Below are positions 1 through 64,000 of a stretch of DNA of 64,000 nucleotides, piece by piece. The number at the start of each line of letters is the position of its first letter. Position 1 is the first letter of the stretch. Under the pieces are notes generated by a model. That model saw only the letters and a program-made list of their open reading frames with translations. It made no database searches and was not told where the DNA came from. This stretch comes from Salisapilia sapeloensis CBS 127946 (lineage: Eukaryota; Protista; Oomycota): NCBI GenBank assembly GCA_023334545.1, contig JAADVB010000014.1:62001-126000 (forward strand), given 5' to 3'. A program made the translations under genes and the position numbers.

Positions 1-3000
1 GCTCCGACGCTATCGTATCGTTCGCTACCTTCTACGCTATTGCGTCGAGGCGCAGACTTGCGCTGTTGCTCCTTTTCTTCCTTCTTATACTCCTTTGCTT
101 TCTTCGAATGGTATTGCGTATCCATCGGTTCGAACTGAGCTCGGATAGTCGAATGCCGAAGTGACTTTGGAGGCGCGTGGACGACTGGCATGCGCACAGA
201 TGGAGGCAGTGCCACTTCGGACTTTTCTTCCTCCTCTTCCTCGTTAATCGGAGAGCCCTCGTATCGGAAGCTCTTGGGCGGAGCAGTCACTTCCTCCACC
301 TCTAGCTCACCGTCTTCGAACTTGATACTCTTCGGTGGAGCGCCAACCGATTCAAACACATTCACATCGTCCCGCTCGCTATCAATGTCATATTCGCTGT
401 CATGGAGCGACATGTTCCGTTCATTGTCCACATCAAAGCTGCGTCCACTATCTCGGATGCTTGGAGGTGCATCCAGTGGGTAGTCATCTGGCGATTGCAA
501 CGTCTCCGGTACAATGTCTTCTTCCTCGAGCTTACTTTCCTCGGTCGTGTCTTCTGCAGGAGCTTTGACTGTTTCTGCGAGTGTAAAGTTGTGCCACCTC
601 GCACTCGCTCTGTCCATAAAGCTTCTAGCCAAGATCCCCGAGTTCTCCTTTGTCGTCGTCGTCTTCTCCGACTTGATGATACGTAGCACCCGATTAACAT
701 TCGACCACGTCGTGTTCTCCATCTTGCCCTTATTCTCCGACATACCTTCGAGGAACTTGACCACATCCTTGTAGTACTTTACGTCCTGTAGCATATAGTC
801 ATTCTTTTGCTTCTCTTCTTCCTTTGCAGCACTTCGTGTTTCGAGGATACGTCGTACTAGCTTTAATAACGCAGGAATGTCCGAGTGCTGCATCGTCATG
901 CGGCAGAAGAGCAGCTCGAGACAGTCTTTCGACGTAATCTCACTAAACTGCACGAGACGTCTCGCGAGACGAAGGACACATCTGTACGGAAAGCTCGTGA
1001 CGAGCTGCTTATTGCACTGCCGTATCAGCGTCACAATCTGTGCAGGCATGCCACTGCTACCTATACTCTCTTCGATCGGCACGTCTGCACGTAGGATGTA
1101 CGTTGTTGCTGTTGTTAGCTTCTCGACTTCATCTGCTGCTTCCTTGAGATGTGGTGGCGGTTGAGTCAAGTCAAAGCCCATGAGCTCCTGCAAGCGTTCC
1201 GACCAGAGTTGGAAGAGGAGTTCCAAGTTGTAAGCTGCGTTCGTCAGTTTCTCCGGATCCGGACGAGATAAGAACCGGTCGAGGTACAGCCCGGCAACAA
1301 AGTTATCTGGGTATCGAACGTAATCCGTTTCGTCATTCAGCTCGACGCTATCACGCTTGGCACTCGATCGCTCGAGTCGATTGCGACAGATGATCTCATC
1401 CACCTTCTTCCGCACGGTCGTTCGCCAGTGGGAGTTCCAGATTAAGTCACTCTTGTCATGATTGTCGTCAAAGAACTTGGGCGCGAGCATCGGGTCCAAG
1501 TGCACTTGATACACGATCGGGTACGGTAAGAAGCGGCACAGTCCGCTGTACATTTTCTCTCGCAAGGCAAAGTCCTTGACAAGGAGAGCGTACAACACTT
1601 CAAACGCTGGTTCACGCAAAGCTTCTGCACGCAAATAGTGTTCATGCAGCACATACTGGCGGCTTTGGATGGCTGTACCGAGGATCTCTACCCATAAGCC
1701 ACTGCTCTGGACGTACTGCGCGACCACGAGACAAGTATCACAGATTTCAGCCAAGCACGCGAGCGCGTAGTATGCTTGCTCGTAGTCCAAGTGGTCCGTG
1801 ATGACCTGCAAGCTCCATGTGTATTGACAGAAGGGCGACAGCATGCGTTCGAGATTTTCTTCAAAGCCGCAGATTTTGTTCAGAATCAACAGAGCGAGTT
1901 CTTGACGACCGAGGTACTCTCGATCACCAAACGCGCGCTCCATCTCGGACGACATGCCGTCTGAATTCACTTGTTCTTGCTGGGTCTTGAACCCATACGC
2001 CGAGAGAGAGCGTTTGGAAGAGATGGACATGACCTGTCCGCCATCTTTCTCCTGATCCTTATCGAATGGAAGGAGGTATCGACCTAGTGTCGACACAGAG
2101 ATGGATGCCATTACAGGATCCAAGTCGTCTACATGCTGTTCTAAAGCATCTACAAAGGCTGGTCGGAAGGACGGCAAGTCGGCAATGAGACTCAGACATT
2201 CTAGAGCAGGAAGTGTGTCGCTGTAGATGGCAAGTCCAGGATCTCGGTTCTCATTGAGGAACATGAAGAGGGCTTCGACAAACTCAATCGCAGTCGAAGG
2301 GTACAATGTATCAGGCGATATGACCTCTTGCTTGTCCGCCTTTTCAAGCAGAACAAAGAGGTATACGCCACCGACAAAAGGTTCTGTTTCCAGACTGCCA
2401 TACATGTAACTCGCAGCACTTTCAATGAACTCGAGTCCAGCAACTTGCAAGTCGCAATGCTCTTGCGCAAGCATCTGCAGCTCTTCTCTCGTGCTTTCAT
2501 TCCAAATGCACGTCGGTTCTCGAATCTCAGACGTCAAGATCGTGATAAAGTCATGTCCCTTTTCTCTGTCAAGACAGTCGAGGAACGCAACAGGTAGTAA
2601 GTTCGCAAGTGCATCAAGTGCAGGCGATCGACTCTTGCCGTCTTTACCCAGTGACATGGCTCGTAGACACGCAAATGCGCTTTCAATAAGATGCTTATCC
2701 TCGTCATTTGTAACACCCTCGTCTTCTGCAGAAGTCAAGATGAGATTCAACGCTTTCCAGAACAGGCGTGTGCTACCAACGAGTTCATTCTGCAGCGTCG
2801 GTAGAGCACAAAGCGATGCAGCAATGTCGTATAAATGTTTCTGGATGGAAGAAGACTGCACTCTCTCGGTCGACAGTAGCAACGTATCTAGTTGTTCTAG
2901 TATGCGCATTGCGTAGGACGGTAGAGGGCCGCCCAAGAAAGTTTGAGAGGATGGCATGAGGTCGTTCTCGGAGAAGAGCATCATGGAGTCTTCCGTCCCA

Positions 3001-6000
3001 TATCGACTCGACAGGGGAGGTGCCGTACTCACTGCCTGCGACTGTTCTCCAGAGAGAGACCTTAGTCCGCTATCAGACGAACAGATCTGCTCGAGTATAG
3101 CCAACGTAGTCTGCTTGTCCTTCGACGTCGCGTGACGCATGGAGATATCGACCATATCTATCAACGTATCCCAAGCATTGGTCGTATCAAGCAACAGCTC
3201 GATATTTGTTGGTGCGACGACGATCATTTGGTGCAGAATCTGAAGCGCCAGAGGTCGGAAGGACTTGGTGTCCCCCTCAAAGCTTTCCGTTGAAACGACG
3301 AGTTGTAACAAGAGGTCGAGCGTCGTGCTTTCAAAGGACGAAAGCTCGAGACGGAACTTGGACAAGAGCTGGAACATAGCACGGAGGATCGTGTCCACGA
3401 CGTCGTTCGACGTCTTTCCCTGATCCTTCTCATCCATACGCTCCAGTTGCTGACTCAGTGCGTCAAAGGCACTTCGGACAGTAGTGACTTCGACGCCTTG
3501 TTGGCACAAAGCACGGTATCGATCTCGCAGATCCTGCAGCGTATACGCGACGCCATCGTTCCACCCGAAGACTTTGTAAGCCGACGCATTGTCCGGAATG
3601 TCTTCTCCTTGCACTTGACGTCGCACGAGGTACCTCCATTTCTCCTCGACACTTCGTAAAAGCAAGAGCGGTTCTTCCACTGCGTCCAGCTCTTCCTCAT
3701 TCTCCACCAAGTTGGATATGTAGTACCCGCTGCAATAGACGTCTGTCGATAGTTCTGCATACACGACGCTTGGCATGGGAACGTATTGATACACGGCAGT
3801 CACGTCGCGACTCAGCTCTTCCGTGAAGCTATCAAGGTGCTCTGCTAGCATCTCCTGTAAGTGAGAGCGCATGTGGCTCGACCAGAGAACACGCTTATCC
3901 GTCTTGCGACCAGTGTACACATCGGCAAAGTGTTCGGGTGTGTCTGTATCCAACAGTCCGACAAGACTCTCCGGTAGCAAGTCAAGCACGTAGCTCTGTC
4001 CTGCGCGACGTTCTCGTGTCGTTTGGTTCCGATGGATTTGCCGCAGTAGTATCGCTTCCTCCACAAAGCTCTTCGTGTCCGTCTTACTGACTGGGGACGC
4101 GAAGAGGAAGAAAAAAGTTCCGTACTGATACAACGTCTGCTGCACATCTACACGTAAAGATCGGAGAATCATGCATACCAGACCGCGTGTCTTCCGGTCG
4201 TCCACAAGAAGGAGCTGCGTCAGCATCGGCAGACATGGGGATTCCGATAGGACACTGTCTGCTAGTGACGGCGGCCACAGGTCAACATACTTGTGCGTCT
4301 CCTTTTTGCTCTCTGTCGTGAGCAAATGCTGCACCACTTGTAGAGCATGGACGGACGTGGCGTATGGGTCGACAGGTTCATCCGGGAGTTCCATCCACCG
4401 GAGCTCTGGTACGTCAAACAGAGGCTGCCAGTTGTGATTATCGGCGTCCATCGTCTCGTGATGAGAGCAACAGCAGACACTGACGTCAAGACTGTTCTGC
4501 CTTCCACTAGACGCGTCATTATCCAAGTATGCTCTCAAGTCCGGGACGGTAAACGGCCCGCCGATGACAAAATCATCTTTGCCAAACACGTGCTTCACTC
4601 GCCACTGGAGGTTGAAGCGGGCAGTCTCCATATTACGAAGATACGTGCCTCGTAGTGTATTCGACTTGGGCAGACTGTCTCGAGATGAAGAGCGTTTAAA
4701 GTCCATGAGCGGGATACTGTCGTTATCCGTCGAGACTGGGTTAATCGCTTGGGACGGAGCGAAAACGCGACGACAGTGGGCGAGAGACGCAAGGAAGAGG
4801 AACATGCGCACGTGACTGCGGGAGCTGAAGTGCGTGGCAGACTCAAAGTTTTCCGTAAGGAACGAGATCAACTGGACAAGGTCCTCCACTTCACCTGCCA
4901 AGTACGAGTGTTTCAGGAGCTGAAGTAGGAATCTCGCTCGATTGGCACTCGCTTTCCGAGCTTCAGGAAACACTCGTGCGAGTTCAATCAGTATTTTGAG
5001 CATCCAGTAGCAGTGCTCATCTGCCATCGGTCGGTTCGACAGGTAGTGTGATTCATCTCGTCGACCGTCACTCGTACCGGACGATCCATAGTACAGAATC
5101 GACGTGAGGTGCAGGTTCTCCAGCCACGTCTGATAGACGTCGTGGAAAAAGGTGGCAGGTGCCTTTGCAATCTCCATACTGGCAAAGTAGACGTCTTCCG
5201 ATACGCTATGCTTTAGCTTCTTACTTGTCTTTTTATCGATAGACTGCGTCACTTCATCCAACTTGAGAGACCCGTCCTTGATCTTCTCCATGAGCACACG
5301 CAAGTAAAAGTTACCCACACGAGGCTCTGTCGAGAGACTCATGTACACAACTTGAAACTGCTGGTGGTTCCACGACACACGACTCGTCGTCAGCGCCATG
5401 TCTGCATCTAGAGACTCGAGCGCCTGCTTCCTCGCGTCCAAGCTGTCGAGACTCTCTTTCAGTCCCAGGCGCAGTTCATTTCGAGTCTCGTCGTTCCAGA
5501 TCACATCTGGAAGCTGGAAATCACGATGTACCAAGGATGCTAGCAATGCGAGGTCACCTGGCGTCTCGCCTGGGTAGTTCATACGTGTGTTTTCATGCAT
5601 CTTGGATGCAGCTCCTGGACCTGTCTCTGGGAATAAAGCAGTCATCTGAGCCTTCATCCGCTGGACGAACCAAGCATCTGGCGATCCGTCTTTCCCACCA
5701 GCCTTACCGCCTTGCTGTAGCTCTTTTAGCGCCTTCTTTCGAGCTTGTGGATTGGCAAGCACACGGAGAAAACCGGCGGGTACGACTCTTTTCAAAAGCT
5801 CATACGAAGGCTTGTGATGCGTCATCCAGATCGCACCTAGATACTGGTACGTCTCCTTGCCTAAGCTCATGGGATGGAAGAACGATCGATAGAGGTCGGT
5901 GAGCGTGACGCCAGCTTCCATTGCTGCATCACATACCTTCATCCTAGCTTTCGCATCGGCATTCTCGACGATTACTTTGAGAATACAAGTTGCTGCGACG

Positions 6001-9000
6001 GCCATACCGATACTTGGACCCTTTGCTCTTGCAAGTTGAAGCAAGACGTTGTACTTGTTCGCTAGTGCTCGAATCATGACTTCGTACTGGTTATTGTCTG
6101 TACTCTGCCGTGACTGGACGAGGATATCTAAGAAGAGCTGAAGGACAGCAAGAGAGACGGAAGGCTTAAGTGGATCCAAGAGATCCACCAGCAACTGCGT
6201 CAGTTTCTTGTGCTCAAAGACCTGAAGTCGGACTCGTTTCTCTTGTGCACGGTTTGCAGTCGTCTTGGATGCGTCGACCGTGAGTGAATGCAGCGCTTCG
6301 ACTGCCCACACACAAGCCAACGTCTCTCCACTCACCAACACGTGGGTCAAGTGTGGGACGATGCCGTCGCCTCCGTCTCTCGAGAGCATGTAGCATCCAT
6401 CATTCACTCGACAAAAGGCGTCTAACGCCACTGCTAGATCAGATGTACGCACTGGAGGCTTACACGCATGCTCGAGAAGATTCTTGACTGTATTCATCAT
6501 CGGTGCAAACGAGAACTTTGCAATGGCAGTGCTCGTGTCTTTGGTCTTGGTAAAGTCTCCTCTCCGCACGTTCATACTCATGTTTTCAAGCGCCAACAAC
6601 GACTGGTCTTCACTCTTTTCCAACTCGTGTGTCAATTCGGAAAAGGCTGCGACGAAGAAGCCGTCATCTTGCAAGTAATAATACTTTTCCATGCTTTCTT
6701 GCAAGAGCGATCGACACGTTAGACGAGCGTTCGTCGTCGGAAACTCGTGTGTAAACGTCACATCCAGATTCTTTGCTTCAAGACAAGCATCGTAGATGGC
6801 ACCTAAAAAGTCTTGCATATCGTCAGGAGCATACACGACTCTCGTAAGATCGCTCATTTCCACCGACACAACAGGATCTCCTGCATCTTGTGGTGACTGC
6901 TTCGGAGCAATCACACGCCGCACTTTCTTCACGTCCACTCGCTTCACGTCATGCAGTCCGCTCCATTCTTCCAAGTGACCGTACCAGAATCGAACCTTTT
7001 TACGTCGGAAACGAGCGAATCCGTGTCGTCCCGTCCGCTTCTGAACTTCCATAAAACCACTGCCGGCATCGAAGAACGAATCATCGAGTTCATTTGGATT
7101 CGCAGTTTTGGGTGGTTGTGGAGGCAGTTCATCCACTGTTTCAACCATAATCTGCTGGCCGACAACACCAGAGAGCTCTTGTACCTTTTGTAGCAACATC
7201 CGAGTCTGGTCCGAATACACGTACCGGATCTTATTATCTGCTAACGTGAGCATGAGTGCATCTGGAAACTGCGTGGCTTGTGTGATTTTAACAATGTTCC
7301 GGTACTCGAATTCATGCGTGTGTCTATTGATCACTCGAACGCAGATCAACGCTCTGGGTGTCAAGAACAATTCGCTCTTCTCTCGCTGCCCATCCGATGA
7401 GCCAAGGAACCCAGAGAACTGATGACACTCGACACCAAAAAGTCGGCGGAACTCGTCAAAGTTACCCACGACATGACTCAAGAGTTCCTGAAGAAAGATG
7501 TTCTTGCAACGATAGCGTAGGCGCAAGTACACTGCGTCATCATACGCTGTCAGAGGCTGTTGCAGAGCTCCACACTTGGCATTTAAGAACGCCATGTACT
7601 GTTGCAAAAGCACTTCGGGATTCTGCACAGTCACGCCTGTGCCCCAACTGCTTGCTGATGACATGGAAGAGTAGCTATTACCTCGACTTAAAGTAAAGCT
7701 GTTCCGTTTGCCACGAGAAGAGAGGACGTTGTGTCTTCCAGACATGGGCTTCCCACTAATAGGTGCCTGTCCATTACCTCGATGACTCCCCGCTCCGTAA
7801 TTCACGTTTTCTCCGAAACTGAACGTTTGCTTTGGCACTTGCTGACTGCGAGATGCAATCACGCTTTCCATGTTCGCCCCGGATGCTCCTGGTAGATGTG
7901 TCAGAATACCCACACAAGCTTCGACAGATGCAAGCGACGGGAACGAGAAAAGGACTCGTTGGATAGCTCGGTGTCTCGATGCAAGTTGCTCTACAAGACT
8001 GTTCGTTAGCTTCTGCTGTTTGCCTTGACCTGTCTTCAGCAACAGCAGCAGTAGTCGACACACCTGCATCGTCTGCAAATCCTTTGCGGCTGGGTTCTCA
8101 TCGTCGAGTAAGGTCAATAGTGTTGGTACGATGACCTTGTTCCCCAACAACGTTTTCCGACAGTCGAGCTCGTGCATCGGAGATGCCATTAGACGTTCGA
8201 TGACAGTGGTCATCCAGTAGACGCAGACAGAAGAATGACTGGCAAAGATGTTGGCAATGGTCGTCAAGTAGTCATCTCCGCGCTCCACTAGGATACTCAT
8301 AAACTCTTTCAACGCTGTTGGTGCCGCCACGAGTCTCGCCAGCGTCTCCACGTACGTCGCGACGAACTCGTGATCGGCGCCATGTCTCCCGACAACGTCA
8401 TGGATCTCTCTCGCTACCACAAACACAGCCTTTTCAAATGGTTTCCCGTTTAAGGTATACACGCCAGTGGTTGCCGAGTTCACATTCAGCTCCAGCGCTA
8501 GTGCATGCATCGTCTCGTCCAAGCCTCTGGGTAACTGGCGCTGCACACGTGCCGTCTTGGTGTACCCGTGCGTGGCCAGTTGCTGTAGTATACTCCCTTG
8601 TACCACTCGTAGCTCCTTGTCAGTGGCACTAAGGTCTTTGCTTTGATGATTCATCTTGGCAGCTTCTGCCTGCAACGTCCGACGAGGCACTACGCGCATC
8701 CAGTTAGCTGTGCGGGACGTCGTGAGTGTTACTTGGGCATTGCCCCGTGCACGACATGAGGACAGGAGCTCTGCGACGATCTTCTCTCGATGTTCACAAA
8801 AGTAGAGACGGGAGATGCCGTCGGAGAAGACGAGTTCAAAGGCGTGAGATGATTCTTGGTACAAGATGAGTTCATAGAGACGCGTGAGCGGACGACTGGA
8901 GACAATGGTCTTCTGGTCATCTAGCAACTCGATGATGAATTGCTCTGTCAAGGTGAGAATACGTGAGGAAGAAGGAGCGTTTGCGGACGAAGAGGCCTTG

Positions 9001-9785
9001 AGAACATGGTACTGACATGAAAGGTGTTCACGTGAGGTCACGTCATCTTTCTCAGCTGCTTCCAATGTCTTCTTCCGGTACTCGTTCATCTTCATTCCGT
9101 AGAGCTTCATGACGCGGTGGATGGCCGACACGAGGTCAGATCGACGATCTAATAGGAAGAGACTGGAGTTGGTTGCATGGTTCAAGACGACAGCAGAAGA
9201 GTCGTCCGAGATGAGATCGATCGATACGAGACTCGTGTACGAGATGTGGGACATGACGTCGCCGTCGACATCCAGTTGGGCGATGCCGTCGGGACGCACT
9301 TGGATGGTACATTCAGACAGAACGTCCTTGGCATGATGTTTCGACGCTGGAAACGAGATGGTTTCTAACTCTTGTGGCAGCGGACGACGAGATGCTTTGG
9401 CATTGTGCAGAGCACGCATGCGTAGTAGAGTGACGACGATATCCATGCGATAATGGCATCGATAGACGGTCTTCTTGATACGATGTCGGGGCGTATGAAC
9501 GATAAAATCCTAGTAAATGGCAAGAGCAATGGAATAAGATTGTTAGCATGTCTTCGTAGGTAAAATGTAGTCATGGTAGAGACTATGGATAAGGAATCGT
9601 ACCGTTTCGCCGTCCATGAGACTTGCACTCTGGACGTCTTCATACGGCCAGGTATTGGTAATCTGCTGGCTGTCCCGGTCGTAGGTGCAAAAAGCATACT
9701 CTCCAAAACACAGCACGCGCTCTTTCACGACAAAGCTGCCGACTTTGGAGACCATATAGCGTTCCTTGACGCGCTTCAAGTCCAT
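1..9785 (-). CDS. DNAJC13: RME-8/DNAJC13 (GRV2)-like endosomal trafficking protein, C-terminus runs off the window; exon 1 9603-9785, intron 9510-9602, exon 2 <1-9509
   Basis: N-terminus RYMVSK..ERVLCFGEYAFCTYDRDSQQITNTWPYED resembles the RME-8 N-terminal region. Exon 2 frame was open at every spot I translated (1-240, 3361-3600, 5300-5950, 7740-8060, 8100-9509). Its absence from the ORF track fits no stop before position 1. RME-8 motifs: DVIWNDETRNEL..SWNHQQFQVVYMSLSTEPRVGNFYLRVL (~5300-5510), WQPLFDVPELRW (GYF_2-like, ~4400), VLWSSHMRSHL..AVYQYVPMPSVVY (~3780-3890), LIWNSHWR..VAGLYLDRFL (~1270-1446). Confidence 0.88.
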
Positions 9786-9826
9786 CGTCGAGTACACGCT
9801 TGGAGGTATGCAAGGTGTCGGAATGG

Positions 9827-9842
9827 AAATTTACAAATGAGC
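9827..9842 (-). promoter_or_regulatory. Oomycete initiator + FPR core promoter element of the RME-8-like gene
   Basis: Minus strand reads GCTCATTTGTAAATTT, an exact match to the consensus GCTCATTYBNNNWTTY, about 40 nt upstream of the ATG at 9785. Confidence 0.75.
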
Positions 9843-10129
9843 TCAGGGCTGAGGGAAGGAAAACTCTAGTGTCCAGACAAAGTGGAAGAGGTTCGTATCC
9901 AGGTGCCGATTCCGTGTCGTTCCGAGTATGGTCGGACATGTGACTTTTCGGCAGAGAAACTCCTTCATATGCGCCTTCTCTTCGAAATACATTCTATTAT
10001 GGATGACAGTTTCCGATGTGCCCTGCAGCATATGGAGATGGGCTATCCGGATCCGGTTTCGAAACAATCTATCTCGTTCAAGAGGTCAATACGATTCTTT
10101 TCAGCCAACGTGGGAGTGACGGTGACGAC

Positions 10130-13100
10130 ATGCGTTGGTACTGTGTCTCGCCCGCGCTACCTCCCGGTGCCCAACTGCGTATTCGAGCTAAACCGGAAGC
10201 GGACGCGGAAGTCGTAGCTCAATTCATACAAGGACGTGCAATTGCAGTCGTGGATGTAGTTGAAACAGAGCAAGTCGACACACCACAGTGGCTTCAGGTG
10301 CAATTGAGCCTTTCGGATAATACACTTCAAGATGGGTATGTGATGGAGACAACTCCCGATGGCATGCATCTATTATCTCCATGGGAACAAGCAGGTGCGA
10401 TCGGTTATTATTCGAGCACTACAGTACGCGATCTAACTCTTGCATACAGGCTTCGACGGATGCTGCCTTATCAAGGACCAAGTATCTGTCTACTCGCAAC
10501 CAGATAGTCAACTCGAGCCCGTTGGTACACTAAAAGCAGATACGTCGCTTTCGTATGGTATGCTGGATCGTACGTCGGACTTTATCAAGGTGCCTCATGA
10601 AGAGTTGGATGATGTATGGGTACGGCAGAGCGACGTACAGATCGTGGCACAAAAGCTATCCCATCTACCAAAGTGTACGCTTGACCACAGCTTTTATGTG
10701 TTCAATCCAAGTCTTCCAACGGAAGCCCGAATTGCTATTCGATCGTTTCCATCTCCAAACGCAGACACTGTCGCATTACTCGACGCAGACGGTGTACTCG
10801 AAGCCTCTGCGACTAGTGGGGAATGGTTGCAAGTCATACCGACGTCCTTGACAAATGACCAGGAAGCTTGGATACGGCGTATTACATCAGCCTGGACTCT
10901 TGTCGTGCCTAAGGAAGAGCATATTTCAGACAAGTGTGCTCCTCCGATCAACGGCAGACAGAGTATAAAGGACGAAGAGAGTGAGCAAGCAATGGGCACA
11001 GAAAATGAAATGAATGGTGGAATGGAAATGGAGATAAAAGAAGAGTTCAAGACTACGGAAGAGACGGACGGAGTGGCTCTAAACAGTGGCAAGAGTGGTG
11101 CACTAGTCAACGAGAAAGAATCTGAGGAAGTTGGGGATGACGAGGAGGTAGGAGTGGCGGAGACCACGGATGCAGTGGCTCCTAATACTGACGAGAATGA
11201 TCCACCTGTGGATGAAAACGGGTCAGAGGAAATTGAGGCAATAGAGAAGGACGCTGCAGAGACAGCGGACAACGTAGGACGAAAGAGTGATGTGGATGAT
11301 TTACCTCCAGATGAGAATGGCTTGGAGGATAGTGAAGCGGTGGAAGAAGATGCAAAGGATCTCTTAAAAGAGCAGGAAGAGATTTCAGCAGTCGAAGAAG
11401 AAGAAATAGTGGACGCCGTCGCAAGTCCCGAAAAGGATTATGCTGTAGACAACGTTGTGACGCCCTCCGTTGCCGAAAATGGTGTCATTGATAATCAGAA
11501 AGCATTTTTAACTTCGGAAAAGGATGCCGTCGAGAACCCCATGGCATCTCCAGTTGTACAGGAAGATGTTGTTGACGACATCATGACTTCTCCTGCCGAC
11601 GAAAATGCCATTGACGTCGATGTGCCGTCTCAAACCCCAGAAACTGATGCTGTTGAAAACGCTGTGAGGTCTTCAGTTGAAGAGAAAGATGCTATAGACG
11701 TAATTGAGCCGCCTCCAACCGTAGAGGAAGATGGTGTCGACGATGTCGTGACGTCCAGAACTCCAGAAGATGGTATCGACACGGGCAAGACGCCTGAAAT
11801 TGCAAAGAAGGATACAATTGATAACGTTGTCACTTCTCCCGTCGTAGATGAAGACCCTGTAGGCACTACGGTGACTCCCTCAGTTGCTGAGGAAGATACT
11901 ATTAATGAAGTCGTACCGTCTCCAACTGTAACGGAAGATGCTATCGACACCATCGAGACGTCATCCATTTCAGAGGAAGACGTTGTCGACACAGTCGTCT
12001 TGTCATCAGCTGGAGAAGAAGATGCTATAGACGACATTGTGCTGCCTCCTAGTGCCGAGAAGGAAGTCATTAACAACATCGAGTCATCTCCACTCTCAGA
12101 GGAAGACGCACTGGATGAAGCGGACAAAACAGACTCTGACCCGGCTACCTCGTTCAACCCGTCGGACTTTGAACCTCGCGTTCATTTAAACCCTTTCGCT
12201 CCAAACGATCGTCCGAATCCATTCGCACCTCGTGAAGAACGGCCTATCCAGCCTTTGAACCAAAGCTTTGAGGAGATTGCAGAGCAGCATTCGTTCACAT
12301 CTGCAGAAGAACGTCCGATCACGCCGATGAACCAAAGCTTTGAAGAGGTAGCGGAACAACATTCAACCTCACCTGCCGAAGAGCGTCCGATTGCACCTAT
12401 GAACAGGAGCTTTGAAGAGGTGGCAGAAGACGCCGAAAGAGTGCTAGTTGACAACCAATCTAGTCCGACGTATGCATCAATGCAACCACCTGTATCCATT
12501 GAAGAGACGCCTTTAGTCCAGAAGAAACAGCTAGAGGTGCTGTGTGAAGACGGGATGGATGCGTACTTGTCAAGTATAGCAGCTAGAGATACAGTGGTAG
12601 AGCTCGTCGTACGAGAGGAAGAAGCTCTTCTGGACTATTTACTAGAAACGGTGGACGATGTGTCGAATACGTTGCCACGAATGCCTGTCTTCTTGGACCG
12701 GACGTTGGAGAAGACATACGAGCTCATGGTGACGGACGCGAGTCCGACGGATCTACTGGAATACTTGTTCGCACAGGACGATCCGGACATGTATACACTG
12801 GTACGAGGTTACCAGTATCCTCTTCGATCTACCTCGAAAGAAGAGACGACAGAACCGATGGAAATACCATCCAGTGCGACGGAGACGCCGACGTTGACGA
12901 CAGTGGAGGAAGCTTACGCGACGGTACAAGAGGAGGAAGTGCCGGAGACGATACCTCTTGCCACCAAGAGCCCTGTCTACGTCAGTCAGAATGGGATGAC
13001 GTCGGATTCGGACTCGGATGCGATTGAGGACGAGGACATTGTGTCTATGCCAGACGTCTCGGACGATGACACGAGGAGTGAGGATAGTTTATTACCAGTC

Positions 13101-13373
13101 ATGGATTTGGACGCGTCCATTGAGTCGATCGATGCACCGCCGAAGAGTATCACACGGATGCAGCCGCCTCGAAGTCGACAGAATTTGAGTGACATGCGCG
13201 CGAGCTTTGCGTCGTCTCGATCGAATATCCCTGCTAGCAAGCCTTCAAGCGGTAGTCGACTGCCACCTCCACGTGTGTCTTCGTTGCGGCCACCGAAGAG
13301 TCGAGAGGAGTTGACTCATGGTCGCCGCTTATCCTTCGGATACAATCGCAGTAGCGTGCCAACACGAAAGTAA
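10130..13373 (+). CDS. Uncharacterised ~1,060 aa protein: three N-terminal SH3-like (SH3b-type) domains, long acidic repeat region, NPF motifs, basic Ser/Arg-rich tail; exons 10130-10394 and 10450-13373
   Basis: Intron GCAG|GTGCGA..CTAAC..ATACAG|GC joins ORFs 10016..10507 and 10440..13373 in frame (WEQAG-FDGCC). Domains 1 and 3 share a P.LP..A...IR..P...A..VA...WLQV pattern. The SH3-like fold assignment is inference. Confidence 0.75.
11433..12120 (+). repeat. Degenerate coding tandem repeat, 14 aa (42 bp) period, about 16 copies, acidic
   Basis: Units such as KDTIDNVVTSPVVD / EDPVGTTVTPSVAE / EDTINEVVPSPTVT / EDAIDTIETSSISE / EDVVDTVVLSSAGE / EDAIDDIVLPPSAE. Confidence 0.8.
12234..12428 (+). 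repeat. Coding tandem repeat, 24 aa (72 bp) period, about 2.7 copies
   Basis: EERPIQPLNQSFEEIAEQHSFTSA / EERPITPMNQSFEEVAEQHSTSPA / EERPIAPMNRSFEEVAE; units start at 12234, 12306 and 12378. Confidence 0.9.
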
Positions 13374-13413
13374 GACGAATGCATTTCGTACGTAGAGGTG
13401 AAATGGATCGTGT

Positions 13414-13886
13414 TTAATTTTGCACACGGTATGTGATATTTCTATCCTCCAAAAAGCGTTTGATCGGCTCAGGCAGCTCACCCGACACGGTCACCGCATA
13501 GACGCCAGGGATCATGCGTACTATAGATAGGATCAATACGCGAGTCGAGTTCATGAAGACAATTCAAGTACCTAGACGCTGCCATTTCGCCACCCAGCTT
13601 TCACGAGGTTGCATCATCGCTACCATACTAGGCATAGCTGTAAGAAAATAAACGCTCGAGTTTATGTCGTCACGTACCCTTCGAAATACGCCGACGTGCA
13701 CTCGGCAACGCGCTGGCGATTGTCCGCCATTTGAAGGAACGTGCAGTTGTCACATCCTGTGTCGTAGAACTGCGTGAACGTCTTGATCAGCGAGCACGTC
13801 ATGCACGCGCGTAGCTCTCGGAACGTTGACGGAATATCTGCGTGCTCCATTGGTTCCTCCGCTTCATCGTACTCGTCCTCCCGCAT
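13414..13886 (-). CDS. SPT4: Transcription elongation factor SPT4 (3 exons)
   Basis: LRACMTCSLIKTFTQFYDTGCDNC zinc-finger motif. Splicing two GT-AG introns gives ..CTSAYFEG MVAMMQPRESWVAKWQRLV RMIPGVYAVTVSGELPEPIKRFLEDRNITYRVQN*. Confidence 0.95.
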
Positions 13887-14126
13887 ATTTTCCTACTTTG
13901 ACGCATCTCATAAAAGCGATATCACTTGTGTAAGCTTGTTATGCAGCCAATTCAGTCGACCACCTCGGCCAACAGATACTTTTCATCTCGGTTTCAAACC
14001 GTACGTTTAATTCGTAGAAAATCATCCTTCTGTCTCTACGATTGGATAAAATTTTGTCACCAAGTTCGTAACCTGCCATACTCCAAACCAGCGGCTCTCC
14101 TTCATTCTGGTGGTGATCTCCTAGCC

Positions 14127-15464
14127 ATGTTGTCCAAGGCCTCGTTCCGCGCCCCAGTGCGCTCTATCTTTACGCGCGCAAGCGCCATGCCACAGGTGTC
14201 CGTCGCGGAGGACTTCCCTTCGGCCCCAAAGTCGGAGCCGACGCCTGCGCCGGCCCCGAAGCTCACGGCGTCCAAGTCGCCGTCCGGCCTGGCGCTCGCT
14301 TCGGACTCGCGTTTCCCGCAGATCGCGACGCTCGGCATGGAAATTGCTGCCGGCACCCGTGTCGAAACGGATGAAATCGCTGGTATGTCTCAGCTTCTAG
14401 CCAAGATGGCTTTCCGTGCCACCATGCAGCGAACCGACTTGCGCATGTTCCGTGACGTCGAAGCGCTCGGCGGCCAATTGCACGCGTATGCCGGCCGTGG
14501 CTTTGTCCGATTCGGCATCAGCGTCCTCCCGGAAAACCTCGAGGAGGCTGCCAACCTCTTGGCTGAGACCGTCCTCGAGCCTCGCTTTGCCTACTACGAC
14601 TTGGCTCTCCAGAAGCAGCAGATTGCGCACGAAATCGATGAGTACACCAAGGACGCTTCCCGTAACTTGATGGAAGCCTTGCACTCGGCTGCCTTCTACG
14701 ACGACCGTACGCTCGGCCGACCGCTCTTTGACGCGCAGTCCCTACCGTTCATCGGCAGCGAGGACCTGCGTAACTTTTACACAAAGTACTTGACCACTGG
14801 TAACGCTGCGTTGGTTGCCTCAGGTGTTTCCCACGAAACGCTTACGGACGTGTCATCGCTCTTTGCCGACATCCCGCAGGGCCAGCGTGCTGGTTTCCAG
14901 AAGGCCGCGTACGTTGGTGGTGAGACCCGCGTCAAGGCTCCTCACGCTCCTTTCACGAACGTCGCGATCTCCCTCCCGGTCGGTGGCAACACGGCTGAGG
15001 CGGAAGTCCTGTCGCAGCTCTTGTCTGCTCGTCTCCGTGCCAACGGCTTTGGCAAGAAGGCTAGCGGATTCCTCGTGAACTACGAAGACGCTGGACTCGT
15101 CGGTGTCCAGGGCAGTGCCCGAAGCGAGCAGGTTGCTCTTCTCGTCGACGCTATGGTTTCAGAGCTCAAGAACGCTGCCGTCAAGGCTCCGTCCAAGGAA
15201 GAGCTGGAGGGTGCGCAGAAGGCTGCCGGCATCGCTGAGGAAGCTCTCGTGTCGTCGAAGAACGGCCGAATGGCCAAGCTCGGCGCCATGGCGTTCACCC
15301 AGAAGACGCCGGAAGGCACCCCGGAGAGCAAGTTGGCTAAGGTGACGGCCGAACAGGTGCAGAAGTTGGCGCAGGAGGCAGTGAAGAGCAAGCCGTCGGT
15401 TGCTGCGATCGGTAAGGTTGGCAACGTCCTGCGTGTCGAGGAGCTTCAGCAAAAGCTTCAGTAA
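14127..15464 (+). CDS. Peptidase M16 family, non-catalytic MPP-alpha / cytochrome bc1 core-2-like mitochondrial protein
   Basis: Mitochondrial presequence-like start MLSKASFRAPVRSIFTRAS; AGTRVETDEIAGMSQLLAKMAF occupies the HXXEH position but lacks the motif; C-terminal KPSVAAIGKV; GC-rich, strongly biased codons. Confidence 0.88.
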   Translation: MLSKASFRAPVRSIFTRASAMPQVSVAEDFPSAPKSEPTPAPAPKLTASKSPSGLALASDSRFPQIATLGMEIAAGTRVETDEIAGMSQLLAKMAFRATMQRTDLRMFRDVEALGGQLHAYAGRGFVRFGISVLPENLEEAANLLAETVLEPRFAYYDLALQKQQIAHEIDEYTKDASRNLMEALHSAAFYDDRTLGRPLFDAQSLPFIGSEDLRNFYTKYLTTGNAALVASGVSHETLTDVSSLFADIPQGQRAGFQKAAYVGGETRVKAPHAPFTNVAISLPVGGNTAEAEVLSQLLSARLRANGFGKKASGFLVNYEDAGLVGVQGSARSEQVALLVDAMVSELKNAAVKAPSKEELEGAQKAAGIAEEALVSSKNGRMAKLGAMAFTQKTPEGTPESKLAKVTAEQVQKLAQEAVKSKPSVAAIGKVGNVLRVEELQQKLQ

Positions 15465-17227
15465 GCAAAAGAAGAAATAAAAGATTCTTTTTCTCTAGTT
15501 CGTCGTGTGATACTGCGAGTTGTGGTAGGCAAAGGAGGATATTGGAGAGATGATTAAAAAGGATTTTTCTTGGTGTAGTGGAGGGTGGTAGGAAGAACTT
15601 ATAGGCGGAAGATATCCCTATACTACTATTTGATCGATGTCCAACTCTACACGAAAACATATCGCACGTTTAGTATGGTTTAGATAGTGCACGATTCGTA
15701 GTCACCTCCGGCCGACAATCTACAGTTCTTACGATAAAGGAGATCTAGCTTGTAGTCGTGTTGGTCATATTTTTGTATCTTCATCTAGCGTGCTTATAGA
15801 TGAAATGGAATGCGTGCTGCAATGCTTCATTCATGCTGATGACTGAATCTTTCTATGCCACGCAAGCGAGACTTTCGTGCCTGCAGCGAGTCTCTCCGCA
15901 TTATGGAAAGAAGGATTCGCGCCGAGCGACATGCAAAACGAAGCGACTTGTATCCAATATCTTTTTTCTCAATCTCATGACGCTACAAAGTGGATCCTTG
16001 CGACATCGTGGATACGTTTAACGAAACTGCGGGAAAGGCGCCGTGCCAAATGTCCGTCCTCGTCCGAGTTTACGTTACCGCATCATGCGGTTCTGACTGG
16101 ATGAAGCTTTCGGTTTTGATTGGAATATCTTGATATCTTCGTCATTGTCGTAGAGATACTTCCTAGAAGAAGATGCGCCTCTGAAGAAAAGTTGAAGACA
16201 CTTGGCCAAGTTGAAGTAGGGAATCGACGTTGTAGGAGAGAATGATGATGCTGCTTACGTCGAGGCACGTGCGGATCTCGGCGTAAATCATGTCGTCAAG
16301 CACGAATGTGGCGCCTGCTCTCTACGAAAATGATTTGCGCAACAAAGGATGTTGGCACCCTGCTGCAATTGGCTCGTGGCGCGCTGTTCCGGATATACAA
16401 GAAGGGTCGTGGTGTTTGAGAAGCGCATGAATTCAGTTGTTTCCGACGTGGGTGCTGACTATTACGCAATGAAGTGGTCGGTATTCTAGCTCTACCACAG
16501 TGCGGACGAGATTGAAATTAAACCGACTCGTCTCGGCTTGTAGGAGCAGCGCGATTAGATAGTAGGCGGAAAAAATTGGCGTGCCAATATATGATGGGAT
16601 ATTGTGCTCTTATGTCGCTGACAGAGCAGTGTGGTAGAGTGCCTATCGCAGTCGGAAGACCATTACAGCTTTATCTACATCGAATGTATCTTTGACGTCG
16701 ACACGATGGAAATGTAGGTCGATTTATAAACTAATCGAGTGAAGGTGTATCTTGATGACCTTTTCTTTACGTGTCCGCTCTTGGATTGCTGCGCGTACGT
16801 TTATTTTAGCGCTGAAGATTACACGAGCTTCATCGATTGGCCTTTGTACGTGGACCGCATGCAAGTTTCTCGAACGCGATGAGTGGCTCCAATGCAGACG
16901 AAATCGCATACACGTAACATACAATTTTCCTGTCGAGTTCCTGACCACCAAAATAAGCTTGTCCAAGTAGCCACTGATTTACAATGGGTTCTCCGACCGA
17001 CGCCCGGTTGTCTCTGCTAAATCATTGGATAACATCAAAACGCATAAACCCTAGGCCCTGCGATTGTGGCAAGAACACACATAAACCGGCCGCGCCTAAA
17101 TCCCTACACCTAGTAAAGCAACGCAATCATAGCGTCAAACCGCGCAAACATTCGGTCCATACAAAAACGCCGTGACTCGGCAGTTGCCAATTTGCACCCA
17201 CCTACTCAAGTGAGAGATAGCTCCTAC

Positions 17228-19390
17228 ATGGGCAAATTCATGGAGAACCTTACTCAGCAGCGACTTTCGTGCGAGCGGGACTGGCGAGAGCGCAAGTCTG
17301 AAAAGGCTCGATCCAAGTCCAGCAAGTCCGGCAAATCCGACAAGTCGCGACCCAAGTCGCACGCGTCCACGTCCGACAGCAGCTTCGAACTCGATGATGC
17401 TGACCGGCCGCCGTCCGCACCGCCAGCACTCAAGCACATGATCACCGAAGGCTTTGGCGGCCAAAACCTGTGGATCAAAGCACCAGTCTTATCTGGTGTC
17501 CTTGAAAAGCGCGGCTTCCGATGGTTGAAAAAATGGAAGGCGCGCTGGCTGGAATTGCGTGGCGCAGAACTATCCTACTTTGCCGACGTCCCGAAACTCT
17601 CGAATCGACGGGAACCACGTCACCTACGTAAGAAGGTGCGCATCACCAAGGATGCCACATTAGAAGACGTCGATGCCACCACGTTCATCTTGACGCCCGG
17701 TCCGAATGAAGACCCGTGGGAATTACGGACAGATGATGCACCCACAAAAATCAAGTGGATGCGAGCTTTAACAAACTGTATTGACATTCGCATCTGGCTA
17801 CAGCACTACGAGTCTGGGCCTGTTCTTGGCGCCGGAGGAAACGGCGTCGTGAAGAAGATGACGGACAAGAGAACTGGAAAGACGTTTGCTGTCAAATCTG
17901 TCGACGTTGCCAAGTTCCGGAATCGAGAAGCAGTTGTGGAAGAAGTCGAGATCCTGCGTCAAGTCACGAACGAAATCGGTCACGAGAACCTTGTCTTTAT
18001 CCACAAAGTGTACGAAGAGAACGACCAAGTCTACATCCTACTGGATCTATGCGAAGGTGGCGAACTGTACGACCGTGTGGTTGAGCGTGGCAAGTTCTGC
18101 GAACGTGACGCCGCCAACATCATGCGTCAGCTCTTCTCGGCGCTGAGTGCGTTGCACAACCACAACATCTTGCATCTGGACATTAAGCCCGAGAATATTC
18201 TCATGGCCGACAAGAGCAAGGACTCTAAAATTATGTTGACGGACTTTGGTCTCGCGCGCATGGTAGACAAGAAGAACCCGCTCGATGAAACTTCCAGTCT
18301 CGCTGGAACCGTCGGTTACATCGCGCCAGAGGTCGTGACGTCCCGTGCGTACTCGCCTGCCGCAGACGTCTTCAGCTCTGGTGTCATCCTATTCATTCTA
18401 CTCGTCGGTTACCCTCCGTTCTACGGTGACAATGAAGTCGACATCTTAACGAAAATCACAAGAGGCCAGTACCGTTTCCACTCTCGTCACTGGAACAAGG
18501 TGTCGGAGGAAGCCAAGGATCTCGTCCGTAAGATGCTTGAAGTGAACCCCAAGGACCGCATTACGATCGAAGAAGCCCTAAAGCATCCGTGGATGAAGCA
18601 GTTTGACACGCGCGAGCGTTGCGGATCTGAGTGCCAGGGCTCGTCGGACATTTGCAAGCGTCTCCACCGTTTCAACACGCAGCGCAAGACGGACAGCGTC
18701 GGATGCTTGGTCTCATGTGCTCTCAATGAACCGACAGTGGAAGAGTTTGACAATATGACGAGCGTCGACACGTTCGCGACAATCCTGCGGCAAGTGTCTC
18801 CAGTTGGTAAAGACTTTGTGCCGATCAAATGTGCCAAGCAGTTTGCTCGCAGCCTCCACGTTTCCCCGTACGTCGATCCGGATGAGTGGGCTGGATTCTT
18901 AGATGTCGACAAGGACGGATATGTGAGTGCGAACGATATGCACGTCCGTATCCGTGCCATGATGACTGGTGACATGGCATTTACACCGATCCTCTACCAT
19001 GCGCTGCAGAAGCTTGGGCCGAAGGACTCGGACAAACTCACGAAGAAGCACTTTGAGATGGCGTTTGAGACACTGCAGTGTCCGAAGGAGTGCTCGGAAG
19101 CATTTTTCAAGCACTGGGATGAACAGTTGGAACGCCGATCGACTCCGACGGATACGGCATCAGATACATCGATGGAGAGCGAGGAGTGGTCAGCGGAGCG
19201 AACGGTCAGTGTGGAACAGTTAGCAGATCTCATCCATGTGTTCCCGTTCGTGAAGAAGCTCTTCTTCCACCAGATGCGCACGAGAGCATTTGAATTGGTC
19301 CGTCGAGCAAGTCCCGAGAAGCTACCGTCCATCAACGAGAGTGGCCGTGCCGGATCGGATGGTAGCTCTTGCACAAGTACCGCGTCGTGA
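17228..19390 (+). CDS. PH domain + CAMK-type Ser/Thr kinase + C-terminal EF-hand region
   Basis: PH: LSGVLEKRGFRWLKKWKARWLELRGAELSYF..KIKWMRAL. Kinase: LGAGGNGVV, FAVK, HLDIKPEN, DFG, APE, DVFSSGVILFILLVGYPPF. EF loop DVDKDGYVSAND at 18902-18937. Confidence 0.92.
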   Translation: MGKFMENLTQQRLSCERDWRERKSEKARSKSSKSGKSDKSRPKSHASTSDSSFELDDADRPPSAPPALKHMITEGFGGQNLWIKAPVLSGVLEKRGFRWLKKWKARWLELRGAELSYFADVPKLSNRREPRHLRKKVRITKDATLEDVDATTFILTPGPNEDPWELRTDDAPTKIKWMRALTNCIDIRIWLQHYESGPVLGAGGNGVVKKMTDKRTGKTFAVKSVDVAKFRNREAVVEEVEILRQVTNEIGHENLVFIHKVYEENDQVYILLDLCEGGELYDRVVERGKFCERDAANIMRQLFSALSALHNHNILHLDIKPENILMADKSKDSKIMLTDFGLARMVDKKNPLDETSSLAGTVGYIAPEVVTSRAYSPAADVFSSGVILFILLVGYPPFYGDNEVDILTKITRGQYRFHSRHWNKVSEEAKDLVRKMLEVNPKDRITIEEALKHPWMKQFDTRERCGSECQGSSDICKRLHRFNTQRKTDSVGCLVSCALNEPTVEEFDNMTSVDTFATILRQVSPVGKDFVPIKCAKQFARSLHVSPYVDPDEWAGFLDVDKDGYVSANDMHVRIRAMMTGDMAFTPILYHALQKLGPKDSDKLTKKHFEMAFETLQCPKECSEAFFKHWDEQLERRSTPTDTASDTSMESEEWSAERTVSVEQLADLIHVFPFVKKLFFHQMRTRAFELVRRASPEKLPSINESGRAGSDGSSCTSTAS

Positions 19391-19579
19391 TTTGCTCCAG
19401 ACGCTTCTTTTTTTATTAATTAGCCTTTTCGACCGTTCTTGTCCGGCTACGAGATAGTAGTACGCGAGCGTCACGGTGTAGTGAAGTGGCGACGTAGTTT
19501 GCTTAGGAAAAATAAGTTAGATAAAACGATTATGAACCTTTATAAATACTTTTCTTTTAGATAACGGCAATTGGTGAAA

Positions 19580-22500
19580 ATGAATCAAGAGGAGGACTAC
19601 CCACGGACTGCAGAGGCGTTCGAGAACCTCTTTGCTGTCGTGAGCGATCCAAAGACCAAAGATAGTCATCAACAGCATCTTGCTTTGGTGAAGCACATCC
19701 TCTACTTAAACGAACTTGGGTACGGGATGATTCGCGCCTTGTAGACATGGAAGAATGAATATTTTTATGCCTTATGTTCTAGATGGACGTTGCGCGAGCT
19801 ATCGGAAGTAAATCAATTATTGCTACTCGTACGCGGAAAGGTGGAGCTACATGGCAGAACAGAGTTTCTACCACTTTTAGTCGCTGCGACTCGAATCTGT
19901 ACACTGGTAAAACGCATTTCGCGTCTACACTTGTTTGCAGACGATAGACCTAAAGGTAGTATCTAATCGTCACTAGTCGTTCGTGAGATATCGATCCAAT
20001 GAAGAATTATCACAACCATCCTTGATCCTGATGCTTTCGTCAACGCTCGGTCAATTGCTTCTATTCGACAACACTGATGTCCAAGGTGCAGCCATCGATG
20101 CAATTTACAATCTCGCGGATGGAACATGTATATCACTTTATCTTATTTACTTGTTAGGGAAATATGCTTAGATATGGACGTAGGCCTGGGCCGACACGAC
20201 GAGCAATCGCTATTAGCGAGAAGGAAAACAGATCATGACGACCAGCGTGTTTCACCGAAAGATTTTAGTCGTTCTTGTCTGGAGGAATCAGGAGCTGTCG
20301 AGATGATAGCATCTTTGCTCAAAGCTCTTCTTCCGATGGAATCTTCAGAGACTGAAGTGAATGGAGACACACGAGAAAATGTCTTTTTAAAAGCTGATGA
20401 TGCCGAAGCTGAGATAATAGTCAGCAGCGTCTTAAACGAAATCACAGATCAGATTGTCCATGCCAAGAAGGTAGAAATGGAAGTCAAAGTGAATGCTCTC
20501 CAATTTCCTCTACTGGAACTTATTCGAGAGGTCTCATCGCACCGTGCATGTGGTGAAACACTGGTAGCCAACGACGCACTTACGCACATTATCTTTGTGC
20601 TAAGCTCCATCAAGAGTACTCGAGATGAAAGGTTGCCGACTTGTTTAGAGACGCTTTGGGATGTACTGGAGCAATGCGACAAAACGATGAAATCGATGAA
20701 GACGTGTCGGTCTCGTCGACAGCTACTTGAAAAGTGCCGTCTTCAAAATGCTATATTTGCTATGAACAACATGTTCGCTCTGGAAACCCTTTTACATACT
20801 CTCGAGATGCTGCTCATGCATGGCCATCGACAGCAAGACAAAGAATTACGGAACATGTGTATGATCATTTTACATCTTGTAGCGAAGCGTACGAGCGCCT
20901 TGCCTACTTTTTACAGTTCAGGTGTAACTTCGTGCATTCTTTCCTATGCTGTCGCTGCTGAATCGGCCCAAATGGATCAGTCACAATATGCACGCAAGGA
21001 AAACGCTGCCGCAGTTACATCCAATGTTCGGCATTATGCTACGAACGCTCCAGTGGATGTCGAGTTTAAGCAGCTGACTTGGTACCTCATCGCTCGTCTG
21101 TCCGAAGATAATGCTGAAAATTGTGCTGCAGTTGCGAGTTTTCGAATTGTAGAAGTATGGCTACACTACGCGCTCGATGACTATGCTACAACATCCAACG
21201 CTGCGGACAAGCCAACTTCTGTGCTGCAATACTCCGTCACACAATCCCGAATGTTGGGAAGAAGTGCAATGCAAGTATTAATTATTGTAGCTCGACGGAT
21301 GCTCGAACATTTCTACGAAATCGACGGGCATGCAGTTATAGCAAAAGCAATGGAAGATCTGGCAGGCTGTAGCGAAGATTATATAGTGGACGCTTGGCAA
21401 CTACTCAATAGCGTTGTTTTGCCACTTGATTGGATCCAAGAAAGCTGGTACGGCATTAGAGTTTTGGTGATAGCTTTACGAACTGTGTCTAGTCGTAACC
21501 ATGGGAATTGCCGCCTGCGTCGACATGCTCTGCTGATATGTTGCAATCTATGCAGAGGAAATGAGCATCATCTAGCTCAATTCTATCATGCTGGCGGTGT
21601 CAGCATTGTATTAACGCTATTGCAGTACAATTCATCTCAGTTTATGCTTGAGGATTGTCTGCTCTTTGCTGTGTTAGAAGCAGTGCGCACCTGCATTGTT
21701 GGATATTCCGAGAGTGAACAACGATTTATTCAAGGAGATGGCATTCACAAACTATTGTCCATCATAGAAGTCGCTCCGAAGACTGTACAAGCTCACACTC
21801 TTGCAGTCCTCTCTGATGTGTGTACTCTACCCACGGCACTTCCATCCTTCACGTCGTGGCGTGGTGATCATGGAAACACGAACAACCAGTCCGCATTGAA
21901 GCTACTTCTAAACTTATACTTTCAAGAAGAGAGACTCTATGGTGTTGAAAATAATCCTTCATACATCCAAAGTAGTAATCAAGAAGATGAAGACGTACCT
22001 TCCACTCTACGTAGACAGCAAGCATTTGAGGCGGTAACGCAATGCATATCAACCTTGTCGCTGGCAGACGATACTAGTGGAGATTTGACATCCCCTCTGT
22101 CGACATCACGCCCAGATTCACCGGCCTTTGCTCGACTACATGATGCTCTTCGATCTAGTCAGAACCAATTAACAGTGTCAGATGTGGGCACATATCTCAA
22201 TGAAACGAATCCAGAGAAACTACGGTCTATTCGGGCTTTAGACCTCCGTTCCAAGATTTATGCGCTCTTGTCATGCACTTCCTTCCCTGTTTTAACGGAC
22301 GACGTCCTGTCAGCAAAGGAAGAGACGCTGTTGGAAGTCATCAAAGAGCTTCCAACTTTCCAAGAAGGCGAGAAATGGCAAGAGATTGAGCTTACACTGC
22401 ACGCAGAAGGAGTGCGTCCAATCTACGCAGATGCATTGCTCATTCGTCACCACATTGAGCAAGCTTATAACGCTGCCGTTTGTACTCAGCATGCCCGACA

Positions 22501-22837
22501 AGAGATTCAAAGTCGAGTTCATGTAAATCACTACGAGCAAGAGCAAGCGTATTTAGACAAAATTCTACTGCAGAAGAAGCAAGAAGCTCAGGCAGAGGCC
22601 TTCCATCAGCTAAATAAACGACAAAATTCAACCTTGGCACTTCACAAGGAGGCAAAAGCTAGACGTATGGACGTATTGCAAAAGCAAGACCCAGTGACAT
22701 TTGCAGCGATGATGAATGCAGGAGAGAATGGGTTCCAGCTAGATGACCCTGCGCCAGAGGTGATCGAGGAAGAATTCAATTCGCTCCGAATGAAAGAAGC
22801 CGAGATTGGTGGTAAACTATCGACGCTAGATAGGTAG
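19580..22837 (+). CDS. CFAP69: Cilia- and flagella-associated protein 69 homologue (ARM-repeat; about 3 short 5' introns)
   Basis: Motifs collinear with CFAP69 as I recall it: GWTLRELSEV, HRQQDKELRN, VEFKQLTW, LLFAVLEAVRTCIVGYSESEQRF, SWRG..SALKLLLNLYFQEERLYGV, DLRSKIYALL, GEKWQEI..EGVRPIYADA. 5' exons linked by GT-AG introns from the ATG at 19580. Confidence 0.85.
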
Positions 22838-22884
22838 GTTCTCTGTATAACAATCGACAAAATACTTTACGGACGCGTGGGCTT

Positions 22885-23791
22885 TTATTCTCCATCATCT
22901 GGATTTAGGTCGACTAATTCTGCTTGCAGTTCATCCAAGCTTTCGTTGATATGAGCGATGATGCCTTCATGTTTCGTACTCAGCGTCTCTACTGACTGCT
23001 CCAAAAGTTGAATCGTCTTTTCATCAACTTCTTCTTGACTTTTAGAGTCCCGCAATCTCATTTGCTCCACGAACAATGCAGATGTCTAGCTCGAGTGTCA
23101 TCATTCTATACATTTGTCTCCCGTTGGACTGTAGCATACCATCATCAGCTTTTCCTTCTCTTCATTTTGCACACGCCGAATGAGTTTTGCCAAGATTGTA
23201 GCTTTCCTTTCGCGGAGGATTGTCTAGAAAAGTTGACACTCAGACTTTTTCGGCATCACCCTTAGCTAACTACTGCTACCTCAATTTCGTTGATGTGGTT
23301 GCTCAATGTAGCAAAGCGTTCAGTAATGCCATTGCCTAGACAACCAGTGCACGAATGCTGTGAGATAAAATTTGTGTGGATTGTCGAGATAAATAAAAGG
23401 TACAAAAAGCTGGAAATTGCTCTGTTGCCTGATGCTTCTCAAAGCCTCTACACGACAAATGAAAATGCTCAACCACATTTAGTGTATAACGTAAATGAAA
23501 GCTTGCAACGTACTCTTGGAAATCGGCATACACTTTTACACGCTCCTCTTGCAGTTGAAAGAATCGGCGTGTAAGTGCGCTGAGTGACATATCACGTGTA
23601 CTACTCCCAATGGTATCCTCCTCTTGGCACTCTTCATTCGAGCTTTGTTTTTCGCCGACATCCACTTCATTTTGTGTGGGTAGATCATCAACATTACTTG
23701 GTGTTTGCTTGGTATCCTTTGTAGAATTGCAGGCATCATGCTCGTGAGGCTCTCGATTCGCGAGTACTTCGTATGCCTTGGAGAAGTCCAT
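22885..23791 (-). CDS. REX1BD: REX1-B (required for excision 1-B, C19orf60-like) domain protein, multi-exon
   Basis: Spliced sequence: LSALTRRFFQLQEERVKVYADFQE GFEKH.. ITERFATLSNHINEIE TILRERKATILAKLIRRVQNEEKEKLMM ..IIAHINESLDELQAEL; resembles the REX1-B helical pattern. Confidence 0.72.
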
Positions 23792-24508
23792 TCGATGCTA
23801 CTTATATTTTCATGTCCGCTTTCGTGTTTAAATTCGCAGCGCATTTAATCAGGTATATTTGAAGGCTTTAGATTCGCTTTCATGATTACCCCTGAAAAGC
23901 ATTGTACGTCTGGACTTGATGGCCGGCAGTCAGGGACGCAGACTAATGGTAGATGCTAGAATCAGACCAAGTCGCGGAGTTTAGAACAGTTTGAGCCATC
24001 TTTTCATTTATATTCAGAAGCGACTCAGATGCTGTTGTTGAAAGGGTATACCTCTTAAACTTTGCAGGTCTGAGAAATCCAGACGTTGTTGTACATGCTT
24101 GACGTAAAAATTGCTACAAGTGCTCTTGTGCATACAGATAGTGTTCTTATTATGATAAAAATGGAAGCATAGCCTCCCCACTATCACTACACTGTGCTTT
24201 ACTTATAGGTAGAATCCAAGCCAGAGTAGAAGAACTGTAACCGCTCAACGCGGATACACTATGATCTATCTACAGTCTATGTTAGAACTCTCCTGTTGCC
24301 AAGCAGCCGTCTGATTTTGACTTTCTTTATTCAGGTTTGATGCAATATCTTAACTGCCTACTTTAGTCTTCTCGTTCGTTTCAGCTTTAAATTATCAAGC
24401 GAGGCTCATTTAGGTGCTGGTAAATACTTGCTCTCCATCTTCGAAGAGTCTTGGTACTTCCAAAATTGTAAATTGCGAACGGTACAAATCTGTAGCACGC
24501 ATTTCAGT

Positions 24509-27055
24509 ATGCGTGCTTACGATGACAATGTTCGTAATACTGAAGGAGATGCAAAATCAAGGAAAGCTTCAAATAGGGAGACCGATTCAGGAGCTTCATT
24601 TGGCACGGAGCATATAGACGACGATTTTGTTCCTTCCAAACTATCTGCTGTCACCCCATTTCCGGCAATTTCTAATGCAAACGGGAAGATGATGCAACGT
24701 CTGGCTAGCCCATCTACTGTCATTCCACAAAACAACTTTACTTTCTTTGGCATCTTCGGATTTTATGGCCCTCCACTACTAGCCCTCACCATTGTGTGCA
24801 TCGTCTGGGTCATGTGGCTCATCACATTGAACATGTTTCCGAATGAGGCAGCCAATGTTCTGACGGGTACTTCAAACTATGATGATGGAGAATTTTGGCT
24901 AATTGGAAGGCCGGATCTGGGACTCATGGTGCTGAGTATTATCAGTTTGATACTAATCACCTTACTGTACGCTAAAGTGCTAGTTTTACTCGTCTTTCGG
25001 GGCGCGACCAAATCGAGCTTCAAGCAGCAGCATCGAATTATTCGAAAGAAATCTTATTTACACAGGCTTTCATTCCTACTACGCCCTATCAACGATGTTT
25101 TAGATTACGAGGGACCATATCGCCGCCTATGGGTAAGCATAGCTTTGTTCTATGTTAGTCCTGAATGCTTGATGACACAGCTGAATAAACTATTTGGTTA
25201 GAATATCGGTCAGGAAGTTTTCGATATTACATTGCAAGCGACAGCGCTCTATCGACTGATGGAGTCAGGTTCCCTCGAACTTATGTACGCTTGTGGAGCA
25301 TTGATTTTCTGCAATTCTATATCGTACGCTGGTTTAATAATGTGCGGGAGACGCGTATCGTCTTTTACTGAAGCTGTGATCGGACTCGTGTACGTACAAA
25401 TTTCTTTTGTCCAAAACAGCTATTCACTGTATTCTTTGTTTCCAGTTTTGACTCGACAGTCGCCATCGGATTCCCGATGACTGCGCTCTTCTTTTGCTAC
25501 TCAAGATTAAATTTGGATTACGATCTAATTGATTTGAACAACGAAGTAATTATGCCAGGCTACTTCGGTCGCATAGCTCGGCTCGCAGCTGATCCAATTC
25601 AAACAGCACGCTTTCTCGTTAGTTTTCAAGCCCTCTGCATTCGCCGTTTTTCCGATTTCGTTGTGCAAATAGCATTACACTTGTCTTCATCCTACCGTCT
25701 GATACGGATCACGGAGACTATGATATACAATGCGAAGAGCGTTACGACGACTGTGCAGCCGATGGCTGCGGACATCGGGAAGCGAAAACAACTAGAAGTA
25801 CCTCGAATAGCAGCGATCTTATTTGTAGCATGCGCTGCTCTTGCATTTATCGTTCCGATGGAGGCCGTGCGCTACTCTGAAGCTGCTTGCTCGCATCAGC
25901 ACGAGTGTGTCATTTTTGCCTATCGTTGGCAAAGAACAGAAACGTGTCCTTGTATAGGTCTTGTGGATATTGAAAGAGCACCCAAAAGTTATGAAGAATG
26001 GTTGCAACCCAAGGATGCCACGGAGACACTAAAAGAGTTGACACTGTCAGGGGATCTACAGATACTGAAAATCATTAATCGAGGTGTGAGGGAGTTACCG
26101 GAAGGAATGGCAGCCTGTACTAGCCTGCAGCAAGTGTACGTGAGGCTTTGCTGCTTTTGCCCTGAGTTCTCACATGGACATATTTTTAATAACTTGTAGG
26201 TACCTGATGTATACTGGACTTATGGAGATACCTGACTGGGCCAACGCACTCTCGAATATTGAAATACTGTACGTGAAATAGCTTGAAATATATACATCTA
26301 AAGTAGTAACTTTTACTTGTAGACACATCGAAGGCAAACTGGAAGATACCAATTTAGTTCACATTCCTCCAAACTTTTTCGACAACAAGCGTCGTCTTGT
26401 GTTCCTCCACCTTGGTGTACATCCTCAGCTCAAAAAGTTACCATCTTTTGATGGACTTATTAATCTTCGGACATTAACGCTTGTCCAATTCTACTCGCTT
26501 ACAAATCTGCCAACCTTCGAGAAGATGGGTAATTTAAAAGCGCTCGCAATTTTGGATGTGCCCAAACTACGAACTCTTCCTAGTCTCAACGCTGGGATCG
26601 AGTTAAAACAATTCGCAGTTATATTTCCTACTCCACTGTGCTGCAATGGATTCCTCGGAAAGTGTGAACTTGACCATCCGTACTGCCGAGGAGATTCTGC
26701 TGGTGGTGATTCTCAAGCTATATGCTTGCCTGCTAATGCCAGTAGAGCATCTCCAAAGATGTTAGGACTGTTTGACCAATTTAAAGAAACAGCGTGTTGG
26801 GTAGCTCGAGCGTCATACCAAGCTTCCATATCGGTCCCACTGAAAGAAAGCACGGAGATGTGCGGAGGTGTGATGTACAAAGAGTGCTACTTAAGCGTTG
26901 ATGCGCCACCATCAATTTGCTATAATCGCCGCTTGATGGCAATTTCGTGTATAGGCGATCCGATTTTTATTGAGCTACGCAAAAAGCAAATCCAAAGAAA
27001 GATCGGACGCCCATGTGATCCGGAAGTCGAATCCTGGCTAGGTTGCGAAGGATAG
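24509..27055 (+). CDS. Oomycete-type multi-pass membrane protein with LRR region and Cys-rich C-terminal domain ending WLGC (multi-exon)
   Basis: Several hydrophobic segments; family-like motif LNMFPNEAANVLTGTSNYDDGEFWL; CPCIGLVD; LRR-like LKKLPSFDGLINLRTLTL..LPTFEKMGNLKALAI; ends IQRKIGRPCDPEVESWLGCEG. ORF pieces are flanked by GT/AG sites. Confidence 0.8.
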
Positions 27056-27821
27056 ACGCCATTCTATAACTAAAAACTCTTGTTTTCACTTGTAATTTTT
27101 TGTTCGGCTGTTCTTTATTGAATTATTAACATTTATTTTTATACATAAATATAACTTTTACTTATTAATCTTCAAAGAGGTTCGAAAGTTTAAAGGTAAA
27201 TGCTTTTTATTAAGATGTAAGAATTAGATGATAGTCTACAAGTTTATTGAAGACGTACATGAAGCTCTTTAGTGATGCATCTGAAGGATTTGGGAAGACT
27301 CTACAAGGAAGGGTGAGGATCGAAGCTGGGTAGTAACATTTACCGTTTCAGTTATTCCCAACGTCCTATAGCAGTACCATTGGTACTAAAGCCAGCTACA
27401 GAACGTATAATTACTCAGATTGTGCTAAAATTGCAGCAAGATCCTGTACGTTGCGAAGATCGAAGAGGGTGAGGCGCCATGCCGTGGTGTACTTATTCAA
27501 AACCAATTGGTCCGTAGTGTTCCTCTGTATTGCAAGTGTACTAAATAATGTGACTTCATAGCTACCACAAACTAGAACTTTCCAGAGCAAGATCAACGTC
27601 CTAAGATCAAAGCATGTTCGAAATCGGATAGGTCTGCAGAAAATGACGTTGATCTGGTAAAACCAGTCAAGCCGAACAAATTGGTTGACGTTTTCGACTA
27701 GCATATATAGTATCTTTGCAGTGTTGTACATGCAAACAAAGTGCAAATCAGTGAGCGCGACGGGAGAACAAATGATAACGATATCGAAAAAGAAGATAGT
27801 CTATATCGTATGTTATGCTAT

Positions 27822-29490
27822 CTACTCGATGCAACTATTGCCGCGTGAACCGTCCAGAGGAATAAGCCAGCAGTGAGGATTATGTGCACCTCCTTGCACA
27901 GTCTTCGTCGGATCCAGGTCAAACTTCCACTTGTCGTCGAAAGTCACGAAGCGAAGTTTCATTTGATCCTCGGCGAAAAACAGTTCAAAGAAGCCATACG
28001 GCGCATTTTCTCCACGCCATATCGGTGAAATCACATCTTTCGCTGTTGTTGGTGGATTTCCCATACTCTCACTTTGAATTCCTCCTCCAGCCCCATTCGT
28101 AACGAAATGCGTATTAAAATTACCAAAGTCGTGGCCTTCGGCTGCATCGTATAAATCAATCACCTATCATTTTAAATTAACTATTTAAAAACGTACCATG
28201 GATATGTCCTGCCATGTAGAGCTGAATGTTGCCTTCTTCCATCACAGAATCCCATCTCTTCATTTCCTCTGGTGTCATGTGGTAATGTGGCGTGTAGTGC
28301 GTATTGACGACTTTCCACGTTGCCGTTGAGGTAGCGGCATCACGTGCTAGATTAGCAATTGATTCTTCCTGCCATTCTTTAATTAGATTGAGGCAGCGAT
28401 CAAATGCTTCATCGTCTCCATTCGCGCAATACTTGTGTCCACGGTGTATATCATTGCAATCGATTGAATCCGGCTCATCGTCTTTAAATTTGTACCCATA
28501 GCATTGGCAACAAATTTGTTCACCTCCATGGACAGTTGCTGCATTAGTGTCAAGCTATTATGACATGTCAACAACGTAAATGATGTGTCATAAAAGTGAA
28601 AAGATGGCACTGAAACGTACATTGAATACGTCAACAGTAACTCCACTAGTTGAATCTTCTAAGCGTTCAACAAAGTAATGACCGCTCATCTTCCACCGAT
28701 TATTTGTAGGACTTATGTAGTTCGCTTGCACTGTGAACCTATTGCTTAATTGCTTAAGCATCTCCTCAGTAGTTTTGCATTCTTTCCAGGAGCCCTCTCC
28801 TTCACCACATATAAAGTTGGAACCCCCAAGATCATGGTTTCCAGCGACACTTAACCATGGAACCTCTTCCAATGAAGCTTGATTATAAACGCTTTCAAAT
28901 GTCGTCTCGAAACGATCTACAACGTCCGAGGGGCCGACTCCATTCCAGTAAAAGTTATCACCATGGTTCAGTATAGCCTTCGGTTGCAATTTTTCAGCAG
29001 ACTGCGATAAGAGATAGGCTAGTTGAGGTTGCGCCTGACGATCCTTGAAATACTCTTCAGTATCTTCGCCAGTTTTGCGGTAACGATTACAACAAGAACC
29101 GAGGAACCGCTCCATGCCCCAATCACCAATGGCGAGAGCATGAACGTCGTATTTGGATTTGTCTTTTAAAAAAGCAGCAGCTGTGCCACTACTAGTAGAA
29201 GACCCATCGTTGGAAGACTTTAAAGATGATGCGATACTAGACGAGTCAGCCGAACCGCTTGATTCAAAGTTTGATGTATCTTCGTTCGCCTGTGTGCTTC
29301 CATCACAGTTAAAACCGAAAAATGCTGTAGCGTGCTTATTCCGGCAGACCACATCTGAAATTGAGTCGCCGTTTGTGGTAACTGCAGCTAGACTTCGATG
29401 ATCATAGTCGGATAGGTGTTCACTACGAAGTTCAAATGCTATACTGCAGGTGCTCACACCCAGAAGCGCAGAAATAACCACTTTCTTCAT
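27822..29490 (-). CDS. Secreted calcineurin-like metallophosphoesterase (purple/tartrate-resistant acid phosphatase type), 3 exons
   Basis: Signal peptide-like MKKVVISALLGVSTCSIA. All five purple-acid-phosphatase metal-ligand motifs appear after splicing: IGDWG, HGDNFY, AGNHD, VNTH, AGHIH; also FVTNGAGGG. Confidence 0.9.
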
Positions 29491-29728
29491 ATCCGCAGAA
29501 GTGGATCAAAGCTAAAATGAGTCCCACATCACTCTGCAAGTAAGAGTAGTTTCGATAAATTTATATGCCATTGACAGAGATGAAACCTCCCATTGCGGTC
29601 GTTTTGTCTCGTGTGCTCTTGCGGCTACACTTAGATCTGAAACGAATGATATGCGATAAGTTTAGAGCGCTCGCTACTCATGATAACGGATACAATAGCT
29701 GTTGGTCGACGTAGGTTATCTGGGAGTC

Positions 29729-31178
29729 ATGAGTGGCAACGAGAGTCCTTCCCCATCGCTCCGTCTTCTGGATGATCTACTTGGTGTCATCCTGCTAGCA
29801 GCCACTGTCGTGTTCATCGGCACAATTGAACTAACAAGACGCAAAGTTTGCAAACTGTACCAATTCACCTTTGGGCTTTCAGCAACTTACGCGATTTTTG
29901 TTGGTGGTGGACTCATCGACCGATACACGGTGGATGAACAGCTTGCTTTAGCGCTATATACGGCTTATATTCCCCCTGCCGTCCCCTTCCATCCAGTATT
30001 GCTGTCTATTGTTTCCATGGTACCAGCCGCAATAACTGCCCGATCGTGCTCTTGTCCTTGTTGTGCTGACAACAAAAGCAAACGACCACACAAGGATTGT
30101 TTTGTACGTCGCGTGAAGGATTGCTTTCCGTTATACTTGTCCTTAGCAATCTTTCTGATGGTGGTGATTGGCATGCGGTTAAACGCTCGATTACGTCAAT
30201 CAGCAGTGGAACCTGTGAACGGTACAGTCCACTGGCTGATGTTTAAATCCCCGTTCTATTTGACAATAGCCCATGTCGGAAGTGTCCTGCTTGTGGCGCT
30301 CAAACTGATTCTTCAACGAGTACATCTTCTAATTTATTGCAGCTCTATCGAATAGACAATCTTACGATTCGGATCTTTCATCCAACCATGTAGGCCGGAC
30401 ACCACTGTCCGAACGATAGTAGTGGAAGCAGCGCTGAAGAGAGTCGGGCTTTCGAGAGCTCCGACAATTATACGGATTCAGGACAAGACCTAGAAGAGAA
30501 GATGCTGAATCAGCAAGCACAAGTCTGTGGCTTTGTTTTGTAAATCCCTATGATATTATCTCATCCTGACGTGCATCATAGTCTGCCTCACTTCGACGTC
30601 GAAATCGGCCCAGATCCCGACCGATAAGTGAGATTGCTCATGAGCATACAGTCAGAAATACTACGACAGGACTTCGAAAAAGTGGTGATGAAGTACCTGA
30701 AGAGGACGATGACGTGCTCTCATCCCTCGCTTCCAGCTACGTTCCACTAGATAAGGTCAACAAGAAGCTGGAGCTACCGAATCAAGCATCTAACTACCGT
30801 CAGAATATGATCAAGTCTAACTTTTCGAAGGGCGTACAACGAGCGTCATCTAACCAAGCTCCATCGCCACCTCGAGTGTTTAGTGGCATGTGGAGTGAAA
30901 ACGAAGATGAGTCGGCGTCAATTACCTCTAGCGGTACTGGAGCTGGGTATCAGAGTGACTCGACATTTGCACTCGGGTATTCGAATGCACTACGACGTCG
31001 GTATGGCAGACAAATTTCAAGCGGCCGATATAATCAAAATCCTTACACTGGTGGACCACGCCCGCCACAGGACGGTCTCAGGAAAGAAGCCTCTGAGTGG
31101 GTCGAGTACTTTGACAACCAATCTGGACGGAACTATCTCTACAATCATCGTACAGCTGAATCAAAGTGGGCGAGCTAA
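29729..31178 (+). CDS. Uncharacterised multi-pass membrane protein with cytosolic tail ending in a WW domain (3 exons)
   Basis: 4-5 hydrophobic segments in 29729-30318. Introns GTACAT..CCATGTAG and GTCTGT..CATCATAG keep the frame into ORF 30714..31178, which ends SEWVEYFDNQSGRNYLYNHRTAESKW (WW signature W..YLYN..W). Confidence 0.7.
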
Positions 31179-31283
31179 TCGATTTCAGCCATATTCATAT
31201 GCCTGATAGGTAAGCAAATTCTATAAAGGTGAATAGATTGATTTATACGAGTAAAAGACTTGTATTTATCGCTTGATTTGCTT

Positions 31284-34200
31284 CTACACTTTCCCGACAT
31301 ACCGATAGTTCAGCTTGTAGCTGTTGTCGAGATTCTTGAGCAGCGATTTGCCTGTTGCGTCAAGCGCAGCGTACAATTGCTCCTTTTCATTCGTCGAACA
31401 GATATCAAGCAGAACAAAGATGCCTGGACGTAATCGATGTTGTAGCTTCGTTGGCAAGTCCTCTTTCTCTGCAGCCCGTACGTAGCTCAAAATCATGTAC
31501 ACGACGTGCTTTCGGACTTGTACGTCATGGGCTTTGAGATACCCGTACAAACGCGCCAAGTTAGAGCTCCACTCCTGGACGTATTGCTCTTCCGTAGTGG
31601 CACTAGCTTCGTTAGCAAAAGAGTGATTTCTTACACGTTTTCTCGATGTTGTAACGACAATTTGCAGCAACGAGTTGACTGCCTCGACTATAAGAGGTAT
31701 GGCATGTACCATTGATGAAAGGTGGTGGCGCACAATACGCATGAGCAAAGAGTAGGAAGACATCCAAATGACGTGCAGTTGCCGGATGGATAGCTTCGAC
31801 TGCCGTCTCTGCTGACTCGAAGCAACCGAAGAAAGAGGCTGCAAGACTAATGAAACATGTGCAAGCTCTTCTGAAGTCCAAGAGAAAAGCTCTGGTGTTG
31901 TGTAAACCAGTGATAGCGCCTGCAACGACCATAAGCACACGTCGATGTTTCGTTCTTCATTGCTAGACGCCAGTAAGAGTGACATGATTGACTCCATCAA
32001 TGCAGTTTTAAAGTCCTGCAATGACTTTTTCCGAGACGTCGTAAGCTCTCTCTTTTCACCTTGCAGCAGTACCACAAGAGTACGAAGGGCAGCAACTACT
32101 CTACTCGCTTCTTGCGCACGGATCTCTTGTCCGATTACCGTCAAGGCGAGTTGGAACTCGGTCTTGTTAGCATTAAAAAGCAGTGCTTGCAGCGGACGTA
32201 CACGCACCTCTTCTTCCTCCAGTACGGAAGGATCTGCTACGCGGAACATGGCAACAGCAAGAAGACAGCTAAACATGGTCGGCGAGCAGATAGAGCGGAT
32301 TGTGTGGTAGTGTTTACAAGTAGCCTCAAACAACGCTACGTAATGAGTGAAAATTTCGTCATCTCCTTGAACTCTCGGAGACGTCAAAGACTGGAGAGCT
32401 GCATTTAGCGATGATTCGAGATTAGATTTCACGATATGGCCGAGTGGGCTGTCTTCGGCACTTATACCAAGTGTCGACATAGAAGTACAATACCGAACAA
32501 GTGCAGACATCAATGCAAACTCATTCGTATGACCACTCGTGGGATAACCTTCCGGTCCAAGGCCTTTCGACACTTCTGCTATAATGGATTGCTCCACATC
32601 ATTAATAGTGCCACCGGCTTCGCTCTCTTGAGTGCGCTCAATGTTTGCAAGTGCTTCCAAGACCAGAGTGATGTTCTGAATAGCACCATGTGACTTTCCT
32701 TTCTTCTTAGGACGCACAAAACTCTTTACTGCCGATGCTATCTTCGTCTCTGGAGAAGCACACTCGTATAAGTGGAATTGTAGGATGCAAGCAAGCATCG
32801 CAATTTGAGAAGCTTTATGCGCATCCGCTTGGAAATAAACGATGAACTTGTAAGCACGATCGTCCACGTCTTGTGCTGCAGTCTCATCTGCGTAGGTTCG
32901 AATTGGTAGGTAATTGTCTACGAGCCATTGAAGGATCTGTGCTGTAGTTGCTGCACTCTCTTCCATCTCGACCAAGTTATTTGTAGCTTCGAAAGACTCA
33001 AAGCCAAGGCGCAAGAGATCCGCGCACTCCTCCGCAGGTAGATAGCCCTCCGGTAGACTTCGCAATAAGCCAAAGTATCTGTCCAGCATCACGAGCGCTG
33101 TATTTTTTTCATCTGTAGACGCTTGTGTCAGGTTCTTTAAGCATGTATCGCCCATTTTCACGAGTACAGGAGAAGCAACGTTCCTGAGAGCTTGAATCTC
33201 GTAAAAGGCAGCAGCCTGTAGAATATTCATTGCAGTCACATCCCGACCAAGGTACTTTTCAAGCAGTGACTGCAACAGTAGCTTGGCACGTGACTGTGAT
33301 AGGTACGTTGTGAGCTCCCATAAATAAAACGTAATGGCCTCCCAGCTATCCGACTTGACAGCAAACGTAACAACGGCGTCTGCAATTTCGGCATGATTCG
33401 TCATCATCTCATCTTCTTTACGAAGGAAATGAATGCCGATTTTAATAAGACCGGATTCGTAAGTGTCTTTCTGATTGTCATTGCCACGGCCTGAACTTTT
33501 CTTTTTGGATGTCGATTGCAACAGCTTTTGGATACTGGTAGCAAACGTACCGCTTGACTGAAGAGCATGCAATGTTGGATCAAACACTTCTTTTTGCACC
33601 ACACTACTCACATCGTCGTACAATACCAAGAGCTCACCAAACACTGCCAGCAGCTCTTTCACTTCCAAATGGGCTTTTGACGGATGCTTCATGGCTTTTT
33701 CGCTCATTGCTACCAGGGGATCAAACAAATTCTCCTTTGTGGATGTCGTCAAGAGAGTCTCCAGTTTCTTTCGCGTCTGTGGAGTGATCTGGATCTCTTG
33801 CATCAATGCCTGAAGAACGACGCGAACGACGCGAACTTTACTAGCAAACGAACTGCCCCTTACTTTCTCTTTCGTCTGTAAATGCTCGGCGCACAACTCC
33901 CACACAGCATCGATTTGACCGACAGGTAATCTCCGCATACATCCACGCAGGGCTTCATCACATTTATCCTGTCTCAATAGGGTGTAAAGACCAGCGTACA
34001 CTTCATCAGACGCAGCTTCGAGACCAAAGATCGCTTCGAAAAGCTTGTCGAGCAGTCGCATCGACTCATACGCTTCTAAAACATTTTGCCAACAAGAACA
34101 AGCTGCTGGTAGGACAGTACCAGACGATACGTTGTGTCCAAGTACCACCAGTACAGACGTCAAAGACTTCTCGAGAACATTTGGAGAGGCTCGAAGGGCG

Positions 34201-35855
34201 TTGGCGATTACCGCAAACTGGCCTGCCGCTTCCCGATCTTCATTTTGAACAAGCTCCAAGAAGTTTCTCGTGATCTTTTCCATCTTTGTATAATGGTTTT
34301 GGTCACCAGTGTCTTCTGTCACGCGATAGATCTCGCAATTTGCCAGGGCCTGGAACAAGGAGTCGTACAGCTGTACCAAAACACTCTTGTGGCTCTTTTT
34401 GCAGCCGACGACGGCGGCAGCGCAGAGTTCTGCCCAAAACTTAAATGGCGATCGTGTAGAAGATGTTGCGCCAATGACAGTTGCAGATCGCTTTTTGTTG
34501 GATTTGAAATGTTCCGACGTACTTCCTTCACCTTTGTACGAGCGAAGGCGGACAGTATACTCACTGGCTAGTACATCTAACAAACTTCCTACCGAAGCTT
34601 TCATACCGTCCGTGTTTGCTTCGTCTTGAAGTAGGTTCACTAGCTCTTGAAACAGACCTCGCTGGTAAGAAAGTAAGGAGGGCTTGCCAGACTTTTTACC
34701 ACTTTTCTTTTGCTTTTTCGTTGGCGGGTCGGAGTTTTCTTCAGCGACCTCTTCGGAAGTAGTCCAGAGCGTGTCTTGGAGCTCTAGTGCAGCTTCATAT
34801 TCTGGAATGTGCTCACTATCCAGCAGTATGCCGACAAAAGTTTTATTAATCATATCCACATTGGCTGACAATGCATCTCCATCGAGATATGAAGTTTGGC
34901 TGTCTGCAGCAGTCATGAGCTCAAGGAACGAATGTCGATAATTGACTAAAGTCGTCATCCAGGTTTTGGTCAAGGCTACAAACACCTTCTTACTGTTGAG
35001 TTGCGTACGCAGCAATTCGTGCAAGACACATAAGAAGGCATGCGTTAATTGCAATACCATCATGCACGTCATAGCGTTCTTTTGATGACTTTCCTCTAGC
35101 CATGACAACAAGCTCGGCATGATCTTGTCCATAAATTCTTTCCACGTATTTGTCTGTGGACGGTACAGTTGAAAGCTTGGCAACATTTTGGAATGGAAGA
35201 ACTCGGAAGTCACCAGCGTGGTCGGTAGCTCGAACAGGTACAAAGAGATAAGGCGGACATCAGCAAGTGTTTCGTTCCATGATGAATCATCATCTTTCGC
35301 TGAAGCTAGCGCACTCGCCATCGCATCTAGCAGAGAGTTTCCAGCACTGAGTGGGATCGTCATCTTAGTATTGGGATCCACGTCGTGTTCACTGTTGGCA
35401 AATGCAGTTTCAAGAGTTTCTAGACTGTAACGTAGAAGGCGCAGTGCATCTGGCTGAAGACTCTTGCTTTTGCCAGTCATAGCAAGCGCGAATTGCATGC
35501 CTTCAGTTGGAATCTGGTGCCAAGACACATTCAATTCGGTAGCCAGTCGTTCGAGTGCATGTTGTTCGAGTCCTCGAGTTTGACTAGATAGCAGCTGCAG
35601 TCCTGCTGATAGAATCCTTCTATCATTTTCAACCTGACGCTTTGCTTGACGCCAACGCAATAACAAGAAAGCAGCCTGGCGAGACGCGACGCCTTCGCAC
35701 TCCTCGCTGGTCATCGTCCTACCACTTGTTGTTTTGTTTGGTTGTCGGTGCTCGACGTTTGATTGGTGGAATCTGACGTTATCATATCTGACCTTTACTT
35801 CCACCAAACTACAGCATAGTTCACAAAGTGGTCGCATGCTATTTTGGTCTTTCAT
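31284..35855 (-). CDS. URB2: URB2/Npa2 nucleolar ribosome biogenesis protein (single exon; start may be at a downstream Met)
   Basis: 1,523 aa helical ORF with a C-terminal Urb2-type region: LARLYGYL..VRKHVVYMILSYV..LRPGIFVLLDICS..EQLYAALDATGKSLLKNLDNSYKLNYRYVGKV. Confidence 0.85.
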   Translation of the reverse strand: MKDQNSMRPLCELCCSLVEVKVRYDNVRFHQSNVEHRQPNKTTSGRTMTSEECEGVASRQAAFLLLRWRQAKRQVENDRRILSAGLQLLSSQTRGLEQHALERLATELNVSWHQIPTEGMQFALAMTGKSKSLQPDALRLLRYSLETLETAFANSEHDVDPNTKMTIPLSAGNSLLDAMASALASAKDDDSSWNETLADVRLISLYLFELPTTLVTSEFFHSKMLPSFQLYRPQTNTWKEFMDKIMPSLLSWLEESHQKNAMTCMMVLQLTHAFLCVLHELLRTQLNSKKVFVALTKTWMTTLVNYRHSFLELMTAADSQTSYLDGDALSANVDMINKTFVGILLDSEHIPEYEAALELQDTLWTTSEEVAEENSDPPTKKQKKSGKKSGKPSLLSYQRGLFQELVNLLQDEANTDGMKASVGSLLDVLASEYTVRLRSYKGEGSTSEHFKSNKKRSATVIGATSSTRSPFKFWAELCAAAVVGCKKSHKSVLVQLYDSLFQALANCEIYRVTEDTGDQNHYTKMEKITRNFLELVQNEDREAAGQFAVIANALRASPNVLEKSLTSVLVVLGHNVSSGTVLPAACSCWQNVLEAYESMRLLDKLFEAIFGLEAASDEVYAGLYTLLRQDKCDEALRGCMRRLPVGQIDAVWELCAEHLQTKEKVRGSSFASKVRVVRVVLQALMQEIQITPQTRKKLETLLTTSTKENLFDPLVAMSEKAMKHPSKAHLEVKELLAVFGELLVLYDDVSSVVQKEVFDPTLHALQSSGTFATSIQKLLQSTSKKKSSGRGNDNQKDTYESGLIKIGIHFLRKEDEMMTNHAEIADAVVTFAVKSDSWEAITFYLWELTTYLSQSRAKLLLQSLLEKYLGRDVTAMNILQAAAFYEIQALRNVASPVLVKMGDTCLKNLTQASTDEKNTALVMLDRYFGLLRSLPEGYLPAEECADLLRLGFESFEATNNLVEMEESAATTAQILQWLVDNYLPIRTYADETAAQDVDDRAYKFIVYFQADAHKASQIAMLACILQFHLYECASPETKIASAVKSFVRPKKKGKSHGAIQNITLVLEALANIERTQESEAGGTINDVEQSIIAEVSKGLGPEGYPTSGHTNEFALMSALVRYCTSMSTLGISAEDSPLGHIVKSNLESSLNAALQSLTSPRVQGDDEIFTHYVALFEATCKHYHTIRSICSPTMFSCLLAVAMFRVADPSVLEEEEVRVRPLQALLFNANKTEFQLALTVIGQEIRAQEASRVVAALRTLVVLLQGEKRELTTSRKKSLQDFKTALMESIMSLLLASSNEERNIDVCLWSLQALSLVYTTPELFSWTSEELAHVSLVLQPLSSVASSQQRRQSKLSIRQLHVIWMSSYSLLMRIVRHHLSSMVHAIPLIVEAVNSLLQIVVTTSRKRVRNHSFANEASATTEEQYVQEWSSNLARLYGYLKAHDVQVRKHVVYMILSYVRAAEKEDLPTKLQHRLRPGIFVLLDICSTNEKEQLYAALDATGKSLLKNLDNSYKLNYRYVGKV

Positions 35856-36137
35856 TTTGACGGCACTGCGCTGGGCGAAGTTTTTATCGGTATAAAGACT
35901 GCCAAAACCTTTGCGTGAATTCGTATAGCGATCAAGCTGGACTCGAACAATAAATCAACTTGTCGGTGTGGCCAAACGTGGTCGGACCCGAACGTCCAGC
36001 ACTTTTGCCAGCTAATCCATAACGAGACTCGATTTGATCACACACACACCATCGGTCCTGAAAAGCAAGAAAACGAGATTGAATATAAATTGCCTAGCCC
36101 GATTGAGAAGAACTCTCAAAACAATTATAATTTTGTA

Positions 36138-38500
36138 ATGGAAGAGGATACTTTATCAACAACCAAGGTGTCGAAAAACCACGACGAAACTCGTACTGAA
36201 AAGAGCTATACAAAGCCCAAGCGACCTTCCACTGAGTCTATCCAGGTATATGTCCGCATTCGACCACTAATCGAAAGAGAATGTATCGGTCAGTTTCAAG
36301 AGGCACAACCCGTACGAGCTACAGATGACAAAGTACGGTGGGATTCATCCTGATGAACAACAATATCGATATAATGATGCTAACATAATAAAATTTGACT
36401 CTTGATTAGACGGTAGAAGTGAAGACGATTGAATCTACCATTAGATGCAGCTACGATGCTGTTTTTGCACCATCCTGCAGTCAAGAAAAAATTTATGCGC
36501 AGGTGAAAGAATGCATACAATCTTTTCTGCAGGGATTCAACGCAACTCTATTTGCTTACGGACAAACGGGGAGTGGGAAGTCCTTTACTATGTTTGGTAA
36601 CGAAGATGATGCTTCAAGATACCGACCAGGACTTCAAAACAGCGCAGCTGGCATCATACCTAGAGCCATTAAAGACATATTTGAGGCTGCTGTTCGAATC
36701 GAGCAAGAGCAAAAGCCGACACAGCAAGGAGATGAATCAGTCGTATCTGTGTACTGTTCTTTTGTTCAAATGTACAATGAAAATTTGTATGACTTGCTTC
36801 GAGACCCTCGACGAGCTGCTCCATTGGAAATACATGAGGACAGAAAAAATGGTCTCTACATTGAAGGATTGTCCGAGTATGCTGTTGAAAGTGTCAGCGA
36901 CTGCTTGTCATTGCTTTCTACTGGGGAACAACATCGAGCAGTTCGAGCAACGCACATGAATCAAGTCAGTAGTCGGAGTCACAGCGTCTTTCAGATCATG
37001 ATGGAGCAACGCACGAGTGACGGCAGTATGCTGAAGTCGAAGCTTAACCTCGTCGATCTGGCTGGTTCCGAAAAATGGAATATGAGCGCAGACATGCAGG
37101 TATATCAGCATAATGGAACACTTGCTGTCATTTACACTTAACATGAAAATATCTATCCACAGAGCATTCACATCTCTGAGATGACTAATATCAACTTGAG
37201 CTTGCATACGCTCGGACGCTGCATTGCTGCTTTATCTGCAAAATCTGGACCTAAGCATGTACCCTACCGAGACTCAAAGCTGACCCGGCTTTTGCAAGAC
37301 AGTCTCGGTGGTAATACGAAGACGAAGATCATCGCAACGCTGTCACCATCAGGAGACTGTCTTGAAGAATCAATTGCCACTCTCAAATTCGCTGATCGAG
37401 CGAAGCAAGTGATGGTAACTGTCCGCATCAACGAAGAAAAGCACATCGACCCAGCCTATGTTGAAAAGCTACATAGTGAAATTGAAGAACTGCGAGGCAT
37501 CATTCGATTGCTTAAAAGAAGTAGTGGTAATCCATTATCGCCAGATTTGCTACATGAAGACAGTCGGGAGGATTCCGTAGGTCAGGATCACGAAGTGGAA
37601 GAGAACAATAATGAACAGAACCTTGGTCAGTCTATTCACGAACGGCTGATTGATGTTGTGGAACAGAATACGGCGTTAAAGTTAGAAAATGACAGTCTAA
37701 GAAAGGAACTCGAGCAGAGTCGGATGCGCCGTGCGAATGAAGCTGCGGTGAAAAATGGTGATACAGGTTCAATTTTGGAAAAGCAGGTATCTTTTCACCT
37801 ATATAGCCTACTCGATGTTTCAGACGATATGACGGCATTGTAGAAACTGAAAGACACGCTGCGGCAAGTTCGAGACGGTCTCGATCGATTCTTTCGATTT
37901 GAAGTGGAAGAAGATGAATTGAAGGCTATTTATTCTCGAGCATTTAACTTGGATTCCTTATCACCACGATCAACTGCCTCTTCCGTGTCCAGACCAGTCC
38001 ACGGTGGAAACCAAGTGAGAAAGATGAAGGAAGGTGTGCATTGCGTATTCAACTCTTTCACTAACAGAAGATGGTTTCTCATGCTTACAGTAGAACTGCA
38101 TTCCGCCTCGATTAATAAGAATGGATGTCGCACACCTGCAGGATCAAGCGGTCTTTTGTTTCGAGTCCGGCGAAGAACTTCTGGCCCATCGAGTCATGCA
38201 TCGGACAAACTGAAAGGTGAAGACTGGCATACTGAAATGGATGGAAACGAGAAGCCAGACGACCCTGAAAAGGAGTTGGAGCAAGCGCGAAAAGCAATAG
38301 AGAAGCAGGTAAAGCTTCAGAATTGGTTGGTGGAAAAAGAGAGACGAGAGGTGCTTAAGCTGCAGCAGCAACAAGCGTTTATGGAGGAACAGCGAAAGCT
38401 TTTGGCTGACAAGAATGCTAAATTTTTCAAGCGCGCTGCAGCAACAAAGAAGAAATTGCAAGTGTTAGCTGCAACTAAGAACGCTCAGGAGGAAATTTAA
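36138..38500 (+). CDS. Kinesin-like protein with N-terminal motor and C-terminal coiled coil, multi-exon
   Basis: IQVYVRIRP, GFNATLFAYGQTGSGKS (P-loop), SSRSH, LVDLAGSE, HVPYRDSKLTRLLQDSLGGN, STLKFA-like ATLKFADRAK. Subfamily not assignable by eye. Confidence 0.93.
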
Positions 38501-38548
38501 ATGATAATAACTTGGGTGCAAACTGAGCATGTATTTTCGACAAAGTTC

Positions 38549-39013
38549 CTATTGTGATTGAGCGTCTTTGATCATCATGCAGTGTTCAACACCTTCCTCC
38601 AGATAGACTTTATCATCGAGATAGCGATATCCACATTTTTCGTAAAAGCCACGTCGGCCGTATTGGGAGGACAGAGCGAACGTATCCACCTCGTTTTGCA
38701 AAGACTTTTCAATCCCATCCATTAACGCAGCACCTAACTGCTTGCCTCGGTATGACGGGAGCACTGCAATGCGACCGAACTTGGCTTTCCGCTCTTCCGG
38801 CTTCAAGAGGCAGCGCCCAACGGCGACGTATTTATCGTCGCCAGTGTACTTGCCGATGAAATGCACCGTGGTAGGCTCATCGTCGTGTGCATCGAGTTCG
38901 ACTGACGCATCAAAGCCTTGCTCTTCAATGAAGACTTTGTAGCGAATGGCCATGGCAATCTTGCGTTGCTCTTCATTTTGTACGCGAATGACTTGAAGCG
39001 TTGGCTGGTTCAT
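38549..39013 (-). CDS. GNAT N-acetyltransferase of the YjcF/ElaA type, intronless
   Basis: NEEQRKIAMAIRYKVFIEEQG..ELDAHD..KFGRIAVLPSYRGKQLGAALM..SQ..GFYEKCGY..YLEEGVEHCMMIKD parallels Bacillus YjcF as I recall it. Start taken at MNQPTL (39013). Confidence 0.88.
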   Translation of the reverse strand: MNQPTLQVIRVQNEEQRKIAMAIRYKVFIEEQGFDASVELDAHDDEPTTVHFIGKYTGDDKYVAVGRCLLKPEERKAKFGRIAVLPSYRGKQLGAALMDGIEKSLQNEVDTFALSSQYGRRGFYEKCGYRYLDDKVYLEEGVEHCMMIKDAQSQ

Positions 39014-39375
39014 TCTGAAGTTAAACTGCGGTCTGGTGCTTGTCAAGCGTGACGCGCTTACGTAAACAGTGCTAGCGCCAGGCACCGCCACATGCGATAG
39101 CTAAGAAAGAATTTGGCTGTATGGTAGATATGCACTAGTAGACGGCAAGCGTGAGACAACTGCAGTACTCGTCGCGTAGGATGAGAAAAATTCGTACGGC
39201 GAAACGGAACGAGTACTTCGTCTAGATTCGAATCCTCTCGGAGCCATAGATGAGCGACGGTACCAACGTCTTTTAAAACAACGGTCATTTCTATGGGTCT
39301 ATGTGATTACTTTAATTCAGGACAATGACTTCATTTCGGTATGCTCCCAATTTTCAGACACAAATCAAACAAGAC

Positions 39376-41370
39376 ATGGCCAAGCGATTGCGAAGTGCGA
39401 CCTCCACGGACGCGTCGGCAGGCGGCTCCAATGCTACGACGCTGACAGTACCCAATGCGAATATTGGAGACGAAGCATATACGGAGTCTACGGAGGATGC
39501 AGCGAAAACTGGATCGAAAGCAAAACGTGAGTATTCGATGGACGACCGATGTACATACTTTTTCTGTCTCTTAAGAGCAAAGGAACCTCCAACTCGGAGT
39601 GTAAAGTGTTTATCTACGATGTTGTGGAGCATGCACTGTATTATTGTACTCCTTTCGCTCCTCGAGACACTCTTATATACCCTGACGTACCTCCTGACGT
39701 CCATATAAAAACACGTCCACATACTATACTCGAGGCGTGTTATATTAAACTACACGTAAACAGAAAAACATCGAAGCAGTTATACTAACTAATCTTGCTC
39801 TGTAGATACACCACTGGAAGGCAAGCAAGCGGTCTTACCAGCCTTTTTGTCCAAGACGTACGAGATATTCAGCTCCCCCGAGTACTCGAGCATCTGTGGA
39901 TGGAACGACTCGGGTGACACGATCATCGTGGCCAACCTAGAGGGTTTCGTTTCACTCGTGCTGCCTAAATTCTTCAAACACAGCAACTTTCCCTCTTTTG
40001 TCCGACAGCTCAACCTCTACGGCTTCCACAAGACCGTCCTCGACTCGAAGCGTCTTGAGTTCCAGCATCCGTACTTTAAACGCGACCGGCCGGACTTGCT
40101 TCCACAGATCAAGCGAAAAGTCTCCAGTTCCCACCACACGAGTCAGCAAGGGTCGAGTCAGCAGCATTCTCGTCTGGCTGTCCATCGCGAGACGTCGGAT
40201 AAGATTCTGCAAGAGATGCGAGAGCTACGAGAACGCAGTGACGCGATGGAGAAGCGGCTGCGAGAAGTCGAGTTGGACAATGCGATTGTCCGGAGTGACA
40301 ACATGAAGCTGTGGAAGCACTTGGAGAGCGCCAAGAACAAGCAGCTGATCATGCAGAGCAAGATGAAAAAGATCATGTGGATCCTCTTCCAGATCTATCG
40401 TGGAAATCAGTCGATACCAAAACTCCCGACAAAGGACGCTCCTGCAAGTGGATTTAGTGACGAATACATCAACAGCAGTGTCCTCGGACCAAAGGAATTC
40501 AGGGACGTACTACGGTTCTTGTCCATGGATGAAATGCCCTTGTTAGAAGGAGAAGACTCGATTTCATCCACGGACACGATTCCTCCTGCAACGTCAGATA
40601 CGAGTCGGAAGCGGAAGTTTGAAGAAGTGCAGCCGGATGTGGACGATAGCAGCTACAAGATTGAGATGCCAAGGTCTCCTCCTGTTTCGGAGGCGTTCAC
40701 GAATACAGACACGACGACAGACGACACGTCGGCCGTGACGAGCAACAACATGCTCAGCATCTTCCGGAACTCTCAACCGCTGCAAACTGTTAACGCAGAC
40801 ACGTTCGTGTCCAATGACACTACGTCAAAGCCGACGCCATCACTCCCGCGTACGTTGTCCCAGGCGTTGTCATCACTTTCGAGCGATATGTTGCAGCAGA
40901 ACACACCTCCGACATCTGCCGCTGCGTCCATGCCCATGCCAACGAATTTAACTGGAAGGTATGACGGGAAGGAGCAGAGTGAAGACACAGGCGACTTGGA
41001 TTTGATTGATGGGGAAGTGCCAGCGTTCGAAGACAACGGAGCATTAACGAACGGAGACGGGGAATCGGTAGTGAGGACTAAGCTTTTCATTCTATATTGG
41101 TATGATGGAGGACTAACTGGATGAACTAGGAGGTAATGCGCAAGTTGGATGACTTTGAATCATCGCTTTTGGATGACTACGACGTGCCGAGCCTCGATAG
41201 CCTCTTGCAGGTATTTCGCGTAAGCCGTTTACGTTTGTACAGAACATTTTGAGTACTATGGTTTGATATGATAGCAATTCAAGGCGCAGTACCCAGATCG
41301 GAGCTCGAACTTCCCAGCGCTGGATATGGAAGAACCGCGTACAAGTACGTCGGACCAGCAGTCGACGTGA
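39376..41370 (+). CDS. HSF: Heat shock transcription factor (HSF DNA-binding domain + HR-A/B coiled coil), about 4 exons
   Basis: PAFLSKTYEIF..ICGWNDSGDTIIV..VLPKFFKHSNFPSFVRQLNLYGFHK..EFQHPYFKRDRPDLLPQIKRK, followed by heptads. Intron 39527-39805 joins exon 1 in frame. Confidence 0.93.
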
Positions 41371-41557
41371 AGGTCGTCGAGTAGAATTGATTTTGACTTG
41401 GGACGATCGGACACAACGCTTGGAGGTGCAGGTTTATTAACGCAACGATGCATAGTGAAGAGGAGCGATAATAAAGATCGATTTTATTAACGAATGTGTC
41501 GACTAAGGGTCTTGGTGTTGCATCTTAAGTGCGCATCCATATGCTGCTCGAGTGCCA

Positions 41558-42169
41558 ATGGATGCGAGGTGCCAGAAGTTTCATGTAGATGGAACGACGC
41601 TGTTGCGCACTTCAGATGGAGAGCCTGCGACTTCTGTACAAGCGTCGAAAGTGCTGAAAGAACTTAAGACGATATCTCGGTTTTTGGTGAAAAACCAGTC
41701 GCCGAGGTTTAGTGAAAACGCGCAGCAAAAGCTGTTACAAGCTATTGGCCCGTACGTGACGTTGGTCAAGCACTCTACGAGTCTCACGGATGAGGAGCAA
41801 ACGCAGGTCACGGAAGCATGCTTTCAAGTTCTGAAGGATGCACTCGCCATGCCGTTTAACGTGTTCGGGACAAAGCAAAAGAAGCGATTGCTTAAGTGGC
41901 ACAATGAGCTGATCGTACTCGTCGGGGAGCATGCAGAGGGCGACGCAGAAGAGAGCGGGGAACAAGCTGTAAAGTGGTCTGTACTTGCCATTGAAGACGA
42001 CGGGTATCTGAATCTATTAAACGAAGAGACTGCCGAAATGAACGAGGCTTTCCATGTGCCTCGCAATGAACCGTTGTTCCGGCAGATTGAACAAGGTTTA
42101 GAAGATGGAGACGTGACGGTGGAGACAAGGGGAGACCGAGTGATCCGAGTTCAAGTTGATACAGAGTGA
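41558..42169 (+). CDS. Uncharacterised protein: helical N-terminal region + C-terminal eIF5A/S1-like OB-fold-like segment
   Basis: Intact 203 aa ORF. The C-terminal WSVLAIEDDGYLNLLNEETAEMNEAFHVP..QIEQGLEDGDVTVET resembles the eIF5A C-domain pattern (Q.IDI.EDG.L.L..ENG......LP). Confidence 0.6.
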   Translation: MDARCQKFHVDGTTLLRTSDGEPATSVQASKVLKELKTISRFLVKNQSPRFSENAQQKLLQAIGPYVTLVKHSTSLTDEEQTQVTEACFQVLKDALAMPFNVFGTKQKKRLLKWHNELIVLVGEHAEGDAEESGEQAVKWSVLAIEDDGYLNLLNEETAEMNEAFHVPRNEPLFRQIEQGLEDGDVTVETRGDRVIRVQVDTE

Positions 42170-42204
42170 AAGCCATGTTGACGCATAAATCAATACCAGT
42201 TCAG

Positions 42205-42807
42205 TTACGATCCTCTGCTGCCAAGCTTTTGCATCAGCTTTGACCCTTTCGGACGGTTTGGTCCCCTGCCGAGTCGGCTGAGCTTGTTCGGTTCCGAATC
42301 GACCATTGAAACCTGTAGGAATGAACACATGTATTAGTCTTGTAGCATTAAATAGAGATAAAGATGAATGCTTACCTGTCTTGGTCGTTTCGTACTCTCT
42401 GATGTCGTGGACGAAGTGCGAGATAATCCTGGCGGTGCTCGACTTCCGTCATCGCCCATCCTCTTCTTCCCTCGTGTTTTCATGCTTTCCTTGGTTTCTT
42501 CCAATGTCGCTTGCCATATTTCATCCCAAGTCTGTTTTATTTTATTCTGATCCTCCATCGGTTGATGGAAGACGGCTAGAATGTCTTTAAAGTCCATCCG
42601 GCGTTTCGGAGACGCCTGCGGTTTCTGCGGAGGAGAGCTCTGGGGTTTTATGGGTGGTGATGACTTAGCAGCATCTACCTTTTCCACCTTCTTGTCCCCT
42701 TGAGGTGGTGGAGGAGGCATGGGCGGCGGTGGAGGCGGCGGCTCAATGCTCTCATCCTCGACACCCATGTTCGCTTCCTGTTTAAAAGCGACAATATGTT
42801 TGCGCAT
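42205..42807 (-). CDS. Hypothetical proline-rich, low-complexity protein (2 exons; start 42807 or 42768)
   Basis: ORF with PPPPPPPMPPPPP; donor AGACAG|GTAAGC and acceptor CCTACAG| give a final exon VSMVDSEPNK..LGSRGS*. Confidence 0.55.
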
Positions 42808-42913
42808 TTAAGCCACTCCACGAGACTTTTCTATCCAGACGTCGACTTTCGGTCCAGCCAGTACGTCTGTCGATCACTCAGCTACTTTGATCCTATCCTA
42901 CAGCCTTGCAATC

Positions 42914-44428
42914 ATGCGTATGCTAGCCACCAATATGCTGTCGAAACAGTTCTTGTCTAGAGCAAGTGGAATGCGATGTTTTTCATCTTTTACATTTGAA
43001 TCCAGACACGAGTACATGGATTATCTCCAGGATACACATGCTCGACTTCCGTGGGGTTTCTCTGTCGGTCGCACCCAATTGGACTTTACTCCTGCTGAAG
43101 CACCACACTTGCCAGCGTCGATGAATTTGACGCTGATCAAGCCGAATAACCCAACTTCACTCTTCGGTGCTGTCTTTACTCTCAATGCGTTTCCTGGAGC
43201 ACCTGTCCGTGTCGGTCGTAAACTGCTCGGCGAAGAGAAACTCGGTGCAATTGTCATCAACAACAAGATCTCGAATGTATGTGCCAACGGTGGTGGTATC
43301 GCAGACGCAGAGGAGGTGTGCGATGCCGTCGCCAAGCAGCTTCGCCTCCAGCCAGGAGAGGTGGTGCTTCCAAGCTCCACAGGTGTGATCGGATGGAGAC
43401 TACCGGTGGATGATATGGTCCAAGCAGTTCCTCAGTTGGTGGAAACAATGCAGGGTGAAAGCATCCTTCCAGCGGCGGAAGGTATCATGACCACCGACCT
43501 GTATCCGAAAATCAGGTCGACGGACGTATGTGGTGGTCGCATCGTTGCCATTGCTAAAGGAGCTGGAATGATCGAGCCAAATATGGCGACCATGCTCTCG
43601 TACATTCTGACAGGTAAGCATCTTAGCTATAAAATAATTGGGATAGAACCATGTCAAGCTCATGAACTAAATGCTAGATCTCGCGGTTCCACGCGAGACG
43701 CTGCGATCTCTTCTTTCGGAGGTCGTAAACGAAACGTACAACGCTTTGAGTATCGACACGGATCAGAGCACTTCTGACACCGTGGCCATTGTCTCGTCTG
43801 GTGAGATCCCATTCGACTCGTCAAAGCATCTGGAAGAGTTCAAGGAGGGCCTACGAAGTGTGTGTCGAGACATTTGTGAAGACATTGTGCGTAATGGCGA
43901 AGGCACGCACCACGTGATGCGCGTCAAAGTTAGTGGTGCAGAATCGTTGGAGATGGCCAAGGGAGTCGGCAAGTCCATTGTCAATTCTCCGCTGCTCAAG
44001 TGTGCTATTGCCGGTAATGACGCCAATGTCGGGCGGCTGGTGATGGCTGCTGGAAAGTACTTTGGCCACCACCATCCCGACATTGACGTGTATCACCGCG
44101 TTTCGATGCACATTGGCGGTATCCTGATCTTTGAGAACGGCGAGTTTGTGCTGAACGATGAGATTGAGAAGAAGTTGGCGCAGCATATGAAGCAGGCACA
44201 GCTGACGGAACCGACACGAGGTGGACTGGATGCTGCGTCTCACGACTACCCACCTCATGACCGATGTGTCGAGGTATGTGTACAATTGCAATATTTGAAT
44301 GAATGATATACTAATGGAAATGAGTATAGATCGAAGTAGACTTGGGACTCGGAAGCACCGAAGCGCAAGTACTTGGTGTGGACTTGACACATGAGTACGT
44401 GACGATTAATGCAGACTATCGGTCGTAG
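42914..44428 (+). CDS. argJ: ArgJ, ornithine/glutamate N-acetyltransferase, mitochondrial presequence, 3 exons
   Basis: [54 protein letters not shown] (autoproteolysis Thr), [25 protein letters not shown]; C-terminal [15 protein letters not shown]. Confidence 0.95.
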
Positions 44429-44521
44429 TTGATATAGTAATCGCACAAGAAAGATGCGTTTGACATCGTCCATTTCACTTGTTAACCTGATAAAAGTTGG
44501 AATGCCACTTACATTCGTCTA

Positions 44522-46962
44522 CTACTGGCCTTGAAACCTTCCTTCCATAATCTGCATACGACGATACACTTTGTCTGTGTCCGCATACACTTGGGATAAC
44601 AGTGCTTTCAACCGATCCCGTTCAATGCCGTGAAAGAATTTCCGGAAACCGTCCCGTGTTTTCAAAGCTTGCGCCTTGGATTGAAGCATGGAAAGGATGT
44701 CATTGTCACTTCGAGACACCGCCGGACCCTTTTTAGATTCACCATCAAGCTTGGTCGGATTGCATGGGGAGCATAGATCTTTCTGGTAGTTACTTAGATC
44801 CAGCACGCTGATCTCATCTCCATCTTCCATCTCATCTCGCCATCGAGTAATTGCACTGAGACTTTCCGAAACGTTGAAAAAGGCATTAGCAGACTTCTTC
44901 ATGGATTTTCGGGATGTATGCTCCTTGCTGCTGCAGTACATGTACGCTGAGCAACGTTATACACCGATTTAAGAGCATTTGTAACAACGTATAATACTTA
45001 CTTGTCGTCAGAGTCACTGTTCGCCTCGTTAATATCCTCTTCAGAATCCGTGTCGTACTCGCGGGCTGATTGTCTTGATGTGAATACGGATGCCATGGGT
45101 ATAGAACTGGGATGATGAGCATTCACTTTTGGTGATAAGAAACCGAGGTTCCACTGGTCCAGTGTTCCAGATCGCTTCCGTTTGTCACTCTGGATTTCGC
45201 CCGCTTCTAAGTTGAGAACCTCAGGTTCATGGTGGGAACCTTTGTCCATTGTGGAAGACACTGTAGCTCGTCGTGCTTTTGATCGACTACCTGTGCCACG
45301 TTGACTAGAATCCTGCATCCAAGCAAATTGAGCCGTTGCCATTCCGTCCGACGTCTTTGGGCGACGCGTGTATACAGTGCTCGAAGGCTCGTGCTCACGC
45401 TCGGCATTGGTAGCTCCTGTGTATGACACAGACTTTTCTTTTTGCCACGACTCTACTTCCTTCAATATATCTGCTCGACTTTTGTACGTGTCCAGCTCAT
45501 TTACTCGATTCAATGTGTCTGTGATAGATAGACGAGATGCCGATAGCCTCAGACTTCCTTGCTTACTATGATTGTGCTTTAGTGACGTCTTGTGCGTGAT
45601 GCGGTCCATAGCTGTGGAAACTTCTGAGTCTGTCTCACTACGTCGCTTTCGTAGAGCACTCGTGACATTTCCTGCAAATACAATGTCCGTGCCGTGTGTC
45701 AGGTGACTACCTGCTTCGTCTTCATTTGCTTTTAATTCATTTATCTCGAACCACGCAGAGCTTGATGATCGACTCAGTGCAGAAGTTGGAAGGTCCACTT
45801 CCGAGGAGGAAGGTGGGGGCGAGCGGATACTATCTGCTAGCGCTATTTCGTCCTGGACATCCAGCATCAATGCATCTTGCGATGGACCTTCTTTCTTTGT
45901 TTCTAGCTGATCTTTAAAATCACGAATGGCCAAGTCAATCTCCGCATCAGAAATTGGCTCTCGGTCTTGTGAAGTAAGCTCTCGGTCATCCAGAATTACA
46001 AGTTGAGGAAGAAATGAAGTGATGATCGAGCGGTACTTTGCCATTTTACAAACAGGGTTTGCGGCCAAGTTTAGCGAATTCAGTTGAGGGCAAAAGGCTG
46101 GACAATATTACTATGGGCTAACATATCGAATCAAACATAGTGGATGTAAAAGCATACCTAGTTGTTCAACTTGACCAATATCGCTCAGGCAGTTACCTTC
46201 CAAGTCTATCCGATGATCAGCAAACGATGAGCCCTCTCGAACCGTTTAAAGTGGTCATCAAAATACTGTACCTAGTACTTGAAGCTCTTCATGCATGGTA
46301 AGAGGCGAGATATCAGATATTTCATTGTACTGGAGGTAGAGCTCTTGCAGATTGGTCAGAGCACCAATGCCGTCAAGATCCTGCAGACCACATCTCGAAG
46401 CCCAGAGAATTTCCAACGAAAGCAGTGAAGTTCCTAGATCACGAAAGCTGTGCAGATTACTTTCTTTCAGTCGTAGTTGCTGAAGAGTTGGTAGCAGCTC
46501 TCCGATGAGCTCAACGGATTGACAGCTCGAGTCTACTGACAACTCCAGGTATGAAATGTCCGACAAATTCGTTTTCCCAGAGGCATGAAGCTGCATCATG
46601 GATTAGCTACCAATATATACATGCACCAGACAAAGCAAGCGTACGATTTTCTCTTCCGTTATATCGTCAAAAGGGTTGTCCATGACACCCAGTTCACTTG
46701 ATGTTGGCGACATAAGTGGCTCACGACGAGGTGTTTGTGGTCGAGGAGTAGCGACATTATTCGCTGGAATTGGAACGGGATTGCACTCTTTCGGCAGTGT
46801 CCGGATGATAAATTTCGCCTTGGTAGGGTCCAGCTTGGAAAGGTCCCGCGAGACCTTGCTATGCGCTTGTGCCTGGTTCTTTTTAGTCGGAGCTGACGGT
46901 AAGCTATCTGCTTCCACCACTTCCTCTCGCAGATCCAAAGCACATCGAATTGCAGCACTCAT
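44522..46962 (-). CDS. LRRC56: Leucine-rich repeat protein LRRC56 homologue (dynein/IFT-associated), multi-exon
   Basis: LLPTLQQLRLKESNLHSFRDLGTSLLSLEILWASRCGLQDLDGIGALTNLQELYLQYNEISDISPL closely parallels LRRC56. Exons are linked by GT-AG introns, including GACAA|GTAAGT..CTGCAG|C into ORF 44522..44941. Confidence 0.88.
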
Positions 46963-47117
46963 GAATATTGCCGCTAGGTCTTCTAAATGCGGCGATGCAG
47001 TCGTTGCCAACTAGTCTGTCTTTTGCTATTTTCGGAGGTTTTCATCTTGAAGTATGAGTCAGAATGGCTACGTGTTATAAATGCGCAGGCGCATTTAGGA
47101 TAGCGCATTGGACGAAG

Positions 47118-48693
47118 ATGGCAGGCGAGACTACTGGTGAGACCGATGGCAGCACGACGGAGCGCAAGTACGTTTTCCTGCGTGTAAAACGAAAGCGAAC
47201 GGATACTCCACTGGACACATTGCTCATTCAGAAGCAGCCGCAGCTGAAACGACGGCACACTGATGCTTCGAAGAGCTCAAGCGGAGAAGCTCAAGTCGTA
47301 AATGATGAGCATGAAGCTGCTGAATCGACGAAAGCGAGTCAAGAAGATAAGAAGCAATTTATAGATGCATTTGCATCACTCTCGACAAAAGATGAAAGGT
47401 ATACTTATCTTTTTATATGTTTAACGATAGAAATGTAACTCTTATACGCTTCATTCTGCCTCTAGTTTCGTGCTCAAACGCATTGACACGATGCAATCGA
47501 ATGCTCTAGGCGGCATTGATCATTCTTCTAAATGGACAGAACGCATGAAAAAGAAAGTAAAGGCTATGAAAACGGATCGTTCCCACGTCCTACACAAACC
47601 TGTGCCAACTGCACGCCAGTCTATCGCATCCACAGCCAAGGCACATATGAAAGACCAACAGAAACGAGCACATGCACGTCGTCAGAGCGAGATGCAGCGT
47701 GCTCGTAGATTGCCTAGCACTACTGAGGAGAATCAACCTCAATTGGAGATGAAGGAAGAGCAGACATTAAATCTGTCTGGAGTCAAAGTGGTGGATCTGT
47801 CGACTGTCGGAGCGAAATCCACGGAGGATACGCAGACAGAAGGTCTGGAGGTGAGTGGGAAGAAATTGAAGACAAAGCGAGTGCTGACACCTGGTGAGCG
47901 GCAGTTGGACGAAGCTGTTTGGGTCGCATTCCAGCACAACGACTTTGCTGGCTTCTTCCACTTGGCAGCGCAGCCACCTGCAGGTGTAAAAGCAGACGCT
48001 CGTACGTTCCAACGACCGGCAGATGGAGGTAGCGTGCTCATGGCTGCAGCCATGCATGGTCGAGTGGATGTGATTGAGTCTGTCTTGAGGCACGCACCGT
48101 CCAGCGTCTTACTAAAGGACTGGGAGGGCAACACCGCCGCCAATTTTGCGGCACTGCACAATCATCCGTCGGTGGAATCTGCTTTGCTCGCATGCGAAAA
48201 GGCAGAGCTGGATAAGGAGTACGTGTACGACGTCTATTGTGTCGAGACGACACAGGAGCATGATACGGACGAACAAAAGTTGCCAGTAGTGTCCGTCAGC
48301 TCGTCTGTACAGCAGTGGCTGATGGAGGACGCAAAGGCTGAGCAGGACGAAGAGTACGTGAACGAGAACTTGCTTGAGTCGGACATCGATAGCAACGATG
48401 AAGTTGATGGGTATGTGATGTAGATTCTGTCGGATAATAAGACGGTAGCTGATATTATTGCATGACAGAGAAAGCTTGGATTCGAATGATGAAGGATATG
48501 CTCTAAATGATTATCCAGAAGACGAGGAGTCGTCCGAGTCTGACTGGGGCTCGAGTGACTCGGAAGAGGTGAGCTACTTTCTACATGTATTCGACATCAC
48601 TTGCCTCAATTTGTATCTCCGTAGCCCCATGAAAGAATGCATTCTTGGAAGCCATCACACCAGTCTCTCCATCCGGATGAAGCAGACTACTAA
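47118..48693 (+). CDS. Iwr1/SLC7A6OS-like RNA polymerase II import factor with internal ankyrin repeats, about 4 exons
   Basis: N-terminal FLRVKRKRTDTPLDTLL; C-terminal YVYDVY and DSNDEGYALNDYPEDEES (Iwr1 signature); ankyrin-like GGSVLMAAAMHGRVDVIESVL..GNTAANFAALHNHPSVESALL. Confidence 0.8.
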
Positions 48694-48891
48694 AAGTCTC
48701 GACATCCCTTACGAATCGTTATTGAACAAAATCATTTTCATGCACATAAGTTTTGTATTGGTACAAGTATCCGCTCGTGACAGATACGTCGTTCTTCTCA
48801 TAGGTGTAGCAAAATGGTATAAGATCTAGATGGGTCAAACGGCAAACTACAATCTAGTAGCGTCAACTGACTCGTTGCGTTCCGAGTACAG

Positions 48892-50526
48892 TCAAGGTAG
48901 TGTCGCGCTACGTTCTGGTAGTTTGAACAGTTGCACCGGTTCCGCTCGATTCGAATTCTTGGTCGGCTCGTACATTCCGAGATGACCTCTTGTCGATGCG
49001 TTTTTGGAGGGAACGAAACCCACGATTTTGCTCGTGTCTTTCGAGCTTTGGAGGTAAAAGTTTGCATTCTCCGTGACTGGCAGGCCTTCTGGGACGCCAC
49101 CGACCACAAATCGAGCGCGCTCATCCATCTTCGTACTGAAACGAAGCATACTCGACATTGTCTGTCGACGTAGCACAGACCCGTCACTTCGGACGAGAGA
49201 GATGCGGTCACCGCCTCGAATGGCGCCGTCACGCGTGTGTCCGATGATCTTGAGCATCCAGTTCGCTTCTCGGGTGTTCGAAACGCGATGGCAGCGAACA
49301 GACTTAGACAGGATCTTGGCCTGCCGCTTCGTCCGGTTGGACACTTGCATCACCATCCCGGCGTTCGTGGTAAAAGCTAGCTGTAGCAGCTGACCGTTCT
49401 GCAGCACCGGTTCTTCCGTGACACCATCGACGTCAAGTGCATCACCGAGACTTAGCTTTTCGTCCTTATCTTCATCCAAATCGTCATTGTCTCCTTCCAA
49501 AAGGAAGTCGAACCCTGGGACGGACCAGTTGCGACGATGCGTACGGTTCGTTTGCGGCGCCATTTGCTCCCATGGCGACGTATTTAACCGACGACGATTC
49601 CGCTTTTTCTTAGACGATGGCGGATCCTCCGTAACGCACCCTCTTGACGAGCGAAGCGTCGTGGGTGCATCGAGGTACTGCGCGAACTTTGTCAGTCCAT
49701 TCTGCTCTCGCCATTTTTCCATGTCCATTCCATTTTCCGATTCGATGCCGAGCATGGACGACATGGTCGACGCACTAGTCGAGTTGTCATCAATCCCATC
49801 GCTTTCCGATCCGAAGGACCGTGCTTCGAATGAGACCATGGAAGACGTGGGTGAAGACACTGGACTGATGCCTGTGAGCGTGTCGTTGGCAGTCGTGACG
49901 GTCGTATCACGAAGATCCATGACAATATCGTCCTTTTCGCTGATGTGCGTGTCGGACAGTTGGGATCGAGAGAATACACCTTCGGCATCGCCGATCGTGC
50001 TGCGGTGTAACGGATTGTCGTCCTCCTTGTCGGACGCCATCAACGAGTCGGTCGAGTCGAGACGATAGAAGCCTTGTTGAGATAAAGTCCGGAGCTTGGG
50101 ACTGCCACTGCCATTCGAACTGATGCTTACCTCTGGCTTGTCTTCAAGCTCAGACTCTGGCATGGTCATAGATGATTCCAAAAATCGCCGTGTGAGTCTT
50201 GAAAAAGGTTTTTTGTTTCCGTGTTTTGGTCCGACTGAGGTGACCACGTTCGCGGAAATCGAGTATCGTTGGCCGGCATCGGTGCTAGCATCTTCTTCCG
50301 AGCTAGCAGAGACGTGGAGGCCAGGATCACTGGCGTAGTGCTTGGCGTATTCGTCGCCGACGATATTCGCCTTTTCATTTCGAGACTCGAGTCGCATCGC
50401 TTGCATAAGCGAAGCCTCGGAGCTACAGGAGATGGTTTGTCGACGTTCCAAAGTGCGTTTCTGACGGATGGATCCGGTCGACGAGCTGCGTGTGAGTGCG
50501 ACGGCTCGAGTGGTTTCTATGCCCAT
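48892..50526 (-). CDS. Hypothetical 544 aa protein; Ser/acidic disordered N-terminal two-thirds, beta-rich C-terminal domain
   Basis: Uninterrupted ORF from ATG 50526. No family recognised. Confidence 0.7.
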   Translation of the reverse strand: MGIETTRAVALTRSSSTGSIRQKRTLERRQTISCSSEASLMQAMRLESRNEKANIVGDEYAKHYASDPGLHVSASSEEDASTDAGQRYSISANVVTSVGPKHGNKKPFSRLTRRFLESSMTMPESELEDKPEVSISSNGSGSPKLRTLSQQGFYRLDSTDSLMASDKEDDNPLHRSTIGDAEGVFSRSQLSDTHISEKDDIVMDLRDTTVTTANDTLTGISPVSSPTSSMVSFEARSFGSESDGIDDNSTSASTMSSMLGIESENGMDMEKWREQNGLTKFAQYLDAPTTLRSSRGCVTEDPPSSKKKRNRRRLNTSPWEQMAPQTNRTHRRNWSVPGFDFLLEGDNDDLDEDKDEKLSLGDALDVDGVTEEPVLQNGQLLQLAFTTNAGMVMQVSNRTKRQAKILSKSVRCHRVSNTREANWMLKIIGHTRDGAIRGGDRISLVRSDGSVLRRQTMSSMLRFSTKMDERARFVVGGVPEGLPVTENANFYLQSSKDTSKIVGFVPSKNASTRGHLGMYEPTKNSNRAEPVQLFKLPERSATLP

Positions 50527-51683
50527 GTTGCCGCTGCCGGTGGCTATGTACTTGCGCTAGCGTTCGAATTCACGGACTGAAGTCACGATAGTACCACGCT
50601 CTGCGTTCCTACTCGCACAAACTCAAGTGATGGAAGAGTGGGTAAGCGGAGCGAGGTTTCGGTGGAAGCGAGCGGAAGAAAATTGTATGCGAGTGGAAAC
50701 AGCAGCCACGCAAGCAAACCAATGTCTTCCTTCCCTGGACCTAGCAAGTGTCCTATGTTTCGACTCGAATGGTTTCGTCGAGAAATTTGTATCACGTGCC
50801 AAGTCAAGCCAGAGGGAGGTTGGAAGGCGTGCGCAACGCGGGTCAGGGCACCTATTCGCAGATTCGATCTGGGTGCTGCAGCAGGCTCCTCGCTATCTTG
50901 TTTCTGGTCTGGAAGAACGAAAATGGAGACATGATCGGATGGGAGAGGAGGACGTTGACGAGTACATCGAAAAGAGCAAGCGACGAAGAAAAACGAAGGA
51001 GGAGATATAACTGCCGACGAAGCCATGTCGATTGAACTTGACACGGCGGACTATTGGGGTTGTGGATCGTACGTCAAATCTATGATAAATTTTACAAGTG
51101 ATAGAGCATGGTCGGAAGGCGAAACGTCGTGCAACCCTTGGCAAGGAAGTTACGGTCGGAGGGAGGATGTGCTCGTACGACGCACGTAGCAAACTAGAGC
51201 ATGCGCCTTGTAACTGATGGTACGAAGTGCTGGGTGCAAGTGGGTACTTGGCTAAGCGTTGAAGAGAAATCCGAGGTGGGACCACACGCAAGAATATCCA
51301 CTTTCGGTACGAGATGTGCAAGTCGCCGGTTCCGACGGCACAGTATCTTTGAACAAATTTTGCATCAGAGGCAAAAGGTCGTCATGGACACTGTCGGCAT
51401 GTCATGTCCAACGATTGTACGTCAATTCGTTGAAGCGATACGTGGGAGCTGCCAGCTTGACGCAGCCATCACCACGATTGTCTCGATCATAGTGGCTACC
51501 TCGACTCGTTCTGTCGTACTGGATAATACGATCCGTACAAACAGCCTATACTAATCGACGAAATGTTTGCACATTTAAAAACAAGAGAAAAATGGTCACG
51601 CGATCGTGTTTTCATCCTACTCTAGTCGAATGCAGTAGGCTATATTCTCTTCACTCGACACAGACTTTCGCATTGACTCGTGC

Positions 51684-52043
51684 TTATTCGCTGAGCTTGC
51701 CCAGGATGTCATCGTCACGGAAGAGGTGGAAGTCCTGTCCTTCGAGCTTGACGACGCTGCCGCCGTACTCTGGCAGCAAGACCTTGTCACCGACGGCGCT
51801 CTGAGGAGCGATGAGGGATCCTTCCGTCGATCGGAGGCCAGGTCCGACGGCCACGACTTCACCTTCGTTGCCCTGCTTTTCCGACTCGGGCAAGTAGATG
51901 CCACCAGCGGTCTTGGCGACGGCCTCGACCTTTTTCACCAAGACACGGTTGCCAAAGGGAACTAGCTTACGGAGTGCAGAGGTCTATATCACACATATAC
52001 GTTAGATGTGGCGAGGTAGAACGAGACGGAGGATGCTCACCAT
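51684..52043 (-). CDS. HSP10: Mitochondrial 10 kDa chaperonin (HSP10/Cpn10); exon 1 is only the ATG
   Basis: ATG|GTGAGC..ATATAG|ACC gives MTSALRKLVPFGNRVLVKKVEAVAKTAGGIYLPES..GEVVAVGPG..VGDKVLLPEYGG..LFRDDDILGKL. Confidence 0.96.
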
Positions 52044-52220
52044 GTTCACTTGCTGTTAGATTGATTTGTCCTGCAAACGATCTATGGCGGCAAATTAAGT
52101 AACAAAAGCCTCGGTCGCTTCTTGTCATTAAAATATAGCACTCGTCCGAAGAGATATATGCGATGCGTACCATCTTTGTACCGACCAGCTATCGAACATG
52201 CACCAGCAAAGTTCGAGAAC

Positions 52221-53334
52221 ATGTCGGTACCGAGTAAGATCGACGGCGCGAAGCCGAAGAAGGTGTACATGCACTATGAGGAAGGTGCGGAGGAGAACCA
52301 CTTGACGCTCAAGATGACCTTGCCGTCCAAGTGGGCTGGTCACAGCGTTGACTACCTTCGAGATGTACGTCCTTTGGTAAGATACGTTCCGACAGTCGGA
52401 TGCCTGACACTTGTGTTCATAGTTCTTCGTCGAGCATTACAATGGCAAGAAGGCAGACAATCAGTTGACGCCAGCAGAGTATCATTTAGAGAAGAAGGGC
52501 AATCGTATGCTCTTTGGAGACGAGCTGCTGCACACTGCCGTCGAAAAGTACGATGACTTGTTCCTCAAGCAAGGTATGTGCTATCCTCCTCTTCCATTCG
52601 TCCAGTAGCTCATGCAATTCCCATAGGTGAATCTCCTCAGCAGCCGACGGAAGAAGAAGGTAGCAAAACTACTTTCCTGTCATCAGATACAATGCTAAAC
52701 CTCATGTGTAGCTAGCAAGCCGGAGGTGGAGGAAGCTGGACTTATTCGTTGTCGCAACCACGGATGCCAGCAAAAGTTCCGGGAGGAGGAGAACCACGAC
52801 GAGGCGTGCCACCACCACGTCCAGCCGCCTCTCTTCCACGACATGAAGAAAGGATGGCAGTGCTGCCCGAATAAGATGGTGTACGACTGGGACGAGTTCG
52901 AGCAGATCCCGACATGCACTGTCGGACGGCACTCGGCCGAAGAGCCGACGACGCTCTTCGCTAAGTCGCCCACCGTCCTCGCAGCGGAGGAGGCGAAGAA
53001 CGCTCCGGAGCAGCCAGCGCCGACGCTCAAGTCCATCGACACATACAACGCCGCCAACCCGGACGCTGTTACAGCAGTCTCGAGCGCGTCGACGGCCAAG
53101 CCCAAGGCGAAGCGGACGGACGGCAAGGCCCAGTGCATCAATTTTGGCTGCCAGCAAGAGTACGTCGTGGCGGAGAACACTGACACGAGCTGCGTCCACC
53201 ACACCGGTCCACCCGTTTTCCACGACGCTGGCAAGTACTGGACGTGCTGCCCGAACAAGGTCAAGTACGACTTCGAAGAGTTCCTCCAGATCCCTGGGTG
53301 TGCCACGTCTGCGCATACGGACGCCAAGGAATAG
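52221..53334 (+). CDS. CHORD-domain protein: N-terminal ~100 aa domain + two CHORD zinc-binding domains, no CS domain; multi-exon
   Basis: CHORD-I CRNHGCQQKF..CHHHVQPPLFHDMKKGWQCC..IPTCTVGRH; CHORD-II CINFGCQQEY..CVHHTGPPVFHDAGKYWTCC..IPGCATSAH. 5' exons start MSVPSKIDGAKPKKVYMHYEEG. Confidence 0.9.
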
Positions 53335-53382
53335 AATTCAAAAAGAGTTTCTATTGAAAATACAAGAGCCTACGAGAGAAAA

Positions 53383-53946
53383 TCACATGATCGTGCATTG
53401 CTTCTTGCTGCCGAGACCCTTGGGCTGATACTTTTCCAAGTATTTGAGCTGACGTAGGTTGATGGCTCCTCGTCGGTACTTGCGGATATGCTCCACGGCG
53501 TTGATCGGGTCTAGACCGTACTCGATGAGTGCAATCGCCACGAGTACTGGTGCTCTGGAGGAAGGTTTAGTATACAGAGGGGGGTTGATGTAGAGATAGA
53601 CGTACCTGCCGAGACCAGCGACGCAGTGTACGGCTATACTCTTGTTGTCCCTGTTATTGGGCGTATTGTCCTTGAAGGTGCTGGTGACGAGAGAGAGCCA
53701 CTGGTCGAGGATCTCAGATCCAGGCGGATCTCCGTCCGGGAACTCGAGCTCATGGACTTGAATGCCAGCAGCTTCGACACTGGCTCGATTGTACGTGACT
53801 TCACAGGCGCGTACGAGGTGCGTGACGTTGTGCTTTTTCAACTCCTTGAGGTACAAGTGGAGATTACTGTCCGTGGGTGCATCCATGATGACAAAGGATA
53901 GGTGCTCCCATACGACGAGCGTGGGTTTATTAGAAGGTGCGATCAT
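53383..53946 (-). CDS. PTP4A: PRL/PTP4A prenylated protein tyrosine phosphatase; intron 53555-53605
   Basis: FVIMDAPTDSNL, LVRACEVTY, FPDG, IAVHCVAGLGR|APVLVAIALIE, RRGAIN..QL.YLEKY, C-terminal CaaX CTIM. Confidence 0.95.
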   Translation of the reverse strand: MIAPSNKPTLVVWEHLSFVIMDAPTDSNLHLYLKELKKHNVTHLVRACEVTYNRASVEAAGIQVHELEFPDGDPPGSEILDQWLSLVTSTFKDNTPNNRDNKSIAVHCVAGLGRYVYLYINPPLYTKPSSRAPVLVAIALIEYGLDPINAVEHIRKYRRGAINLRQLKYLEKYQPKGLGSKKQCTIM

Positions 53947-54444
53947 TTTTAAAGTAGAAAGTAGTAGAATAGGCGCGGTAAATTGGCAGTGAGTGCTTTA
54001 TCCCATTCGGGGTTGACACAGATCGAGAGAGGTGACGACCGACGCACGTTGCCACTCCCAGAGCCTGTGGACGCGTCGACGCCAGGCGTTGGAGAAAGAG
54101 TGGTAGGAAGACGTCGTGCTGATGACGAAGTCCAGGATCCGCGAAAGGGCCGGAGAGAGAGAGCGCTCGAGAAACGAGCGACCGAGGGGGTACGAGACGG
54201 ACTTGCACAAGCCGTTCGCCTTCTTTTTATAAATTTCTTCTGACCTGCCGCGATTCGACTTGCTTTCGCTATTGGCACTGTAGAGTGAAGGCATTTGGCA
54301 CCACCAATCGCAAGGGGCCTGATGGGGGAAGCGTCTCGTATGACATATTCGGCATGGTACACGTACGGTATACGCCACGGGCCAAATGGTGCCAGCACAG
54401 AGATTCAGTTTCGAGTCAAGCGATACGTACTGGGCTGCTTGTGT

Positions 54445-54459
54445 CCATTTCCAATCTGC
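54445..54459 (+). promoter_or_regulatory. Probable Inr+FPR-like core promoter of the TKL kinase-like gene
   Basis: CCATTTCCAATCTGC, a near match to the oomycete YCATTYBNNNWTTY element, 10 nt upstream of ATG 54469. Confidence 0.4.
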
Positions 54460-54468
54460 ATCGGGATC

Positions 54469-55783
54469 ATGGGCTCTTGCTTGACAAAGTACACGCCGGA
54501 ACAGGATATGGGTAAGGAGCTCGAGTACGAGCTCAATGCAACCAGTCGGAAGCAGAGACAGGACAATGCCACGACGTTCGGCAGCACCTCGCTCTTGGCA
54601 GTACGTCTTGTTTTCTCGAGCTGGATCAGATTTACACATATATTGACTGTGGTATTAGGCAGATGAAGTGGTTTGCCATGAAGAGATTGGCAATGGACCG
54701 TTCGGACCGGTCTTTAAGGGCACGTATCGAGGCAGTGATGTCGCAGTAAAAAAGATGAAGATTAGCCGACCAGATAGAGGTCAAGGTCAGGGCGACATGG
54801 AAATGGACCTTAGTCTCCATGTCTCTCGCATGGGCAGGTACATGCTATCTATCCTATGACTTACGAACGCGGCTGACCGATGCTCTAGTCTGCGTCATCC
54901 GAACATTGTTCTCTTCATGGGTGCTTGTCTTCAAGGATCCTACTTTTGCATCGTCAATGAGTACTGCGCCAGACGCTCTCTCTACGACATCATACATGCA
55001 CCTCCGTCATCCTCTTCACCTCCACCGGAGAAGGAAGAATCGTCCGAACCATCTTCCCAGAAGCACCATCGTCGCGTCACGCTCAAGTGGAAAGACCGGA
55101 TCAACCTCGCTCTGTCAGCGGCGAGAGGACTTGTCTTCTTGCACAGCGCAGATGCACCTCTAGTACACGGCCATCTCAAGAGCTCTAACATTCTCGTCAT
55201 TGATCGATCGACTGCTAAAATCGACTACGGTATGCGCAACGTCGCAGAAGCGCTCGGAGCAGTCTATCCAAATGATCATCTGCAAGACCCGTCATCTTAC
55301 GATACACTCCACCGATGGACAGCACCAGAGCTGTGGAGACAAGGAGAAGAAAAGGTTCGACAAGGAATCGTCCCGACCGGCCTCGCCTGTCCTCAAGCAG
55401 CAGACATTTACTCGTTCGGCATCATCATGTACGAATTGCTGACAGAACAGATTCCATTCGCAGAGGTAGAAAACAATCGCGAGTTGAGAAGTCACATTGC
55501 TTCGTGCAACCGACCGGACCTGTCCAAGTATTCGAAGAACTCGAATTGGAAGGAGTTGATGACAAGGTGTTGGGCGCAATCGCCGACGCGTCGTCCGTCG
55601 GCGCAGGAGCTCGTAAGTGTGTTGGAAAGCATTAAAGCAGACGAGTTGGAGAAAAAGAACAAGGGTAAACAGGACGTGAAGGCTGTGAATAGCAACCGAG
55701 CAGATTACATGTACGCAGATCGACCACGGTCCAAGTCGAAACCAAAGTCCAAGTTCACTACCAACGTCCGCATCGCTACATAG
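54469..55783 (+). CDS. TKL-type kinase-like protein (predicted pseudokinase) with N-terminal acylation motif, 3 exons
   Basis: MGSCLTK start; IGNGPFGPVFKGTYRGSDVAVKK; SLRHPNIVLFMGAC; HGHLKSSN; KIDYG; WTAPE; ADIYSFGIIMYELLT; CWAQSPTRRPS. Confidence 0.88.
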
Positions 55784-55868
55784 AGTTTCCTTCCGCCGGT
55801 TGTCGTCCAGTTTTGTCCTTTTGGAAAAAGATAGTTTCGTTCGGGAAAGAATAAAAACAAAAAACGTT

Positions 55869-56771
55869 TTATTGCTCGTATGCTGGGAGGTTCGGGTTGA
55901 TGGCCCGCATCATGATAGAGATGCGTCGAGTCCGATGGACGGGCGTGTCTTGCTTAAACACTTGGTCACCCGGCAGAATCTCGTGCGTGTAATTGTATCG
56001 AACGCGACCTCTGTATCCTAGATTAGTGCGCGTGACAATGGAATTTGATACAAGAGACGTACGTCATCATGTAAAGCGAGCGGCGACTGAGATGCAGATC
56101 TATTTGGTTGTCGGCGTCTTCTTCTCGGAAGCGCATAATGCTAGGAGATAACAGACTCAGACCGGCTACTACCTGCCCAGAGAACTAAGGTATGATAGAA
56201 TTAGACTTTTTGAATAAGAAATTGGTCGCAGTGTGGATACTTTGACGGCATCAACATGAGGCATTATATACCCGTCTGCAGCGAGATCGATGACGTGGTA
56301 CGAGTCCTTGTACTCATACTCGGTCGGAAAAATGGTTGCATCTCGCACTCTCTCCAGTATTTTTCTCGTTTCTACAATTTGTCGTGTTATTGACGCACGA
56401 TACGATTGTTTTCATCTGCATCTACCGTCACTCCATTGATGAGGCATTCGCTCGGTTTCCTTGTACTTGACAATCACCTGATCCCAATGGTCTTTTTGAA
56501 GACGTCGCTTCTTCATGATACGAGTACATTCTTCTGCAATAAATTGCTCTTCTTCCGGAGTGACGACGCCTTCTAATAGTTGCAAGTCGCTCTCTTGCAC
56601 GTGAGGATCATGGCATTGAGAAGCATCCAGCCCCTCAATACTTGCCCATGGCTGGACCAGGCACTTTCTTCCAGGTTCTGACACAGATAGTACGCTATAT
56701 TCTTTGCATCGAGCCATTGAATGCATTGAAAATAGCCTTCTAGGCCGCAGTAGCATCCTCTTGGCGTACAT
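55869..56771 (-). CDS. ALKBH7: AlkB homologue 7 (mitochondrial 2OG-Fe(II) dioxygenase), about 4 exons
   Basis: Presequence-like start; VVTPEEEQFIAEEC..RRLQKDHWDQVIVKYKETER; HVIDLAADGYIMPHVDAVK FSGQVVAGLSLLSPSIMRF; LSRRSLYMM; RYNYTHEIL..RTRRISIMMR. Confidence 0.9.
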
Positions 56772-56877
56772 GATAGCTCGAAAATGGGCTTTTGCGTTTT
56801 CTTGTTACACTCGCGTGAGTTGTACCGTGATGGTACCATATAAACGTATTTTAAATGTATATACAATTTCCAACCAA

Positions 56878-57761
56878 TCAAAAGTATGTGTCTATATCTT
56901 GCGGAGGCGTTATCAGGTGCACATGGATCGATTGTGCCTGGTAGGTCGCGTCTAAGTGCTCGTGCGGTACCTCTTTGATGGTAAAGTGGTTTTGCAGCAA
57001 GATAGCAAAGAACGAAGATCCTCGGTCGCCAGCGAAGCGTGCTTCGTGTGCGGAGATAATGACGGTGTTGGGTTGACTCAAGCTTTGGATGGTAGTCGCA
57101 AGCTGTTTCGACGTTGTTTCATCCCCGTACACCAGATCCGAGCACAGGATAACATCGAATGGTTCCTTGAATTGATCTAGATAATCGCTTTCACCCCACA
57201 TGAGACACTGCGCCTGCATATGTGTATCATGTGCAAACAGCTTGATGTTTTCCTCCACGTTCGCGCGTATCCAAGGCACGGCCTCTTCCTACAGGCATCA
57301 ATGAGCATATTGTCGAGTAATATAAGCTAGAAACGTACGAAGTCCGTGAGGACTACTTGAGCAGCTCCTAATGCACCTGCCGCCATTCCAGGTACGCCGA
57401 TACCACAGCCCAACTCGATAACTCGCTTGCCCTTAAAGTAGTCAAGATTGAAATACTCGACACACGCGAGAAACTTGGCCAACACCAATGCGCAGTCCCA
57501 CACTTTTGCTTGCTGCCCTTGCTTTTCTTTAAATATAAGCTCGACTCCATCATGTAGCTGCAATTTGCCATAACGCACATCGTCCGTATCGTTTCCAGTC
57601 ACGTGGCTCTGTCTTGCCCGTAGTCCCCATGACCGTTCGGTATACTGCTTTAGCAGTTCGTTTGCTTCGGCCTGCTTTCGCTGCTGCTCCTCCGAGTCCT
57701 CAAATAAGTTCTCTGCAGCTATGCGACTGAAAAAGTCTTCCTCATCACTGCTGTCGGACAT
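56878..57761 (-). CDS. METTL21-family (methyltransferase family 16) protein lysine methyltransferase, 2 exons
   Basis: KVWDCALVLAKFL, KGKRVIELGCGIGVPGMAAGALGA..VVLTD, NVEEN, LMWGE, FDVILCSDLVY. Confidence 0.9.
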
Positions 57762-57847
57762 TGGTCTTATGGCGATAGAACGAATATGAAAACGAATACA
57801 TGATGATGGCTGGACGGCATCCATCCGCTAACTTCAAAGGAAGCAGC

Positions 57848-58897
57848 ATGACCGAGACGATCGCTACTTTTGATACGATCGAGACGGCGGACTGTGTCGA
57901 GGCATGTCCCATTGTCAACTACGAATCCACGATGATTGCAGCTACCTATCAGCTCCACAAGGGTCAAGGTGAAGCGTCGGACATTCGTTCCGGTACGCTC
58001 CAGCGGTATGAAGTGGCTTACGACAGCGACGATGCCGTATCGGTGCAACATGCAGAAACGATCAAGACTGAAAGTGGTGTGTTTGATATTAAATGGTGTC
58101 CTACGATGCTATCTGCACGCCCGACGATCGTCGCAGCGACTGCTTCGGGGGCTTTGGAAATGTACAGCTTACAGGATGATCATAAGCTATCGCGAACGTG
58201 CATCACTGTAGCGAAGGAAGATTCGATGTGTCTATCTCTCGACTGGAGTAACCGTGTCGACAAGTCGCTCGATCCGTCAATTAGCGTCAGCCACTCGGAC
58301 GGGTATCTCTCCATGTGGCGCATACAGGATGCAGAGTTACGAGAAGTACGTCGATGGCAAGCACACGAGCTCTTCGGGAGTCCAATCGAGGCCTGGATCA
58401 CAGCCTTTCACTGTCATGATCCGAACATACTGTACTCTGGCGCTGACGACGCCTGCCTGAAAGGCTGGGATGAGCGCATGCCAGACGTGCCGACGTTCCA
58501 GAACCGACGTCAGCACACAATGGGTGTGTGCAGTATCCAATCGCATCCGCATCAAGAGCACACATTGGCGGTTGGTAGCTACGATGAGAGTATAAGTATC
58601 TGGGATACGCGATCCATGAAGACGCCAGTGGCTACAGCGTCGACTGGTGGAGGCGTGTGGCGATTGAAGTGGCATCCACGAAAGCAAGAGCAGTTGCTCG
58701 CTGCGTGCATGCACAACAATTTCCAGATTTTGGATGTCGACAATGAAATGCAAGTGGTGAGTCAACACGACGGCCATGATTCATTGGCATACGGCGTCGA
58801 CTGGTGGCAGCACCCATCCTCCTTAAGCTCTCCTCGACCGGTCGTCGGCAGCGCGTCCTTCTACGATCATCGCTTCCAGCTCTGGCGATCTTGTTGA
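57848..58897 (+). CDS. DPH7: Diphthine methyl ester hydrolase DPH7/WDR85 (WD40)
   Basis: FDTIETADCVEACP, TYQL, GVFDIKW, CLSLDWS, WQAHE..EAWITAF, YSGADD..LKGWD, HTMGVCSI, LAVGSYDE, GGGVWRLKWHP, ACMHNNF, HDSLAYGVDW, SASFYDH. Confidence 0.92.
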   Translation: MTETIATFDTIETADCVEACPIVNYESTMIAATYQLHKGQGEASDIRSGTLQRYEVAYDSDDAVSVQHAETIKTESGVFDIKWCPTMLSARPTIVAATASGALEMYSLQDDHKLSRTCITVAKEDSMCLSLDWSNRVDKSLDPSISVSHSDGYLSMWRIQDAELREVRRWQAHELFGSPIEAWITAFHCHDPNILYSGADDACLKGWDERMPDVPTFQNRRQHTMGVCSIQSHPHQEHTLAVGSYDESISIWDTRSMKTPVATASTGGGVWRLKWHPRKQEQLLAACMHNNFQILDVDNEMQVVSQHDGHDSLAYGVDWWQHPSSLSSPRPVVGSASFYDHRFQLWRSC

Positions 58898-59338
58898 ACT
58901 TGCGTCGCCCCGTCCCTTCTTTCTTTCCAGTAGCTTTCATTTCCTAAAAATAGTACAGAGCGTAAAGAGGCCATGGCGATTGCAGTGCACGCGAGAAAGC
59001 TCAAGTCGCTGACTGGATGGCCGGTCGGTCCACTCTTACTAGTCCCGCTGACCTTGTCATCCTTCGTGTTCCTCCGCCAGCCATCTCGACGACGCTTTCA
59101 GCCAAGAAAGTTGCATGTTGCGTTGGAGGAAGAGCACGGCCGTAAACCGTGGAGAGGAACTCGTTGAAGTAGGAAGAAAGGACATCGTAAGAGGCAAATA
59201 TATAGAGTAAAATTTAGCCACTCCGATCCTCGTGGACGTCACCTGACCAGGTCGAAGCCCGAACCACCAAAATTCCGTCCAATCACTTGCCGTCGGTTTC
59301 GCATTTTCTCCTGGCGGATAATAAAGTCGAATAGCAAG

Positions 59339-60679
59339 ATGGACATGCCCCATTCACATACCAATTTGCATACTCCCGAGCACCCGAGTGCACGGAGTTC
59401 AAGTTCGTCTGTCCACAGGGAGGCTTACCCCTTTAGCTACCACCCAACGACTTCCTCCATTGCAAGCTCCATGCTGGCGATGCGAAGCAGCCCACCCGAA
59501 ATGCTGCATGTACCGCCGAATGGCCCAGCGCCCAAGTCGGACCGGAAGATGAAGCGAGAAGAAGCGCCGGTCTCGCCTCCGGCAGCTAAGAGGTCCAAGG
59601 TGTCTCGCGAACGGCAGCTCAAGATCAACGCTGCGTCTCGTCGATGTCGGAAGAAGCAAAAGCTTGAGCTCCAGTTCTTGCGTACACATGTGGTGGAGCT
59701 GCAGCAGGCCATCCAGGACGAAGTCGACGCTTTGAAGACGTCGCTAAACCCTCAGCAGCGTATTGCTCAGTTGGAGACGTTGCTTCATAATAGTCAGCAG
59801 AAAGTGGAGGAGATGAGCTCAGGCATGAGGCCACCGAAGAAAGCGACTTCGCCTCGTGAATCGAGCGACGACGAAACGTCCTCGAACGGAGAGTTCAAGC
59901 TGTCGGAGCAACGTCAGCAGCATCTACTCAAAATTGCCGACTTTGTCCGTGTGAACATGAGCATGGAAAGCCAGAGCTTTAGTCCGGAAGTCATCTCGTG
60001 CCTGCCGATCGAGATGGACGGGTGGCAACTGCGGCTGGCCATTACCGCCAAGAACTATACGATCCACAACACCAAGTTCTTCCCCTGCCGAGTGCAAGAC
60101 CTGTACAACTTTTGCTGGGAGACCAACGTCCGGCAAAAGCAAAGTGTTCTATCGAACACGGAAGCGCACTGCATCGTCACACCACTAAGGGAAGACGTCG
60201 CGCACGTGGTCTCCAAGACTATTGGCAAGTGGTCGTTGGAGGTACATGGCGTCGCCCACGTGAGCTACAATAGTGTCGTGTGTCGATCCTACCTTCCGTC
60301 CGACCCGACGACTGCGATCATCTGCCAGCAGAGTGTCCTGGACGAACAGGACTTGCACGATGAGAATACGATCCCATGGCTGTTCAAGCGGTGGGTCGTC
60401 TTCCGACCCACCACCGTCGATGGTATAGAGGGCACGCATGTGGAAGCGTATCGTACGGCCAGCTACGCGACGGGCAAGCTCATCTACAAGGACGAAAACG
60501 CGTACGACAGCTTCTGTGAACACCTGATCCGTCGATATGCGGAGTCGAATGCGTTACTAGAGAAGGAGATGGCCAAGGATTCTCGCTTCCAGCACATAGC
60601 GCACGACCTCCCAGATGCGAATGAAGCGCATGATGAGTCCGTGTCTGCGCACATGGTCAAAGATCTCTTGCTCTTCTAA
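59339..60679 (+). CDS. Atypical bZIP transcription factor with a C-terminal START/Bet v1-like region (inferred)
   Basis: Basic region RERQLKINAASRRCRKKQKLELQFLRTHVVELQQAI followed by heptads; C-terminal alpha/beta region of about 250 aa. Confidence 0.75.
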   Translation: MDMPHSHTNLHTPEHPSARSSSSSVHREAYPFSYHPTTSSIASSMLAMRSSPPEMLHVPPNGPAPKSDRKMKREEAPVSPPAAKRSKVSRERQLKINAASRRCRKKQKLELQFLRTHVVELQQAIQDEVDALKTSLNPQQRIAQLETLLHNSQQKVEEMSSGMRPPKKATSPRESSDDETSSNGEFKLSEQRQQHLLKIADFVRVNMSMESQSFSPEVISCLPIEMDGWQLRLAITAKNYTIHNTKFFPCRVQDLYNFCWETNVRQKQSVLSNTEAHCIVTPLREDVAHVVSKTIGKWSLEVHGVAHVSYNSVVCRSYLPSDPTTAIICQQSVLDEQDLHDENTIPWLFKRWVVFRPTTVDGIEGTHVEAYRTASYATGKLIYKDENAYDSFCEHLIRRYAESNALLEKEMAKDSRFQHIAHDLPDANEAHDESVSAHMVKDLLLF

Positions 60680-60722
60680 ACTATATGTATACATGTACTT
60701 GCTTCCAAAACCAGACTCTATT

Positions 60723-63410
60723 TTAATTGTACAGGTGCTTGTTCCGTGGACGCGGCGTTGGGTTCCACGTCACGTCGAACGGTCGGGCCTGCTGCTGTTT
60801 GCTTGGGTCTAACGACGCTTCGTCGGCGATGATGTTCGCAAAGTACTCAGTCGCGGCGGTATCCTGTACGCGACTCACTGGCTCATCCTCTTCTTCAACT
60901 TCCTCCTCGTCGTCCGTACCGAGCTGAAGGTACTTGTAGTCGAACTCGACTTCTTCGTCGTCGTCTTCCTCTTCCTCCCCCACTGGTTGCGGCGGTGGTA
61001 TGGTTGGGTGGCTCCTGACGTACCGTTGCTTGGCGCTGTCGAACTCAACTTCTTCCTCCGTCGGCTGGCGTCGACTCTTCCGGTGCTTGAGGTAGTTATT
61101 TAGCCCATCAACGACCTGTGCTGCCTGGTCAAAGCTCTGGAACTGGAACTCGACGCGGCCATTCGTGACGAGGACACCAGGGGGAACGGCATTCGACATA
61201 CGTGCCTCTAGTCCTTCCGCACGCAAGATGTCGTTGATCTGAGCTAAGAGGTCGCCCATCTTGGTAGCGAACGGGATGCTCTGGATGGAAATCGTGCATC
61301 GTCGTTCTGGGAGGGACGAGAAGACTGCTCGCTGTTCTTTCCATCCGCTCATCATGACACCAAAGATCCTGAGCGATTGTTGTAGCGCTCTGTTCCGTTG
61401 GTCTACCGTGGCAAACTCTACGAGTGCTTCGTGAGCAGTCTTGGTGTCACTCGCATTCACGTTCGTCTTCTTGATAGGTGTCTTGGTGCTCCGTCGCTTC
61501 TTGCTATTCGCTTCTCCGTCAAGGGATTCATAGTCAAGACCTTCGACGCCGTAGATACTGGATCCTTCGTCCGCACCACTGTCCTGCTCTGGAGCACCGT
61601 CGCGTGGTCTGGAGAAGAGGAAGCTGCGCTCGACAGTCCCAATGTGCGAGAGAGATCGCTGCAGATACTGGGACGTGACACCGAACGGCAAGTTGCGATA
61701 GAAGACACATCGGTCCGAGTGCCACTTGGCAGCCAAGTTCTCTCGTCCCTTGTCGTTGACAGCCACGACCTCTGCTTTTTCTCGTAATAGTTTTCGAGAA
61801 TGTCGCAGACGTACTCGGCAGATCGTGAGCGTTTCAACTGATAAATGTGGGTAGATCTCTTCAAACGTAGGCATGATGACGTTCGCATATAGCGGTGGGA
61901 GCATTGCTCGAACGTCTTCCACGAATGTCTGACCGAATGTCTTTTTATTCGGTCGCCACGCGAGTTTATACCGGATGAGGCGACTGAAGAAGGCATGATA
62001 CTCTCGTTCGTCCAATAAAGACACAATGTTCCATGCAGTCGTAATCACTTGTTCGCGTTGAATCGGCGTCAGTTTCTTACTCACAGACGTCTCGGGGTCG
62101 ATGTCGTCGAGGTCAGGAATCAAAATGTGGCCGACACGCATACGGGCCTCAAGGAACCCTCGGACGATGGCTTCGTGGCGAAGTTGATGGTGCTCCACAG
62201 CCGTCTCAGCTGCTTCCGACTCAAAGTCCTCATAGCTAGCGTTTCCGCCTGACAGGAACGGTACGAGACGAGAGAGGACGGATTCATGCAGCTCTGACGG
62301 GAAGGCGGTTTGGACGTTACTGACCATTTCTTGGAAGATCATCCGGTGCAGTTTTGAAGTGCGAACGGATGCGAGCATTGCCACCAGCATACGTGTAATG
62401 GTTTCGTCATCCAGCTGCGTTCGGAACTGCGCTGCGAGCTGCTGCGTCTGAGCGAGGAGCATTCGAAAGTCAATTCTGTCGTTTTCGAGATTGAATTCGT
62501 CCCACTCGGCATCCAGAGGAGACTTGTCGTCCTCGGCTTGCGTCTGATCGAGGCCCATCATTTCCGCATATGCTCCGTACCCCTCAGCATCCAGAACTCT
62601 TCGAAAGTCGCTCTTCACCTGCGTCAATGTCGTTCGCTTCATACCTCTAGCTGGACCGGACACGAGCTGTCGATGCATCAGCTTCAGCGAATTAAGACAG
62701 GCGAGACGACAGTAGCAGATGACAATGCCGATGAACGTCGGGTCTCGCGCCAACTCTGGGTGGAGGACCATAATGTCCGGGACTTCTGGCGTTTCATCTT
62801 GGTCATACACCTTCTCTAAACTTTCGATCGCGCGCTTTGACTCAGCTTCCAATTCGTCAATGACTTCATCTTTGCCAGATAAGAACGCTAGTAGGTACTC
62901 GTACTCCTTTTGATGCGCAGGGCCGAACTTGGCTTGCAAAGACTCTAGAAACCGTTTGTACGACACTGGCGTCACTTTAGGATACGTTGCGTACTGTGTC
63001 ACTCGCTGTGCGATGCGACCTACGTCTACCTCTGTCATCGAGTGACGCAGTATGGCGAGCACACGCTCTGCTTTCTTGGTCGCATCGGCACGACTTTCTT
63101 CCCGGAGCTCTGAAAAGTCGACTTGTTCACCAGCTATAGCTGTATGTCCGAGTCGCTGGCCAGTAAAATCCACGTCTGCACGCACTGAGGTCTCTTCCTT
63201 GTCTTCTTCAAACTCATTCTCCAGCACAGTCGTACTCGCAGCACTTTCATCCGGCAGGAGACTCGGCCGAGCACCATTCAATTGCGATTCGTGACCAGTT
63301 GAAAGCAATCGAATGAGTTGCTGCGCTTGTCTAGACGGCAGCTTGTCTGTCAGAAGACGCTGCTTGGCTGCAGCACGCACAAGCGCGACGGAACGAGTGC
63401 GTAGAGGCAT
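60723..63410 (-). CDS. Uncharacterised mitochondrion-targeted protein with two C-terminal RRM-like domains, single exon
   Basis: MPLRTRSVALVRAAAKQRLL..LIRLLSTG presequence-like start; RRM-like CVFYRNLPFGVTSQYLQRSLSHIGTVERSFLF..EALVEFAT and TISIQSIPFATK..RVEFQFQSFDQAAQV; acidic tail. Confidence 0.72.
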   Translation of the reverse strand: MPLRTRSVALVRAAAKQRLLTDKLPSRQAQQLIRLLSTGHESQLNGARPSLLPDESAASTTVLENEFEEDKEETSVRADVDFTGQRLGHTAIAGEQVDFSELREESRADATKKAERVLAILRHSMTEVDVGRIAQRVTQYATYPKVTPVSYKRFLESLQAKFGPAHQKEYEYLLAFLSGKDEVIDELEAESKRAIESLEKVYDQDETPEVPDIMVLHPELARDPTFIGIVICYCRLACLNSLKLMHRQLVSGPARGMKRTTLTQVKSDFRRVLDAEGYGAYAEMMGLDQTQAEDDKSPLDAEWDEFNLENDRIDFRMLLAQTQQLAAQFRTQLDDETITRMLVAMLASVRTSKLHRMIFQEMVSNVQTAFPSELHESVLSRLVPFLSGGNASYEDFESEAAETAVEHHQLRHEAIVRGFLEARMRVGHILIPDLDDIDPETSVSKKLTPIQREQVITTAWNIVSLLDEREYHAFFSRLIRYKLAWRPNKKTFGQTFVEDVRAMLPPLYANVIMPTFEEIYPHLSVETLTICRVRLRHSRKLLREKAEVVAVNDKGRENLAAKWHSDRCVFYRNLPFGVTSQYLQRSLSHIGTVERSFLFSRPRDGAPEQDSGADEGSSIYGVEGLDYESLDGEANSKKRRSTKTPIKKTNVNASDTKTAHEALVEFATVDQRNRALQQSLRIFGVMMSGWKEQRAVFSSLPERRCTISIQSIPFATKMGDLLAQINDILRAEGLEARMSNAVPPGVLVTNGRVEFQFQSFDQAAQVVDGLNNYLKHRKSRRQPTEEEVEFDSAKQRYVRSHPTIPPPQPVGEEEEDDDEEVEFDYKYLQLGTDDEEEVEEEDEPVSRVQDTAATEYFANIIADEASLDPSKQQQARPFDVTWNPTPRPRNKHLYN

Positions 63411-63527
63411 GGACGAGCTCTTGCTACACGACCTCGAAGTTTGATCTGGTTTGGTTGGTGCGTGACGGTTGTTCCTAACGGATGAGTTAACGGGTACGAT
63501 CATGAGAGGTCGTTTCAAACTTCAAAC

Positions 63528-64000
63528 ATGGCCGCGAACCAGCTCAACCGAGAGCTCCTGCGGTGGATCCAGAGTCTAGACTTGGCGTATTCTATCAAGA
63601 ACGTAAAGAGGTAGAGATTATTGCATTAGGTATTTAGTGACTTGGATTTGATCGAAACTGTATAGAGATTTTTCCAATGGGTTTCTGATTGCTGAAGTGA
63701 TCTCCCGATACTACAAGGACGTCAGTATGCATTCGTATGACAATGGAATCGGGATCAAGGCGAAGAAGGATAATTGGGACCAGCTCTCCAAGCTCTTTGC
63801 ACGAGCACCGGATCTAGAGGTTCTGAATAATAAGGCTGATATCGACGCTATCATCCATTGTCAAAATGGAGCCGCTGTGCTCTTTTTAACCAAGCTCTAC
63901 CAATGCCTTACGAAACGATCCATCCAGCCTCCACCAGCCACTGCTTCTGTTGAATCTGCTCCGAATGGAGCTCCATCCGTTATAAGCTCCGGTAATAGTC
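63528..64000 (+). CDS. SPATA4: SPATA4/SPEF1-like calponin-homology (CH_2) protein, 3' partial
   Basis: LNRELLRWIQSLDLAYSIKNVKR|DFSNGFLIAEVISRYY..MHSYDNG..AKKDNWDQL; one GT-AG intron of about 57 nt. Confidence 0.88.

What the first reader, a model, noticed from the sequence alone, without database searches (positions are those of the whole stretch)
3453..3587. RME-8-like protein with a dead J-domain (no HPD motif)
At the position where RME-8/DNAJC13 carries its J-domain (between the second IWN repeat and the IILILK-like helix), the frame reads ASAYKVFGWNDGVAYTLQDLRDRYRALCQQGVEVTTVRSAFDALS. Helix I (AY.V.G), helix II (LRDRYRALCQQ) and helix III (VRSAFDAL) line up with a J-domain, but the HPDKN loop is absent. 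HPD is required for Hsc70 ATPase stimulation, so this copy is predicted to be a Hsc70-independent scaffold or a diverged paralogue. The translation is read from the sequence; the alignment is from memory.
Basis: partly seen in the sequence, partly recalled or inferred. Interest (0 to 1): 0.72.

Follow-up and report, generated by a model that had tools for sequence, protein, structure and literature searches.

The report
RME-8 paralogue with HPD-less J-like domain
This oomycete gene encodes a giant relative of the endosomal sorting protein RME-8 whose chaperone-activating J-domain has kept its fold but lost the HPD loop it needs to switch on Hsp70; the organism's other two RME-8 copies have lost the motif too.

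Summary
Confirmed. Window 3453-3587 (minus strand) translates exactly as reported. It lies in a two-exon RME-8 homologue of 3,329 aa: exon 1 at 9785-9603, a 93-nt intron, and exon 2 from 9509 to 294 nt beyond the window start.

The segment sits between IWN2 and IWN3 and is collinear with the J-domain of canonical RME-8.
- BLASTP across the region gives E 3e-28.
- Profile-profile comparison gives 91% probability and E 1e-6, against 3% or less for shuffled controls. It has a 9-residue gap where HPDKNPxGR lies.
- AlphaFold models keep helices I-III, joined by a 3-residue turn.
- The best match among 48,161 PDB chains is Tim16/Pam16, the classic HPD-less J-like domain (Z 7.2, 2.3 A over 56 aa). 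True J-domains also appear further down, among unrelated helical chains.
- None of the 24 family members scanned (this protein and 23 orthologues) hits Pfam DnaJ.

All 30 orthologues share the short loop, as do independent contigs. A related organism's contig has no indel there, and 10 of its 13 differences are synonymous. The loss is therefore old and maintained, not an artefact.

The genome's two other RME-8 paralogues, and their orthologues across oomycetes, also lack HPD. No HPD-bearing RME-8 is in the assembly.

Best reading: a pseudo-J domain in an Hsp70-uncoupled endosomal scaffold. First-stage notes had flagged two other HPD-less or J-less RME-8 homologues on other DNA of this genome.

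The parts
9603..9785 (-). Exon 1 (61 codons, ATG at 9785-9783). It encodes the start of the RME-8 N-terminal PH-like region.
   Evidence: tblastn of the N-termini of six orthologues matches from residue 1 (E 1e-83 to 1e-102). The sequence was read and translated. The PF19432 six-frame match reaches window 9722.
9510..9602 (-). Intron of 93 nt, GT...AG, with two in-frame stops and a ctaac-like branch site.
   Evidence: All six orthologues tested have a 31-codon gap in the tblastn alignment exactly here. The GTACGA...TACTAG ends were read.
1..9509 (-). In-window part of exon 2. The exon has 3,268 codons and runs 294 nt beyond the window start to a TAA stop.
   Evidence: Stop-free frame. 30 full-length or partial orthologues at 41-50% identity.
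8646..9365 (-). Best stretch of the RME-8_N (PF19432) match. Further stretches lie at about 5283-5546 and 5745-6305.
   Evidence: Pfam E 6.3e-61. Six-frame genome scan.
5466..5507 (-). IWN1 motif (DVIWNDETRNELRL).
   Evidence: Motif scan and translation.
3852..3893 (-). IWN2-type motif (RVLWSSHMRSHLQE).
   Evidence: It aligns with IWN2 of canonical RME-8.
3414..3611 (-). J-like (pseudo-J) domain of 66 aa. It contains the reported segment 3453-3587.
   Evidence: hhalign against RME-8 J-domains: 90-91% probability. AlphaFold model pLDDT 82. Best structural match Tim16 J-like domain, Z 7.2, with J-domains filling the Foldseek list.
3567..3587 (-). Helix I (ASAYKVF).
   Evidence: DSSP on the models. 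Translation.
3498..3539 (-). Helix II (LQDLRDRYRALCQQ). L, R and R of LRxR are invariant among the 24 family members aligned, and the following Y and R are at least 90% conserved.
3489..3497 (-). Three-residue turn G-V-E, in the place of the canonical loop with the HPD motif.
   Evidence: The profile-profile alignment opens a 9-column gap here, opposite HPDKNPxGR. The model shows a 3-residue non-helical link.
3423..3488 (-). Helix III (VTTVRSAFDALSQQLERMDEKD). It carries the AY/AF-x-x-L signature of J-domain helix III.
2472..2513 (-). IWN3 motif (TCIWNESTREELQM).
1407..1448 (-). IWN4 motif (DLIWNSHWRTTVRK).

Best explanation
The segment is a pseudo-J (J-like) domain. It descends from the J-domain of RME-8/DNAJC13 and keeps helices I-III and their packing. 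About nine residues of the helix II-III loop, including the HPD tripeptide, have been lost, leaving a G-V-E turn.

Shown here:
- The gene is a two-exon, 3,329-aa member of a long RME-8 paralogue family recovered only from peronosporalean oomycetes.
- It keeps the RME-8 N-terminal region and all four IWN motifs.
- The same short loop is present in every orthologue, and the segment shows mostly synonymous change.
- In trees the family groups with a second oomycete paralogue type (here on contig C431), which has a full-length J-like domain whose HPD has decayed. That fits a stepwise decay: first HPD is lost, then the loop is deleted.

Inferred:
- HPD is the element that stimulates Hsp70 ATPase, so this domain cannot act as an Hsp70 co-chaperone.
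- The protein probably works as an endosome-associated alpha-solenoid scaffold.
- The J-like domain is retained for a structural or regulatory contact. One candidate is the Hsp70-independent self-interaction of the basic helix II with the IWN3/IWN4 region described for C. elegans RME-8.
For: Position: a continuous BLASTP alignment with a canonical, HPD-bearing RME-8 (P0031) runs from before IWN2 through the J-domain and beyond (E 3e-28; six-frame E 1.9e-25). A family profile finds 478 RME-8 relatives, and the listed best stretches of many top hits span the J position.

Sequence: hhalign of the family's 66-aa profile against 86 true RME-8 J-domains gives 90-91% probability and E about 1e-6, with a gap opposite HPDKNPxGR. 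Controls reach at most 3.2%.

Fold:
- AlphaFold models have pLDDT 81-82 with three helices.
- The Foldseek-independent search of 48,161 chains ranks the Tim16 J-like domain first: Z 7.2, rmsd 2.3 A over 56 of 65 residues. Polyomavirus T antigen, HscB and SV40 small t J-domains appear lower in the list.
- J-domains make up most of the Foldseek top 50.
- In the 161-aa model, residues 52-110 match Tim16 (Z 7.6) and the Rbj J-domain (Z 6.5, 1.8 A over 54 residues).

Age and selection:
- All 30 orthologues share the short loop.
- Seven columns are invariant and eight more are at least 90% conserved.
- A related organism's contig shows 13 nucleotide differences, only 3 amino-acid changes and no indel.

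Phylogeny: this family plus the C431 type form a clade with 99-100 SH-aLRT support. The C431-type J-like region matches the J profile at 97.6% probability but has variable residues where HPD should be.

Background from papers:
- HPD is critical for Hsc70 binding and ATPase stimulation, and HPD-to-AAA DNAJC13 still reaches endosomes, more strongly than wild type (PMC12404652).
- The C. elegans J-domain binds the IWN3/IWN4 region through its basic helix II (PMC9642905).
- The Pam16 J-like domain cannot stimulate Hsp70 (PMC3237618).
Against: None of the 24 family members reaches Pfam DnaJ even at E<=10. The family profile finds no J-domain in PDB by sequence; its best hit is calmodulin at a non-significant E of 0.12. 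The structural Z-scores (7.2-7.6) are in the range the tool calls middling for helical models, and no Foldseek E-value is significant. The segment is no better conserved than the rest of the protein: it falls at the 24th percentile of 45-aa windows, so there is no sign of special constraint. Loss of Hsp70 stimulation, endosomal localisation and the helix II latch role are all inferred and untested. The one complex prediction gave no verdict. BLASTP and MAFFT place the gap differently (2 versus 12 residues), so the exact size of the deletion (9 by hhalign) is uncertain, although the absence of HPD is not.
Confidence: 0.78

Rival explanations
1. The domain still engages Hsp70 despite lacking HPD. 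It would use the retained basic helix II (LRxRYR) to bind Hsp70 as a tether or competitive regulator rather than an ATPase activator.
For: L, R and R of LRxR in helix II are invariant, and the following Y and R are at least 90% conserved, across the 24 family members aligned. Helix II is described as the basic face of the RME-8 J-domain (PMC9642905).
Against: HPD is described as critical for Hsc70 binding as well as for stimulation (PMC12404652). The loop that carries it is deleted, not merely substituted. No data here bear on binding.
Confidence: 0.12
2. Pam16-like mode: the J-like domain pairs with a genuine J-domain of another protein and positions or restrains that partner's Hsp70-stimulating activity on endosomes.
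For: The best structural match in two searches is Tim16/Pam16 (Z 7.6 and 7.2). Pam16 works by heterodimerising with the J-domain of Pam18 (PMC3237618). The genome has at least 50 candidate J-domain loci that could supply a partner.
Against: The match reflects a shared minimal fold, and identity is 12-13%. No candidate partner was identified. None of the RME-8 paralogues keeps HPD, so there is no obvious in-family partner.
Confidence: 0.07
3. The segment is not J-derived. It would be an unrelated helical linker, or a degenerate EF-hand-like helix-loop-helix, that happens to sit where the J-domain was.
For: Pfam DnaJ fails on all members. The family profile's best PDB sequence hits are calmodulin EF-hands at E 0.12 to 1.
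Against: Those hits are not significant, and the loop (GWNDGVAYTLQD) lacks the acidic Ca-binding positions. The flanks are collinear with RME-8 on both sides. hhalign against J-domains gives 91%, with clean controls. The structural lists are dominated by J-domains. The sister paralogue type gives an intermediate form at 97.6%.
Confidence: 0.02
4. Artefact or decay: an assembly deletion, or a pseudogene drifting after loss of function.
For: None beyond the missing motif.
Against: Contigs from two runs of a different study (X1, X3) cover 2800-4300 with no difference and no gap. All 30 orthologues share the architecture. Exon 2 is open for 3,268 codons. 10 of 13 differences in a related organism are synonymous.
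Confidence: 0.01

Closest known systems
RME-8 / DNAJC13 / GRV2 (endosomal J-domain protein of animals, plants and many protists)
   Same: It has the RME-8_N region (PF19432, E 6e-61), four IWN motifs in the same order, and a central domain at the J position. The central 400-700 residues are collinear with canonical RME-8.
   Different: It has no HPD and no Pfam DnaJ match, and the helix II-III loop is shortened to 3 residues. It is about 1,000 aa longer than the canonical proteins found here (3,329 aa against 2,267-2,661 aa for P0031-P0033). No GYF_2 domain, which the canonical hits carry, was detected. It is one of three paralogues rather than a single gene.
Tim16/Pam16 J-like domain (PDB 2GUZ chain B)
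   Same: It has the J fold without an HPD motif, and this is the best structural match (Z 7.2-7.6, rmsd 2.2-2.3 A over 56 residues). Pam16's J-like domain is known not to stimulate Hsp70 (PMC3237618).
   Different: Sequence identity is only 12-13% and no specific relationship was found. Pam16 is a small mitochondrial import-motor subunit that works as a heterodimer with Pam18. No partner is known here.
C431-type oomycete RME-8 paralogue (this genome L018:572-8653; Pythium brassicae, Peronospora farinosa, Thraustotheca, Aphanomyces)
   Same: It is the closest relative in the tree (99-100 support). It is also HPD-less, also has PF19432 only, and has the same IWN layout.
   Different: It keeps a full-length helix II-III loop with variable residues (HAD here; PEY, PEN, SDI and others elsewhere) and still matches the J profile at 97.6%. 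It is about 2,500-2,700 aa long and also occurs in Saprolegniales.
C738-type oomycete RME-8 paralogue (L011:267-7583; 43 orthologues including Albugo and Saprolegnia)
   Same: It is an RME-8_N protein with no DnaJ match and no HPD at the J position.
   Different: It is much better conserved (about 60% identity to Phytophthora, against 48% for this gene). The J position holds a different conserved motif (LLDATALLLRRFP-D/E). It sits on a separate long branch in the tree.

Membership tests
RME-8 / DNAJC13 family | N-terminal RME-8_N region (PF19432), which includes the PH-like lipid-binding part | tested here: met
   E 6.3e-61 and 207 bits against a cut-off of 25.4. The six-frame match covers profile positions 14-348 once exon 1 is included.
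RME-8 / DNAJC13 family | Four IWN repeats, two on each side of the central domain | tested here: met
   IWN1, an IWN2-type LWS motif, IWN3 and IWN4 are found in order, at window 5466-5507, 3852-3893, 2472-2513 and 1407-1448.
RME-8 / DNAJC13 family | Central J-domain with the HPD motif (PF00226) | tested here: not met
   There is no PF00226 match at E<=1 on the whole in-window protein, at E<=10 on the local piece, or in any of the 24 family members. There is no HPD in either exon.
RME-8 / DNAJC13 family | Collinear homology with canonical RME-8 through the central region | tested here: met
   BLASTP E 3e-28 over 425 columns. The profile search gives 478 relatives, the nearest outside the family at E 1e-60.
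RME-8 / DNAJC13 family | PI(3)P binding, SNX1 and FAM21/WASH binding, and endosomal localisation | not testable with these tools
   These need lipid-binding, interaction and imaging experiments.
J-domain (DnaJ, PF00226) | Score above Pfam's gathering threshold | tested here: not met
J-domain (DnaJ, PF00226) | Invariant HPD tripeptide in the loop between helices II and III | tested here: not met
   The loop is G-V-E. A 9-column gap lies opposite HPDKNPxGR.
J-domain (DnaJ, PF00226) | J fold: helix I packed on an antiparallel helix II-III hairpin | tested here: inconclusive
   The predicted models match J and J-like domains best. However, Z is 7.2-7.6 and Foldseek E is above 0.1, below the levels the tools treat as decisive, and the structure is only predicted.
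J-domain (DnaJ, PF00226) | Stimulation of Hsp70 ATPase | not testable with these tools
   This needs a biochemical assay.
J-like (pseudo-J) domains of the Pam16/Tim16 kind | J-type fold and J-domain ancestry without HPD | tested here: met
   hhalign against J-domains gives 91%. Tim16 is the top structural match. HPD is absent.
J-like (pseudo-J) domains of the Pam16/Tim16 kind | Heterodimer with a true J-domain partner | not tested
   No partner candidate was identified.
EF-hand | 12-residue Ca-binding loop with acidic or polar ligands at positions 1, 3, 5 and 12 | tested here: not met
   The only hits are calmodulin at non-significant E of 0.12 or more. The loop reads G-W-N-D-G-V-A-Y-T-L-Q-D, with G at position 1.

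The most novel reading that the evidence does not exclude
Oomycetes as a lineage may run RME-8-type endosomal sorting with no Hsp70 activation by RME-8. All three paralogue families lack HPD, and one loss before the duplications is not rejected (p-AU 0.57). If so, the conserved core job of RME-8 would be an Hsp70-independent scaffold or conformational switch. The surviving J-like domain would act as a latch on the IWN3/IWN4 region, or as a Pam16-style partner for another J-protein.
Probability: 0.3. Interest if true: 0.65.

Novelty: new variant of a known kind. Interest (0 to 1): 0.5.

Why it matters
RME-8/DNAJC13 is usually defined by its J-domain, and its roles in uncoating endosomal microdomains are attributed to Hsc70 activation. 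Here is a natural lineage in which the rest of the architecture is kept under selection in two or three paralogues, while the HPD motif is gone from all of them. The retained parts are the N-terminal lipid-binding region, the four IWN hinges and the solenoids. This gives a ready-made separation-of-function set for asking which RME-8 activities need Hsp70. It fits recent work showing that HPD mutants of human DNAJC13 still reach endosomes and that the J-domain has a second, self-binding role. No paper in the searched library discusses RME-8 in oomycetes, and public records name these proteins only by their N-terminal domain. The oomycete genera recovered in the searches include major plant and animal pathogens, so their divergent endosomal machinery is also of cell-biological interest.

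Tried and rejected
- Sequence search of the whole protein against PDB chains found nothing.
- The family profile (A1) against PDB gave only non-significant calmodulin and Vps27 hits and no J-domain. The EF-hand idea was rejected on loop chemistry.
- A local hmmsearch with the 161-aa family profile against canonical RME-8 gave only weak scores of 8-23 bits, though the alignments were collinear. This was replaced by profile-profile comparison.
- Foldseek against PDB with both models gave no E<=0.001.
[quoted passage not shown] It is not evidence either way.
- The AU test on the 112-row tree under the mixture model did not finish in four calls. It was rerun on 47 rows under LG+G4.
- An early script that looked for HPD in a roughly mapped window wrongly called several canonical proteins (for example P0083 and P0088) HPD-less. 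This was corrected when their J-domains were extracted.
- My passing idea that the J-like segment is among the best-conserved parts of the protein was wrong: it is at the 24th percentile of 45-aa windows.
- C632 was considered as a possible fourth RME-8. It matches only the IWN1 region and has no J-domain.
- The long open frames with true J-domains (C590, C678, C710) are not RME-8-like.
- The word search with the C431 protein returned only 3 hits, so it says little about how widespread that type is. The exhaustive search and cluster look-up filled this in partly.
Full report
**1. Observation**

The segment lies in a stop-free minus-strand frame covering window 3-9509. That frame continues 294 nt beyond the window start to a TAA stop.

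The gene is not a single exon. tblastn with the N-termini of six orthologues matches from their first residue at window 9785. It then skips 31 codons, which hold two stops, and resumes at 9509. The skipped 93 nt begin GT and end AG. The model is therefore:
- exon 1 at 9785-9603 (61 codons);
- intron at 9602-9510;
- exon 2 of 3,268 codons.

The total is 3,329 aa, in line with orthologues of 3,222-3,365 aa. The reported segment is residues 2036-2080 of that protein.

Exon 2 was searched by reference. Exon 1 was checked through the six-frame family scan and tblastn.

**2. What the protein is**

Pfam finds RME-8_N (PF19432, E 6e-61) and nothing else. Four IWN-type motifs are present in the canonical order.

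The word-index search returns 30 proteins of Phytophthora, Peronospora, Hyaloperonospora, Plasmopara, Peronosclerospora, Nothophytophthora, Globisporangium and Pythium. They are 41-50% identical, and all carry PF19432 only. Canonical RME-8 proteins carrying PF00226 follow at E 5e-46 to 3e-23.

The window is therefore from an oomycete. I did not try to name the species.

**3. Is the segment the J-domain position?**

In three canonical RME-8 proteins, HPD lies 127-138 residues after IWN2. The equivalent point here is about 127 residues after IWN2.

BLASTP against canonical P0031 gives one continuous alignment. It runs from before IWN2, across the J-domain and about 130 residues beyond (E 3e-28). 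The six-frame search of the genome with P0031 gives the same block at E 1.9e-25.

A 701-aa family profile run against 1.84 billion representative proteins finds:
- five clusters of the gene's own family;
- a gap in E-value from 1e-224 to 1e-60;
- 478 RME-8 relatives in total, with the best stretches of many listed hits spanning the J position.

**4. Is it J-derived?**

Pfam DnaJ fails on the local piece and on all 24 family members, even at E<=10. A family profile finds no J-domain among PDB sequences.

Profile-profile comparison succeeds:
- The 66-aa family profile against an alignment of 86 HPD-bearing RME-8 J-domains gives probability 90-91%, E about 1e-6, over 57-59 aligned columns.
- Helix I aligns with helix I, LRxRYRxLC with lRkAYrkLA, and VRxAFDxL with IqxAYExL.
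- A 9-column gap sits opposite HPDKNPxGR.
- Thirty column-shuffled controls reach at most 3.2%, and the reversed control 0.1%.

BLASTP and MAFFT place the gap differently, at 2 and 12 residues. The size of the deletion is therefore approximate, but the absence of HPD is not in doubt.

**5. Fold**

AlphaFold2 with the orthologue alignment gives pLDDT 81 for a 161-aa piece and 82 for the 66-aa domain. Helix I is ASAYKVF, helix II is LQDLRDRYRALCQQ, then comes a 3-residue link (G-V-E) and a long helix III.

| Search | Result |
|---|---|
| VIA-align, all 48,161 representative PDB chains | Tim16/Pam16 J-like domain (2GUZ chain B) first: Z 7.2, rmsd 2.3 A, 56 of 65 residues. J-domains of polyomavirus T antigen, HscB and SV40 small t appear lower, among unrelated helical chains. 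|
| Foldseek, 66-aa model | Most of the top 50 are J-domains. The best TM-score is again Tim16 (0.66/0.67). No E-value is significant. |
| VIA-align, 161-aa model | The J-like part matches Tim16 (Z 7.6) and the Rbj J-domain (Z 6.5, 1.8 A over 54 residues). The flanks match alpha-solenoids. |

These Z-scores are in the range the tool calls middling for helical models. I therefore count the fold as supporting evidence, not proof.

**6. Not an artefact, and under selection**

All 30 orthologues have the same short loop.

Contigs of two runs from a different study (X1, X3) cover window 2800-4300 with no difference and no gap. A contig from a related organism (X6) covers 3252-3596 with 13 substitutions, no indel and only 3 amino-acid changes.

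Seven columns of the 66-aa domain are invariant among the 24 family members aligned, and eight more are at least 90% conserved. Even so, the segment is only about as conserved as the rest of the protein, at the 24th percentile of 45-aa windows.

**7. Is there an HPD-bearing RME-8 elsewhere?**

The six-frame PF19432 scan of the 22.4-Mb assembly finds two more full-length homologues, plus two partial look-alikes on C632 and C623:
- C431, 2,694 aa, with the strongest RME-8_N match;
- C738, 2,439 aa.

None has a Pfam DnaJ match. None of the 55 PF00226 matches in the genome falls in these genes. A canonical RME-8 query finds no further locus.

At the J position the three families differ:

| Paralogue type | State at the J position | Evidence |
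|---|---|---|
| C431 | Reads HAD here. Orthologues in Pythium brassicae, Peronospora farinosa, Thraustotheca and Aphanomyces have other residues there. The region still matches the J profile at 97.6%, with a full-length loop. | |
| C738 | Holds a conserved non-J motif, as do its 43 orthologues, which include Albugo and Saprolegnia. | |
| This family | Loop deleted, leaving G-V-E. | |

A canonical HPD copy exists in the stramenopile Cantina. The single labyrinthulid homologue recovered (Hondaea, P0036) also lacks HPD in its extracted J region.

Two limits apply. The assembly may be incomplete. For other oomycetes, I can only say that no retrieved protein carries HPD at this position.

**8. Phylogeny**

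A 112-row maximum-likelihood tree of the IWN2-to-post-J region puts this family (support 100) with the C431 type and one unnamed HPD-less protein, in a clade with support 99. The C738 type is a separate long branch.

A 47-row rerun gives 100 for the same clade. A tree holding all three oomycete families together is not rejected (p-AU 0.57).

This fits a stepwise decay: HPD was lost in a C431-like ancestor, and the loop was then deleted in the long paralogue. A single early loss is possible but not shown, and long branches are involved.

This family was recovered only from Peronosporales, Pythium-like genera and Lagenidium.

**9. Mechanism**

Shown: the architecture, the J ancestry, the missing HPD, and the age and maintenance of that state.

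Inferred from established knowledge:
- HPD is the element critical for Hsc70 binding and ATPase stimulation (PMC12404652; PMC3237618). The domain therefore cannot act as a co-chaperone.
- HPD-to-AAA DNAJC13 still localises to endosomes, more strongly than wild type.
- The C. elegans J-domain also binds the IWN3/IWN4 region through its basic helix II, in an autoinhibitory contact that competes with SNX-1 (PMC9642905).

The retained basic helix II makes a latch role of that kind my preferred function for the surviving domain. The rivals are residual Hsp70 tethering and a Pam16-like pairing with another J-protein. [quoted passage not shown]

**10. Comparison and novelty**

The gene is a member of the RME-8 family by N-terminal domain, IWN layout and collinearity. 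It fails the family's name-giving feature, the HPD J-domain.

It works most like a J-like (pseudo-J) protein. I file it as a new variant of a known kind.

Public records list these proteins as hypothetical or name them by the N-terminal domain. The searched literature holds nothing on RME-8 in oomycetes.

First-stage notes of this scan flagged two other RME-8 homologues on other DNA of the same genome as HPD-less or J-less. These are probably the C431 and C738 paralogues, which I had found and checked independently.

Noticed in passing
window 9510-9602 and 9603-9785: The RME-8-like gene is not a single exon. A 93-nt GT...AG intron with two in-frame stops separates a 61-codon first exon (ATG at 9785) from the long exon. 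This corrects the 'single exon of at least 9.5 kb' note.
   Followed up: yes
L018:572-8653 (G000:C431): This second RME-8 paralogue (2,694 aa) has the strongest RME-8_N match in the genome. It has a full-length J-like domain reading HAD where HPD should be. Its orthologues in other oomycetes have different residues there.
   Followed up: yes
L011:267-7583 (G000:C738): This third RME-8 paralogue (2,439 aa) is the best conserved of the three: about 60% identity to Phytophthora, with orthologues in Albugo and Saprolegniales. The J position holds a conserved motif (LLDATALLLRRFP-D/E) that no longer looks like a J-domain.
   Followed up: partly
L016:103-3279 (G000:C632) and L013:4035-7064 (G000:C623): Two further genes share only pieces of RME-8. 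A 1,059-aa frame matches RME-8_N positions 461-815 and the IWN1 region. A 1,010-aa frame has an RME-8_N-like N-terminus and a C-terminal cytochrome b5 domain, next to a FYVE-domain frame.
   Followed up: partly
window 2800-4300 (contigs of runs X1 and X3): The contigs are 12.8 and 10.1 kb and come from a different study. By extrapolation from the laid stretch, both start within 4 nt of each other just upstream of the ATG, and the shorter ends about 26 nt past the stop codon. They look like full-length transcripts, but the runs are only guessed to be RNA, and splicing of the intron could not be checked.
   Followed up: partly
proteins P0123, P0191, P0208, P0213, P0036: Several RME-8 homologues outside the three oomycete families also lacked HPD in the approximate J-window scan. 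Most are unnamed; one is from the labyrinthulid Hondaea. Loss of the motif may therefore have happened repeatedly in protist RME-8 paralogues.
   Followed up: partly
window 3498-3587: The helix I-loop-helix II stretch gives weak, non-significant matches to calmodulin EF-hands (E 0.12 to 1), but the loop lacks Ca-binding residues.
   Followed up: yes
window about 150-475: The acidic C-terminal tail carries a repeated A/L-P-P-K/S-S motif followed by a hydrophobic and a basic residue (APPKSIKF, APPKSFRY, LPPSVRM, APPKSLRH).
   Followed up: no
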